Part shown: positions 1 through 52,562 of the stretch, in pieces | Layout of the letters: every line of letters starts with the position of its first letter | How positions within the stretch are numbered: position 1 is the first letter of the stretch | Origin: Spirochaetia bacterium | GTDB lineage: Bacteria; Spirochaetota; Spirochaetia; Treponematales; Treponemataceae | Direction: 5' to 3' | Length of the DNA: 52,562 nt | Assembly (NCBI GenBank): GCA_022768685.1 | Contig: JALEPQ010000057.1 | Location: 1-52,562 of the forward strand | Position numbers and translations under genes: made by a program | The notes under the pieces: model-generated | Databases searched by the model: none | The model's input: only the letters and a program-made list of their open reading frames with translations | Told to the model about the DNA's origin: nothing

Positions 1-102
1 GTGATTCAAAACCGCGCAATAATGCGCTACACGCTTTTTGTGGTATAGAAACTATTGAACTGCCGCTTCGCAGCAGCCACAAAAAGAGTGTTTTTGAACC
101 AC
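1..102. repeat. Multi-branched palindromic intergenic element (REP/MITE-like), possibly truncated by the window start
   Basis: Nested inverted repeats 1-11/92-102 and 30-43/77-90 (13/14 match). Internal hairpins at 14-27 and 45-55, plus a GCTTCGC mini-hairpin. Confidence 0.55.
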
Positions 103-198
103 GCCCCGCTCCTTCGCACCAACATTACGGAAAAGCATTTATAATACGTTTGCCCTACAAGGCTACCTTTTTGAAAAACAACTGCAGTAAAGTTATGT

Positions 199-1062
199 TT
201 ATTTATACACTACAGAATACTTAGTTACATTTCTTACAGTTTCACCGTCAATCTGTAATGCCTGAGGTTTATCAAATTCTACAGTAACTTCATGACCTTC
301 CATAATCTCTATCATTTTTTTGTGTTTTATATGTTCACCTTTAAAAATTGATGGAAAGGCAATTAAAGTGCTAAGCTTTCCACTGCCATGCCATACCACA
401 CAGGAAACTTTTTTTTCTTCATTTAATCTGTTCTGTGCAGGGGCAACTTTCATTCCACCGCCGTAATATTTTCCTATCATTGTTGGAGCCAGCCAGATTT
501 TTTTATAAGATTTTGTAACCCCATCAACAGTAACTTTTCCGTTGGAAGGCTTAAATTTTCCAAGAAGTCCCTTAATTGCAATTGCAGTATAATTTATGAC
601 CTCTTCAGAAGATGCTTTGGCACGCATGTCATCTCCTGCTTCACAGCAGTATCCATCAATACCAAACCCAATACCATTTATAAAATATTTTTTCTGATCG
701 TTTACTGTTACCACAGGAAGTGATTTTAAATATTCATTTAGTGGAATAAGCTTTTCAAGAAATTTTGTATCATTTTCCACATCATGAGCAAAATCATTTC
801 CACTTCCACTGGCATAATAATAAACTTTGTTCTTAAGATTCTCACAAACAATATCATTAATAAAGCAATTTAAAGTACCGTCACCACCACAAAGAACAAT
901 TTCATCTTCTGCAGTTACCTTTGTAAAAAAATCTGAATATGAAGAAAATTGTGTAACATCTTCCAGACTTACATCTTTTTCTCCAAGAATAGCCTGAACT
1001 TCGCAAGCAGCTTTTAATCCAGTTTTATTATTGGAAAGAGGATTAAACAATACGTAATACAT
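199..1062 (-). CDS. Diacylglycerol/lipid kinase family protein (YegS/BmrU-like)
   Basis: Motifs FNPLS, GGDGTLN, GSGNDFA and QIDGE. Confidence 0.9.
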   Translation of the reverse strand: MYYVLFNPLSNNKTGLKAACEVQAILGEKDVSLEDVTQFSSYSDFFTKVTAEDEIVLCGGDGTLNCFINDIVCENLKNKVYYYASGSGNDFAHDVENDTKFLEKLIPLNEYLKSLPVVTVNDQKKYFINGIGFGIDGYCCEAGDDMRAKASSEEVINYTAIAIKGLLGKFKPSNGKVTVDGVTKSYKKIWLAPTMIGKYYGGGMKVAPAQNRLNEEKKVSCVVWHGSGKLSTLIAFPSIFKGEHIKHKKMIEIMEGHEVTVEFDKPQALQIDGETVRNVTKYSVVYK

Positions 1063-1826
1063 TAATTTGCCTCCAGTTTAGCATTTATTAAATTTCTGAC
1101 TCTATCAGAAATTTCAATTGTATTCATAGTCTTAATCTGTTCTGGTGAAATTACTTCAACAATTGAACAATAAACATCTGTTTTTTTCCATGGAAAATTC
1201 TTGTGTATATTTTCTGTACCTTTTATGGCACAAACGACTATAGGATGACCTGATTTTTCTGCAATCTTAAAACAGCCAGGCTTAAAAGGTAATAGAGTAC
1301 AATCTTTACTGCGTGTTCCTTCCGGAAAAATACCAATAGAAAAATAATCATCCTTAAGGTAATTTACTGCCTTTATAATTGTTTTTGCACTTTCCCTCAC
1401 ATTGTTACGTTCAATTGGTAAAAACATATTTCGCCAGATATATTTTCTGGCCAGAGGAATTTTAAAGTTTTCAGGTTTTGAAACAAAAGCAATATGTTCT
1501 TTTTTAAGAACAACACCTTGAACAATATTATCAAAATTAGAACGATGATTAGACACAAACATAAAATGTGTATTTTCAGGCAGCTTTTCCAATCCATCCG
1601 CATGAATATGAACTTTACACTGGAGGCAGATTGTTTTTATAGCAAGAATATAATTTTTATACCAGAATCGTGAAGGCTTTTTATATTCCTTTTTCATGCT
1701 TACAAATAAAGATGCTGCTAACAAATATATCCAGATTAATGCAAAATACATAACAATTGCACAAATAAACAAACAAATTATTAATAATGCATAAAGTAAA
1801 ATATTTAATATCATTTTTTCTGCCAA
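1062..1826 (-). CDS. plsC: 1-acyl-sn-glycerol-3-phosphate acyltransferase
   Basis: NHxSxxD (NHRSNFD) and FPEGTRS motifs, an N-terminal TM helix, and a 1-nt overlap with the kinase gene. Confidence 0.88.
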   Translation of the reverse strand: MAEKMILNILLYALLIICLFICAIVMYFALIWIYLLAASLFVSMKKEYKKPSRFWYKNYILAIKTICLQCKVHIHADGLEKLPENTHFMFVSNHRSNFDNIVQGVVLKKEHIAFVSKPENFKIPLARKYIWRNMFLPIERNNVRESAKTIIKAVNYLKDDYFSIGIFPEGTRSKDCTLLPFKPGCFKIAEKSGHPIVVCAIKGTENIHKNFPWKKTDVYCSIVEVISPEQIKTMNTIEISDRVRNLINAKLEAN

Positions 1827-2008
1827 TTTAGTGCTATTTTATTATATTATGATAAAATGAAAATAAACAGAAAAAAATTTCACGCTTTTTATGATTCACT
1901 TTCAAAAAAAAATTGAATTCATATACAATTATAAAAATTAATCTTCAATTTATTTTTATGGGAGGCGTGATAAAAATAACGTCCGTGTAATTTTTATGGG
2001 AGAACTCA

Positions 2009-3295
2009 ATGCAGAATGCTTTTTCAGAAGTAAAAATGAGTCCTGAAAATCCTAAGTGGAAACAGGCAAATAAACGAGAAATAGAACTATATAACAGAAA
2101 TAATGATATAAGATCAGAATATGAGCGGGATTACACCAGACTGCTGCATTCACCCGCTTATAGAAGATTAAAACACAAAACTCAGGTATTTTTTGCACCT
2201 CACAATGATCACATCTGTACAAGAATGGAACACGTTACCCATGTAGCATCTGTTGCCTCAACAATTGCAAAATATCTTGGACTAAATGATCAGCTTACCA
2301 GTGCTGTAGCTATAGGGCATGACATAGGACATGCTCCTTTTGGTCATCATGGAGAAAATTGTTTAAACAAACTGCTGGAACAAAAGGAAGGTCTCAATGC
2401 TCCTAAAAAATTCTGGCATGAACGGAACAGTCTTTTTTTTGCAGACTATATTGAAACTCTTCCAGATCCAAATGGAATTGAACAGCCTTTAAATCTTACT
2501 TATGGAGTAAGAGACGGATTAATCTGTCATTGTGGAGAAATAGATCAGCAGGGCATAAAACCAAGAGATGAAGATATTGATTTATACTCCATCAAAAGGC
2601 CAGGATTTGTTCAGCCTTACACCTGGGAAGGTTGTGTTGTTAAAATAGCTGATAAAATAGCCTATCTGGGAAGAGATATCGAAGATGCCAGAGCTTATCA
2701 TATTCTGGACATGACATCTTATCGCCAGCTCAGAGAAATAGTTGGAAGCACTTTAGGTTTTAATCATAAAGGAACTAATGGAATCAGAAGCGGAAAAGCC
2801 GTAAATACAACTGTCCTGATTAATGACCTAATTGTAGATTTATGTAAGCAGTCTAGTCCTGAAAAAGGATTGTGTTTTAGTGATGAGTATTTTAAATTTA
2901 TTCTGGAATTGAAAAAATTTAATTTTGCACACATATACAATCACTGGCGGCTTTCCGAATTTGCAATTTATGCTGAAAATATTATAGGAACTTTATTCCG
3001 CACATTACAAAAAACACATATATATGCAAAAAATGGAAGAATTTCACAAGTGCTAAAATATTACCCAAAACTCTGCTCTACTTTTGAAGACTGGCTTGTA
3101 AAATATACTGCATACAGACCTTATATTTCTGAAAAACATGATTTCATAAACAAAAAGGCTATCATGCACTATAACACTTCTGTAGTTTTTGATATCAATG
3201 ACAACGAATCTTTTACAAAGTGTATTATTGAGTATATTTCAGGAATGACAGATCAGTTTGCCATTCAAGTATACGAAGAAATCATTACGTTCTAA
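2009..3295 (+). CDS. dgt: HD-domain dNTP (dGTP) triphosphohydrolase
   Basis: Motifs RRLKHKTQVF, TRMEH, HDIGHAPFGH, ADKIAY..DIED and C-terminal YISGMTD. SD GGGAG upstream. Confidence 0.85.
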   Translation: MQNAFSEVKMSPENPKWKQANKREIELYNRNNDIRSEYERDYTRLLHSPAYRRLKHKTQVFFAPHNDHICTRMEHVTHVASVASTIAKYLGLNDQLTSAVAIGHDIGHAPFGHHGENCLNKLLEQKEGLNAPKKFWHERNSLFFADYIETLPDPNGIEQPLNLTYGVRDGLICHCGEIDQQGIKPRDEDIDLYSIKRPGFVQPYTWEGCVVKIADKIAYLGRDIEDARAYHILDMTSYRQLREIVGSTLGFNHKGTNGIRSGKAVNTTVLINDLIVDLCKQSSPEKGLCFSDEYFKFILELKKFNFAHIYNHWRLSEFAIYAENIIGTLFRTLQKTHIYAKNGRISQVLKYYPKLCSTFEDWLVKYTAYRPYISEKHDFINKKAIMHYNTSVVFDINDNESFTKCIIEYISGMTDQFAIQVYEEIITF

Positions 3296-5211
3296 TTCTG
3301 TTTTCTAAGCAGCTCAAGACATTTTTCAGGAGGTAAAGGACGACTATATAAATAACCTTGAATATAGTCTGCACCTGCCTTTTGAACAATCTCATTTTGA
3401 CTTTGAGTTTCAACACCTTCCACAAGAATATTCAAACCAGCATCCTTTAATGTTGAAACTAAATTATAGAAAAATCTGGTCTTCTGTTCATCTTCTTCCA
3501 TCATAAGAACTAAAGACCGGTCCATTTTGATTGTAGAAAAAGGAAGACTTATAACATTTGCAAGATTAGAATAACCAGTTCCAAAATCATCAAGATAGAA
3601 TTTTACACCAGCATTAGACAAATCTGTCATATTTTTTAGAACCATTTCATAATTATCAATAAAAATACTTTCAGTAATTTCCATAATAATATTTGAAGGT
3701 TTCAGATTAAACTTTTCAATTGTTGAAAGAACTGTTTTTACAATTGCAGGATTCATCATCTGATAAACAGAAAAATTTATAGAAACAGTATTTACTACAT
3801 CACGATTGTCGGCTATAAATTTACAGACTTTCTGAAATGCTACAAAACCAAGCTGTTCTATTAAACCAGACTTTTCTGCCACATCAACAAATTCCCCAGG
3901 AGAAACATTACCTAACTCAGTATTATTCAATCGTGATAGAGCTTCCATATATATGAATTTATTCTTACTTATAGAATAAATAGGCTGATACCAAACTTGA
4001 AAACTTTCTGATTCAAGATTCAATTCTCTTTTAAGAATATTATAAATTTTATGTTTTCTTTCCATATCAAGCAAAACAGATTCATTACAGAAAACTAATT
4101 CATGATTATCATCCATTTTGGCTTTGCTATGAAGATTATTAACTATTTCTTTTATATTATTGGAATGCTTTTCACCAGGTACATAATCAATTCCAAAATA
4201 ATATACATCAAAAGGAGGCATTTTTTCCTTATTCGCTTCATTCACTTTGCGTATATATTCTTTGATTGATTTATATGATTCAATTACCTGTTCTCGTGTA
4301 TATTCTATTGAAACAAAACGCTTTGAACTTACATTATAAGACGTATGAGGACTTAATTTTTTAAATTCTTTACCAAATTCCAGAATAAGCTGATTAAATT
4401 CTGCAACATCCATTGAAAGCTGAATATTTTCGTAATTATCAATAATCACATAAAAAAGAACTGCATTTTTCTTAAATTTTTCAAGATGTTTTGTAAATAC
4501 GTGATTAGTCATAAGATTTGAAACTGGATCAAATTCTTTTTTATCAGACTGTAATGAAATATATGCAATAAGTAATGCAGAAAGACTTGCAGAACCTGAA
4601 AGAAGTACATTCTTTAAAAGTAACTGGAATACCAGCAGAAAAAATGAAATAACTGGATATAACAGGAAAATAGCAAAAAGTCTGTTTGGCATGGATTTTT
4701 TATTAGCTATAATTACACATAATGTTTCTATGGCATAAAAACTGGTCAAAATATATGTAAGGTATTTTAAGCTCCCTTTCACATAACCAAGTTCACTGTC
4801 ATATTTGAAAATCCAACCTGTTTTTAAATTTAAAAAAACTATAATTAAAAATATTGTATAAACAGTTCCATTTATTCCAGAAAGAAAATATTTTTTGTTG
4901 CTATAGGGCATAGAAATATCAATGGCATAATCACATAAAACTAAGGGAATACCTAATAATGTAATAAAAAATACTGTGGAAATAAGAGTAGAAACACAAC
5001 CAGGAATATGCTGAAAATATGTAATGCAGTACACTGCTGCACAATTAAAAAATGTATTTATTACAGAACAAATTGCACCATTTAAAAATAAACGACATCT
5101 ACGTTCATGAGGAATGTAGTTTACAATCATATTTGCCAGCAAAATAAATGAAAAAAGACAGGCAAATACTTCAGCCAGAATATGGTATTCCAGATTAAAC
5201 AAATCAAACAT
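3292..5211 (-). CDS. Membrane-anchored EAL-domain c-di-GMP phosphodiesterase (N-terminal multi-TM region, degenerate GGDEF-like middle)
   Basis: About 7 hydrophobic helices, then EAL, EITE, DDFGTGYS, KMDRS, EGVE and QGY motifs. Confidence 0.88.
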   Translation of the reverse strand: MFDLFNLEYHILAEVFACLFSFILLANMIVNYIPHERRCRLFLNGAICSVINTFFNCAAVYCITYFQHIPGCVSTLISTVFFITLLGIPLVLCDYAIDISMPYSNKKYFLSGINGTVYTIFLIIVFLNLKTGWIFKYDSELGYVKGSLKYLTYILTSFYAIETLCVIIANKKSMPNRLFAIFLLYPVISFFLLVFQLLLKNVLLSGSASLSALLIAYISLQSDKKEFDPVSNLMTNHVFTKHLEKFKKNAVLFYVIIDNYENIQLSMDVAEFNQLILEFGKEFKKLSPHTSYNVSSKRFVSIEYTREQVIESYKSIKEYIRKVNEANKEKMPPFDVYYFGIDYVPGEKHSNNIKEIVNNLHSKAKMDDNHELVFCNESVLLDMERKHKIYNILKRELNLESESFQVWYQPIYSISKNKFIYMEALSRLNNTELGNVSPGEFVDVAEKSGLIEQLGFVAFQKVCKFIADNRDVVNTVSINFSVYQMMNPAIVKTVLSTIEKFNLKPSNIIMEITESIFIDNYEMVLKNMTDLSNAGVKFYLDDFGTGYSNLANVISLPFSTIKMDRSLVLMMEEDEQKTRFFYNLVSTLKDAGLNILVEGVETQSQNEIVQKAGADYIQGYLYSRPLPPEKCLELLRKQN

Positions 5212-5235
5212 AACTTTAATTATAACATGGAAAAT

Positions 5236-5263
5236 AAAAAAAGTAGGGTGTTTTTCACCCTAC
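5236..5263 (-). terminator. Intrinsic terminator of the argF-ACT transcript
   Basis: GTAGGGTG-N5-CACCCTAC hairpin (5243-5263) followed by a U-tract on the minus strand. Confidence 0.75.
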
Positions 5264-5264
5264 A

Positions 5265-5457
5265 GCTGCAAATGATTTTTATCTTCCTCGTAAGTTCATA
5301 TCTGCTATATCATTTGCATAAGTTTTCGGAGAAAACTTAATTATACTCTATGCATTGCTGCAAATGATTTTTATCTTCCTTTTATGTTCATATCTGCTAT
5401 ATCATTTGCATAAGTTTTCAAAGAAAACTTAATTATACCCTATGCATGGCTGTAAAT
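5265..5457. repeat. 92-bp tandem repeat (2 copies plus a partial) with two internal hairpins, duplicating the 3' end of the ACT gene
   Basis: Units start at 5265, 5357 and 5449. Each full unit has TGCAAATGAT...ATCATTTGCA and TAAGTTTTC-NNN-GAAAACTTA. Confidence 0.9.
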
Positions 5458-5705
5458 ACTTTTTCGGACATGATGTTGATTTCTACGCCCATTTCTTCGG
5501 CTTTTTTTGATAAATCTTTTCTTAAATTATCAATATCAACACTAGCTGAACTTAAATCTACCATCATCATCATTACGAAATTTCCTGACAAAATAGTCTG
5601 TGTAATATCAACAATATTTACTTTATGTTCACTTAAATAAGTTGAAACTTTGGCAATAATTCCAACTTTATCTGATCCTACTACAGTTATAATTGCATTA
5701 TTCAC
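5433..5705 (-). CDS. ACT-domain protein (UPF0237 family)
   Basis: AIITVVGSDKVGIIAKVS...NIVDITQTI...FTAMHRV pattern. SD GAGG upstream. Confidence 0.88.
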   Translation of the reverse strand: MNNAIITVVGSDKVGIIAKVSTYLSEHKVNIVDITQTILSGNFVMMMMVDLSSASVDIDNLRKDLSKKAEEMGVEINIMSEKVFTAMHRV

Positions 5706-5747
5706 TTTATATACCTCGTAAAAAAATATACACTAAAAACAAACTAA

Positions 5748-6740
5748 TTAAAAGTTATTTCCCAATGTAGCTGCAAGAACAGCCTTAATTGTGTGCATTC
5801 TATTTTCTGCTTCATCAAAAACAACTGACTGCTCACTTTCAAACACATCATCAGTTACTTCCATTGCTGTCAATCCAAATTTTTCATGAATTTCCTTACC
5901 AATTTTTGTGTTCAAATCATGGAAAGATGGCAGATCATGCATAAAAATTGCAGTTGGTTTTGCTTTTTTCAATACATCCATATTAATTTGATAAGGCTTC
6001 AAATCAGCAATACGTTCTGCCCATATTTCATCAGGTTCTCCCATTGAAACCCAAACATCTGTGTATAAAATATCAGCATCCTTTACAGCTTTATCAATAT
6101 CAGATTCAAGAGTAATTGAACCTCCACTAGCCTTGCACCATGGCTCACATTCCTTTACTAAGGCTTCATTTGGAAAATATTTAGCAGGAGCACACAAAAC
6201 AAGATCAAGTCCTAATTTTGAACATACAATACAAAGAGAATTTCCAATATTATAACGGGCATCACCAAAGTAAACTAATTTAAGTCCCTTTAATTTTTTG
6301 TAATGTTCACGGATTGTAAGCATATCTGCCAGCATCTGTGTGGGATGATATTCATTTGTAAGTCCATTCCATACAATTTTCTTGGAATATTTTGCCAAAT
6401 CCTCTACAAGAGCCTGTTCATATCCTCTATATTCTATACCATCAAACATACGTCCAAGAACTCTGGCAGTATCAGCAATGCTTTCTTTTTTTCCAATTTG
6501 AGAACCTTCAGCAAGATATGTTGTACAAATTCCCAAATCGTGAGCAGCAACTTCAAATGCGCAGCGAGTACGGGTACTAGTTTTTTCAAAAATCAAAGCA
6601 ATGTTTTTTCCGCGGTGGATATCTACTGGAATACCCATTCTCTTTTTTTCTTTTAAATCTGCGGCTAAATCAAGAAGATAAGTAATTTCTTCTGGAGTAA
6701 AGTCTTTTAATGTTAAAAAATTGCGTCCTGTTAAATCCAT
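5748..6740 (-). CDS. argF: Ornithine carbamoyltransferase
   Basis: Motifs STRT, HPTQ, DVWVSMG and EAENRMH. The usual HCLP motif reads HDLP. Confidence 0.92.
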
Positions 6741-6765
6741 AAAGTACCTCGCTTAATTCTAAGAA

Positions 6766-6840
6766 AGCATAAATATAACAAAAGATGTATATTTATGCAA
6801 TATAATGGATTTTTTTGTATAAAATACAAATATTTATGCA
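6766..6840 (-). promoter_or_regulatory. argF promoter overlapped by ARG-box-like operators
   Basis: Minus-strand TTGCAT(6795-6800)-17-TATATT(6772-6777). Palindromic core TGTATATTTATGCA at 6786-6799, with weaker copies at about 6766, 6806 and 6827. Confidence 0.65.
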
Positions 6841-6844
6841 AAAG

Positions 6845-8980
6845 TTATGCGTCAATTTCTGATGCAAGATTATTCACAATAAATTCCCTGCGTTCAGGAG
6901 TGTTTTTTCCCATATAAAATTCCAGAACTTCAGGAACATTCTTCAAAGTCTGAATTGTTACAGGTGTAAGATGAATTCCTACATCTTCAGATTCCCCCTC
7001 TTTGCGAGGACGAATGAACTGTCCGAACTCATTTCCACTGATTTCTCCTAAACCTTTAAAACGGGTAACTTCTACACCCTTACCAAGTTTTTTCATTTCC
7101 TTATCGCGGCTTTCTTCTGAATAGCAGTAAACGGTTTTTGTCTTATTTCTTACACGGAAAAGTGGAGTTTCAAGAATATAAACGTGACCTGTCAGAACCA
7201 GTTCTTCAAAAAACAAAAGAAGATATGTTAAAACAAGATTTCTGATATGAAATCCATCGTTATCGGCATCAGTTGCAATTACAATTTTTTCATAACGCAA
7301 ACCTTCAACATCTTTTTGCACACCTAAACTGAAAGTTAAATTTTTTAATTCTTCGTTTTCAAAAATAGCTGATTTTTTTCTTCCATACATATTTTCAGGT
7401 TTACCACGTAATGAAAATATTGCCTGATAAGAAACATCTCTTGCATTTACCATTGAACCAGTAGCAGAATCTCCTTCTGTAATAAAAATCATTGATTCAG
7501 CACCTTTTGGTCCATCCTGAAGGTGATATTTACAGTCCTTTAATTTTTTTATTTTCAACATAACTGACTTTTCAGCTTCACGAATCTGCTTTTCAGTTAC
7601 ACTGTTAATTTCATTGCGGGCCTTCTGATTTTTTATAATTTTTTCTTCAATGGCACCTGCAACAGGAGGATTATGTCTAAGCCAGTCATCTACAGCAGCC
7701 TGAACTTCCTTAATGATTGGAGCACGTATTTCTACGTTTCCCAGTTTGTTTTTAGTCTGAGAAGTAAACATTGGATTATCAAGTCCAACTTTTAAAGCAA
7801 CAAATAAACCGCTTGTAACGTCCTTTATGTCATATTCCTTTTTAAAGAACTCATTAACTCCTTTTGTAAAACCATCAAGAAATGCAGTAACGTGAGTACC
7901 ACCATCATCTGTACTCTGTCCATTTACAAAGGAATATACAAATTTATCCAGAGTGGCACCATGAGTAAGTACAAACTGCAAATTTTCACCACTGTAATTG
8001 AAGAAAGGATACAAGGCTTTTTCTGCTCCGTTCATCTCATTCATCAAAAGATCCTGAATTCCATTTTCTGAAATATATTCTTTTCCGTTACATTTTAATA
8101 AAAGCCCCGGATTTAAATAGGCATAATTCCATAGACGTTTTTCCACATATTCCATATTGAATACATATTTTTTAAACAATTCTGCATCAGGAATAAATTC
8201 CAGATAAGTTCCGTTTGGAACGCCAGGTTTTGCAGCCCCTGTCTTTGATGAAATCTTCTCACCTTTTTTAAATTCCACTACAGCCATTTTACCATCACGT
8301 ATTGAAGCAGCACGGAAATATGAGGAAAGAGCATTTGTAGCTTTTATACCTACACCATTCATACCAATGGCCTGCTTAAAAACAGAATTATTGTATTTTG
8401 CACCAGTATTTACATTGCTTACACAGTCTTCCAGTTTTCCCAAAGGAATTCCCCGACCATAATCCCTGATTTTTACACAACCATCTTTTATTTCTATATC
8501 AATCTTTTTTCCGTAGCCTTGAGAAAATTCATCTACAGAGTTATCAATTCCTTCTTTTAAGAGGATATATATACCATCATTTTCATTAGAACCATCGCCC
8601 AAAGAACCAATGTACATACCAGGACGCAATCTGATATGTTCAAGCCCCTCAAGATGCTGAATTGAATCTTCATCATAAACCACTGGAGTTTCTGCAGTCT
8701 TTTTTGCAGCAGTCTTTTCCACAGATTTTACAGCAGATTTTACAATAGTTTCAGATCCAGTCCTGACAGAAGTTTCTACGGCCTTTTTAGCAGACACTTT
8801 TGCAGAAGTTTTTGTTTCGGCTTTTTCTGCAGTTTTAGTTGATGATTTTACAGTGCTTTTTGCTGCAGTTTTCACAGCACTTTCAGAAGCTGCTTTTTTT
8901 GCAGACGCAGTTTTAGTTGCAGCAGAAGCTGTCTTTTTTGAGGTTGTTGTTTTCTTTTCGTCTGTAGATTTTGTTGCCAT
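6845..8980 (-). CDS. parE: Type IIA topoisomerase B subunit (topoisomerase IV ParE-like) with a ~100-aa K/A/T/S-rich N-terminal extension
   Basis: Motifs RLRPGMYIG, EGIDNSVDE, GRGIP, GMNGVG, TEGDSA, LRGK, DADNDG and RFKGLGE. Confidence 0.85.
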   Translation of the reverse strand: MATKSTDEKKTTTSKKTASAATKTASAKKAASESAVKTAAKSTVKSSTKTAEKAETKTSAKVSAKKAVETSVRTGSETIVKSAVKSVEKTAAKKTAETPVVYDEDSIQHLEGLEHIRLRPGMYIGSLGDGSNENDGIYILLKEGIDNSVDEFSQGYGKKIDIEIKDGCVKIRDYGRGIPLGKLEDCVSNVNTGAKYNNSVFKQAIGMNGVGIKATNALSSYFRAASIRDGKMAVVEFKKGEKISSKTGAAKPGVPNGTYLEFIPDAELFKKYVFNMEYVEKRLWNYAYLNPGLLLKCNGKEYISENGIQDLLMNEMNGAEKALYPFFNYSGENLQFVLTHGATLDKFVYSFVNGQSTDDGGTHVTAFLDGFTKGVNEFFKKEYDIKDVTSGLFVALKVGLDNPMFTSQTKNKLGNVEIRAPIIKEVQAAVDDWLRHNPPVAGAIEEKIIKNQKARNEINSVTEKQIREAEKSVMLKIKKLKDCKYHLQDGPKGAESMIFITEGDSATGSMVNARDVSYQAIFSLRGKPENMYGRKKSAIFENEELKNLTFSLGVQKDVEGLRYEKIVIATDADNDGFHIRNLVLTYLLLFFEELVLTGHVYILETPLFRVRNKTKTVYCYSEESRDKEMKKLGKGVEVTRFKGLGEISGNEFGQFIRPRKEGESEDVGIHLTPVTIQTLKNVPEVLEFYMGKNTPERREFIVNNLASEIDA

Positions 8981-8995
8981 TACTTTATCCTTTAA

Positions 8996-10363
8996 CTATT
9001 TTTTATTGAAAAATGCAATATTGCCTCTTCCATTCTGTTTAACTTTATACAAAGCTATATCAGCATTTTTTTCCAGATCTTCATTAAAACCTTGTTCAGA
9101 AAATGCTGCTCCAATACTCAGAGACACAGGAGGCATTCCATCCTTTTCTTCTTTGAGTATATTATTTAAAACTTTTACTTTACTTCTAATATTCGAAATA
9201 GAAGCTTCTGTTACATCCGGCATAATAACAGCAAATTCATCTCCACCAATTCTGGCTACATAGTCAGATGAACGGAACTGCTCCTGCAAATGAGTAGAAA
9301 CATTTCTTAGAACATCATCTCCTATAAGGTGACCATATTCATCATTAATCGACTTGAAAAAATCTACATCTATAATCAAATATGCAAGAGGTTTTTCTGA
9401 AATGGAAAGTTCTTCTTTAATCTGATTAAATGCTTCGCGATTTATTAACCCGGTAAGAGGATCATGTTCTGCTTTATGTTTTAATACAGATGCTGTAACT
9501 GCATTTCTTTCATATAGATTATTATAAGCTTTTGCAATGTACTTTAATTCATAAGCACCCTGCATATTCATTTTCTGATTATTTTCAATATTACCAATAT
9601 GATTATACAGCGGACTTAAAATAAAAATTATAACCATAAGATACAGAACAATGCTAAATACTAAAAGCAAGAGCAAAAAAGAAAAAAGTAAAATAAACTG
9701 TCTGTTAATTCTTGTATCACTATAAGACTGTTCATCCAGATAAGAATATACCAGTTCATTTAATGAAACAGATGTATACTGTGAAATTGAGCGTGAAAAA
9801 TCTTCATAATCTTCATCAAAAATCAGGCTTACTGCAAGTTTTAGTTTTTCCTCATCCGAAAGATTAATATCATTTTCTGATAAAGTTACACTTAAAATCT
9901 GCTCAGGCACATCCAGAGGATTTACCTTATTTGTGTCACAAACAAGTCTCATTGCATAAATTTCTCTAGTCTCTAACAAGGACGATTTTGAAACCGCAGC
10001 TCTAAGATTTACATCTGGTGAATCAAATTTATGACTCATTTCTACAATATTTAAAGCAACTTCCCTTTTCTTAAAATAGTTAATTTCCGTCAGATAATTA
10101 TTAATGTATTTTACATCATGATTTATAACAAAAAGTCTGGCCTGATTAGTCAGATAAGAAGATGTATCTTTTATATCCCTGATAGCTTTGTTACACTCTG
10201 CATAATCAGTCATGGAATCAATTATTCTTTTATATTGAGAACGAATTATTAATGTTGAAAGAAATACGCAAATAATCAGGATACATGAAAGAATCATTAA
10301 AGCCCTGTTAAAAGAACGGACTCTAAATCCCCTTATTGAAGGATCCTTCGAACGTTTAAACAT
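8996..10363 (-). CDS. Diguanylate cyclase with two TM helices and a periplasmic sensor
   Basis: DPLTGL, DVDFFK and intact GGDEF, preceded by an RxxD I-site (RSSD). Confidence 0.9.
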   Translation of the reverse strand: MFKRSKDPSIRGFRVRSFNRALMILSCILIICVFLSTLIIRSQYKRIIDSMTDYAECNKAIRDIKDTSSYLTNQARLFVINHDVKYINNYLTEINYFKKREVALNIVEMSHKFDSPDVNLRAAVSKSSLLETREIYAMRLVCDTNKVNPLDVPEQILSVTLSENDINLSDEEKLKLAVSLIFDEDYEDFSRSISQYTSVSLNELVYSYLDEQSYSDTRINRQFILLFSFLLLLLVFSIVLYLMVIIFILSPLYNHIGNIENNQKMNMQGAYELKYIAKAYNNLYERNAVTASVLKHKAEHDPLTGLINREAFNQIKEELSISEKPLAYLIIDVDFFKSINDEYGHLIGDDVLRNVSTHLQEQFRSSDYVARIGGDEFAVIMPDVTEASISNIRSKVKVLNNILKEEKDGMPPVSLSIGAAFSEQGFNEDLEKNADIALYKVKQNGRGNIAFFNKK

Positions 10364-10453
10364 AAATATATTTTCCCACCACGAATATATCTGTTTAAAT
10401 TTACTTACTGTGTAATTTTAAGTCAAGAATAAGAAGCAGATTTATCGTGGGAT

Positions 10454-11257
10454 TTATCGCAGTGTTTTCTGATTAGAAAGAAGAATCAATATCTTAAAAA
10501 ATAATTCAAAACTCTGAACAGTAAGATTTTCTGCATTATCTTCTCTGGAATGAAGCATTTCCCAGGTTTTTGGCTTTAGACCTGAATGAAGATATTCATT
10601 TACTTCGTCAGAAGGAAGCATACTGACAGCTATTGCAGGAATCCCATTTACAATAAAACCTGCATTATCACTATAACTACATGGAATTTTAAACCACTTT
10701 CCACCTGAAGCTGATTTCAATAGTTTTTCAGTTTTATTTTCCAGTTCAATTAATCCTTTTGCAAGTCTTGAAGGTAGTTTTTCAGGAAGAGGATTTTCAC
10801 AGATAATGGGAATACTGCCACGGCCCATACAGTCAAAAACATAAACTTCATCTTCTGTAATACCAAGTTTTTTAAAAGTCTGTGCAAGAGAAAATGCCCC
10901 CTGCTCATTAATTCCATCACCGCCTGATTCTTCACCATCAGTAAAAATAATCCGGATATTATGAGTACCAGAAATCTTAATAAGCTGCCTGACAAAAAGC
11001 ATGAGAACAAACACTGCAAAAGAATTATCATTTGCACCGGGAGAACCTGGAAAAACATCATAATGGGCAATAACAGTTTTTATTTTAAAAAGAGGATTAT
11101 ACTGTTCCAAAGGAAATTTTACGTAAATATGACTTTTTCCTTCTTTTTGGATAACAGGGGCATCTATTCCACCTTCATTCAGATAATCCTGAATAAAAGA
11201 TTTTCTATCTGATACACATAAGAAATCTAAAAAATCTTTATAATCTTCCTTTGTCAT
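10454..11257 (-). CDS. M28-family metallopeptidase
   Basis: Motifs AHYD, PGANDNS, FTDGEE, SDN and C-terminal HS..D. Confidence 0.8.
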   Translation of the reverse strand: MTKEDYKDFLDFLCVSDRKSFIQDYLNEGGIDAPVIQKEGKSHIYVKFPLEQYNPLFKIKTVIAHYDVFPGSPGANDNSFAVFVLMLFVRQLIKISGTHNIRIIFTDGEESGGDGINEQGAFSLAQTFKKLGITEDEVYVFDCMGRGSIPIICENPLPEKLPSRLAKGLIELENKTEKLLKSASGGKWFKIPCSYSDNAGFIVNGIPAIAVSMLPSDEVNEYLHSGLKPKTWEMLHSREDNAENLTVQSFELFFKILILLSNQKTLR

Positions 11258-11410
11258 ACAGTAATCTTACAGAATTTTACAGGAATCTGCCACAATCAAC
11301 ATTTCTTAAAAAATACTTAATAGATTTAGTATCATTTAAACATATAACTAATTCCTAATTTTTTTATAATGTGTTATAGTATCTAAAATCTATTTTTCAG
11401 AGGAAATATT

Positions 11411-12910
11411 ATGTCTACACCTTTAGAGAATTATTTGGCTTCATGTAATGGAAAGCCTACAGCTGCAATGTGTGCTTACGTTGCAAATCTTCAGCAGGTA
11501 GCTGCAGTTGGTCCTGATATTGCTGCCTCAATTGTAAATGAATTGGAAAATCAGCGCAGTCACCTGAAATTAGTTGCTTCAGAAAACTACTGTTCTTTGA
11601 ACACTCAGGCAGCTATGGGAAACCTTCTTACAGATAAATATGCTGAAGGTTATCCAGAACACAGATACTATGGTGGTTGTGTAAACATTGATGCAGTGGA
11701 AAATACAGCAGCTCGTGAAGCTGAAGCTCTTTTTGGTGCAGATTATGCTTATGTTCAGCCACATTCTGGAGCTGATACAAATCTGGTTGCTTATTGGGCA
11801 ATTCTTTCTGCAAAAGTTGAAACTCCAACACTTGAAGAATTAGGAGTAAAATCATTAAACGATTTAACAGATGAACAGTTCGCTGAATTACGCGTAAAAT
11901 TCGGTAATCAGAAATTAATGGGTCTTGATTATTCATGTGGTGGTCACCTTACTCACGGTTATAAAATGAACGTTTCTGCCAGAATGTTTGAAAGTCATCC
12001 TTATGGTGTAGATAAAGAAACTGGACTTTTAGACTATGATGCAATTGAAAAACAGGCTATGGAAGTTAAACCTTTGATTCTTTTAACAGGTTTCTCTGCA
12101 TACCCAAGAAAAATCAACTTCAAACGTTTCCGCGAAATTGCTGATAAATGTGGAGCTGTATTAATGGTTGATATGGCACACTTTGCAGGTCTTGTTGCAG
12201 GTAAAGTTTTCACTGGTGATTATGATCCTGTAAAATGGGCAGACATTGTAACTACAACAACTCACAAAACTTTACGAGGACCACGTGGAGCTATGATTCT
12301 TTGTAAAAAAGAATTTGCTGACTATGTAAATAAAGGTTGTCCTATGGTATTAGGTGGTCCTCTTGGTCATGTTATGGCAGCAAAGGCAATTGCTTTCAAA
12401 GAAGCAAGAACACCTGAATATCAGGCATGGGCTCAGCAGGTTGTAAAAAATGCAGCTGCACTTGCAGAAGGCTGTAAGGCTCATGGAATTCCACTCCAGA
12501 CAGGTGGTACGGACAATCACCTTATGCTCTGTGATGTAACAGTTTACGGGCTTACAGGAAAACAGGCCGAAGCAGCTCTTTTCCAGTGTGGTGTAACAGC
12601 TAACGCAAATGCCCTTCCTTATGACAAAAACGGTGCATGGTGGACATCTGGAATCCGTATTGGTACACCAGGTTTAACAACACTTGGTATGAATGAAGCT
12701 GACATGAAAGAAGTTGCTGACATCATTGACTTTGTTCTCAAAGGAACAAAACCAGGTCTTACAAAAGAAGGAAAACCTGCAAAAGGTAAAATTGATCTTG
12801 ATCCAAAAGTTCAGGAAGAAGCTAGAGCCAGAGTTAACAAACTTTTAGGAGCTCATGTTCTTTATCCAGAACTGGACTTAGATTTTTTGAAAAAAGAATT
12901 CTGTAAGTAA
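11411..12910 (+). CDS. glyA: Serine hydroxymethyltransferase (long form)
   Basis: Motifs LVASEN, YAEGYP, GGHLTHG and TTTHKTLRGPRG. SD GAGG. Confidence 0.97.
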   Translation: MSTPLENYLASCNGKPTAAMCAYVANLQQVAAVGPDIAASIVNELENQRSHLKLVASENYCSLNTQAAMGNLLTDKYAEGYPEHRYYGGCVNIDAVENTAAREAEALFGADYAYVQPHSGADTNLVAYWAILSAKVETPTLEELGVKSLNDLTDEQFAELRVKFGNQKLMGLDYSCGGHLTHGYKMNVSARMFESHPYGVDKETGLLDYDAIEKQAMEVKPLILLTGFSAYPRKINFKRFREIADKCGAVLMVDMAHFAGLVAGKVFTGDYDPVKWADIVTTTTHKTLRGPRGAMILCKKEFADYVNKGCPMVLGGPLGHVMAAKAIAFKEARTPEYQAWAQQVVKNAAALAEGCKAHGIPLQTGGTDNHLMLCDVTVYGLTGKQAEAALFQCGVTANANALPYDKNGAWWTSGIRIGTPGLTTLGMNEADMKEVADIIDFVLKGTKPGLTKEGKPAKGKIDLDPKVQEEARARVNKLLGAHVLYPELDLDFLKKEFCK

Positions 12911-12933
12911 TTTTTTTATAAAGAATATTTCTG

Positions 12934-12980
12934 AATCCCAATAAAAATGGCAGAACACTATTTTTATTGGGATTTTTTTT
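12934..12980 (+). terminator. Intrinsic terminator after glyA
   Basis: 15-bp stem AATCCCAATAAAAAT/ATTTTTATTGGGATT followed by a T-run. Confidence 0.75.
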
Positions 12981-13047
12981 GAAATCGTTTTTTCTTGTAA
13001 ATCAATAATTGTATATTATAATTTAATATTATAAGGAGAGTTAGTTT

Positions 13048-15132
13048 ATGCGTAGTTTAAAAAAGACACTACTTTTTGCATTTGTTAATGCTACTTTTCT
13101 CAGCAGCATTACTTTATTCTTTATATCAGTACGCTTTTCAGGAAAAGCTTTAAGAACAGTTTATAGAGATGATGCTTTTGTTATTGCAGACCGAATAAAC
13201 GATTCTGTAAGCGAAGTTATTCAGGAAAAATTCAAGTTTCTTGAACTTATTTCTTCAATGGATGTTTTTCAGGATGAATCAATTTCCATTCAGGAAAAAT
13301 GTTCTGCACTATCTCCAATTGTAAAGAGGAATTCTAAGGAAATAATCAGCCTCTCATATCTTTCTGCTGAAGGACAAACTTATGTAAATGGAAGACTACA
13401 GGACTTTTCATCAGCACCAATAATCAAAGATTTAAAATCTAAAAATTCAAGTGTACTATTTGGGCCAACAGTTAATAATGTTACAAATACACTTTCCATA
13501 AATATTGCCACACCTGTAAAAAATGAACAGGGCTCTATGACAGGTATTATTTTAGCATGTTTAAACTGTGATTTTTTATGTAATATTTCATCCCGCATAA
13601 AAATTGGACAGACTGGCTATGGAATAATAATAGACAGAACAACAGGAAACACAATTGGAGCACCTCAAAAAGAAGATGTTGAAAAAAAACAAAATTTACT
13701 TGCAATTGCAGAACATCAGAAATATGAAGATCTTGGTATGAATGTAAAAAAAGCTCTGGAAGGAAAAACCGACTGGGGCTATTTCACAATAGGCGGTGTA
13801 AAGAGAGCTATGTTCTATCGTCCAGTGGAATGTGCTAACTGGGTAGTTGTATTAATGGTAAGTGAATCTGAATTTATTGCAAAACTAAAAAGCATGGAAA
13901 CTATTCTCTTTGGACTTACAGGAATAATTCTTCTTATAAGCCTCCTTGTAGCACTCAGAATTGGCAGTGCATTAAATCCTCTTAGAAATGTTGGACAGGC
14001 TATAACAGAAATTGCTTCTGGAAATGCAGATCTTACAAAACGTCTTAATATTAAGAAAGCTAAACAAGAAGTTTCTGCAGTAGTAGATGGGTTCAATAAT
14101 TTTACAGAAAAAATGCAGTCAATTGTTGGAGCTATTAAAGATTCTCAAAATAGACTTGCTATTGCAGATGAACAGCTAAATGCCAGCACCCAGGACACTG
14201 CTGCTTCAATCACACAGATTATTGCAAACATTGACAGTGTTAATTCCCAGATTTTAAACCAGGCTAACAGCGTTCAGGAGACTGCAGGTGCAGTAAACGA
14301 AATTGCATCAAACATTGAATCTCTTGAAAAGATGATTGAAAATCAGTCTGCAGGTGTAACACAGGCTTCAAGTGCCGTTGAACAGATGGTAGGAAACATC
14401 AACGCTGTAAATTCTTCTGTAGAAAAAATGGTTTCTTCTTTCGCTGAACTTGAACAGAATGCAACTTCCGGCATTCATACACAATCTGATGTAAATGACA
14501 GAATCAGACAGATTGAAGAACAGTCAAAAATGCTTCAGGATGCCAATACTGCCATTGCAGAAATTGCAGAACAGACAAACTTGCTGGCCATGAACGCTGC
14601 AATTGAAGCTGCCCACGCAGGTGAAGCTGGAAAAGGTTTCTCTGTAGTTGCTGATGAAATCCGTAAACTTTCAGAAACTTCTACATCCCAGTCAAAATCA
14701 ATTGGTGATGAACTTACAAAAATTGAAAGTTCCATTATTGAAGTTGTGTCTGCTTCTGATAAAGCCACAGCTGCATTTACCTCGGTTTCTACAAGCATCA
14801 AGAGTACTGATGAAATTTTACGACAGATCAGAAGTGCCATGGAAGAACAGCAGATTGGTTCTAAGCAGATTATAGATGCCCTGCACTTCATGAATGACAG
14901 TACAACAGAAGTAAAATCCGCTTCTAAGGAAATGTCAGAGGGAAATAAGCATATTCTTTCACAGATTGAAAATCTTCAGAATGTAACTGCAAACATGAAA
15001 GACAGCATTACAGAAATGTCTGCCGGAGCAAAAAAAATCAACGAAACAGGTGCTTCTCTTTCATCAATTTCTGGAAAAGTTACAGAATCTATCAGGCAGA
15101 TTGGAGATGAAATAAATCAGTTTAAAATCTAA
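13048..15132 (+). CDS. Methyl-accepting chemotaxis protein (Cache-like sensor, HAMP, MCP signal domain)
   Basis: Two TM helices and the hairpin tip [44 protein letters not shown]. Confidence 0.95.
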
Positions 15133-15151
15133 CCATCAGTTGATAATCATT

Positions 15152-16111
15152 CTATAACACACAGCGAACTTTATGCCCTTTTTCAACCTCTTTGAAATGG
15201 GGCATATTTTTTTTGCAAAAATCAGTTGCGTATGAACATCTGTAGGCAAATGGACAGCACTCTTCAATTTTTAAAGTTGTCTGTACCTCTTGATTAGAAC
15301 TGCTAAACATTCCTTGTGCCCCTGCAAACAGAAGTTTTGTATATGGATGTTCTGCAGTTTTATACAGATCTTTTGCTGGAGCTTCTTCTACAAGTACACC
15401 TCTATACATTACTCCAATCACATCTGAAAAAAAACAGGCAACTTTCAAATCATGGGTGATAAATATATAACTTAAGTTTCTGTTTTCTTTTAGTTGAGTA
15501 AGAAGATTTATAATTTGTCCTTGAATAGAAACATCCAGTGCAGAAACAACTTCATCGCAAATTAAAAGCTGAGGATTCATTATTAATCCTCTGGCTATTG
15601 AAATTCGTTGTCTTTGTCCTCCTGAAAACTCTGATGGTCTACGGTATAAATCTTCTGAAGAAAGTCCTACTTCCTGTATAATTTTTTCACACAATTCAAC
15701 AGATTCTTTTTTTCCTTTCCATAAAGAAGAATACCTCAAGCCTGCTGTAAGAACATCATAAATATTCATTCTAGGATTTAATGAACGGGCTGGATCTTGA
15801 AAAATATATTTTACTTTTTCTCTGTATAAACGAAGCTCTTTCTTTGAATAATCAGACACATTTTTATCTAGTTCATTATCTGCATCATAAAAAAATATTT
15901 CACCAGAAGTCTGTTTATACATTTGAATTATCATTCTTGCAGTTGTCGTTTTGCCACAACCAGACTCTCCTACAATTCCATAAGTAGATCCACAATCTAT
16001 GCTAAAAGAAACATCATTAACTGCAAAAACATTCTGTTTATTTTTTGAAAAAAATCCAGCTTCAAGGTTAAACTGTTTTGAAAGATGATTTATCTCTAAT
16101 ATTTTCTTCAT
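15152..16111 (-). CDS. Oligopeptide ABC transporter ATP-binding protein (OppF-like)
   Basis: GESGCGKT, FSGGQRQR, ICDE and an HPYT C-terminal domain. Confidence 0.92.
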   Translation of the reverse strand: MKKILEINHLSKQFNLEAGFFSKNKQNVFAVNDVSFSIDCGSTYGIVGESGCGKTTTARMIIQMYKQTSGEIFFYDADNELDKNVSDYSKKELRLYREKVKYIFQDPARSLNPRMNIYDVLTAGLRYSSLWKGKKESVELCEKIIQEVGLSSEDLYRRPSEFSGGQRQRISIARGLIMNPQLLICDEVVSALDVSIQGQIINLLTQLKENRNLSYIFITHDLKVACFFSDVIGVMYRGVLVEEAPAKDLYKTAEHPYTKLLFAGAQGMFSSSNQEVQTTLKIEECCPFAYRCSYATDFCKKNMPHFKEVEKGHKVRCVL

Positions 16112-16131
16112 ATAATCCTCTTACTAAAAAA

Positions 16132-18207
16132 CTATTTTTCATTCTGCTTCCAGCATTTATTTTCATTTTTTTTGCACTCATTTTTGCTAAAAGCACATCT
16201 TGGAGAAAAAGGACAACCTGCAGGTGGATTTGCAGGATCTGAAACTCTCCCCGGAATAAACCTCATTTTCTGTTGGGTATAGTGTGTTCCAAATTCCGGG
16301 AGGGCACTTACAAGAGCCTGCGTATAAGGATGACCAGGATTATTTATAATATCATCAGGAGTTCCAGTTTCCATAATTTTACCACCATACATTACAGCAA
16401 TCCTGTTTGAAATTTTTGCAACCAGATTAATGTTATGGCTGATAAAAATAATAGAAAGTCCTTTTTCATCCTTCAATTTAAGGAGTAAGGAAATTATCTG
16501 TGATTGAATAGTCACATCCAAGGCAGTAGTAGGTTCATCTGCAATTAATAATTCACAATTTTGAGCCAATGCAAGAGCAATTCCAATTCTTTGAAGCTGA
16601 CCACCACTAAACTGATGTGGATATGAAGAAAGTCTGCTTGAAGGTTCAGGAATGCCTACATCACTTAATAATTTTTCAGCTTTTTTATATGCTTCTTCTT
16701 TTGAAATTTTAGGATTTTCAATTCTAAAAGTCTCCCAGAAAACCTTTCCAATACTTTGAAGAGGATCAAATGAACGGCCTGGTTCCTGAAAAATCAATGC
16801 AATTTTTTTACCTCTATATTCCCGTAATTCTTTCTGAGACAATGTTAACAAATCAGTACCTTTATAGAAGATATGTCCCTCAGTAAATGCATTTTTAGGC
16901 AATAATCCGGGAATGGCAGTTGTAGAAACAGATTTTCCACTACCAGATTCTCCTACAATACCAAGAATTTCACCCTTATTTAAACTGAATGAAACACCCC
17001 GTGCCGCATAAATCGGTATCATTTTATTTCCACGTAAAATCTGGAATGTAACTTTCAAATTTTGCACTGCCAGCAATGTATTTTCATTGCATATAACATT
17101 TTCCTCTGTATTTTCACAATGTTTTTTTTCTGTATTAAAATCTTGTTTATTAAACTTAAATTTTTTTGAAAAAACAGCTCCATAAGGATCAAAGTAATCT
17201 CTTAGAGCATCTCCTAAAAAATTAAACGCAAGAGTAACTAAAAGGAGCATCAGGACAGGATATAAAAGCCAAGGAAAATTCCGTAAATTCGAAATTGTGG
17301 AAATATCTCTGTTAATTAAGGAACCCCAGCTTACTGCAGGATCAGCAATTCCTAAACCAAGATAAGATAAAGTGGTTTCACTCATAATAAAACCTGGAAC
17401 ACTCAAAGTTACACTCACTATTAAAAGACTTGAAATCTGAGGAATAATATGTTTTGCAATTATAATTACTGGAGGTACACCTTCAATATCTGCATCAACA
17501 ACAAATTCTTCTCTTTTAATTGAATGAACAATACCCCGGATAGTCCGTGCTGTTCCAGGCCAGCCTACAAGGGCAAGAATGATTGTAATAATAAAATAGG
17601 ATGTACCAGTATCCATTTTAGTATTTAATAAAGAACGTAAAAAAAGAATAAAATACAGACTTGGAATCAACATGAAAAATTCAGAAATTCTCATAATAGT
17701 CCAATCTGTGGAACCACCAGAAAATCCTGAAATTCCACCAAGCAGAACCGCCAGCAGTATGGAAATTGCAGTAGCAACAAATCCAATTGTTAAAGAAATG
17801 CGGCTGCCATATATAATTCTGCTGAACAAATCTCTTCCAAGATGATCTGCTCCAAGTAAATATGCAGGATAAGCATTATTTTCAGTACCAAAAAGGTGCC
17901 GGTCACAAGGAATTATTCCAAGGATTTTATATTTTTCGCCTTTTACAAACCACTTTAAACGATGAATACATTCACTGTTTTTCACACGTCTATATTCCCA
18001 GGTAATTTTGTTTATGGCCCTGTATTCCCTGACTTTTCCACTTAACTGAATGTTAGAAGGATGATATGTATTATTTTCAAAAGTAAGAGTTGCAGAATAT
18101 GGTGCAAAAAATTCTGCAAAAATCATCACAAAATAAATGATAAAAAGAAAAATAACAGAAATAAATGCTAATTTTCGCTTTTTTAAATACTGCCAGAAAT
18201 TATTCAT
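16132..18207 (-). CDS. Fused oligopeptide ABC permease + ATPase (OppC-OppD)
   Basis: Permease motif LGADHLGRDLFSR, then GESGSGKS, FSGGQLQR and DEPTTALD in one uninterrupted frame. Confidence 0.9.
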   Translation of the reverse strand: MNNFWQYLKKRKLAFISVIFLFIIYFVMIFAEFFAPYSATLTFENNTYHPSNIQLSGKVREYRAINKITWEYRRVKNSECIHRLKWFVKGEKYKILGIIPCDRHLFGTENNAYPAYLLGADHLGRDLFSRIIYGSRISLTIGFVATAISILLAVLLGGISGFSGGSTDWTIMRISEFFMLIPSLYFILFLRSLLNTKMDTGTSYFIITIILALVGWPGTARTIRGIVHSIKREEFVVDADIEGVPPVIIIAKHIIPQISSLLIVSVTLSVPGFIMSETTLSYLGLGIADPAVSWGSLINRDISTISNLRNFPWLLYPVLMLLLVTLAFNFLGDALRDYFDPYGAVFSKKFKFNKQDFNTEKKHCENTEENVICNENTLLAVQNLKVTFQILRGNKMIPIYAARGVSFSLNKGEILGIVGESGSGKSVSTTAIPGLLPKNAFTEGHIFYKGTDLLTLSQKELREYRGKKIALIFQEPGRSFDPLQSIGKVFWETFRIENPKISKEEAYKKAEKLLSDVGIPEPSSRLSSYPHQFSGGQLQRIGIALALAQNCELLIADEPTTALDVTIQSQIISLLLKLKDEKGLSIIFISHNINLVAKISNRIAVMYGGKIMETGTPDDIINNPGHPYTQALVSALPEFGTHYTQQKMRFIPGRVSDPANPPAGCPFSPRCAFSKNECKKNENKCWKQNEK

Positions 18208-18212
18208 ATAAC

Positions 18213-19301
18213 CTACTTATATCTGATTCTTGGATCTACAATTGCAAGAAGAATATCACTTATGAGCATTCCCACAAGTACCAGCGCAGAAATAAACATT
18301 GAATTTGCAAGGACAAGATTTATATCCTGCTGCATTACAGCTTCATACATCAAACGCCCTATTCCAGGATAAGCAAAAATAATTTCAAGAACTAAAGAGC
18401 CACTGAATAAACTGGCAAGAAGATTTGCACTGCCTGTAATATAAGGATTTAATGTATTTCTGAATGCATGATTTAAATAAACCCGTTTTTCACTTACACC
18501 TCTGGCCCTAAGAGCAAAAATATAAGGCATTCCCATCTGATCCAGCATTGTTGCACGAATCATTCTCATAGTTCCTCCTGCTCCACCCAAAAAAGATGCC
18601 AATAAGGGAAGAAAAATATGATGAACATAACTAAAAGTAAATCGTAAGGGAGCTTCTCCAAAAGTAAAATCTGGATATGCCGTAACAGGAAAAAGTCCCG
18701 TTACAGATGCAAAAAGCTGGAACAAAATAAGTAAGAGAATTCCTGGAAAAGCATGAAAAAATAATGCAAAAAAAGTAACTCCTATATCAAGATTTGTCCC
18801 CGCTTTACTGGAGAAGAAAACTCCTAATATAAATGAAAATATAGTAATAAAAACAAGTGAAATAAGATTCAAAAGTACAGAATTCCACAATCTGCTTTTT
18901 ATTAAAAAACTGACTGGAGCTCTGGAAATCAGACTTGTTCCTAAATCGTGATCAATCAAAACTCTATGAAGCCATTTAAAATACTGAACATAAAATGGTT
19001 TATCAAGGCCAAATTCTTCCCTAAGCTGCTGAACTTGAATTTCATTCATGAGTTCACTATTTTCACTGGAAGATGTTACTCTGCCACCTTCAGAACTGCT
19101 CATCAGCTGCTGACTCATCATCTGGTCCACAATATCACCAGGTGCAAGTACCATTAATCCAAACAATGCAAATCCTAGTAAAAAAAGAAGCACCACCATA
19201 GTAATTACACGACCAGTTATAAAAGATGCCAGAGGAGATTTTTTTCTGAACCACTTCCAGGGAAAGCTGACTGTATATCCAATTTTTTTTGCAATATTCA
19301 T
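18213..19301 (-). CDS. Oligopeptide ABC permease (OppB-like)
   Basis: Motifs PGD, GLDKPFYVQY and RARGVSE..HAFRN. Confidence 0.92.
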   Translation of the reverse strand: MNIAKKIGYTVSFPWKWFRKKSPLASFITGRVITMVVLLFLLGFALFGLMVLAPGDIVDQMMSQQLMSSSEGGRVTSSSENSELMNEIQVQQLREEFGLDKPFYVQYFKWLHRVLIDHDLGTSLISRAPVSFLIKSRLWNSVLLNLISLVFITIFSFILGVFFSSKAGTNLDIGVTFFALFFHAFPGILLLILFQLFASVTGLFPVTAYPDFTFGEAPLRFTFSYVHHIFLPLLASFLGGAGGTMRMIRATMLDQMGMPYIFALRARGVSEKRVYLNHAFRNTLNPYITGSANLLASLFSGSLVLEIIFAYPGIGRLMYEAVMQQDINLVLANSMFISALVLVGMLISDILLAIVDPRIRYK

Positions 19302-19311
19302 AAAAGCCTCA

Positions 19312-21138
19312 TTAATTTCTTAAAAACACATGCTCAAGAACAGCACCATTTAAATTATCATAGTAAACATTCGATAAATCCCACTTATTTGATATGGCAA
19401 GAAAACTTCTGGAACGCATTAAATAAATTACAGGACATTGTTCAAGAAAGATTTTTTGATATTCATCCCATATTTTTTTAGCAGCAGCCTCATCCAAAGT
19501 ATATTTACCTTCGTTATAAAGATAGTCTACTCTTTCTTCCCATTCTGTTGCAGGTTTTTCTTGAAGAGGATACCACAAATGCAGATTACCAGTTGAAGGC
19601 CACACATTAGAGCCCTGTGTAGGAAAAAGATTGGCCCCTAAAGCAATAAAAACAGACTGCCAGTCATAAGTTGAAGTAATCATTTCAACAATTTTCTGAA
19701 AATCAGTTTGCCGGATTGTTATTGTTATACCTATTTTAGAAGCTTCATCTACAAGAATCTGTGCTATATCATTATAAACAGTTGTACTGGAAGGAATGGT
19801 AAGATCAAATTCCACTTTACGATTTTTATCATCATAAAAATATCCATCTTCTTTCCGAATAAAACCTGCTTTTTTTAATAAACTTTCAGCCCTATCAAGA
19901 TTATATTTGTACTCAAGACTAATATCCGGATTATAATAAGGATTCACTTCCGGGAAAAAGTCATATTTTGGAGATGCAAGACCTCTATAAGTCTGAGAGA
20001 TAATTCTGTCTCTATTCAGCACACAACTCATTGCCTGTCGAAATTCCTTTTTGGTAAACCAATAATAGAAACCAGAGTCCTTATTCACAGGATTCTGATT
20101 AAAACTCCACATGGAAGCACCCATAGAACCTTCAGCATTATAAACAGAATAGCCATTCTTCTGATTGTAAACCAGTTCATTTACATCTTCAGGTCTTGGC
20201 GTATAAACTTCTGTTTTCCCCTGATTAAAAAGAAGAAAATCTGTATTCTGATCCCCTACAATTTGAAAAATCTTTTTTGTATAATAGGGAACAGAAAGAC
20301 CGTTTTCATCCTTTTCCCAATAATAAGGATTTTTTGTAAGAACTATGCGTCTGGCAGGAATATATTCTGTTATATAGAACATTCCACAAGAAGGAATTGT
20401 CTTTGGATCACAATCAACAGAAAATAAATTTTTTATTCCCTCTACTCCGTCTTTTTCTTTTGCAGGCCTGTAAACAAATGAAGGACAACAGTTCATATTT
20501 GTAGTTAAAAGTGGATCTGCAATAATTCTTGGAAATACAAAGTCAAAATGTTTATCATCTATTTTCACAAAATCTATATGAGCTGTAGTTCCATCCGCTT
20601 TTACCATAAACTGAGAAGGATATCCTCCAGAATGACATTCAGGGTCACCTTCAATTTCATCATACCAGAATCCAAAATCATCTGAGGTAACAGGAATAAG
20701 GTCTTCTTTACCATAGTAGGACCAGAAGGCATCATCTCTAATTGTAAAGTGGACTGTAAGTATATCCCTTTCCACATCAGTTTCAATTTCATAATCTGCC
20801 ATACGGCCTTTCCACTGACGCTCCACAGGATCATAATCCAAAAGATAATCAACAGTATTATTTATAAGATCACTGCTGGCACCATCTCGTTCTGCAATCA
20901 ATTGATTAAAAGTTTTAGGATCTGAAAGAATAGTATCATTCCATACACCACCAGCCAGACCGTTTTCATATTTTTGATTTTTATATGGACGTGAAATAGT
21001 ATTTTCTATCAATTGTGAATCAAGATTTTTTATCAGTTCATCAATTTGTTCTAAGGTTAAATCTTCCTGTTTATGACATGAAATAAACATTAAGGAAAGA
21101 AGACTTAAACAAAATATCTTTTTATTTTTTTTTCTCAA
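19312..21138 (-). CDS. Peptide ABC substrate-binding lipoprotein (OppA/SBP family 5)
   Basis: Motifs DPKTFN and KEFRQAM..NR, lipobox FISC. The TTG at 21138 (after GGGTGGGG) is preferred over the ORF-track start at 21180. Confidence 0.85.
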   Translation of the reverse strand: MRKKNKKIFCLSLLSLMFISCHKQEDLTLEQIDELIKNLDSQLIENTISRPYKNQKYENGLAGGVWNDTILSDPKTFNQLIAERDGASSDLINNTVDYLLDYDPVERQWKGRMADYEIETDVERDILTVHFTIRDDAFWSYYGKEDLIPVTSDDFGFWYDEIEGDPECHSGGYPSQFMVKADGTTAHIDFVKIDDKHFDFVFPRIIADPLLTTNMNCCPSFVYRPAKEKDGVEGIKNLFSVDCDPKTIPSCGMFYITEYIPARRIVLTKNPYYWEKDENGLSVPYYTKKIFQIVGDQNTDFLLFNQGKTEVYTPRPEDVNELVYNQKNGYSVYNAEGSMGASMWSFNQNPVNKDSGFYYWFTKKEFRQAMSCVLNRDRIISQTYRGLASPKYDFFPEVNPYYNPDISLEYKYNLDRAESLLKKAGFIRKEDGYFYDDKNRKVEFDLTIPSSTTVYNDIAQILVDEASKIGITITIRQTDFQKIVEMITSTYDWQSVFIALGANLFPTQGSNVWPSTGNLHLWYPLQEKPATEWEERVDYLYNEGKYTLDEAAAKKIWDEYQKIFLEQCPVIYLMRSRSFLAISNKWDLSNVYYDNLNGAVLEHVFLRN

Positions 21139-21160
21139 AATATCCCCACCCAAAAGAAAG

Positions 21161-21778
21161 CTACTGCGTCTGCAAAACAATTTTTTTTGCTTCTTTAATC
21201 ATTTTATAACTAAATCCTGAATTTAGTAATGATTGAATAAGTTTTTCATCAGATTTTCCATTTTTACAAAACTTCTGGTAAGCTTTACAACAAAAATCTA
21301 ATTCATCATTTTCTTCAAAAAAATCATCTACAGCAGCACATGCTACTTCTTTAGAAATCCCTCTACTCATTAATTCTGAAATCAGCTTTGAAGATCCTTC
21401 ATAATGATTGATTTTTCTTCCATTAAGCCATGCTCTTGAAAAGCGTGCATCACTAAGGTAATTTACACTTTCCAAATAAGAAAGGGCACAATCAGCATAT
21501 TTTTTTTCATAACCCTTTTGAATCAGTTTCTGCAGCAGTTTAAAACGGCATTGTTCTGCTCGTGCAAGATATTGAACAGCCTTAAATTCCACTGCAGCAC
21601 ACAATCCGCTGTCAAGCAATTCATCTTCAGTTTCACCAGTGAATTCTGTACCAGGTTCAATAAACTCAATTTTAATTGAAGAAAGATAAAAATTTCTGGT
21701 ATAAAAAGCAGAACCTTCTTCAGGTTGAATCTTGTACATTCCCTTGTATGATACAGGAACTATAGACTTAATTACCAT
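21161..21778 (-). CDS. recX: Recombination regulator RecX
   Basis: Motifs YLARAEQ..KL..KG, YLSDARF and ELMSRGIS. Start moved to the ATG at 21778 because the longer ORF runs through rpsI and its terminator. Confidence 0.8.
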   Translation of the reverse strand: MVIKSIVPVSYKGMYKIQPEEGSAFYTRNFYLSSIKIEFIEPGTEFTGETEDELLDSGLCAAVEFKAVQYLARAEQCRFKLLQKLIQKGYEKKYADCALSYLESVNYLSDARFSRAWLNGRKINHYEGSSKLISELMSRGISKEVACAAVDDFFEENDELDFCCKAYQKFCKNGKSDEKLIQSLLNSGFSYKMIKEAKKIVLQTQ

Positions 21779-21816
21779 AAAAATAAGTATAACATATGAA
21801 AAGATTATTAAAACAG

Positions 21817-21847
21817 AAAAAAAAAGCAGTCTCCATAAGGAAACTGC
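21817..21847 (-). terminator. Intrinsic terminator after rpsI
   Basis: GCAGTCTCC-ATAA-GGAAACTGC hairpin with a U-tract on the minus strand. Confidence 0.75.
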
Positions 21848-21869
21848 CTTTGCAAAGTTCTGTATAAAA

Positions 21870-22262
21870 CTAACGTTTAGAGAACTGGAAGCGTCTACGA
21901 GCACCTTTCTGACCGTACTTCTTACGTTCAACCATACGTGAATCACGAGTAAGGTATCCGTTTGCTTTAAGAGCTGTACGAGCATCTGGATCAATCTGAA
22001 CTAATGCACGAGAAATACCGTGTAAACAAGCAGCAGCCTGTCCGTTCAATCCACCACCCTGAACAGTAATAAGAATATCGTATTTGCTACCCATTGAAGT
22101 AACTGCTAAAGGCTGATTTACAACCTGAACCTGTTCTTCAGTAGCAAAGTAATCTTTTACATCTTTTCCGTTTACTACAACTTTTCCTGAACCATCGCGA
22201 ACAAAAACGCGAGCTACAGCTGTCTTTCTTCTACCTGTACCAATAGCAATATTTTTTACCAT
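21870..22262 (-). CDS. rpsI: 30S ribosomal protein S9
   Basis: Motifs GRRKTAVARV and LTRDSRMVERKK...QFSKR. Confidence 0.99.
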   Translation of the reverse strand: MVKNIAIGTGRRKTAVARVFVRDGSGKVVVNGKDVKDYFATEEQVQVVNQPLAVTSMGSKYDILITVQGGGLNGQAAACLHGISRALVQIDPDARTALKANGYLTRDSRMVERKKYGQKGARRRFQFSKR

Positions 22263-22276
22263 CGTCTAACTCCTAA

Positions 22277-22705
22277 TTAAAGTTCAATTGGCTGTGGATT
22301 CTGAGCAGCATGTGGATGTTCAGCACCAGCATAAATCTTAACATTGTCTAACATCTTACGACCAAGACGTCCATGTGGAAGCATACCTGCAACAGCAAGC
22401 TGCATTGGCTGTGTTGGATGTTTTTCAAGAAGTTTTTCATAAGTGTGAGCACGAAGTCCACCTACAAAACCTGTGTGATGATAGTAAACCTTCTTTTTTT
22501 CTTTTCCACCAGTAACAAGAGCTTTTTCAGCATTGATGATTACTACAAAATCACCCATTAACTGGTTTTTTGTGTAAGAAGATTTGTTCTTACCACGAGC
22601 GATGTATGCAGCTTTAGCAGCTACACGTCCCATTGGTTTTCCGGCTGCATCAATAACATACCATTTGCGAGCCTGTTCGTATTCTTTAACGAAAATTGTT
22701 TCCAT
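22277..22705 (-). CDS. rplM: 50S ribosomal protein L13
   Basis: Motifs WYVIDA, GDFVVIINAEK and GMLP...HPHAAQ. Confidence 0.99.
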   Translation of the reverse strand: METIFVKEYEQARKWYVIDAAGKPMGRVAAKAAYIARGKNKSSYTKNQLMGDFVVIINAEKALVTGGKEKKKVYYHHTGFVGGLRAHTYEKLLEKHPTQPMQLAVAGMLPHGRLGRKMLDNVKIYAGAEHPHAAQNPQPIEL

Positions 22706-22817
22706 GATAATACCTTAAAATTAAGAAATTTATCTTGCACTTCAAGAATCCTTGCATCTGATTCTAAAATGCTATGAATTTCAGATGAGCAGTCCAAAAT
22801 CCATTAACGGGTACGAT

Positions 22818-22847
22818 AATATACTCTATTTGCAGTCTGTGTGTCAA
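22818..22847 (-). promoter_or_regulatory. Sigma70-type promoter of rplM-rpsI
   Basis: TTGACA(22842-22847)-18-TATATT(22818-22823), leaving a ~105-nt leader. Confidence 0.6.
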
Positions 22848-22892
22848 TACAAACTTATTTTAAAATTACAATGCGCCAGTCCCCCTGCCAAC

Positions 22893-22993
22893 TCGCATTT
22901 CATAGCTCCCTGACGGTCGGTGCTCTACGCAGCAAAGCTGCTATCCAGTTTTTTCAAAACTGGCGCACTTGCTGACGCAACTATTCAATTCTC
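22893..22993. repeat. Structured intergenic element, family TCGCATTTC...TCAATTCTC (copy 1)
   Basis: Shares 9-nt ends and covarying stems with 34750-34832. Contains several internal mini-hairpins. Confidence 0.7.
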
Positions 22994-23028
22994 GGGCGTT
23001 ATGCCCCTTTATATTTTATAGTTCTTTC

Positions 23029-23268
23029 CTATTTGTTTTCCTTAGATTCTGTATCTTTAGAGGCAGCATCTTCTTTTTTTGCTTCTGCTTTATCTTTTAA
23101 ATCAGCAACACCAATCAATACACATATTAAACCAATAAATGCAGCTAAAACCGGTGCAAAACCTTTTAAGAAAGCAATTACTTCTGGACCCCATGCAAGA
23201 GGACAAACTGGCAATACAGCAAATACAGTAAAAGCAATGAAAACAATACCCAGAATAATAGAAACCAT
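23029..23268 (-). CDS. Small two-TM hypothetical membrane protein
   Basis: SD GAGG, two hydrophobic helices and a charged tail. Confidence 0.75.
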   Translation of the reverse strand: MVSIILGIVFIAFTVFAVLPVCPLAWGPEVIAFLKGFAPVLAAFIGLICVLIGVADLKDKAEAKKEDAASKDTESKENK

Positions 23269-23509
23269 ATAAACCTCGTTTTTTTCTATTTATTATATGT
23301 TTAAAGTATAACATAAAAGCCACTTGTTTATATACAATTTTTCTGATTTTAACTGAAAAAAAATGAAATAAAAAAATTACTATTTTATAATTGTTTTATA
23401 TTGACTAAAAAGCGGATATACAGCATTTTTATGTTTACTATAAAAAAAATGCTTTTTGTCCACTTTCCGCATGGAAGGTGATTTTTTTTCTACACAGAGG
23501 TTGCTTGAT

Positions 23510-24697
23510 ATGAAAGGTAGTCAGGTTACCATTGATCATGTATCCAAAAGATTCGGCGACTTTGTTGCCCTGGATGACGTCAATTTTGTTATTAAACCAG
23601 GTGAGTTCTTTTCTCTACTTGGTCCTTCGGGATGCGGTAAAACAACATTATTACGCATCATAGCAGGTTTTGAATTTCCAGATGATGGTGTAGTACTTTT
23701 TGATGATAAAAATGTAGTCCCATTACCTCCAAATAAGAGACATTCAAACACAGTTTTTCAAACATACGCATTATTTCCTCATTTATCAGTTTACGATAAT
23801 ATTGCGTTTCCTTTGAAACTTAAAAAAACTCCAAAAGATGAAATTGACAGAAAGGTAAAAGAATATGTTCACCTGGTTCAATTGGATGAACATATTTATA
23901 AAAAGCCAAATCAGCTTTCCGGCGGTCAAAAACAGCGTGTTGCTATTGCCCGGGCCCTTATTAATGAACCTAAAGTTCTACTGTTAGATGAACCACTTTC
24001 TGCTCTTGATGCAAAACTACGTTCCAGCCTTTTAGTAGATTTAGATAATCTTCATGACAAAATCGGAATTACATTTATTTATGTAACTCACGATCAGAGT
24101 GAAGCCCTTGCTGTTTCTGACAGAATTGCTGTTATGAACAAAGGTCATGTTTTACAGGTTGGTACTCCATACGAAATTTATGAAAGTCCAGCTACACAGT
24201 TCGTTGCTCAGTTTATTGGTGAAACAAACCTTTTTGAATCTACTGTAGTAAAATGTGAAGCATTCCAGGGTAAGACAGGAACTGAGTACAATGTTACTTT
24301 AAATACACCTGCACTTGGTATTCAGACTCCTCTTCCTGGAGATACACAGCAGACTAAAGAACAAGATAAAAATATTCTCGTTACAGATTATGAACATACT
24401 GATGAAGGACAGAAAGTTGCATTTACAATCCGTCCAGAAAAAATCCGTATTACAACAGAAATTCCAAACGTTAATGGAAGACAGGATATTAACGTATTCA
24501 AAGGAATCGTAGAAGAACCTGTATACACAGGTTTCCAGTCTAAATTCTATGTTCGTCTTGAAAATGGAACTATTGTAAAAGTATTTAAACAGCACACAAA
24601 CTACCTGGATGATGGTCCAGATATTGCATGGAAAGATACTGTTTACATTTCATGGTCATCAGAAGACGGCTATATTGTTGAAGATATTCATAAGTAA
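23510..24697 (+). CDS. potA: Spermidine/putrescine ABC ATP-binding protein
   Basis: GPSGCGKT, LSGGQKQR, DEPLSALD and a TOBE-like tail. The ATG at 23510 has SD AGAGG. Confidence 0.9.
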   Translation: MKGSQVTIDHVSKRFGDFVALDDVNFVIKPGEFFSLLGPSGCGKTTLLRIIAGFEFPDDGVVLFDDKNVVPLPPNKRHSNTVFQTYALFPHLSVYDNIAFPLKLKKTPKDEIDRKVKEYVHLVQLDEHIYKKPNQLSGGQKQRVAIARALINEPKVLLLDEPLSALDAKLRSSLLVDLDNLHDKIGITFIYVTHDQSEALAVSDRIAVMNKGHVLQVGTPYEIYESPATQFVAQFIGETNLFESTVVKCEAFQGKTGTEYNVTLNTPALGIQTPLPGDTQQTKEQDKNILVTDYEHTDEGQKVAFTIRPEKIRITTEIPNVNGRQDINVFKGIVEEPVYTGFQSKFYVRLENGTIVKVFKQHTNYLDDGPDIAWKDTVYISWSSEDGYIVEDIHK

Positions 24698-24749
24698 TGT
24701 TTAAACTGGCCGTCCGCTTACACATTATATAATTTATAACGAGGCTACC

Positions 24750-25730
24750 TTGAAAAAAAATACAAATGAAAGTGCTCAGCTAAAAATAGCCAGAGAAGCA
24801 CATAATGCAAAATATAAAAAACCAAACCCAGGTCCTGCTTATTCATGGCCTATGGGACTCTGGTTTTCAGTTTTTTTCATTATTCCAATAGTAATCATCA
24901 TTTGCTATTCATTTATGAAACGTGATGTATACGGTGGAGTAATTCACGAATTTACATTAAAGGCATATCAGCAGGTATTTTCTGCTGCTTATGGGAAAAT
25001 TTTTGTAAGAACACTGTGGATTACACTTGTTTCTACTCTCATTACTCTGATTATATCCCTTCCATGTGGATATGCCATGGCAAGAAGTAAACATCAGACA
25101 CTGTTTCTTATTCTGGTTGTAATTCCTTTCCTTACAAACTCTTTAATAAGAATCTTTGCATGGATAACTATTCTTGGGGATAATGGTATTTTAAATAATA
25201 TAGGTCAGTTTTTCTTTAATCTCTGGCACAAAATAGGATTAGGAAACCCTGAAGCCCAGTATAAACCTGCAAAATTCATGTTTACTCAGGGTGCTGTTAT
25301 TCTTGTAAATATTTATATGTATCTTCCTTATGCAATTCTTCCTATTTTTACAGCTGTAGATCGTTTTGATTTCAGTTTAATAGAAGCTGCACGAGACTTA
25401 GGAGCTAACAAACCAACAGCTACATTGAAAATTCTTTTGCCAGGAATTAAAAGCGGTATTATTTCTGCGTTGATTTTTACTTTTATTCCAATTTTTGGTA
25501 CTTATACAGTTCCACAGTTAGTTGGTGGAAAAGACAGCTATATGATTGGAAATATTATTGTTGACCAGGTTCAGAAAGTTCGTAACTGGCCTCTTGCATC
25601 TGCTTTCAGTGTAATTCTTACTCTTGTTAGTATGCTGGCTATTATGTGGATGCTTACATCTAATAAAAAAGATGCAGAAATGAAAAAAATCTCTACAAAA
25701 GAAGATGATTCCACAGGAGGTACAAAGTAA
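24750..25730 (+). CDS. potB: Spermidine/putrescine ABC permease
   Basis: EAARDLGA motif and operon context. Confidence 0.88.
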   Translation: MKKNTNESAQLKIAREAHNAKYKKPNPGPAYSWPMGLWFSVFFIIPIVIIICYSFMKRDVYGGVIHEFTLKAYQQVFSAAYGKIFVRTLWITLVSTLITLIISLPCGYAMARSKHQTLFLILVVIPFLTNSLIRIFAWITILGDNGILNNIGQFFFNLWHKIGLGNPEAQYKPAKFMFTQGAVILVNIYMYLPYAILPIFTAVDRFDFSLIEAARDLGANKPTATLKILLPGIKSGIISALIFTFIPIFGTYTVPQLVGGKDSYMIGNIIVDQVQKVRNWPLASAFSVILTLVSMLAIMWMLTSNKKDAEMKKISTKEDDSTGGTK

Positions 25731-26605
25731 TGAACTTTATGAAGACAAATCCTTACAAGATTTTTTCACCTCTAAAAAAAGCTTCTGAAAATGCGCGCCA
25801 TGCAAAACGACAGTGGAAAAAACACAATAAAACGTTCCATTTTTCAAATCTGGTGCTTTATTTAACAGTCGTATTTCTTTTCATTCCATTATTTGTTGTT
25901 ATTTTTTACTCTTTCAACAAATCAAAAGATACAAACTTTACAGGAATTTCTTTTGTATGGTATGAAAAATTGATTTTTGAATCTCAGCCTCTATGGAGAG
26001 CTTTGCTGAATACAATTATTGTAGCTATTACTTCTGCTTTAGTTGCCACAATTTTAGGAACTTTAGCAGCAATTGGAAACAGCTGGTATAAATTTAAAGG
26101 TAAAACTTATATTCAGACAATCAGCTTTTTACCTATGGTACTTCCAGAAGTTATTATGGGAACCTCAATGCTTATTTTCTTCAGCGGAGTAAAACTTTCT
26201 CTAGGATTATTCACTATTTTTATTGCACATACAACATTCTGTCTTCCTTTTGTTTACCTTATGGTAAGTGCACGAGTAGACTCTTTTGATTATTCAATAA
26301 TTGAAGCAAGTCATGACTTAGGCGCAACTGAAGTTCAGACACTTTTTAAAGTTATAATTCCGGCTATTATGCCTGGTATTTTATCTGGCTTCATGATGAG
26401 TGTAACAATGTCTATGGAAGACTATGTAATCACCTCTTTAGTAAGTGGTCCTGGAAGTACAACTCTACCACTCTATGTCTACTCAATGATTAGATTTGGA
26501 GTTAGTCCAGTAATTAATGCACTTTCGTTTGTATTAATTATGGTAATTGTAGTTCTTACAGTAATCTTGCGTAAAAGCTTAAAAACTTTTGCAGCTTCAA
26601 GATAG
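25730..26605 (+). CDS. potC: Spermidine/putrescine ABC permease
   Basis: Motifs EASHDLGA and TTLPLYVYSMIRFGVSPVINAL. Confidence 0.9.
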   Translation: MNFMKTNPYKIFSPLKKASENARHAKRQWKKHNKTFHFSNLVLYLTVVFLFIPLFVVIFYSFNKSKDTNFTGISFVWYEKLIFESQPLWRALLNTIIVAITSALVATILGTLAAIGNSWYKFKGKTYIQTISFLPMVLPEVIMGTSMLIFFSGVKLSLGLFTIFIAHTTFCLPFVYLMVSARVDSFDYSIIEASHDLGATEVQTLFKVIIPAIMPGILSGFMMSVTMSMEDYVITSLVSGPGSTTLPLYVYSMIRFGVSPVINALSFVLIMVIVVLTVILRKSLKTFAASR

Positions 26606-26704
26606 TCATTTTGCGTTGCAAAATACATTTCAGTTGGTGAAAAACTCACCTTCTACTCTTTTTTTTGGGAAAAGTTATGGAACTGTTCCTTTAGGAGATT
26701 TTTT

Positions 26705-27751
26705 ATGAAAAAAAGTTCCTTATTTATTATGGCTGCCCTTTTTGCAGCTGTTATGGGTCTTACATCATGTGGAGATGACGGCAAGACATTGTACATCTAC
26801 AACTGGACTTATTACACTCCAGAAAATTTAGTTCACAATTTTGAAACTGAATACGGTGTAAAAGTTAAGGTTGACTGTTATGCCTCTAACGAAGAAATGT
26901 ATTCAAAACTTCGTGCAGGTGCAAAAGGATATGATATTGTAGTACCTTCACAGGACTATGCTTCAATCATGATTGCACAGGGAATGGTAAGAGAATTAGA
27001 TCAGTCTAAAATGACAAACAAAAAATACATTAATCCTGGTATCTTTGAAAAAGCAACTTATGACTCTGAAATGAAATATGCTGCTCCATACTACTTAGGT
27101 GCAGCTGGAATTTCTGTAAATAAAACAAAAGTAAACTGGGATTATGAACGTTCATGGAACATTTTCTCTGATTCACGTTTTGCAGGTCATGCTACTATGA
27201 TGGATGACTTACGTGAAGTTTTTGCAGACGCTCTTGTAACTCTTAATTACGATTCAAATTCTGTAAATGAAAAGGAACTTGATGAAGCTGCTGAATTAAT
27301 TCAGAAATCATGGAAACCAAATCTTGTAAAATTTGATGCAGAAGGTTTTGGAAAACAGTTTGCAAGCGGAGATTTCTGGCTTTGTCAGGGATATGCCGAA
27401 GTTACTTATGGTGAAGTTCCAGAAGAAAAATGGGAAGATACAATTGATTTCTTTATTCCAGAAGAAGGTGGTCCAGCTTATTTAGACAGTATGATGATTT
27501 TAAAAGATTCAAAACATTATGATTTAGCTAATGAATTCATCAACTATATCTACAAACCAGAAAACTACGCAATGTTCCTGGACTTTTTCTGCTTCCCTGA
27601 TTACATTGTGCCAGAAGCAAGACAGTATATGCACACTACACCACACTACGAAGCTTCTGCTATGGACAAGTGTGTTCTTAAAATGGATATTGGTGCAGAT
27701 TTAGACAAATATAATTCTCGCTGGCAGGAAATTCGCTTTTCAGCAGACTAA
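26705..27751 (+). CDS. potD: Spermidine/putrescine-binding lipoprotein
   Basis: Lipobox LTSC, motifs YNWTYY, SNEEMYSKL and YDIVVPS. SD AGGAG. Confidence 0.9.
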   Translation: MKKSSLFIMAALFAAVMGLTSCGDDGKTLYIYNWTYYTPENLVHNFETEYGVKVKVDCYASNEEMYSKLRAGAKGYDIVVPSQDYASIMIAQGMVRELDQSKMTNKKYINPGIFEKATYDSEMKYAAPYYLGAAGISVNKTKVNWDYERSWNIFSDSRFAGHATMMDDLREVFADALVTLNYDSNSVNEKELDEAAELIQKSWKPNLVKFDAEGFGKQFASGDFWLCQGYAEVTYGEVPEEKWEDTIDFFIPEEGGPAYLDSMMILKDSKHYDLANEFINYIYKPENYAMFLDFFCFPDYIVPEARQYMHTTPHYEASAMDKCVLKMDIGADLDKYNSRWQEIRFSAD

Positions 27752-27944
27752 TTTAAACTGAACAACACAGAGGATGGAAGTAACATTCTGAAAACATCCA
27801 TCCTTTTCTAAAAAAAATCAACCCGTGTAACTACAATCACCTTTTGACAGAACACGTTAATTCACTTATTATAAGTGACATTACACACATAAAAAAAGTA
27901 TAAATATTATTCCCTACAAGGAATAACCTGAAAAAGTATTCGCC

Positions 27945-29606
27945 ATGGCACTAGATTTAGAATTAATTTTAAACAATATTACAAATCCAGTTTTTGTAGC
28001 AAAAACAATTCCTGATGAAAACGGAAAGATAACAGATTTTGAAGTAATTTATCAAAATAAAAAAATGCAGGAAACTACAGGACACATAATCCAGAATTCA
28101 AAAAAATGGTCCGAATTTAAAGACAGAATTCAGTACGAAATCCCCTGGTATAATATGATAATGAATTCCATGAATGGATTAACCTCACCAGAAACTGTTT
28201 TCTATTCGGGAATTATGAAATCCTGGTTTAAATTTCAAATTTCAGTTGTAAACAAAGATTTCATTGTAGTTACCCTTACCGATATTACCTCAGAACGTAA
28301 CTATTCACAGGCATTAAAGGCGTCTTTAATAACAGATCCTCTTACCGGACTTTTAAACCGTTCTGGTTTTTCTGAAGCTTTAGATGTGATTATGGAAGAC
28401 AGCCGGTATGCAAAAAAACATGCCGGAGTAGTAATTTTTGACATAGACAACATGAAGTCCATAAATGAATCTATGGGTGAAAAAGAAGGTGATAAAATCA
28501 TCATTGAAACTGCAGCAGTTTTAAAGGCATTCCAGCGGGAAAATATAAAAGTCTTCCGCTATGGAGATGATGAATTTTTAGTACTTCTTTCCGACATAGA
28601 TAATTTTGATACAATAACAAATATAGTTGATGCTATTTTTGAAGCTTTCATGTTAAAAAATATTCAGGTATCTGGTGGTATTTCAATCTATCCTGATAAC
28701 ACAGAACAAAAAGATGAACTTATAAGATTTGCGGACATGGCTCTGCACTATGCAAAGAAAAACGGCCGCAATAACTGTACTTATTTTGAACCTGAGATGC
28801 AGCGTGTATTTATTCAGCATCTTACATTAGAAAGTCGCCTTAATATTGCAATATCAGAAGGTAAGTTTCAGCAATATTATCAGCCTCAGTTTGATATTGA
28901 AACAGGCAAGTTACGAGGATTTGAAGCACTTTTAAGGTGGACTGATGAAGAACTTGGAGAAATATCTCCTTCAGTTTTTATTCCACTTGCTGAAGAAACT
29001 GGAATGATTATAACCATAGGAAAATGGGTTCTTGAAACAGCCATAAAAACACTTAAAAAATGGGAAACTAACTATAATTTTGATGGAGTTATGTCTGTAA
29101 ATGTTTCGCCTCTCCAGTTAAATCAGTCTAATTTCCTGTCTGATTTTCAAGCTCTTATTCAGGAATATGGTATAAATCCAGATTTACTTGAAGTAGAAAT
29201 TACAGAAGGAGTTATGATTCAGAATATGGATTCTGTAATTGATAAACTGAAAGATCTTAAAGAAATGGGCATAAGAGTTTCTCTTGATGATTTTGGAACA
29301 GGTTATTCATCTTTGAACTATCTGCAGGCCCTTCCTCTCAGTACTTTGAAAATTGATAAATCATTTATAAATAACATTACTTCTCAAGATGGAGTTCAGG
29401 CAAACATTACAAGTTCCATAATTTCTATGGTCAGTAAAATGGGACTGGAAACTATTGCAGAAGGAGTTGAAAACAAAGATCAGCTGGATTTATTAAAAAA
29501 ATTCAACTGTAATGTTGTTCAAGGTTTTTTACGGGGAAAACCTATGCCCTTTGAATTATGCGACCGTTATTTAAGTGGTGATGATTCTGCAATCATAAAA
29601 CTTTAA
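27945..29606 (+). CDS. Cytoplasmic GGDEF-EAL protein with a PAS-like N-terminus
   Basis: DPLTGL, altered GDDEF, and intact EAL, EITE, DDFGTGYS and EGVE. Confidence 0.9.
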   Translation: MALDLELILNNITNPVFVAKTIPDENGKITDFEVIYQNKKMQETTGHIIQNSKKWSEFKDRIQYEIPWYNMIMNSMNGLTSPETVFYSGIMKSWFKFQISVVNKDFIVVTLTDITSERNYSQALKASLITDPLTGLLNRSGFSEALDVIMEDSRYAKKHAGVVIFDIDNMKSINESMGEKEGDKIIIETAAVLKAFQRENIKVFRYGDDEFLVLLSDIDNFDTITNIVDAIFEAFMLKNIQVSGGISIYPDNTEQKDELIRFADMALHYAKKNGRNNCTYFEPEMQRVFIQHLTLESRLNIAISEGKFQQYYQPQFDIETGKLRGFEALLRWTDEELGEISPSVFIPLAEETGMIITIGKWVLETAIKTLKKWETNYNFDGVMSVNVSPLQLNQSNFLSDFQALIQEYGINPDLLEVEITEGVMIQNMDSVIDKLKDLKEMGIRVSLDDFGTGYSSLNYLQALPLSTLKIDKSFINNITSQDGVQANITSSIISMVSKMGLETIAEGVENKDQLDLLKKFNCNVVQGFLRGKPMPFELCDRYLSGDDSAIIKL

Positions 29607-29622
29607 TAAGCAGGGTAAAATA

Positions 29623-30024
29623 CTACTGTATCAATCTGTATTCTATGTATTTTACTCTGCCCTCTTTAACAGCTTTTTTTATCTGCTTTTCTCTTTCACT
29701 TAATGTACTCTGCCCTGTTTTTACTTCAATAAATTGAATTTCCTCTATTTCCTCATCCGATAATCCCTTAAAGGCAATAAAATCTACTGGTTTACCAACA
29801 AAACGGGCATCTGAAGGATTACAGGGAAAATCTGGTAAAAACGGAGCCACCTGCTCAATCATCTGCCCATTAATTACAGACCGGGAACGTTTAACTGCAT
29901 CTTTTCTGATTTTTGAAAGTTTTTTTGAAAAATAAAGGTGTTGAAAAAAAATAATGAAGACTAAAACAATAGATATACCGATAAAATAAATAGTTGTTTG
30001 TGGTAAATTTCTTAAATATTCCAT
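29623..30024 (-). CDS. Holliday-junction-resolvase-like PD-(D/E)xK endonuclease with an N-terminal TM (Endonuc_Holl family)
   Basis: EQVAPFLP, RFVGKPVDFIAF and FIEVKTG pattern. Confidence 0.8.
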   Translation of the reverse strand: MEYLRNLPQTTIYFIGISIVLVFIIFFQHLYFSKKLSKIRKDAVKRSRSVINGQMIEQVAPFLPDFPCNPSDARFVGKPVDFIAFKGLSDEEIEEIQFIEVKTGQSTLSEREKQIKKAVKEGRVKYIEYRLIQ

Positions 30025-30066
30025 AAAATTAATTGTAAAGTTTTTTATAAAAAAGGTCGCTTAAAT

Positions 30067-31266
30067 ATGAAAAAATTTTCAGCTCTTTGTTTATTATTTC
30101 TAACTTTTTTACAGCTTTATGCGGAAGGTGGTGTAGTTTTTAAATACAAACAGAAAAAAGGTGACTCCTACAATCATACATCAACTATTCAGGAAGAAGC
30201 CTACTTTAACGGTATTCTGAATAACAAAACTCAAATCATAAACAGAACTACAACAACAGTCAAAAACACTCTTTCTGATGGAACCGCAACTCTATATACC
30301 CATTACATGACCACAGAAAATTATCTTCTTGCCATGTCTGGCAGAACCTTAAACTGGGGAGAAGAAGCTGACGTTACAATAAAAAGAACTCCATTAGGAA
30401 AAATGTTTGATTCTGATAATCGTTTTCTTCCAACAGTAAGAGGAGTTCCAGGTTTTATAGATAAAGAAATTAAAATCGGAGAAAGCTGGACTGCTCAGGG
30501 AATGGAAGTTCATGATTTAAGAGAATTATTCAATATGACAAACGCAATAGAAATCCCCTTTACAGCAAAATACACTTACAAAGGTGACGAAGAAATAAAC
30601 GGTGAAACATTGAACATTATTGACTGTTATTATGATTTATTAGACAGACCTTTCAGAAATCAGAATATAAACAGTACTTATGCCGGCACAACAGGATATG
30701 CGCAGCAAAAAATATACTGGAACAATGAAAAAGGTGAAATTGATCATTACACAGAAAATTTTGAAATAAAATTTAAAGATATAAGAGGAAATTCCTACAT
30801 TTTCTGCAGCACTGCGCATGGAGAAGTTTTGGAATATCATTCCGTAAATGATGATGAAACTCTTCTTGCAATTCAGGAATCGGTTAAGGATCTTGAAAAT
30901 ATCAGCGTAAAAAAAGGTGAACGAGGATTAACAATCAGTCTTGATAACATTCAATTTGAACCTGATTCTAATCGTCTTATGGAATCTGAAATCATCAAAC
31001 TTCAGAAACTTGCAGAAATTCTCAAGGATTATTCTAATGATCTGCTTGTAACAGGTCATTGTGCATTAAGAGGAACAGAAAAAGCACGACAGATTCTTTC
31101 TGAAGAACGTGCTGATACAGTTGCACAATATCTGATTCATAATAAAGTCCGTGATGAATACCACATTTTTACTCAGGGAAAAGGAGCCAGAGAACCTATT
31201 GCATCAAACGATACAGAGGAAGGAAGAAGTAAAAATCGTCGCGTTGAAATTACTTTAATGGATTAG
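30067..31266 (+). CDS. OmpA-family protein
   Basis: Signal peptide and a C-terminal OmpA domain (LSEERA...NRRVEI). Confidence 0.85.
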   Translation: MKKFSALCLLFLTFLQLYAEGGVVFKYKQKKGDSYNHTSTIQEEAYFNGILNNKTQIINRTTTTVKNTLSDGTATLYTHYMTTENYLLAMSGRTLNWGEEADVTIKRTPLGKMFDSDNRFLPTVRGVPGFIDKEIKIGESWTAQGMEVHDLRELFNMTNAIEIPFTAKYTYKGDEEINGETLNIIDCYYDLLDRPFRNQNINSTYAGTTGYAQQKIYWNNEKGEIDHYTENFEIKFKDIRGNSYIFCSTAHGEVLEYHSVNDDETLLAIQESVKDLENISVKKGERGLTISLDNIQFEPDSNRLMESEIIKLQKLAEILKDYSNDLLVTGHCALRGTEKARQILSEERADTVAQYLIHNKVRDEYHIFTQGKGAREPIASNDTEEGRSKNRRVEITLMD

Positions 31267-31414
31267 AGCCGGATTTTAAGTTTTCTTAATACCGTAAATG
31301 CACTTTATCCGGCTCTCACGATTTTTTCAAAATCGTGCAAGTTCACTTTTCAACTATAACCGGATTTTTATGTTCATTATACCGTAAAGGCACTATATCC
31401 GGCTCTCACGATTT
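31265..31414. repeat. ~90-bp tandem palindromic repeat (one full and one partial copy) between convergent genes
   Basis: CCGGAT...TACCGTAAA.GCACT.TATCCGGCTCTCACGATTT occurs at 31269 and 31360. Stems 31265-74/31307-16 and 31317-25/31329-37. Confidence 0.85.
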
Positions 31415-31424
31415 ATTTTGATAT

Positions 31425-32189
31425 CTAGAGTCTTACTGGAACACCTAATTTATTCAAATCATTTTTAATTGAGCCTATTGTATATGCCCCGGAATGAACC
31501 ATACTTGCAATCAATGCAGCATCAGCCTTCCCCTCTTTCAGTACATCTGCAAGATGGCCAGGAGTTCCTCCTCCACCAGAAGCTATGACAGGAACATCTA
31601 CATTTTCAGAAATCATCTTTGTAAGATTAATTTCATATCCACATTTTGTTCCATCAGCATCAATTGAATTTAATACAATTTCACCTGCACCAAGACTTAC
31701 AGCTTTCTTTGCCCATTCAAGGGCATCCAGATCTGTTTTTACACGTCCACCGTTAATATAAACTCTGTAGCCACTAGGTGCAGAATCATCTTTTGCAGCA
31801 TCCATTCCCAGAACAATACACTGGTTACCAAAGATTCTGGCACCTTCTGTAATCAGTTCAGGATTCTTAACGGCCTGACTATTCAGACTCACTTTCTCAG
31901 CTCCAGCTAAAATTGTAGAACGAATATCTTCAATAGAACCAATACCGCCACCTACACAAAAGGGAATAAAAACCTGTGAAGCAACTTTGGAAATTAAATC
32001 AAGAATAGGACCTCTACCTCTTGCAGAAGCCATGATATCGTAGAAAACAAGTTCATCAACACCCTGTTTATAATATTCATTTGCCATATCAACAGGATCA
32101 CCAATATCTATATTATTCAGGAACTTTACACCTTTAGTAGTTCTTCCGTCTTTTACATCAAGACAAACAATAATTCGTTTTTTAAGCAT
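31425..32189 (-). CDS. hisF: Imidazole glycerol phosphate synthase, cyclase subunit
   Basis: Motifs [23 protein letters not shown] and VIASGG. Confidence 0.97.
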
Positions 32190-32805
32190 TACAGTAATTC
32201 TCCAAAATCTTTAAGCCAGCCTCACCTGATTTTTCTGGATGAAACTGACAGGCGTATATATTTCCACATTGAATGACAGCAGGAACTTTTACACCATAAT
32301 CTGCATAAGCCTTAATTACAGATTCATTTTCAGGACAAATTACATACGAATGAACAAAGTAGAAATCAGAAGCCAAAGGAACATCTTTCAGAATAGGACA
32401 ATCACCATTTTCACGAACAATGTTATTCCAGCCCATATGAGGAACTTTAATACCATGACTCTTAATATCTGGAGATAAAGTTTGAAAATGCTGTATTTTA
32501 CCCTTTACAAGACCAAGACAGTCAGTTCCACCTTCTTCAGACCAGTCAAAAATAATCTGTGAACCAAGACAAATTCCTAAAAGGGGTTTATTTTCGGCAC
32601 ACCATTCCTTTAGAAATTTATCAAAACCAGATTCTGCCAGTTGTTTCATTGCATAAGCTGCATCACCTACCCCAGGAAAAATCAATTTTTCGCAATCTTT
32701 TAAATCCTCAGGTTTCTTTGATAAAATAAAATCAATTCCTAAAGCTTTTAATGCTCTTTCTACACTGGTAATATTCCCAGCGTTATAATCTACTATTCCA
32801 ATCAT
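32182..32805 (-). CDS. hisH: Imidazole glycerol phosphate synthase, glutaminase subunit
   Basis: Motifs PGVG, GICLG, PHMGWN and QFHPEKS. Confidence 0.97.
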   Translation of the reverse strand: MIGIVDYNAGNITSVERALKALGIDFILSKKPEDLKDCEKLIFPGVGDAAYAMKQLAESGFDKFLKEWCAENKPLLGICLGSQIIFDWSEEGGTDCLGLVKGKIQHFQTLSPDIKSHGIKVPHMGWNNIVRENGDCPILKDVPLASDFYFVHSYVICPENESVIKAYADYGVKVPAVIQCGNIYACQFHPEKSGEAGLKILENYCNA

Positions 32806-32871
32806 GGCAATAGATTAGTGAAAACTGATTTCTCTTTCAAGAGAAACATAAATATTTCCGATATAAAAGTT

Positions 32872-33090
32872 ATGAGTTTTTCACAATATTTTCATATAAT
32901 ATCAGGTGTCTTAAAAGATCCTAAAGTTATAGTTACAACAATCCTGATGATTCTTGTAATTGCTTTCGCAAAATTTGTAGCCAATTATACAAAGAAAAAA
33001 CGTGCACCTCGTCCTAAAAAAGAAAAAGCTCCAAAATCAGCACCAAAGCCTGCAGCAGAAAAAAAAGATAATGATGGAGGCGATGAATAA
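32872..33090 (+). CDS. Small hypothetical protein with one TM and a K/P/A-rich tail
   Basis: ORF composition. The ATG at 32872 is preferred over the GTG at 32818, which overlaps the hisH promoter. Confidence 0.6.
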   Translation: MSFSQYFHIISGVLKDPKVIVTTILMILVIAFAKFVANYTKKKRAPRPKKEKAPKSAPKPAAEKKDNDGGDE

Positions 33091-33092
33091 CT

Positions 33093-34655
33093 TCACTTTT
33101 CAAGAGTATTTTCCCCTGTTGCCACCAGCCGGTTTTTCCATAAACCATTATCTATTCTTACAAAGCCAGTTTCCTTCAGTTGTGCAATAATATTCTGAAC
33201 ATCTCCATGCTCCCAGATATTTTTATGAAGAATTGCTCTGGATTTTTTGTTCATGTTTTCAAAAAGTTTCATTTCAATATCCTGTTCAGTATAAAAATGA
33301 GGATGTCTCTTTATTAACCTGTATGCACTTTCCCAGTCAGAATAAGACTTCTTTTTTTCAGGTGAATTTCTGCTGTTACATAAATCACAACCACTGCAGA
33401 CAGCCTGTTCAGCCCCAAGTGCATCCAAAAGAACCTGTCGCCTGCAATCTTTAGTCTCTGCAAACTTTTTCATAGCAGCCTGTCTGGAATTGCTGTCATA
33501 TTTTCCAAAGTTTACAGAATCTTCCGGGCTCCACACAAGAATAGCCTTTGCTACACTTCCATCCCTGCCACCTCTCCCAGCTTCCTGAATGTAAGCTTCA
33601 GCTGTGGCAGAAGGTTCCAGATGAACCACAGTTTTTATATCCTTTTTATCAACCCCCATTCCATAGGCACAAGTTGCACACAGCACCCCATCCTTACTTT
33701 CATAAAACCACTTTTCAATAAAATCTTTTTCACTTTTCTCAAGCCCCGCATGATAGAATTTTGCAGTTCCTTTTCCAAAGCAGGCATTAATTTCTCTAGC
33801 CATATCTTCCGCTTTAGTCCGGGTTCCGCAAAAAACTATCATAGGATGAAGTTCATTTTTTACCAGATAAAGAATTTCTTTTTTCTTTGCGGCAGCCTTT
33901 TTCACAAAATAGTGAATGTTTTTTCTGTCACTTTCACTTCTAACTACATGAGCTTCACCATTAAAAAGAATTTGAGACACTCTGGACAAAACCTCAGGTG
34001 AAGCAGTTGCCGTAAAAGCCGTAATCACAGGCGGATTGATTTTTTCAATAACCTTCCCCAGCTGCAAATAACCTGGTCTGAAAGAATCTCCCCATTCACT
34101 GACACAATGTGCCTCATCAATAGCAATATGCTTAATTCCTACAGTTTTAAGTTCCTCCAGTAAATCCTCACAAGCAAGCACTTCGGGATTTGCCAGAATA
34201 ATTTTTGCTCCATTTTTAAGCTTTTCAAAATTAACCCTTCGTTCCTCTAAAGTTTGCCCTCCACGGAAAGTCACACTTCTTAAAGAACCTTCTTCCATTC
34301 TGCGCTGCTGGTCAGTCATCAAAGCCAAAAGTGGATAAACAATCAAAGTAGGCCCATCAAGCAACAAAGCCGGAATCTGAAAACAAAGGGATTTTCCTGC
34401 CCCCGTAGGCAACAGCACAATCTGCCGTCCTAAACAAAAAGAATCAGTATTTTCCTTGTTAAACTCCAGAACCTGTTGAGCAGTCATCTTGCAAATCATT
34501 TTGTGATACTCATAAGCTTCCAGAATATTTGAAATTACCATCTGCTGCCATGGAAACAGATACTTTATCCCAAAATTCTCATAGGCCGTCCTGCCAATCA
34601 GATTATCCGCATAAAGAATTTCAGCATCTTCATCAATTTTTAAAACTTCTTCCAT
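33093..34655 (-). CDS. recQ: RecQ-family ATP-dependent DNA helicase (short form)
   Basis: Motifs PTGAGKS, DEAHCVSEWG.SFRP, TATA, QEAGRGGRDG and a CRR..CSGCDLC zinc site. Confidence 0.9.
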   Translation of the reverse strand: MEEVLKIDEDAEILYADNLIGRTAYENFGIKYLFPWQQMVISNILEAYEYHKMICKMTAQQVLEFNKENTDSFCLGRQIVLLPTGAGKSLCFQIPALLLDGPTLIVYPLLALMTDQQRRMEEGSLRSVTFRGGQTLEERRVNFEKLKNGAKIILANPEVLACEDLLEELKTVGIKHIAIDEAHCVSEWGDSFRPGYLQLGKVIEKINPPVITAFTATASPEVLSRVSQILFNGEAHVVRSESDRKNIHYFVKKAAAKKKEILYLVKNELHPMIVFCGTRTKAEDMAREINACFGKGTAKFYHAGLEKSEKDFIEKWFYESKDGVLCATCAYGMGVDKKDIKTVVHLEPSATAEAYIQEAGRGGRDGSVAKAILVWSPEDSVNFGKYDSNSRQAAMKKFAETKDCRRQVLLDALGAEQAVCSGCDLCNSRNSPEKKKSYSDWESAYRLIKRHPHFYTEQDIEMKLFENMNKKSRAILHKNIWEHGDVQNIIAQLKETGFVRIDNGLWKNRLVATGENTLEK

Positions 34656-34749
34656 GTATAGAATTTAGCCGCGATTGTATCATTTTTACAAAAATTTGAG
34701 AAAAAAAATAAAAAAAAGTGATTTTTTTTAGGCCAGACAACTCACCAAG

Positions 34750-34832
34750 TCGCATTTCGCAGTTCACTAACGTTCAGCCTCCGCAGTTCTTTCAGAACTT
34801 TACGGTGGCCGCTTACGCGCTGCTCAATTCTC
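34750..34832. repeat. Structured intergenic element, family TCGCATTTC...TCAATTCTC (copy 2)
   Basis: Same ends and covarying stems as 22893-22993. Confidence 0.7.
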
Positions 34833-34876
34833 CAGCCAGATAAAATTACAAAGAAAAATAAATTCAGAATACCAGA

Positions 34877-35281
34877 TTAATTATCAGGCATGTATCTTGC
34901 TCTGCTAGTATCAGTTTCAAAAACATCTACAGCATACAAATAAGGTTTTTCAGAATCAGCTTTATAAGACAAATCTTCACCAATAGCCTTTAATGCATCT
35001 ATTATTCCGTCATAAATATACATGGCAATTTTTTCTGCACTAGGATTCTGATTAAAATAGTCAAAATCATTTAAGTTTGTATGATCCAGCTGTTTACATA
35101 CAGAACGTAAAGCAGTCTTTAATTTTGTAAAATCCAGCAGCATTCCGCCTTCATTTAATTCAGGACCTTTTACATGAGCATATATTCTATAATTGTGACC
35201 ATGAAGATTTTCACATTTACCATTATAATCTTTTAAAAAATGAGCTGCTGCAAAATCAGCTTCCACACGAACTTCAAACAT
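34877..35281 (-). CDS. queD: 6-carboxy-5,6,7,8-tetrahydropterin synthase (QueD/PTPS)
   Basis: Motifs FAAAH, CENLHGHNY, LDH..LN and PSAE. The start is 35281 or 35287. Confidence 0.9.
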   Translation of the reverse strand: MFEVRVEADFAAAHFLKDYNGKCENLHGHNYRIYAHVKGPELNEGGMLLDFTKLKTALRSVCKQLDHTNLNDFDYFNQNPSAEKIAMYIYDGIIDALKAIGEDLSYKADSEKPYLYAVDVFETDTSRARYMPDN

Positions 35282-35332
35282 AAGCATTATTATAATGACT
35301 AAATCAAAATTAGGCGATATATTTACTATATT

Positions 35333-37039
35333 ATGAAAAAAATACTTTCTCAGCTTCTACCAGCTTTTGAAAACAATGTTGTTGCGGTAGATGGATCATT
35401 AATCAAGGATTTATCTGAAATTCAGAATATTCCTGTTACAAACCTGGTTTTTGACAGCCGTCAGGTAGAAAAAGATTCTTTATTCTTTGCTCTGCCAGGC
35501 ACACATACAGATGGCAATCGTTTTATTGCCCAGGCAATACTTTCCGGTGCAAATGCAATTATCTTTCAAGGAATTTTAACAAAAGACCAGCAGAATGAAG
35601 TTGCAAAGGCCATTATTTCCAGAACAATGGACAATATGCTCGGTGATGAATCTTTTAAATATGCACCAGTATTAATCAACGTTCCTGATGCCCGTTTTTC
35701 CATGGCTCCAGTTTCAGCCCGTTTTTATGACAATCCTTCAGAAAGATTAGTTGTAATCGGAGTTACAGGAACAGAAGGAAAATCTTCCACAGTAAGTTTT
35801 ATCTGGCAGTTATTAAGAGCCTGCGGAAAAAAAGCAGGATTTATTTCCACAGTTGAATATTCTATGGGTGGGGATGCACTTCCAAATCCTCAGCATCAGA
35901 CAACACCAGAAGCACCTGTCATTCAACATCATTTAAACGAAATGCTTGAAAATGGCTGTGAATATGCTGTTGTAGAAACATCATCTCACGGGCTTTCCAC
36001 AAAACTTAACCGCTGCGGTAACATTATTTTTGACTGCGGTGTCTTTATGAACGTTACTCTGGAACATCTGGAATTTCATAAGAATTTTGAAACTTACAGA
36101 AGTGACAAAGCAAATCTTTTCAGAGCATTAGATAAACATAATCACGTAAAAACAATAGCCGGAATTTCAAGAAAAATTAATTCCATTGGAATAGTAAACC
36201 TTGAAGATAAGTCTGCAGAATTTTTTGCAAACTGTACAAAACAGCCGGTATTTGGATTCACATCACTAGGAAAAGCCGGAAAAACAGCAACCAGCACAGA
36301 AAATGAAGATACAGAACTTCCAGCCATTCCTCAGTGTATCAAATACATGACAGCCCTTAATATCAATTCTACATCTACATCACTTACATTTGATATTCTT
36401 ACACCAGAAAATGAAACAATTTCCGTTTCTTCTTCTCTACCAGGAGCATTCAACGCATATAATCTTATGGCTTCAGTTTTTGCAGTAAGTTCCGTAACAG
36501 AGCTTTCTTACAGTGAAGTTGCCTCAAAAATTCCTGAATTAGTTCCAATTAAAGGAAGAATGACAGAAATTACTGAAGGACAGCCTTTTGAAGTTATAGT
36601 AGACTATGCACATACACCATCTTCTTTTGAAACAATCTTCCCTCCAATCAGAAAACGCTGCAAAGGAAAGATGATCTGTCTTTTTGGAAGCGGTGGAGAA
36701 CGAGACCTTACAAAACGCCCATTACAAGGTGAAATTGCAGCTAAATATTGCGACATAATCATTCTGGCAGATGAAGATCCTCGTAACGAAGATCCTGTTG
36801 AACTGTTAAAAATGATAGCAGCAGGAGCTGAAAAAGGCGGAAAGATAATGAATCAAAATCTATTCATTATCCATGAACGTCAGAAGGCTATCCGCGAAGC
36901 ATTTAAAATGGCACAGTCAGATGACATTGTACTTCTTCTTGGAAAATCTCATGAAAACAGCATCATCTACAAAGATTTTGTAATGCCTTACGATGAAATT
37001 TCAGAAGCAAAAACTGCAATTGCAGAAATGAAAAATTAA
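35333..37039 (+). CDS. murE: UDP-MurNAc-tripeptide synthetase MurE
   Basis: Motifs GVTGTEGKS, TTPE, ETSSHG, DYAHTP and GGERD. The specificity loop is EDPR rather than the m-DAP-type DNPR. Confidence 0.95.
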   Translation: MKKILSQLLPAFENNVVAVDGSLIKDLSEIQNIPVTNLVFDSRQVEKDSLFFALPGTHTDGNRFIAQAILSGANAIIFQGILTKDQQNEVAKAIISRTMDNMLGDESFKYAPVLINVPDARFSMAPVSARFYDNPSERLVVIGVTGTEGKSSTVSFIWQLLRACGKKAGFISTVEYSMGGDALPNPQHQTTPEAPVIQHHLNEMLENGCEYAVVETSSHGLSTKLNRCGNIIFDCGVFMNVTLEHLEFHKNFETYRSDKANLFRALDKHNHVKTIAGISRKINSIGIVNLEDKSAEFFANCTKQPVFGFTSLGKAGKTATSTENEDTELPAIPQCIKYMTALNINSTSTSLTFDILTPENETISVSSSLPGAFNAYNLMASVFAVSSVTELSYSEVASKIPELVPIKGRMTEITEGQPFEVIVDYAHTPSSFETIFPPIRKRCKGKMICLFGSGGERDLTKRPLQGEIAAKYCDIIILADEDPRNEDPVELLKMIAAGAEKGGKIMNQNLFIIHERQKAIREAFKMAQSDDIVLLLGKSHENSIIYKDFVMPYDEISEAKTAIAEMKN

Positions 37040-37060
37040 AATTATTTACGAGGATATAAA

Positions 37061-38188
37061 ATGAATATTGCATTAATTTATGGCGGACGTTCTGGAGAAC
37101 ATGAAATCAGTTTAATTTCAGCTTCTTCAATTTTAAGAGGAATGTCTAAAGACGATAAAATCGTTTTAATCGGTATTGATAAAGACGGTAAGTGGTACCT
37201 TCAGGATGATTCTGAAAAAGAACGTGTCTGCAGTGATAACTCTGCCACTTTGTCAATAAAAGCAAACACATCAAAAATGGTAACAGTAATTCCTGGAGCT
37301 GCAAAAGATTCTCTTGCTGTAAACGGGAAATCCCTGGAAATTGATGTTGTTTTTCCAGCTTTACACGGCACTTATGGAGAAGATGGCCGCATTCAGGGAC
37401 TTCTTGATATGGCAGATATTCCTTATGTGGGCTGTACAACAATGGCTTCTGCAGTAACAATGGATAAAGAAAAAACAAAAATGATCTGGCAGAGTGTAGG
37501 ACTTCCTGTTGTTCCTTATGTCTGCATAAAAAAATCAACACTCTTGAATTCTGTTGTCTTCGATGAAGTTGTAAAAGCAACAATCGAAGAATTAGGTCTG
37601 CCATTATTTGTAAAACCTTGTTGTGCAGGTTCTTCAAACGGCGCTTCAAAAGCAAATAACCAGAAAGAATTAAACTATGCACTTATGCAGGCTTTCCAAT
37701 GGGATGATAAAGTTCTTATTGAAAAAGCAATAAATGCCCGTGAAATTGAATGTTCAGTTACAGGAAACTCAGTTACATTCCCTTCAGACAGCGAAACAGA
37801 AGAAGTTGTTGCCTATATTCCAGGAGAAATTGTACCAAATCACACTTTCTATGATTTTGACGCAAAGTACAACGATCCAAATGGAGCTGCATTACAGATT
37901 CCTGCAAATCTTTCAGAAAATGATCTGGAAAAAATAAGAAAAACAGCTTGTGCAGCTTATAAATCATTAGATGCAACAGGACTTTCCAGAGTAGATTTCT
38001 TCATTGATAAAGATTCTGGAGCAGTATACTTGAATGAAATAAACACACTTCCAGGTTTTACTTCAATCAGTATGTTCCCAAAAATGTGTGAAGCAGCAGG
38101 TCTCCAGTTCCCAGAGCTAATAAAACTTCTACTGGATGAAGCAGTTCAACTTTATAATGCAAAAAAATCATTGATAACATCTCGATAA
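37061..38188 (+). CDS. ddl: D-alanine-D-alanine ligase
   Basis: Motifs GGRSGEHEIS, LHGTYGEDG, FVKP..GSS and NEINTLPG. Confidence 0.96.
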   Translation: MNIALIYGGRSGEHEISLISASSILRGMSKDDKIVLIGIDKDGKWYLQDDSEKERVCSDNSATLSIKANTSKMVTVIPGAAKDSLAVNGKSLEIDVVFPALHGTYGEDGRIQGLLDMADIPYVGCTTMASAVTMDKEKTKMIWQSVGLPVVPYVCIKKSTLLNSVVFDEVVKATIEELGLPLFVKPCCAGSSNGASKANNQKELNYALMQAFQWDDKVLIEKAINAREIECSVTGNSVTFPSDSETEEVVAYIPGEIVPNHTFYDFDAKYNDPNGAALQIPANLSENDLEKIRKTACAAYKSLDATGLSRVDFFIDKDSGAVYLNEINTLPGFTSISMFPKMCEAAGLQFPELIKLLLDEAVQLYNAKKSLITSR

Positions 38189-38238
38189 AGTGTTAAAATT
38201 ATTTACTTTATAAATTTTCTTCTAAGGATTAAAAAAAG

Positions 38239-39681
38239 ATGAAAAAACATACTTATACTTTTGGATCAATAATCATTCTTATTATTGTAATTTTCGCATT
38301 TATTATTCTTACACCTACAGGATTTTTAAGTGGTGGAAAAAATGACGGAAGACTTCCTGAATTTGGTAGTTACAACGGAAAATCAATCCGTTATGAACAA
38401 GAATCTGTTATGGCAAAAGAAGTATCTTACAATGCACAGATGCTCCAGAGCCGTGGAGTAGAACTTAATGATCAGTCCTACTATTACATTTTCAACGGTG
38501 CATTCCAGCAGGCAGTTCTTGCAACAGCTTATCAGGATGAAGTTGAAAACTCAGGTTATACTGTTCCTGTATCAGCTGTAAACCGCATAATGATGAATTC
38601 CTTTATGGAAAATGGTGTATATTCACCTAAACTTTACAAACAGGCTGATGAAAATGATAAACGTGATTTAAGAAACTCAATTGAAGAAGTTTTAACAACA
38701 ACCCGCTTTATTGATGATGTTTTTGGTTCAAATACAGATTTATTTGGAACAACAGCTTTGTATGGTGTTAAAGAATCAGATGCTGAATTAGATTTTCTTG
38801 CTTCATTCAATGAAGAAAAACGCGGATTTAATATGGCAGCATTTGCTTTTGACAGTTACCCTGAAGAAATGAAACTTGCATACGGAAAAGCTAACCCATC
38901 TAAATTTGTAAAATATGATTTATCTGCAATTACACTTGAAGACAAATCAACAGCTAAAACAGTTGCAAACAGACTTGCAAACAGTGAGATTTCATTTGAA
39001 GATGCTGTTACAGAATACGGACAGCGTGTTTATGTAAATTCTGAAGGAAACTTGCTTTACAAATTCCAGTATCAGATTGAAAACATCCTTACAAATAAAG
39101 ATGACATTACAAAACTTTCAGCTTTAGGTATGGGTGATGTTTCTGATATAATTCAAACAGGAACTGGTTTTACCCTCTTTATGGCAAATACAACTGCTAA
39201 AGAAGCTGACTTTACAGATTCAGATACTATTAAACAGGTTTCTACATATATATCTACTTTTGAACAGGAAATGACAGAAACATACTTCACAGAAAGAGCA
39301 AAAGCATTCAAAGCAGCAGCTGCTAATAATTTCGATGCTGCATGTAAAGAATTTGGTGTTGAATCCAAAACTATAAGTCCATTCCCATTGAATTATGGAA
39401 ATACATCAGTAGCATCAAAATTTGAGTCATCAGAAAGTGCTCTTTACGGAGCAGATACAAATGAAACTTTCTTAAAAACTGCTTTCAGCCTGAATATGAA
39501 CGAAGTTTCTGAACCAATCGTTATGAACAACAATGTTGTTGTATTACAGTACACAACAAAAGCTGATTCTGCAGAATCTGAACCACATGTTGACGATGTA
39601 GACAAATATGCTATAAGTTCATATTTCCTTAACAATAAAAAATTAAAGAACAATTTCGATCAGGCTTTCTCTAAACTTTAA
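38239..39681 (+). CDS. Membrane-anchored SurA/PpiD-like periplasmic chaperone (degenerate PPIase)
   Basis: N-terminal TM and parvulin-like remnants (SFEDAV, GDVSDIIQT, EVSEPI). Confidence 0.65.
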   Translation: MKKHTYTFGSIIILIIVIFAFIILTPTGFLSGGKNDGRLPEFGSYNGKSIRYEQESVMAKEVSYNAQMLQSRGVELNDQSYYYIFNGAFQQAVLATAYQDEVENSGYTVPVSAVNRIMMNSFMENGVYSPKLYKQADENDKRDLRNSIEEVLTTTRFIDDVFGSNTDLFGTTALYGVKESDAELDFLASFNEEKRGFNMAAFAFDSYPEEMKLAYGKANPSKFVKYDLSAITLEDKSTAKTVANRLANSEISFEDAVTEYGQRVYVNSEGNLLYKFQYQIENILTNKDDITKLSALGMGDVSDIIQTGTGFTLFMANTTAKEADFTDSDTIKQVSTYISTFEQEMTETYFTERAKAFKAAAANNFDAACKEFGVESKTISPFPLNYGNTSVASKFESSESALYGADTNETFLKTAFSLNMNEVSEPIVMNNNVVVLQYTTKADSAESEPHVDDVDKYAISSYFLNNKKLKNNFDQAFSKL

Positions 39682-41309
39682 TGATTTCTAATAATCAAAA
39701 GCCCTGCCTTGTAAAAACATCGCAGGGCTTTTCTGTTTCATACAATAATCGATTTTTATACTCAAAATATAATCCTTCCAAATCCATATTAACTTTAGTA
39801 AAGCAAGTTGAAATTCTTTCAGGAACAATAGTCCTATGCTGTTCCCCAGTTTTAAATTATGGGCTAAAGGAACTGTCAGAACAGCTGCCAGAAAACTGTA
39901 TACTTCTTGGCTGTGAATTTAATCCTGATCTTCATCAATTTATTACAGAAAACATAGATTCATATAATTCAATAAAAAATTTTCATTTTTTATCAATAGA
40001 TGAAGTCTATAATCTGGGGGTAATACTTTCACAAAATAAATACACTCTAAAAAGTGGAGAAACAATTTGTTTTGCAGGAAATTACAAAAGAGTTATTAGA
40101 ATTGATTTTTCTGCAGGAATTCAATTAAATTCTGAATTATACAACAAACTTCAGGAATCCTGTGTTAATTCCATAAAGACTTTCTGGTCCAACAGATTAA
40201 CACTTACAACCTTTGGTAGAAGATACTGCCAGGACTTTTTTAAAAACCTTAAAATTTTACCTGATACAACAGACATCAATTCCTATATACAAAAAATAAC
40301 TAAACCTATAGTTTGCTTTGGTGCTGGACAAAGTATTAATTCAGGAATCAATGAAATTTCATTAAACAAAAAAGACTATTTTATTCTTTGTACTGATACT
40401 TCCCTCTCATCATTAATAGCCCATAACATCGTTCCTGACGGGGTGTTTATAGAAGAAGCACAATTTATTATAAATAGAGCTTTTATAGGCCTCCAGAACT
40501 ACAATGTTCAGTATTTTGTGGGACTTTCTGCTGCACCTCAGATATCAAGATACATAAAAAAAGAAAATCTCTGTTATTTTACTACTTTATTTTCAGAATC
40601 AGATTTTCTAAAGAAATTACAAAAACAAAATATTTTACCGCCAGAAAATCCTCCTTTTGGTTCTGTTGGACTTACCATGGTTTATTATGCAGTTAAATTT
40701 AGAAAAGATTTATCTGTTCCAATTTTTTTATATGGTCTTGATTTTTCTTACAGTGCAGGACTCACTCATGGAAAACAGACCATGTCTCATAAAGAAAAAT
40801 TGATTTCAAATACAAGATTATCACCTGTACAAAATTACAATGCAGCTTTCAACAAAAACGTAATCAAATTTTTGGACAAAAAATCAAATGTCTTTTATAC
40901 AACCCCATCATTACAAAATTATGCTTTTTTATTTAATGGTTATTTTGCTTCCATTAAAAATCTTTTTGATTCTTCTGAATGTGGAATAAAACTTAATATT
41001 CTGGAAAAAAAACCAGTTTGTGACAATATTACAGAAATTGAAATAAAAAAACAGAAATTTTCCAATGAGAAAGCCACTAAAATAAATGAATACATTTTAT
41101 CTGAAAAAAGAGATCTGATTGAATTAAGAGATATTCTTACAGGAAAAATTGAACTTTCAGAAACTGAATTGTATCCAAAAATCAATCAACTTTTATCTGC
41201 AAAAGACTACTTATACATTCACTTTCCAGATGGATTCAAATTTGAAATAAATCAAAGTTTTCTAAATAGAATCAGAACTGAAATTGACTTCTTCTTAAAA
41301 TTCCTTTAA
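39681..41309 (+). CDS. Motility-associated-factor (Maf)/MptE-like domain protein
   Basis: LYSKYNP, GAGQS, CTDTSL, GSVG and GLDFSY..THG pattern. Confidence 0.7.
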   Translation: MISNNQKPCLVKTSQGFSVSYNNRFLYSKYNPSKSILTLVKQVEILSGTIVLCCSPVLNYGLKELSEQLPENCILLGCEFNPDLHQFITENIDSYNSIKNFHFLSIDEVYNLGVILSQNKYTLKSGETICFAGNYKRVIRIDFSAGIQLNSELYNKLQESCVNSIKTFWSNRLTLTTFGRRYCQDFFKNLKILPDTTDINSYIQKITKPIVCFGAGQSINSGINEISLNKKDYFILCTDTSLSSLIAHNIVPDGVFIEEAQFIINRAFIGLQNYNVQYFVGLSAAPQISRYIKKENLCYFTTLFSESDFLKKLQKQNILPPENPPFGSVGLTMVYYAVKFRKDLSVPIFLYGLDFSYSAGLTHGKQTMSHKEKLISNTRLSPVQNYNAAFNKNVIKFLDKKSNVFYTTPSLQNYAFLFNGYFASIKNLFDSSECGIKLNILEKKPVCDNITEIEIKKQKFSNEKATKINEYILSEKRDLIELRDILTGKIELSETELYPKINQLLSAKDYLYIHFPDGFKFEINQSFLNRIRTEIDFFLKFL

Positions 41310-41320
41310 CGAAAAAAGTT

Positions 41321-41434
41321 GATGACCAATAAGTCCTGTCATGCTGAATTTATTTCAGCATCCACACTATATCTAGGTCTATAGATTCCGAAACAAGTTC
41401 GAAATGACACTAGGAAGTAAACTTTTTGGTCATC
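41321..41434. mobile_element. MITE-like element: 14-bp terminal inverted repeats enclosing a GTCA...TGAC REP-type doublet
   Basis: GATGACCAATAAGT (41321-34) matches the reverse complement of 41421-34 at 13/14. Inner TGTCATGCTGAA..TTCAGCATC / GATTCCGAA..TTCGAAATGACA at 41337-41409. Confidence 0.6.
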
Positions 41435-41443
41435 CCTTTATTT

Positions 41444-43243
41444 TTATTCATCGTTTTCTTTTAGAACGGCAAGGAATGCACTTTGTGGCAATTCAACGTC
41501 ACCAACCATTTTCATACGTTTCTTACCTTCTTTCTGTTTTTCAAGAAGTTTACGTTTACGGGTAATATCACCACCATAACATTTTGCAAGAACATCTTTT
41601 CTTACAGGATTTACTGTTTCGCGAGCAATAATCTGTCCGCCAATGGCACCTTGAATTGCAACCTTGAATTGCTGACGGCTTATTTCTCCCTTCAGACGTT
41701 CACAGACTTTTCTTGAGCGTTCTACGGCATTTGCTTTAAAAGTCAATAAAGATAAAGCATCAACAATTTTACCATTTAATAAAATATCAACTTTTACTAA
41801 ATCTGTAGGTCTGTAACCAATAACTTCATAATCAAAAGAGGCATAACCGCGACTATAACTTTTTAATCTGTCATAAAAATCAAACAAAACTTCAGACAAA
41901 GGCATTTCATAATTTAATTCAACCCGCTTTGTATCAAGATATTGCATGTTAGTCTGCATTCCCCGCTTTTCAGTACAGAGAGCAATAATTGAACCAAGAT
42001 ATTCTGCAGGAGTAATTATACTTGCTTTAATATAAGGTTCTTCTGCGTCTTTTATTCTACCCTGAGGATACTCAGAAGGATTATCTATATACATATCTTC
42101 ACCATTAGAAAGATGAAGAAGATATCTTACAGAAGGTGCAGTAAAAATTACGGCCTGATCAAAGTCCCTTTCCAGACGTTCCTGAATAATTTCCAGATGC
42201 AGAAGCCCAAGAAAACCACATCTGAATCCATTTCCCAGAGCTAAAGAATTATCTTTTTCGTAAACCAAAGACGCATCATTTAGTTTTAATTTTTCCATGC
42301 TGTCTTTTAATTCTTCATAATCATTAGAATCCATTGGATAAATTGAAGAATAAACAACAGGTTTTACTTCCTTAAAACCTGGTAAAGCTTTATCTGCAGG
42401 ATTTCCAACAGTTGTAATTGTATCACCAACTTTTACATCACTTACTGTTTTCAGACCTGAAATAATATATCCTACATCACCTGCTTCAAGCACATCTGTT
42501 TCTTCATAATCAATTTTAAAAATACCACACTGTTCAACTTTATATTCAGTGTCAGTACTCATCATTTTAATTAAATCGCCTTTTTTAAGACTTCCTTCCA
42601 TTACTCTTACATGAACTATTACACCACGATACACATCATAGTGGCAGTCAAAAATAAGGGCCTGAAGTTTTCCATCTGGATTTCCATTTGGAGCAGGAAA
42701 TTTTGTAACAATTGCTTCTAAAAGATCATCAATTCCTTCCCCAGTTTTAGCAGAAACACACATAGCATCTGCAGAATCTAATCCAAGTTCATTATCAATT
42801 TGATTTTTACATGAAGGGATATCAGCTGATGCCAGATCAATTTTATTAATAACAGGAACCATAGTCAGATCGTGTTCCAATGCCATATACATATTACTAA
42901 CAGTCTGACTTTCAACCCCCTGAGTTGCATCAATCAAAAGTAATGCACCTTCACACGAAGCAATAGCACGAGAAACTTCATAAGAGAAGTCAACATGACC
43001 AGGAGTATCAACAAAGTTTAATTCATAATCATGTCCATCTTTTGCATGGTATGGAATAGTTACAGCCTGACTTTTTATAGTAATACCACGTTCACGTTCA
43101 ATATCCATGTTATCAAGAATCTGATTCATCATTTTACGGTCATCAATAATCTTTGCTTTCTGAATTAACCGGTCAGATAAAGTAGATTTACCATGATCAA
43201 TGTGAGCAACAATACAGAAGTTGCGTTTATACTTCATTTCCAT
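41444..43243 (-). CDS. lepA: Elongation factor 4
   Basis: Motifs AHIDHGKST, DTPGHVDF, NKID, GFLGLLH and KCYGGDITRKRKLLEKQK. Confidence 0.99.
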   Translation of the reverse strand: MEMKYKRNFCIVAHIDHGKSTLSDRLIQKAKIIDDRKMMNQILDNMDIERERGITIKSQAVTIPYHAKDGHDYELNFVDTPGHVDFSYEVSRAIASCEGALLLIDATQGVESQTVSNMYMALEHDLTMVPVINKIDLASADIPSCKNQIDNELGLDSADAMCVSAKTGEGIDDLLEAIVTKFPAPNGNPDGKLQALIFDCHYDVYRGVIVHVRVMEGSLKKGDLIKMMSTDTEYKVEQCGIFKIDYEETDVLEAGDVGYIISGLKTVSDVKVGDTITTVGNPADKALPGFKEVKPVVYSSIYPMDSNDYEELKDSMEKLKLNDASLVYEKDNSLALGNGFRCGFLGLLHLEIIQERLERDFDQAVIFTAPSVRYLLHLSNGEDMYIDNPSEYPQGRIKDAEEPYIKASIITPAEYLGSIIALCTEKRGMQTNMQYLDTKRVELNYEMPLSEVLFDFYDRLKSYSRGYASFDYEVIGYRPTDLVKVDILLNGKIVDALSLLTFKANAVERSRKVCERLKGEISRQQFKVAIQGAIGGQIIARETVNPVRKDVLAKCYGGDITRKRKLLEKQKEGKKRMKMVGDVELPQSAFLAVLKENDE

Positions 43244-43255
43244 AAAAAATTTCCC

Positions 43256-44884
43256 CTAAAAATAGTATGGTGAATCATAACTTGCCGAAAGAATCATAGA
43301 GATATCCAAAAATCCTTTTTTCCGGCGTTGTGTTGATATTTGTGCAATAAAATATTCTTTATCATTATCAAACTTAACATCACGAACAGTTACAAAATCA
43401 TTTTCAGAAAAACTCATCTGATCTGCAACACTTCCTTTTATGATACTTTCTATTTTATATGAATTATGATTCATTGTCGATGCAGGAATTAATTTCATCC
43501 CGAAAATTGGAACAAAAGAATTACATATCAAATCACTTTTATAAATCTGATTTAAAGGATCTTTTGGTCTGTTTTCAAGAAAAATTAAACAAGTTTTTTC
43601 TTCATTATCTCTCAGGAACTTACAATTCAAAATAGTTCCATACTGATACTTCATCATTAAAAAATGGTAATCATCTATACTTTTTATGAGATTTCCATCA
43701 ATCTCTGTAATCACATCACCAGATTTAAGTCCACTTAAAAATGCAGATCCCCCTGGCATAACATATTGAACTTCCAGTCCAGCTTTTTTATTTCCATTTC
43801 TGTAGGTATGCCCATATCCACAAAGCCAGTTATGAATAACTTCTCCCGAATCAGAATTATTATACAACACTGGTAATTCCTGTTTTAGATATTCTACCGG
43901 TACAGCAAAATTCAATCCTTGAAATTGAAGCATTCCTGCAAAAACAACTGCCTGTACATTAAGATTTTCATCAATCAAAGGTCCTCCAGAATTGCCTGAA
44001 TTTATAGCCGCATCAATTTGAAAAACATTACCTAAACTCGTAAGTTTTCTATCAGTTGCAGAAACAATTCCTGAAGTTAAAGTTCCTTCAAGCCCGATTG
44101 GTGTACCTATTGCACTTACCTTATCTCCAACACTCAAATCTTTACTTGACCCAAGACTTAAAACATATTCTGGTTCAATTTCAACCTTCAAAAGTGCCAG
44201 ATCAAGAACAGGATCAAATCCAATAACTTTTGCAGGAATCTTAGTATCTGAATCTGAAAGTAATTTTATATAAAGTCTAGAAAAACCTTCATATTTAGGA
44301 TTCACCATAGATTCAATTACATGATGATTTGTAACAAGATAGCCTCGTTTATCAATGAAAAATCCAGAACCAATAATGATATCTGCATAGCCAGCCCCAT
44401 TTTTTACCTGAATTCCCCTGTCTACCCAAATAGTACAGGTTGCATTCAAACAATCGCTAATATTTTTAGGAGGTTTAGGATTTTCAGAAGTCAAACCAGG
44501 TACGTCTGAATTTGAAAGATTAAAAACTTTATCTTCTATTTCAGAATCAAAATTAAAGTTTACAGTTTTCAAGGAAAGATAATATTTTCTTGTATCAAAA
44601 TAATTCTTGTTTTCAAGTGCTTCTTCCAGTTTCATATAAACTATATTCTGACATTCAAGAATTATATCCTTATTATTAAGCAGCTTTGCCCGCCATAAAG
44701 CTTTTGTACAGTCTTCTAATCTTATTTCCCTGATTGTCTTTATTTCATTTTCAACAACATTTTCATCTGAATAATTAATTGGATCAGAGATTTTTTTAGG
44801 CTGATTTAAACTTACACAACCAGAAAGAAACAATATAAAATAAAGCTGAAAAATAAAAAACTTAATATATTTATTCATTTTCAA
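43256..44884 (-). CDS. HtrA/S1C-family serine protease lipoprotein with PDZ
   Basis: Lipobox LSGC, triad motifs TNHHV, DLAL and GNSGGP, and PDZ motif GLKSGDVI. Confidence 0.88.
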   Translation of the reverse strand: MKMNKYIKFFIFQLYFILFLSGCVSLNQPKKISDPINYSDENVVENEIKTIREIRLEDCTKALWRAKLLNNKDIILECQNIVYMKLEEALENKNYFDTRKYYLSLKTVNFNFDSEIEDKVFNLSNSDVPGLTSENPKPPKNISDCLNATCTIWVDRGIQVKNGAGYADIIIGSGFFIDKRGYLVTNHHVIESMVNPKYEGFSRLYIKLLSDSDTKIPAKVIGFDPVLDLALLKVEIEPEYVLSLGSSKDLSVGDKVSAIGTPIGLEGTLTSGIVSATDRKLTSLGNVFQIDAAINSGNSGGPLIDENLNVQAVVFAGMLQFQGLNFAVPVEYLKQELPVLYNNSDSGEVIHNWLCGYGHTYRNGNKKAGLEVQYVMPGGSAFLSGLKSGDVITEIDGNLIKSIDDYHFLMMKYQYGTILNCKFLRDNEEKTCLIFLENRPKDPLNQIYKSDLICNSFVPIFGMKLIPASTMNHNSYKIESIIKGSVADQMSFSENDFVTVRDVKFDNDKEYFIAQISTQRRKKGFLDISMILSASYDSPYYF

Positions 44885-46967
44885 TACTATTTTCTGGAAT
44901 TAAACGGCAAAAATAATTATTCTCAACTCTGATTACAGAAACTCGTTTTTCACCAACAGAATAAATTCCAATTACTCCCTGCGGAATTTTATTTTTTATA
45001 ATAGAATAAATTTCTTTTTCCAGAGCAGCATCTCCTTCGTCAGAAATCCAATACAAATTATTCAACTTTCCTGCATAAATCATTATTTCATGATCAGCAG
45101 AAATCATCTTAACTGGTATATCATTATTTATATTTATATTAATAATTTCATTTCCAACAGAATCATAAAAAATAATTTCTTCATTTTTATTCCCATTTAA
45201 AACAGGATGCCTTATATATTTTGAATCTAAAATACCATCATCATCATTATCCCAGCAAATTATTTTACCATTAAAAGGCAGATACTCTTCCTGAAATTCT
45301 ATTTTTGAATTTAAATTTGAATCAATAGAAATCTTAGATAGATAAATATCTGAAACTAATCCACCAAAAATATCATCTGCCTTGTTATTCTCTTTAAAAT
45401 AATTACGTTCATCCTCTGAAAACAAAGAATCGTCAATGGATTTATATACTTCTGTAGTTTCAAATATTCCATCAAGGTTATTATCAAGCAGTCTGACAAA
45501 AGGCAGTCCATCTTCAAAATTTGCATAACCATATTGAACATCATTTTCAAAAAATTTAACGTTCACAACATTTCCTTTGAAAGTCTGGTAAACAGCTTTG
45601 CAATTCTCTTTTTCATGTATAGGAATTGTCACTCTATTTGCACATTTATTTAATTCAGGAGAAATCATTAAATCTGGGTTAGAAAACATACAGGGAATAT
45701 AGAAATCAACATTAAAATTTCCAAGGATTTCATTTTTCTTCATCAGGAAAGGCACATAGGAAAAATCTCCAGGTGCAAAAGAAAAAATTATATTATCCGA
45801 AAACAATTCAAGCTGATTTACACAAGGAAAATCTTCATAAAACAATTCAAAACTTCTGTTATTTGCATATACATAACGAGGAGCCCCTAAATCACACTGG
45901 CCTTCATATTCAAAAATACCATCATTATTAAAATCATAAGAAAATGTATCTGGACGTCCTAATTTATAATTCACTATTACTTCGTATTGAAGATCCAGAT
46001 TTTCATCTACAAGTATTTTTCCTTCATAGTTTGTCAAAAGTTCACAAACATTTTGAACAACATCAGGTTCTGTAATCTGGGAAAGGAAAAATTCAAGAGA
46101 AAGTATATCTATTTCCCCAGAAGTAGAATCAAAAAATTTAGTAAAAGCTTCTTTTTGTGTATAAACACCACATTCCAGTGCCGAAGTAACAAGTAAAGGA
46201 GTCTGAATTTTTGATTTAGACAGGATAGATTTTACAAGTCTCTGTTTTACATCTTCAGAAGCAAAATTTGCAGCCAGAAGTTCAATATCAATATTCTGAG
46301 ATGCTGAAGAATAATCAGGTACAGAAGGTAAATATGCCTCTGCAATATTATAAACTATTTCAGGAATTTCATACGAAATTTTATACACCTGGCAAAACTT
46401 TTTACGAAGATTTTCAAAAACAAAGAAAACTACAGGAAATCGTTTATCATCTGGATAAATTCTTCTTGAAGCATTTATTTTCAACCGTGCTTCATTCCAA
46501 GACTCATCAGTTCCAATGCGGTAATAATTCTTTACCCTTATAAATTCTGCATCAGCTGAATAAATAAAAGGAACTTCATCAAGAACATTTAAAGATTCTT
46601 CATAACGGTTTGTATCTGAATATAAATCAGCAAGCAATATTCTTGCCTGAGTATTAGAATAATTTACCCATTCTTTCTTTTCAAAGGCTTTTTCTAAATC
46701 TGAAATAACTTTATTTCTTGAAGCCCCCATATTATACTCACTGGCAGCAATCACATAACTTAAATCAGAAACAGAATCATCATAAGAAAGTCCAAGAACC
46801 GCCTGATTATAGGCATTCTGATAATCCTTTCCCATCAAACAATTTTCTGCAAGTTTTAAACATCTTAAAGCTGTAACTCTGTTTGCTTTCTGTGCAGATT
46901 TTTGACCAAATCCTAAATTACAGCAGAGAATACTAAGTCCTAAAACTAAAAAAAAGTGCTTTTTCAT
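44871..46967 (-). CDS. Exported TPR-containing hypothetical protein
   Basis: Signal peptide, helical TPR-like N-terminal half, and repeated DxNxDG motifs in the C-terminal half. Confidence 0.65.
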   Translation of the reverse strand: MKKHFFLVLGLSILCCNLGFGQKSAQKANRVTALRCLKLAENCLMGKDYQNAYNQAVLGLSYDDSVSDLSYVIAASEYNMGASRNKVISDLEKAFEKKEWVNYSNTQARILLADLYSDTNRYEESLNVLDEVPFIYSADAEFIRVKNYYRIGTDESWNEARLKINASRRIYPDDKRFPVVFFVFENLRKKFCQVYKISYEIPEIVYNIAEAYLPSVPDYSSASQNIDIELLAANFASEDVKQRLVKSILSKSKIQTPLLVTSALECGVYTQKEAFTKFFDSTSGEIDILSLEFFLSQITEPDVVQNVCELLTNYEGKILVDENLDLQYEVIVNYKLGRPDTFSYDFNNDGIFEYEGQCDLGAPRYVYANNRSFELFYEDFPCVNQLELFSDNIIFSFAPGDFSYVPFLMKKNEILGNFNVDFYIPCMFSNPDLMISPELNKCANRVTIPIHEKENCKAVYQTFKGNVVNVKFFENDVQYGYANFEDGLPFVRLLDNNLDGIFETTEVYKSIDDSLFSEDERNYFKENNKADDIFGGLVSDIYLSKISIDSNLNSKIEFQEEYLPFNGKIICWDNDDDGILDSKYIRHPVLNGNKNEEIIFYDSVGNEIINININNDIPVKMISADHEIMIYAGKLNNLYWISDEGDAALEKEIYSIIKNKIPQGVIGIYSVGEKRVSVIRVENNYFCRLIPENSIENE

Positions 46968-46988
46968 TTTCCAGAGAAAATCCTTTTA

Positions 46989-48344
46989 TTAAATTACAAT
47001 CCAGTTTTTATAGCCAAGAAATTCACCAAAAATACCGATTATTTCCTGATTATTTTCCAGTTTTTGAATTACAGGTATAAAATTTCTAGCATCTTCAGAA
47101 ACTTTCCAATCAGAATATATATCTATAATCTTCTTAAATTTCCCATCTTTACAACAAATTTCATCATCAATTTCCTGATTTCTGAGAATAAAAGGAAATT
47201 GTATTTTAGCAGAGCAATAATAATCATTAAACTGAAAATTACATTTTCCGCTGGATTGCGAAATATACACACTTCCAAAAGGAAAAGTATACATACCATC
47301 TTTTTCTATTATAGCAAAAAAAGATAAATCAGTTTTGAGATTTGTGTATTTTTTTACAAAAATCTTATTCTTTTCGCAACAAAAAATAAGATCACTATAT
47401 TTTTTTTCAAAAACCTTTCCACAAGATAAGGCAGAAATAAAATCCTGCAAAAATACATACGGAATCCTGTTTTCCAGGGAAAGAGAATTGCACATTTTAA
47501 GTAAAATACGATTTTTCAAACCATCAGGCTGACTTTCAAAAATATTTTTTTCAATGCTGCATTCATCTTTATTTTTTTCAACAGGTATAGTATCTAAAAT
47601 CTGATTAATTATAAAAGAATCCTGCTCGGCTTTTTTTCCGCCATTCAAAACAGCAGTCTTCCAGCCATAAAAATGTTCATTTAAAAATGATATTAGATTT
47701 TTTCTAATATTATTTCTAAGATATGATGTATTTTCATTTGTTGAATCGGTTCTCCAGCTATAGTTTTGTGAACGAAGATACTTTTCTATCTCAGACCGTT
47801 CAAGATTTATTAGTGGACGAATTATCTGATTATGATTTTTTATCCCTTGTAAAGCATCCACCGAACTTCCCTGTAAAAATCTCATTAATAAAGTTTCAAG
47901 CTGGTCATTTTGATTATGAGCTATACAAAAATATTTTATATTGTTCTGATATATAAATTTTTCAAAAATAGAATATCTTAAAATTCTGGCAGCTTCCTCA
48001 ATTCCATTTTTTCTTTCAGATGCCAGCTCCAGAACCTTACCTGCCTCAATTTCAATTATCTCACAGGTAACGTCAAATCCACGTTGATACAGTTCATTGC
48101 ACACATCTTTTACAAACAGACAATCTCCATAGGATTCTTCATATGAACGAATATTGTGATTTATTGAAACAACTTTTAAGGGAATTTTATATTGCTTCAA
48201 AATATGAGAAAGACTTAACAAAAGAGCAATTGAATCAGCACCACCACTTACAGCAGCACCAAAACACATATCTCTTGATTTTAATGAGTCTAAATCTGAT
48301 GGAAGATTATTTTTTACAGATTGTTCAAATTGATTTAATGTCAT
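46989..48344 (-). CDS. tilS: tRNA(Ile)-lysidine synthetase
   Basis: Motifs SGGADS, EEAAR..RY, AHNQNDQLET, RPL and RNNIR. Confidence 0.95.
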   Translation of the reverse strand: MTLNQFEQSVKNNLPSDLDSLKSRDMCFGAAVSGGADSIALLLSLSHILKQYKIPLKVVSINHNIRSYEESYGDCLFVKDVCNELYQRGFDVTCEIIEIEAGKVLELASERKNGIEEAARILRYSIFEKFIYQNNIKYFCIAHNQNDQLETLLMRFLQGSSVDALQGIKNHNQIIRPLINLERSEIEKYLRSQNYSWRTDSTNENTSYLRNNIRKNLISFLNEHFYGWKTAVLNGGKKAEQDSFIINQILDTIPVEKNKDECSIEKNIFESQPDGLKNRILLKMCNSLSLENRIPYVFLQDFISALSCGKVFEKKYSDLIFCCEKNKIFVKKYTNLKTDLSFFAIIEKDGMYTFPFGSVYISQSSGKCNFQFNDYYCSAKIQFPFILRNQEIDDEICCKDGKFKKIIDIYSDWKVSEDARNFIPVIQKLENNQEIIGIFGEFLGYKNWIVI

Positions 48345-48352
48345 GTTTTCTT

Positions 48353-48388
48353 AAAAAACAAAAAAGGCTGCCATAAGTGACAGCCTTT
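48353..48388 (-). terminator. Intrinsic terminator after rplY
   Basis: AAAGGCTG/CAGCCTTT stem with a U-tract on the minus strand. Confidence 0.7.
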
Positions 48389-48409
48389 ATTTATTAATTA
48401 AAGTTTATC

Positions 48410-48961
48410 CTAGCGAGCTGGAGAAACAGTAACTAATGGAAGTTCTGCAGAAGTAAGAACTTCTACTTTATCTCCAAGATTCAAATCTTTTACACGTAAA
48501 GCTTCTGATACGTTGATTTTAGAAATATCAGCTGTAACTGTTTCTGGAAGATCACCGATACAAGCCTTAATCTTAATTTTGTTGTTGCGTTCTTTTTTGA
48601 AACCACCACGAAGAACACCAGCTGGAGTTCCTGTATAGTGAACTTTCATTGTAATAACTAATTTCTGATCAGCATCTGGTGCAAAGAAATCTGCATGTAA
48701 TACTTTATCAGTTCTGATACAGTATTCAGCATCTTTAATCAAAACAAGGCTTTCTTTTCCATCTACATTTAATGTAACAGAAGTTGTTGGAGTAATTGTT
48801 CTCCATACTTTGTTGAATTCAACTTCGTCAACATCAATCATTGTAGCTTCACCTTTTGAATTGTAAACTACTGCAGGGATACGACCTACTTTGCGAAGAT
48901 TTTTAGCAGCTGTTTTACCAGTTGTTGTACGAGTTTTAGCATTAATAACTACTTTACTCAT
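48410..48961 (-). CDS. rplY: 50S ribosomal protein L25/Ctc
   Basis: Motifs LRKVGRIPAVVY, LHADF and GTPAGV..GG. SD AAGGAG. Confidence 0.95.
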   Translation of the reverse strand: MSKVVINAKTRTTTGKTAAKNLRKVGRIPAVVYNSKGEATMIDVDEVEFNKVWRTITPTTSVTLNVDGKESLVLIKDAEYCIRTDKVLHADFFAPDADQKLVITMKVHYTGTPAGVLRGGFKKERNNKIKIKACIGDLPETVTADISKINVSEALRVKDLNLGDKVEVLTSAELPLVTVSPAR

Positions 48962-49000
48962 TTTCTTAAAGCTCCTTATATCCTATATAATTAATATTAG

Positions 49001-49073
49001 CTGGGTCGACAGGATTCGAACCTGTGGAATACCGGCACCAAAAGCCGGGGGCTTACCGCTTGCCGACGACCCA
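49001..49073 (-). tRNA. tRNA-Gln(UUG)
   Basis: Cloverleaf with acceptor TGGGTCG/CGACCCA, anticodon arm CCGGC-TTTTGGT-GCCGG and T arm GGTTCGAATCC. CCA is not encoded. Confidence 0.95.
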
Positions 49074-49087
49074 ATAAAAGGTATGTT

Positions 49088-49116
49088 AATATAACAAATT
49101 TAAGAAGTTTTGTAAA
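49088..49116 (-). promoter_or_regulatory. Promoter for tRNA-Gln/rplY
   Basis: TTTACA-17-TATATT with an extended TG. Confidence 0.65.
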
Positions 49117-49145
49117 TATAAAGGAAATGAAAAATGAATTTATCG

Positions 49146-49181
49146 AAAAAAAAAAGGTGATTCCCATAAAGAATCACCTTT
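49146..49181 (-). terminator. Intrinsic terminator after spoVG
   Basis: 11-bp stem AAAGGTGATTC/GAATCACCTTT plus a U-tract. Confidence 0.75.
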
Positions 49182-49196
49182 ATACTATAAATATCC

Positions 49197-49475
49197 TTAA
49201 TCTTCTAATCCGCCAGTTTCTACATGACCGGCTCTATATTCTGCAAGAATCTTATCCTGTAATTCTGTTCTAAATTCAGGACTAATTGGATGAGCAACAT
49301 CTTTATACTCACCTGTTGCAGTTTTTCTACTTGGCATTGCAATAAATAAGCCGCTTTTACCATCAATAATTTTTACATTGTGAACAACAAAACAATCGTC
49401 AAATGTTACTGTAACATAAGCACGAAGCTTTCCATCATCATCTACTTTTCTAATCCTTAATTCTGTAATCTGCAT
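49197..49475 (-). CDS. spoVG: SpoVG nucleic-acid-binding regulator
   Basis: MQITELRIR...FVVHNVKII...FIAMPS...DVAHPI. SD GGAGGAG before the ATG at 49475. Confidence 0.96.
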   Translation of the reverse strand: MQITELRIRKVDDDGKLRAYVTVTFDDCFVVHNVKIIDGKSGLFIAMPSRKTATGEYKDVAHPISPEFRTELQDKILAEYRAGHVETGGLED

Positions 49476-49502
49476 TCTTCTCCTCCGCAAATAGATATAA
49501 CA

Positions 49503-50375
49503 TTAAATAGTACGCACAAGTTTACAATCCCATGTAGCAGCAAGCAAATTACACGCGAATTCAGCTTGTTGTATCAAAGTAAACACACCAAAAACTGTTG
49601 AGCCAGAACCTGACATTTCAGCATAACAACAGCCTAGTTTTTCTAACTCACCTATTGCCTTTCCAATCTCAGGATAAACCTTAGAAATAACAGGTGTAAA
49701 TGTGTTCTTAAAAGACCAATTCTGAACAGATTTGTTATAAACAAACTCTAATTCAGAAAAATCAGGACCTTCTACCTCTTCTCCCCGGTTATACGCTTCA
49801 TCTACAAGACTATAAGCTTCCTTAGTAGATGAACTTACCTTTGGAAAAATCAACAACAAAATTAAATCTTTACGTGGAGCTATTTCTTTTACAATTTCAC
49901 CGCGTCCGGAAACTAATGCACAGGATCTTCCATTTTTATCACCGTGCATAAAAAAGAAAACATCACTTCCCGTTTTTGACGCCACATAATCAAGCTGCAA
50001 ATTAGAAAGTGAAATTCCACATATATTTTCAAGCACTCTGATTAAGGCAGCGGCATCAGAAGATCCTCCACCTAAACCTCCACCAGATGGAATCCCTTTC
50101 TTTAATTCTACATTAACTCCAGGAACTTCCACTCCAGCTATTTCTACAAATGCTTTATATGCTTTTGTTAAAGTATTTTCAGCAGGCAGGTCCATAAATT
50201 CACAATGAACCTTACATTCCTTTTTTTCATTCCATGAAACTATCAATTCATCATATAAATCAATAGTCTGAAAAATACTTTCAATGTTATGAAATCCATC
50301 TTCTCTTTTTGGCAAAACCTTCAAGCCGAAATTTATTTTTGCATACGCCTTTTCAAGTACAGTTTCAAACATCAT
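49503..50375 (-). CDS. ispE: 4-diphosphocytidyl-2-C-methyl-D-erythritol kinase
   Basis: Motifs AKINFGL, IPSGGGLGGGSSDAA, GSDV and MSGSGST. Confidence 0.96.
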   Translation of the reverse strand: MMFETVLEKAYAKINFGLKVLPKREDGFHNIESIFQTIDLYDELIVSWNEKKECKVHCEFMDLPAENTLTKAYKAFVEIAGVEVPGVNVELKKGIPSGGGLGGGSSDAAALIRVLENICGISLSNLQLDYVASKTGSDVFFFMHGDKNGRSCALVSGRGEIVKEIAPRKDLILLLIFPKVSSSTKEAYSLVDEAYNRGEEVEGPDFSELEFVYNKSVQNWSFKNTFTPVISKVYPEIGKAIGELEKLGCCYAEMSGSGSTVFGVFTLIQQAEFACNLLAATWDCKLVRTI

Positions 50376-50584
50376 CTTATTAAATTATAAAATACTTTAT
50401 TCAAAAGTCAAATTGAATGACTCCCCAAGTACTACAATCACTAATTCCAGCCGCTGTTTATGATATTTTCTACCGTAGGGATAACAACATGTAAGCGCAA
50501 AAAGTGATTGATTTCGTCACACTAACTTGAATTTCCAGACGCACTTATAAAAAAGACTGATACTGTGACATTTTTACATACACC

Positions 50585-50613
50585 TATACAAAATAAGATA
50601 TATGTACTATACT
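50585..50613 (+). promoter_or_regulatory. Sense promoter, TA-like unit 1
   Basis: TATACA-17-TATACT, with identical hexamers and spacing in unit 2. Confidence 0.65.
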
Positions 50614-50698
50614 GATTTTGAAAGAGCCAGATTCTATGGTGGCGGCTCCCGAACTCAACTGGATTTGCCAGAATTTGATTTTAGGGAGGCTTTGCGGA

Positions 50699-50788
50699 AT
50701 GACTTTATACGAAATTATTTCGTTGGCTATTAATTTAGCCCTTTTCATTCTAGCAGCCCTTTCTTACTTACAAAATAGAAAGAGTTAA
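50699..50788 (+). CDS. Putative type I (holin-like) toxin peptide, 29 aa: MTLYEIISLAINLALFILAALSYLQNRKS
   Basis: SD GGGAGG (50684-89), a single TM helix and a basic C-terminus. Paralogous architecture in unit 2. Confidence 0.75.
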   Translation: MTLYEIISLAINLALFILAALSYLQNRKS

Positions 50789-50880
50789 AAAGTAAAGCCG
50801 CCCATACGTTCGCAATGCATTGGACGGCTTTATCACCAGAAAATGTGGAGACGACCGACAGAATCGGGCACTTCTTCCTT
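50787..50880 (-). ncRNA. Putative antisense antitoxin sRNA, unit 1 (ends approximate)
   Basis: Lies downstream of the convergent promoter and ends at hairpin 50793-50832 followed by U residues. Confidence 0.6.
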
Positions 50881-50885
50881 TTTTT

Positions 50886-50914
50886 AATATACCACCAACC
50901 AGCTTTTTCGTCAA
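50886..50914 (-). promoter_or_regulatory. Convergent antisense promoter, unit 1
   Basis: TTGACG-17-TATATT with an extended TG. Confidence 0.75.
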
Positions 50915-50967
50915 ATCTATTGCAATTCATTTAGAATAAAAAACTCAAACACTTCTGAATAATAACC

Positions 50968-50996
50968 TATACAAAATAAAATACATATACTATACT
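50968..50996 (+). promoter_or_regulatory. Sense promoter, TA-like unit 2
   Basis: TATACA-17-TATACT. Confidence 0.65.
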
Positions 50997-51078
50997 GATT
51001 TTGGAAGTGCCTGAACTGGCGGTTATCTCCCAAACTCTACTGGCTTTTGCTGGAATTTAATTTTGGGAGGCTTTGCGT

Positions 51079-51177
51079 ATGACTTGTGAATGTGTTATTG
51101 CTCTAGTAACTTGTGTTGCCACAATAATCACTACAGTTATAGCAGTGCTCTCTTATCTAAAAGATAAAAAAGAGTAA
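51079..51177 (+). CDS. Putative type I (holin-like) toxin peptide, 32 aa: MTCECVIALVTCVATIITTVIAVLSYLKDKKE
   Basis: SD GGGAGG (51065-70), a TM helix, LSYL shared with unit 1, and a charged tail. Confidence 0.72.
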   Translation: MTCECVIALVTCVATIITTVIAVLSYLKDKKE

Positions 51178-51259
51178 AAATATAGCCGCCCAAGTTTGAC
51201 TCACTAACGGCGGCTATTCGCAAAAAGTGGAGATAACCCGACGTTCGGGCATTTCCTTT
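51176..51259 (-). ncRNA. Putative antisense antitoxin sRNA, unit 2 (ends approximate)
   Basis: Lies downstream of the convergent promoter and ends at hairpin ATAGCCGCC/GGCGGCTAT (51182-51217) plus a U-run. Confidence 0.6.
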
Positions 51260-51264
51260 CTTTT

Positions 51265-51293
51265 AATATACCACCAATAAGCATTTTCGTCAA
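51265..51293 (-). promoter_or_regulatory. Convergent antisense promoter, unit 2
   Basis: TTGACG-17-TATATT with an extended TG, the same hexamers as unit 1. Confidence 0.75.
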
Positions 51294-51447
51294 ATTAATA
51301 AAAAATCAATATAGTACAAAATAAAAAAGCCGGGCTTAATTTTTGTGAGTTTTTAGCGAAGCGTTAAAAAACTCACGGCTTGTGCAAACTACGCGTACGC
51401 TGGTATTAAAACTCACAGCACGAGCCAGGGGCAGTTCTTACGCACCA

Positions 51448-52562
51448 CTAGTTAAAAGTCCTAACACTACAAACATATTCCTTGAAGCACTTGTTGTCGG
51501 TGACCATTCTGCCACTGCCACCGTTTAAACACAGACCCCACACGTTACTACAGTTGGAAGGGTTCTGACAACAAGACCAGTAACAATAGTATGAGCTAAA
51601 CTGGGTTCCGCCTGCTTTTGAAAGGCTTGCATCTACTACAGCTTTGTTCTGGCAGATTGTGCCCAGTTCTGCCACAGTTGGTAAATACCAGCCTGTTGCA
51701 AGGTCTCCTTCAAGCCCATTGTTAGCACCATAATTCCTGCAATAATTCCATGCAGGGTAGTTTTGTGCAACAGTCTCTATTGTTTCAGAAGTTGCATTCT
51801 TTAAATCCTCACAGGCTGCTACAAGTAAATCCCAGCCGTCGCTTCCATCCATGTAGCCGCTTGTTTTATCTCCCTGCAAAGCAGTTATGTATGGGATGTA
51901 ACCTGCGGCACTAGTTGTGCACCATTCAATATCGCTTTTGTTATGAAAAATTCCTACGCCAAGGGCTGGCTTTGTTAAGGTATCAGCACGTACGATTACT
52001 GCGGCAACTGTATTGCTTTCTGGAGTCTTATCTTTAGACAAAATTGTTCCCTCTTTTAAGACAAAGTCGCCAACACTGTATTTTGGAGTGTATATTGTAT
52101 AACTAACACTTGCAACAGCACTGTTGTTCATGCCATCCTTTATTGCAATTGCCTTAAGTGTTACGGCCGCTGTTACACTGATTGCAGCTGTGTATTCTGT
52201 GTTTTCCACTGTTGGTGCAGTTCCGTCTGTTGTGTAGTAAATCTTTGCACCTTCTGTGCTACAAGTGATAGTTACTTCTGTTCCGCTGTCTACTTCACCT
52301 GAAGCAACACTGAATGCTGGGGTTGCTACTGTTCCTTTTATTGTATAACTAGCACTTGCTACAGCACTGTCGTTCATTCCGCTCTTTACAGCAATTGCCT
52401 TAAGTGTCATTGGTGGTGTAACACTGATTGCAGCTGTGTATTCTGTGCTTTCCGCTGTTGGTGCAGTTCCGTCTGTTGTGTAGTAAATCTTTGCTCCTTC
52501 TGTTGCACAAGTAATTGTTACACTTGTTCCGCTGTTAACTGCACCTGATTCAACACTGAATG
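51448..52562 (-). CDS. 5'-truncated surface protein: tandem Fn3-associated/CHB_HEX_C repeats plus a C-terminal DUF1566/Lcl (CLec-like) domain
   Basis: The frame is open to the window end. It has IYYTTDG repeats, then WYLPTVAEL...YWS...W...K...V.SVR.F-stop. Confidence 0.8.
   Translation of the reverse strand, partial: FSVESGAVNSGTSVTITCATEGAKIYYTTDGTAPTAESTEYTAAISVTPPMTLKAIAVKSGMNDSAVASASYTIKGTVATPAFSVASGEVDSGTEVTITCSTEGAKIYYTTDGTAPTVENTEYTAAISVTAAVTLKAIAIKDGMNNSAVASVSYTIYTPKYSVGDFVLKEGTILSKDKTPESNTVAAVIVRADTLTKPALGVGIFHNKSDIEWCTTSAAGYIPYITALQGDKTSGYMDGSDGWDLLVAACEDLKNATSETIETVAQNYPAWNYCRNYGANNGLEGDLATGWYLPTVAELGTICQNKAVVDASLSKAGGTQFSSYYCYWSCCQNPSNCSNVWGLCLNGGSGRMVTDNKCFKEYVCSVRTFN
52090..52562. 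repeat. Intragenic 246-bp tandem repeat (82-aa domain)
   Basis: CAACACTGAATG occurs at 52305 and 52551, with long near-identical flanks. The left boundary is approximate. Confidence 0.85.

Follow-up and report, generated by a model that had tools for sequence, protein, structure and literature searches.

Among toxin–antitoxin (TA) modules of type I, bsrG/SR4 of the Bacillus subtilis prophage SPβ is, by analogy, the closest working model and an experimental precedent for the locus analysed here. Excerpts of PMC3834814 describe a probed helix, P1, that pairs nt 1–35 of bsrG mRNA with nt 232–262; the antisense RNA SR4 binds the 3′ end of the mRNA, opens P1 and lets the stem at the Shine–Dalgarno (SD) sequence grow from 4 to 8 bp, RNase III cleaves, and the first contact is made by the antitoxin's terminator loop. 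For bsrE/SR5, passages of a review (PMC6562991) state that SR5 does not refold the bsrE SD, that BsrE is toxic only when overexpressed, and that plasmid pBS72 encodes BsrE. In aapA/IsoA of Helicobacter and in hok/Sok, a co-transcriptional SD hairpin gives way to a long-range helix that joins the 5′ end to the 3′ end, the full-length mRNA is inert (for aapA, in sections of PMC8167048 and PMC6733600), 3′ processing activates it, and the antitoxin acts on the 5′ UTR. Convergent type I modules of C. difficile, with toxins of 50–53 aa, lie beside CRISPR arrays (excerpts of PMC6563280).

A passage of a 2025 paper (PMC12390103) lists type I systems from Proteobacteria, Firmicutes and Tenericutes, together with that paper's own cyanobacterial case, and SymE spans five phyla according to a section of PMC5367252. 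The original prediction for this locus knew of no characterised type I TA system in Treponema, and our search of the open-access literature likewise found none for any spirochete. Specifically, excerpts of the text of Fozo 2010 do not mention spirochetes and its supplement gives 0 type I loci for T. denticola, while the sampled portions of the T1TAdb paper and its supplements contain no Treponema entry.

Two tandem units with a common layout

The window, that is, the whole stretch of 52,562 nt analysed (contig JALEPQ010000057.1), carries two units of about 380 bases side by side, which start 383 bp apart and each contain a tiny hydrophobic peptide ORF and a predicted antisense RNA. Sequence checks recovered in place all the elements that the original prediction had listed for both units. 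In unit 1, a predicted sense promoter (TATACA-17-TATACT; 50585..50613, plus strand) is followed on the same strand by an mRNA 5′ arm (50620..50650) that ends in the anti-SD sequence CUCCC (50646–50650), by the SD GGGAGG (50684..50689) and by the ORF of the putative toxin (50699..50788), a hydrophobic peptide of 29 aa with a basic tail. The hairpin AGCCGCC..CGGCT (50795..50830, arm from 50796) is the predicted terminator of an antisense RNA on the minus strand, with an A-run at its left that corresponds to a minus-strand U-tail. The mRNA 3′ arm (50847..50878, plus strand) starts with a decoy GGAG and is followed by a T-run; substitutions in the 5′ arm weaken its pairing with this 3′ arm. The antisense RNA itself, predicted at the sequence level to be about 90 nt long (50786..50879, minus strand), would be driven by a predicted minus-strand promoter with an extended TG (TTGACG-17-TATATT; 50886..50914).

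Unit 2 repeats this order. Its plus strand carries a predicted sense promoter (TATACA-17-TATACT; 50968..50996), a 5′ arm (51003..51031) ending in the anti-SD CUCCC (51027–51031), the SD GGGAGG (51065..51070), the ORF of a second putative toxin (51079..51177; 32 aa, hydrophobic, charged tail) and a 3′ arm (51229..51256) that likewise begins with the decoy GGAG and precedes a T-run. On the minus strand, the conserved stem AGCCGCC..CGGCT (51183..51217, arm from 51184) is the predicted terminator of an antisense RNA of about 85 nt (51174..51258, also predicted), whose 5′ part is similar to the 5′ arm of the mRNA itself and whose predicted promoter (TTGACG-17-TATATT with TG) lies at 51265..51293.

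The upstream neighbour of the pair is a minus-strand gene with GHMP kinase domains in Pfam (49503–50375), which we take to be ispE. Downstream, a palindromic repeat of ~100 bp (51338–51436) recurs 16 times on six other contigs, often as tandem copies, and looks like a REP/BIME-type intergenic repeat. The minus-strand gene beyond it (51448..52562) encodes Fn3/CHB_HEX repeats and a C-terminal Lcl_C-like domain (weak Lcl_C match); a 246-bp direct repeat at 52093–52562 is a domain duplication of this gene.

The units belong to a widespread spirochete family

The same genome holds six more copies, two of them complete and the others truncated or cut by contig ends, and the unit 2 peptide has an identical copy on contig C94. 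Of 200 other genomes in the genus, 71 contain a match to unit 1 DNA. A peptide profile finds members in 15 of 50 genomes of the same family and in 2 of 8 of a second family; its two marginal matches elsewhere among 400 genomes of the phylum are at loci without the DNA module. Furthermore, a motif scan of GTDB genomes returned at least 125 stretches, at least 101 of which match the module profile. Among the matches listed, 80 stretches have titles and 63 of these match the profile: 57 are titled Treponema, Treponemataceae or Spirochaetales/-aceae/-ia, many of them from animal or human gut, and six are named otherwise. One of the six is a weak match; each of the other five is a module, whole or in part, on a short contig of an assembled genome and may carry a wrong label. 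The host of the window is accordingly likely a gut treponeme. A family draw started from a locus titled Lachnospiraceae returned a locus identical to one from the window's own family.

For the comparisons below, we fetched 90 loci, which are a subset of the matches, and added four contigs of the same genome; together these gave 114 hits, 64 of them full-length; 62 full units (<93% identity) were counted, and 50 partial hits and 2 near-duplicates were left out. Tandem arrays also occur: three modules at G000:C94:255-999, where a short RT fragment of a diversity-generating retroelement (DGR) cuts into one of them at the 5′ side, and at least three each at L258 (G507:C62:557-2151) and L226. In other copies (L232, L233, L225 and L007), the ORF is interrupted, stops early or has its tail shifted out of frame, and this damage suggests that modules decay as well as spread.

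Searches beyond the spirochetes gave little. Neither unit's DNA matched plasmids or phages by blastn, and tblastn found no match for the unit 1 peptide in plasmids or for one relative's peptide in phages. Covariance models of Rfam antitoxin families gave nothing better than E=1.3, and an NCBIfam search of the peptides gave weak generic small-membrane matches only. A protein atlas returned unnamed clusters and one lead at 0.82 with Hol_Tox on 23% of members, which we treat as a lead only; among 1.84 billion representatives, 107 matched in a profile search, and nine clusters looked up from these contained one named member, 'hypothetical protein'.

Conserved signals and coding selection

A promoter scan of the window alone is weak (13 sites versus 5.7 ± 2.4 in shuffles); conservation over the 62 distinct homologues is far beyond chance. 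Across these units, the four promoter hexamers hold 1.3–1.9 bits and the hairpin arms 1.95–1.98 bits, against 0.16–0.74 bits in spacers, loop and flanks (spacers 0.33–0.74), with both promoters kept while the spacers drift. The sense promoter has a 17-nt spacer in 55/62, and six others have a TTG −35 element three bases upstream. The antisense promoter of the TTGAC-17-TATATT type and the hairpin are present in all 62, giving every unit, at the level of sequence, an antisense gene with its own promoter and terminator that overlaps the toxin mRNA. Contigs of seven RNA runs and of one run of unknown kind cover units, these being unstranded, derived from relatives and also crossing promoters and spacers.

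The ORFs are equally preserved, with an SD followed by an ORF of 25–45 aa in 62/62 units (56 ATG and 6 GTG starts) and a peptide of 25–35 aa in 61. Hydropathy over 19 residues exceeds 1.6, a transmembrane-like value, in 61/62. The ratio dN/dS is 0.26, 0.23 and 0.27 in three ORF subfamilies and 0.37 over all 32-aa peptides; shifted frames of the four groups give 0.53–3.5, compared with 0.23–0.37 in frame. The ORF is thus under purifying selection, and the product has the properties of a type I toxin: small (<60 aa), hydrophobic and with a charged C-terminus. The family is real, selected and widespread. In addition, the conserved ORF, the promoters on both strands, the terminator-like stem and the coding selection uphold the originally proposed type I layout with a 3′-overlapping antisense RNA, and the units, to judge by their sequences, are very probably type I TA modules composed of a putative toxin and a predicted antisense RNA.

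An end-to-end helix of the mRNA

A feature that the original prediction had missed is an inverted repeat that links the 5′ end of each transcript to its 3′ end (51003–51030 with 51229–51256 in unit 2). The predicted mRNAs, 251–284 nt long across the family, fold better than shuffled sequences in both units (unit 1, z = −3.31; unit 2, z = −7.75). We named a structure with 24 pairs in the end-to-end helix and 8 in the hairpin and scored it on 50 of the 62 units, the same sequences from which it was drawn: 93.4% of cells are paired, compared with 41–52% in slid controls, and there are 53 two-sided changes, compared with 11.8 ± 3.4 in shuffles (0/500 reach it). RNAalifold recovers the end-to-end helix unaided. 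Two-sided changes fall at 8 of 22 helix pairs; placed on a tree that was made from other columns, they require 26 origins or more, although changes at neighbouring pairs are not independent of each other. Mean arm pairing is −40.2 kcal/mol for cognate, −33.5 for non-cognate and −15.2 for shuffled arms, and the cognate 3′ arm beats the mean non-cognate arm in 60/62 units.

The CUCC of the 5′ arm can pair either with the SD or with the GGAG that starts the 3′ arm. The four CUCC/GGAG pairs have zero two-sided changes, so the covariation supports the adjacent pairs only. A separate mRNA terminator after the helix is absent; a T-run stands there, with 6.6 T in 9 nt on average. We infer that the helix itself terminates the mRNA at this T-run, which could equally reflect the antisense promoter.

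Imperfect inverted ends, variable positions and several copies per genome would also suit a non-autonomous, MITE-like mobile element with the inverted ends as transposase sites and an incidental ORF. We hold this to be very improbable, given that conserved promoters lie outside the inverted arms in 62/62 units, that many arm changes keep G-U pairs, fitting RNA rather than DNA ends, and that the ORF is under purifying selection.

A predicted switch at the ribosome site

Folding was performed as an equilibrium prediction, with RNA ends that we assigned. In the nascent RNA, the SD is predicted to pair with the anti-SD in 61/62 units, so that it is sequestered in the primary transcript, as in type I systems. 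In the full-length RNA, the outer helix is predicted in 61/62 and the decoy captures the anti-SD in 36/62; the SD then lies on the anti-SD in 19/62, on the codons for LSYL in 25/62 and free in 1/62. Blocking the antisense-covered region is predicted to re-lock the SD in 59/62. The predicted cost of opening the SD is 5.5 kcal/mol in the full-length RNA versus 9.7 kcal/mol without the 3′ end, where it is higher in 57/62 and lower in 4. The drop exceeds 2 kcal/mol in 51/62 units, in 1/62 with the arm shuffled and in 0/62 with the decoy swapped in silico. Modelling of this kind inclines us towards an SD switch operated by the 3′ decoy, which we rate as somewhat probable.

The two units of the window differ in this respect. 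Unit 2 follows the rule (4.4 kcal/mol full-length versus 10.1 without the 3′ end), whereas unit 1 is an exception with no drop (8.5 versus 6.9 kcal/mol), and its 3′ arm pairs better with the 5′ arm of unit 2 (−39.3) than with its own (−24.3). The folds thus predict an intact switch in unit 2 and a mostly locked unit 1, in which the switch is likely weakened.

With the SD mostly paired in its predicted fold, the full-length mRNA may be silent too. A free SD in just 1/62 units, and one held by the conserved LSYL codons in 25/62, would suit a type I TA system in which the helix is structural or stores the mRNA, as in bsrE/SR5, hok and aapA, the antisense RNA acts mainly through RNase III decay and activation needs processing; the unrefolded bsrE SD and the inert full-length aapA mRNA, as given in the passages cited above, point the same way. 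However, trimming of the 3′ arm is predicted to re-lock rather than free the SD in 59/62, and the decoy GGAG is nearly invariant, its in-silico swap abolishing the effect. We regard such a storage role as unlikely, though worth keeping in mind.

We favour a type I TA system in which the antisense RNA pries the mRNA ends apart; as a whole, this is the best explanation and in our judgement a fairly probable one. According to this model, each unit would encode a small hydrophobic peptide silenced from the mRNA 3′ end by a convergent antisense RNA of 85–90 nt. In the finished mRNA of ~260 nt, the 5′ 30 nt would pair with the 3′ 30 nt, as the covariation supports, and the decoy GGAG with which the 3′ arm begins is predicted to capture CUCC, making the full-length mRNA the looser, translatable form. 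The antisense RNA, predicted at 78–91 nt across the family with a terminator-like stem and a U-tail, spans the whole 3′ arm; by covering this arm, with a 5′ part that mimics the mRNA 5′ end, it would displace the helix. As a result of this displacement, the anti-SD would pair with the SD again, and a duplex of ~85 bp would be open to RNase III, domains of which are present in the genome. Upon loss of the antisense RNA, the peptide would enter the membrane and arrest growth, and such arrest may favour the retention of variable DNA close by, one lineage of DGR cassettes among it.

Pairing within and between the units

The antisense-covered regions of units 1 and 2 have at most 9 contiguous nt in common, and their hairpin loops differ. 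By analogy with bsrG/SR4, the variable loop of the unit 1 hairpin is likely the site of first contact with the antisense RNA. Computed duplex energies, in which self-structure is ignored, are −189/−167 kcal/mol for cognate versus −87/−75 kcal/mol for non-cognate pairs; cognate duplexes are thus about twice as stable, and non-cognate pairing is not negligible. On these energies, the proposal that the two units do not cross-react is plausible, and cross-talk is probably low.

Relation to known type I systems

The units resemble bsrG/SR4 in having a convergent antisense RNA over the 3′ end and an end-to-end helix. They differ, as far as the bsrG/SR4 excerpts go, in three respects: SR4 is 180 nt long versus the predicted 78–91 nt here; bsrG has its own terminator hairpin after P1, whereas a T-run directly follows the helix here; and the SD stem of bsrG grows, whereas the anti-SD of the units is predicted to swap wholesale between the SD and the 3′ decoy. 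With bsrE/SR5 and bsrH, which belong to Hol_Tox, the units share a peptide of 25–35 aa with one hydrophobic stretch and a basic tail, P1, a post-stop hairpin and the mRNA length, but their predicted antisense RNA is half as long as SR5 and their predicted SD switch is absent with SR5. The co-transcriptional SD hairpin that yields to a long-range helix recalls aapA/IsoA and hok/Sok, in contrast to which the full-length form is here predicted to be looser and the antitoxin to act on the 3′ end.

A profile search was run on the original observation that the peptides resemble Hol_Tox. For the family the resemblance holds, since four other peptides of this DNA family reach the Pfam cut-off of 23.3 bits (25.0, 23.4, 31.0 and 24.7), whereas the window peptides fall below it (17.3 bits for unit 1; no Pfam match for unit 2). 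Overall, 8 of 33 family members match Hol_Tox (PF16935) at E ≤ 0.5. A database peptide, P0097, that is one residue away from a passing member matches 16 Bacillales phage records (E 0.02–6) and eight plasmid loci (E 0.5–9), all eight annotated as putative holin-like toxin and one of them on pBS72. Family profiles rank four holin-like peptides above all but 0–1 of 300 shuffles, scores that are not independent because the four were picked by similarity. The family DNA profile matches three of four Firmicute holin-like loci (E 9e-5 to 0.1). In the folds of three Bacillales holin-like loci, P1 is accompanied by one hairpin after the stop codon and another at the terminus, and the switch drop is just 0–1.6 kcal/mol (the fourth locus being unreliable), which agrees with SR5 leaving the bsrE SD unrefolded in the review passages.

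The BsrE descriptor of T1TAdb (Table S1) is matched in P1, in an mRNA of 200–300 nt and in a peptide of 25–35 aa. Four further descriptors fail: the loop between SD and anti-SD is 30–46 nt rather than 3–10 nt; the terminal SL5 after P1, a hairpin that the Firmicute loci have, is replaced by a T-run and the antisense promoter; the antisense RNA is predicted at 78–91 nt rather than 160 nt ±20%; and the ORF overlap, given an assumed 3′ end, is predicted at ≤2 nt in 60/62 rather than 3–30 nt. For this reason we regard the family as a new variant. It is likely a distant Hol_Tox/BsrE relative that works like bsrG/SR4, and a member of neither family as defined.

A different possibility is that the antisense RNA regulates a non-toxic small membrane protein, which might, for instance, modulate neighbouring surface proteins or a membrane complex; that BsrE is toxic only when overexpressed, in the review passages, and that some copies adjoin DGR-type target genes would both suit this. 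Yet the family is multicopy, tandem, patchy and found at unrelated loci, and its peptides vary freely in length and sequence under a tightly locked SD, all of which is like type I toxins, and the plasmid matches of the family peptide are holin-like toxins only (8/8). We consider a non-toxic role improbable.

Two other kinds of Hol_Tox-scoring ORF occur. L299 (G095:C22:87024-87125, minus strand) is a second Hol_Tox lineage in the genus (25.7 bits) without a match to the family DNA profile; it has the same predicted end-to-end helix capturing the anti-SD, with SD opening at 7.1 versus 12.5 kcal/mol. L300, L302 and L309 carry a third kind of short ORF, after which there is apparently another one, in DNA unrelated to the module.

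Genomic context and the link to DGRs

The position of the module is not conserved, as 0 of 14 relatives carry one near ispE, and a fixed link to this gene was rejected. The 82 neighbouring ORFs are diverse and include restriction, transposase, PIN, Fic and FGE-sulfatase genes. Genes with FGE-sulfatase domains, a known type of DGR target, flank 8 of 208 module loci (L004, L007, L011, L033, L044, L218, L220 and L222), a modest enrichment because five such genomes hold 13–17 matches each.

Of 208 loci with a module, 11 are flanked by an RT gene or a fragment of one (10 of 181 distinct loci after removal of one duplicate); across the genus, 201 genomes give 102 RT matches, from which we estimate about 0.1 flanking loci to be expected, kin not being independent. 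L251 and L285 each have a DGR with the module placed in between template repeat and RT, and mismatches between the repeats of these DGRs are almost confined to adenine (17/18; 95% of 19). In L252, the module follows the RT (adenine mismatches 17/17). RT fragments abut modules in L032, L033 and L199. A general DGR link was rejected, with a module at only 2 of 20 further RT loci, several of them on short contigs, and the link is therefore confined to some lineages. The setting recalls the C. difficile modules, which are also convergent and next to a diversification or defence cassette; here the partner is a DGR and concerns a minority of copies only.

The neighbour gene at 51448–52562 is likely a DGR target by sequence: its 3′ end is 72–74% identical to the target and template pair in L273 (18/22 mismatches at A). 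Of 19 other loci fetched for this gene end, some overlapping, four carry a module. A template repeat and a full RT were not found in this 92%-complete genome, so this site could represent a remote target, or else a cassette that has decayed.

Discussion

Within the open-access literature, the family is a new variant in a phylum where we found type I systems undescribed. We put forward tentatively, as possible rather than probable, a bolder description: a first spirochete type I TA family with inverted logic, in which the full-length mRNA would activate itself through a 3′ decoy, the end-to-end helix would double as terminator stem, a minimal antisense RNA mimicking the mRNA 5′ end would displace strands 170 nt from the ribosome site, and one lineage would serve as an addiction module inside DGR cassettes.

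The family would add a phylum to the range of type I TA systems, and its presence would point to an arrival of the Firmicute BsrE/Hol_Tox lineage in gut spirochetes. Its 62 natural variants offer a compact RNA switch, in which a 3′-binding antisense RNA would control initiation at a distance, a cleaner form of the SR4 case. Finally, the DGR link opens the question of whether addiction modules help to keep hypermutation cassettes.
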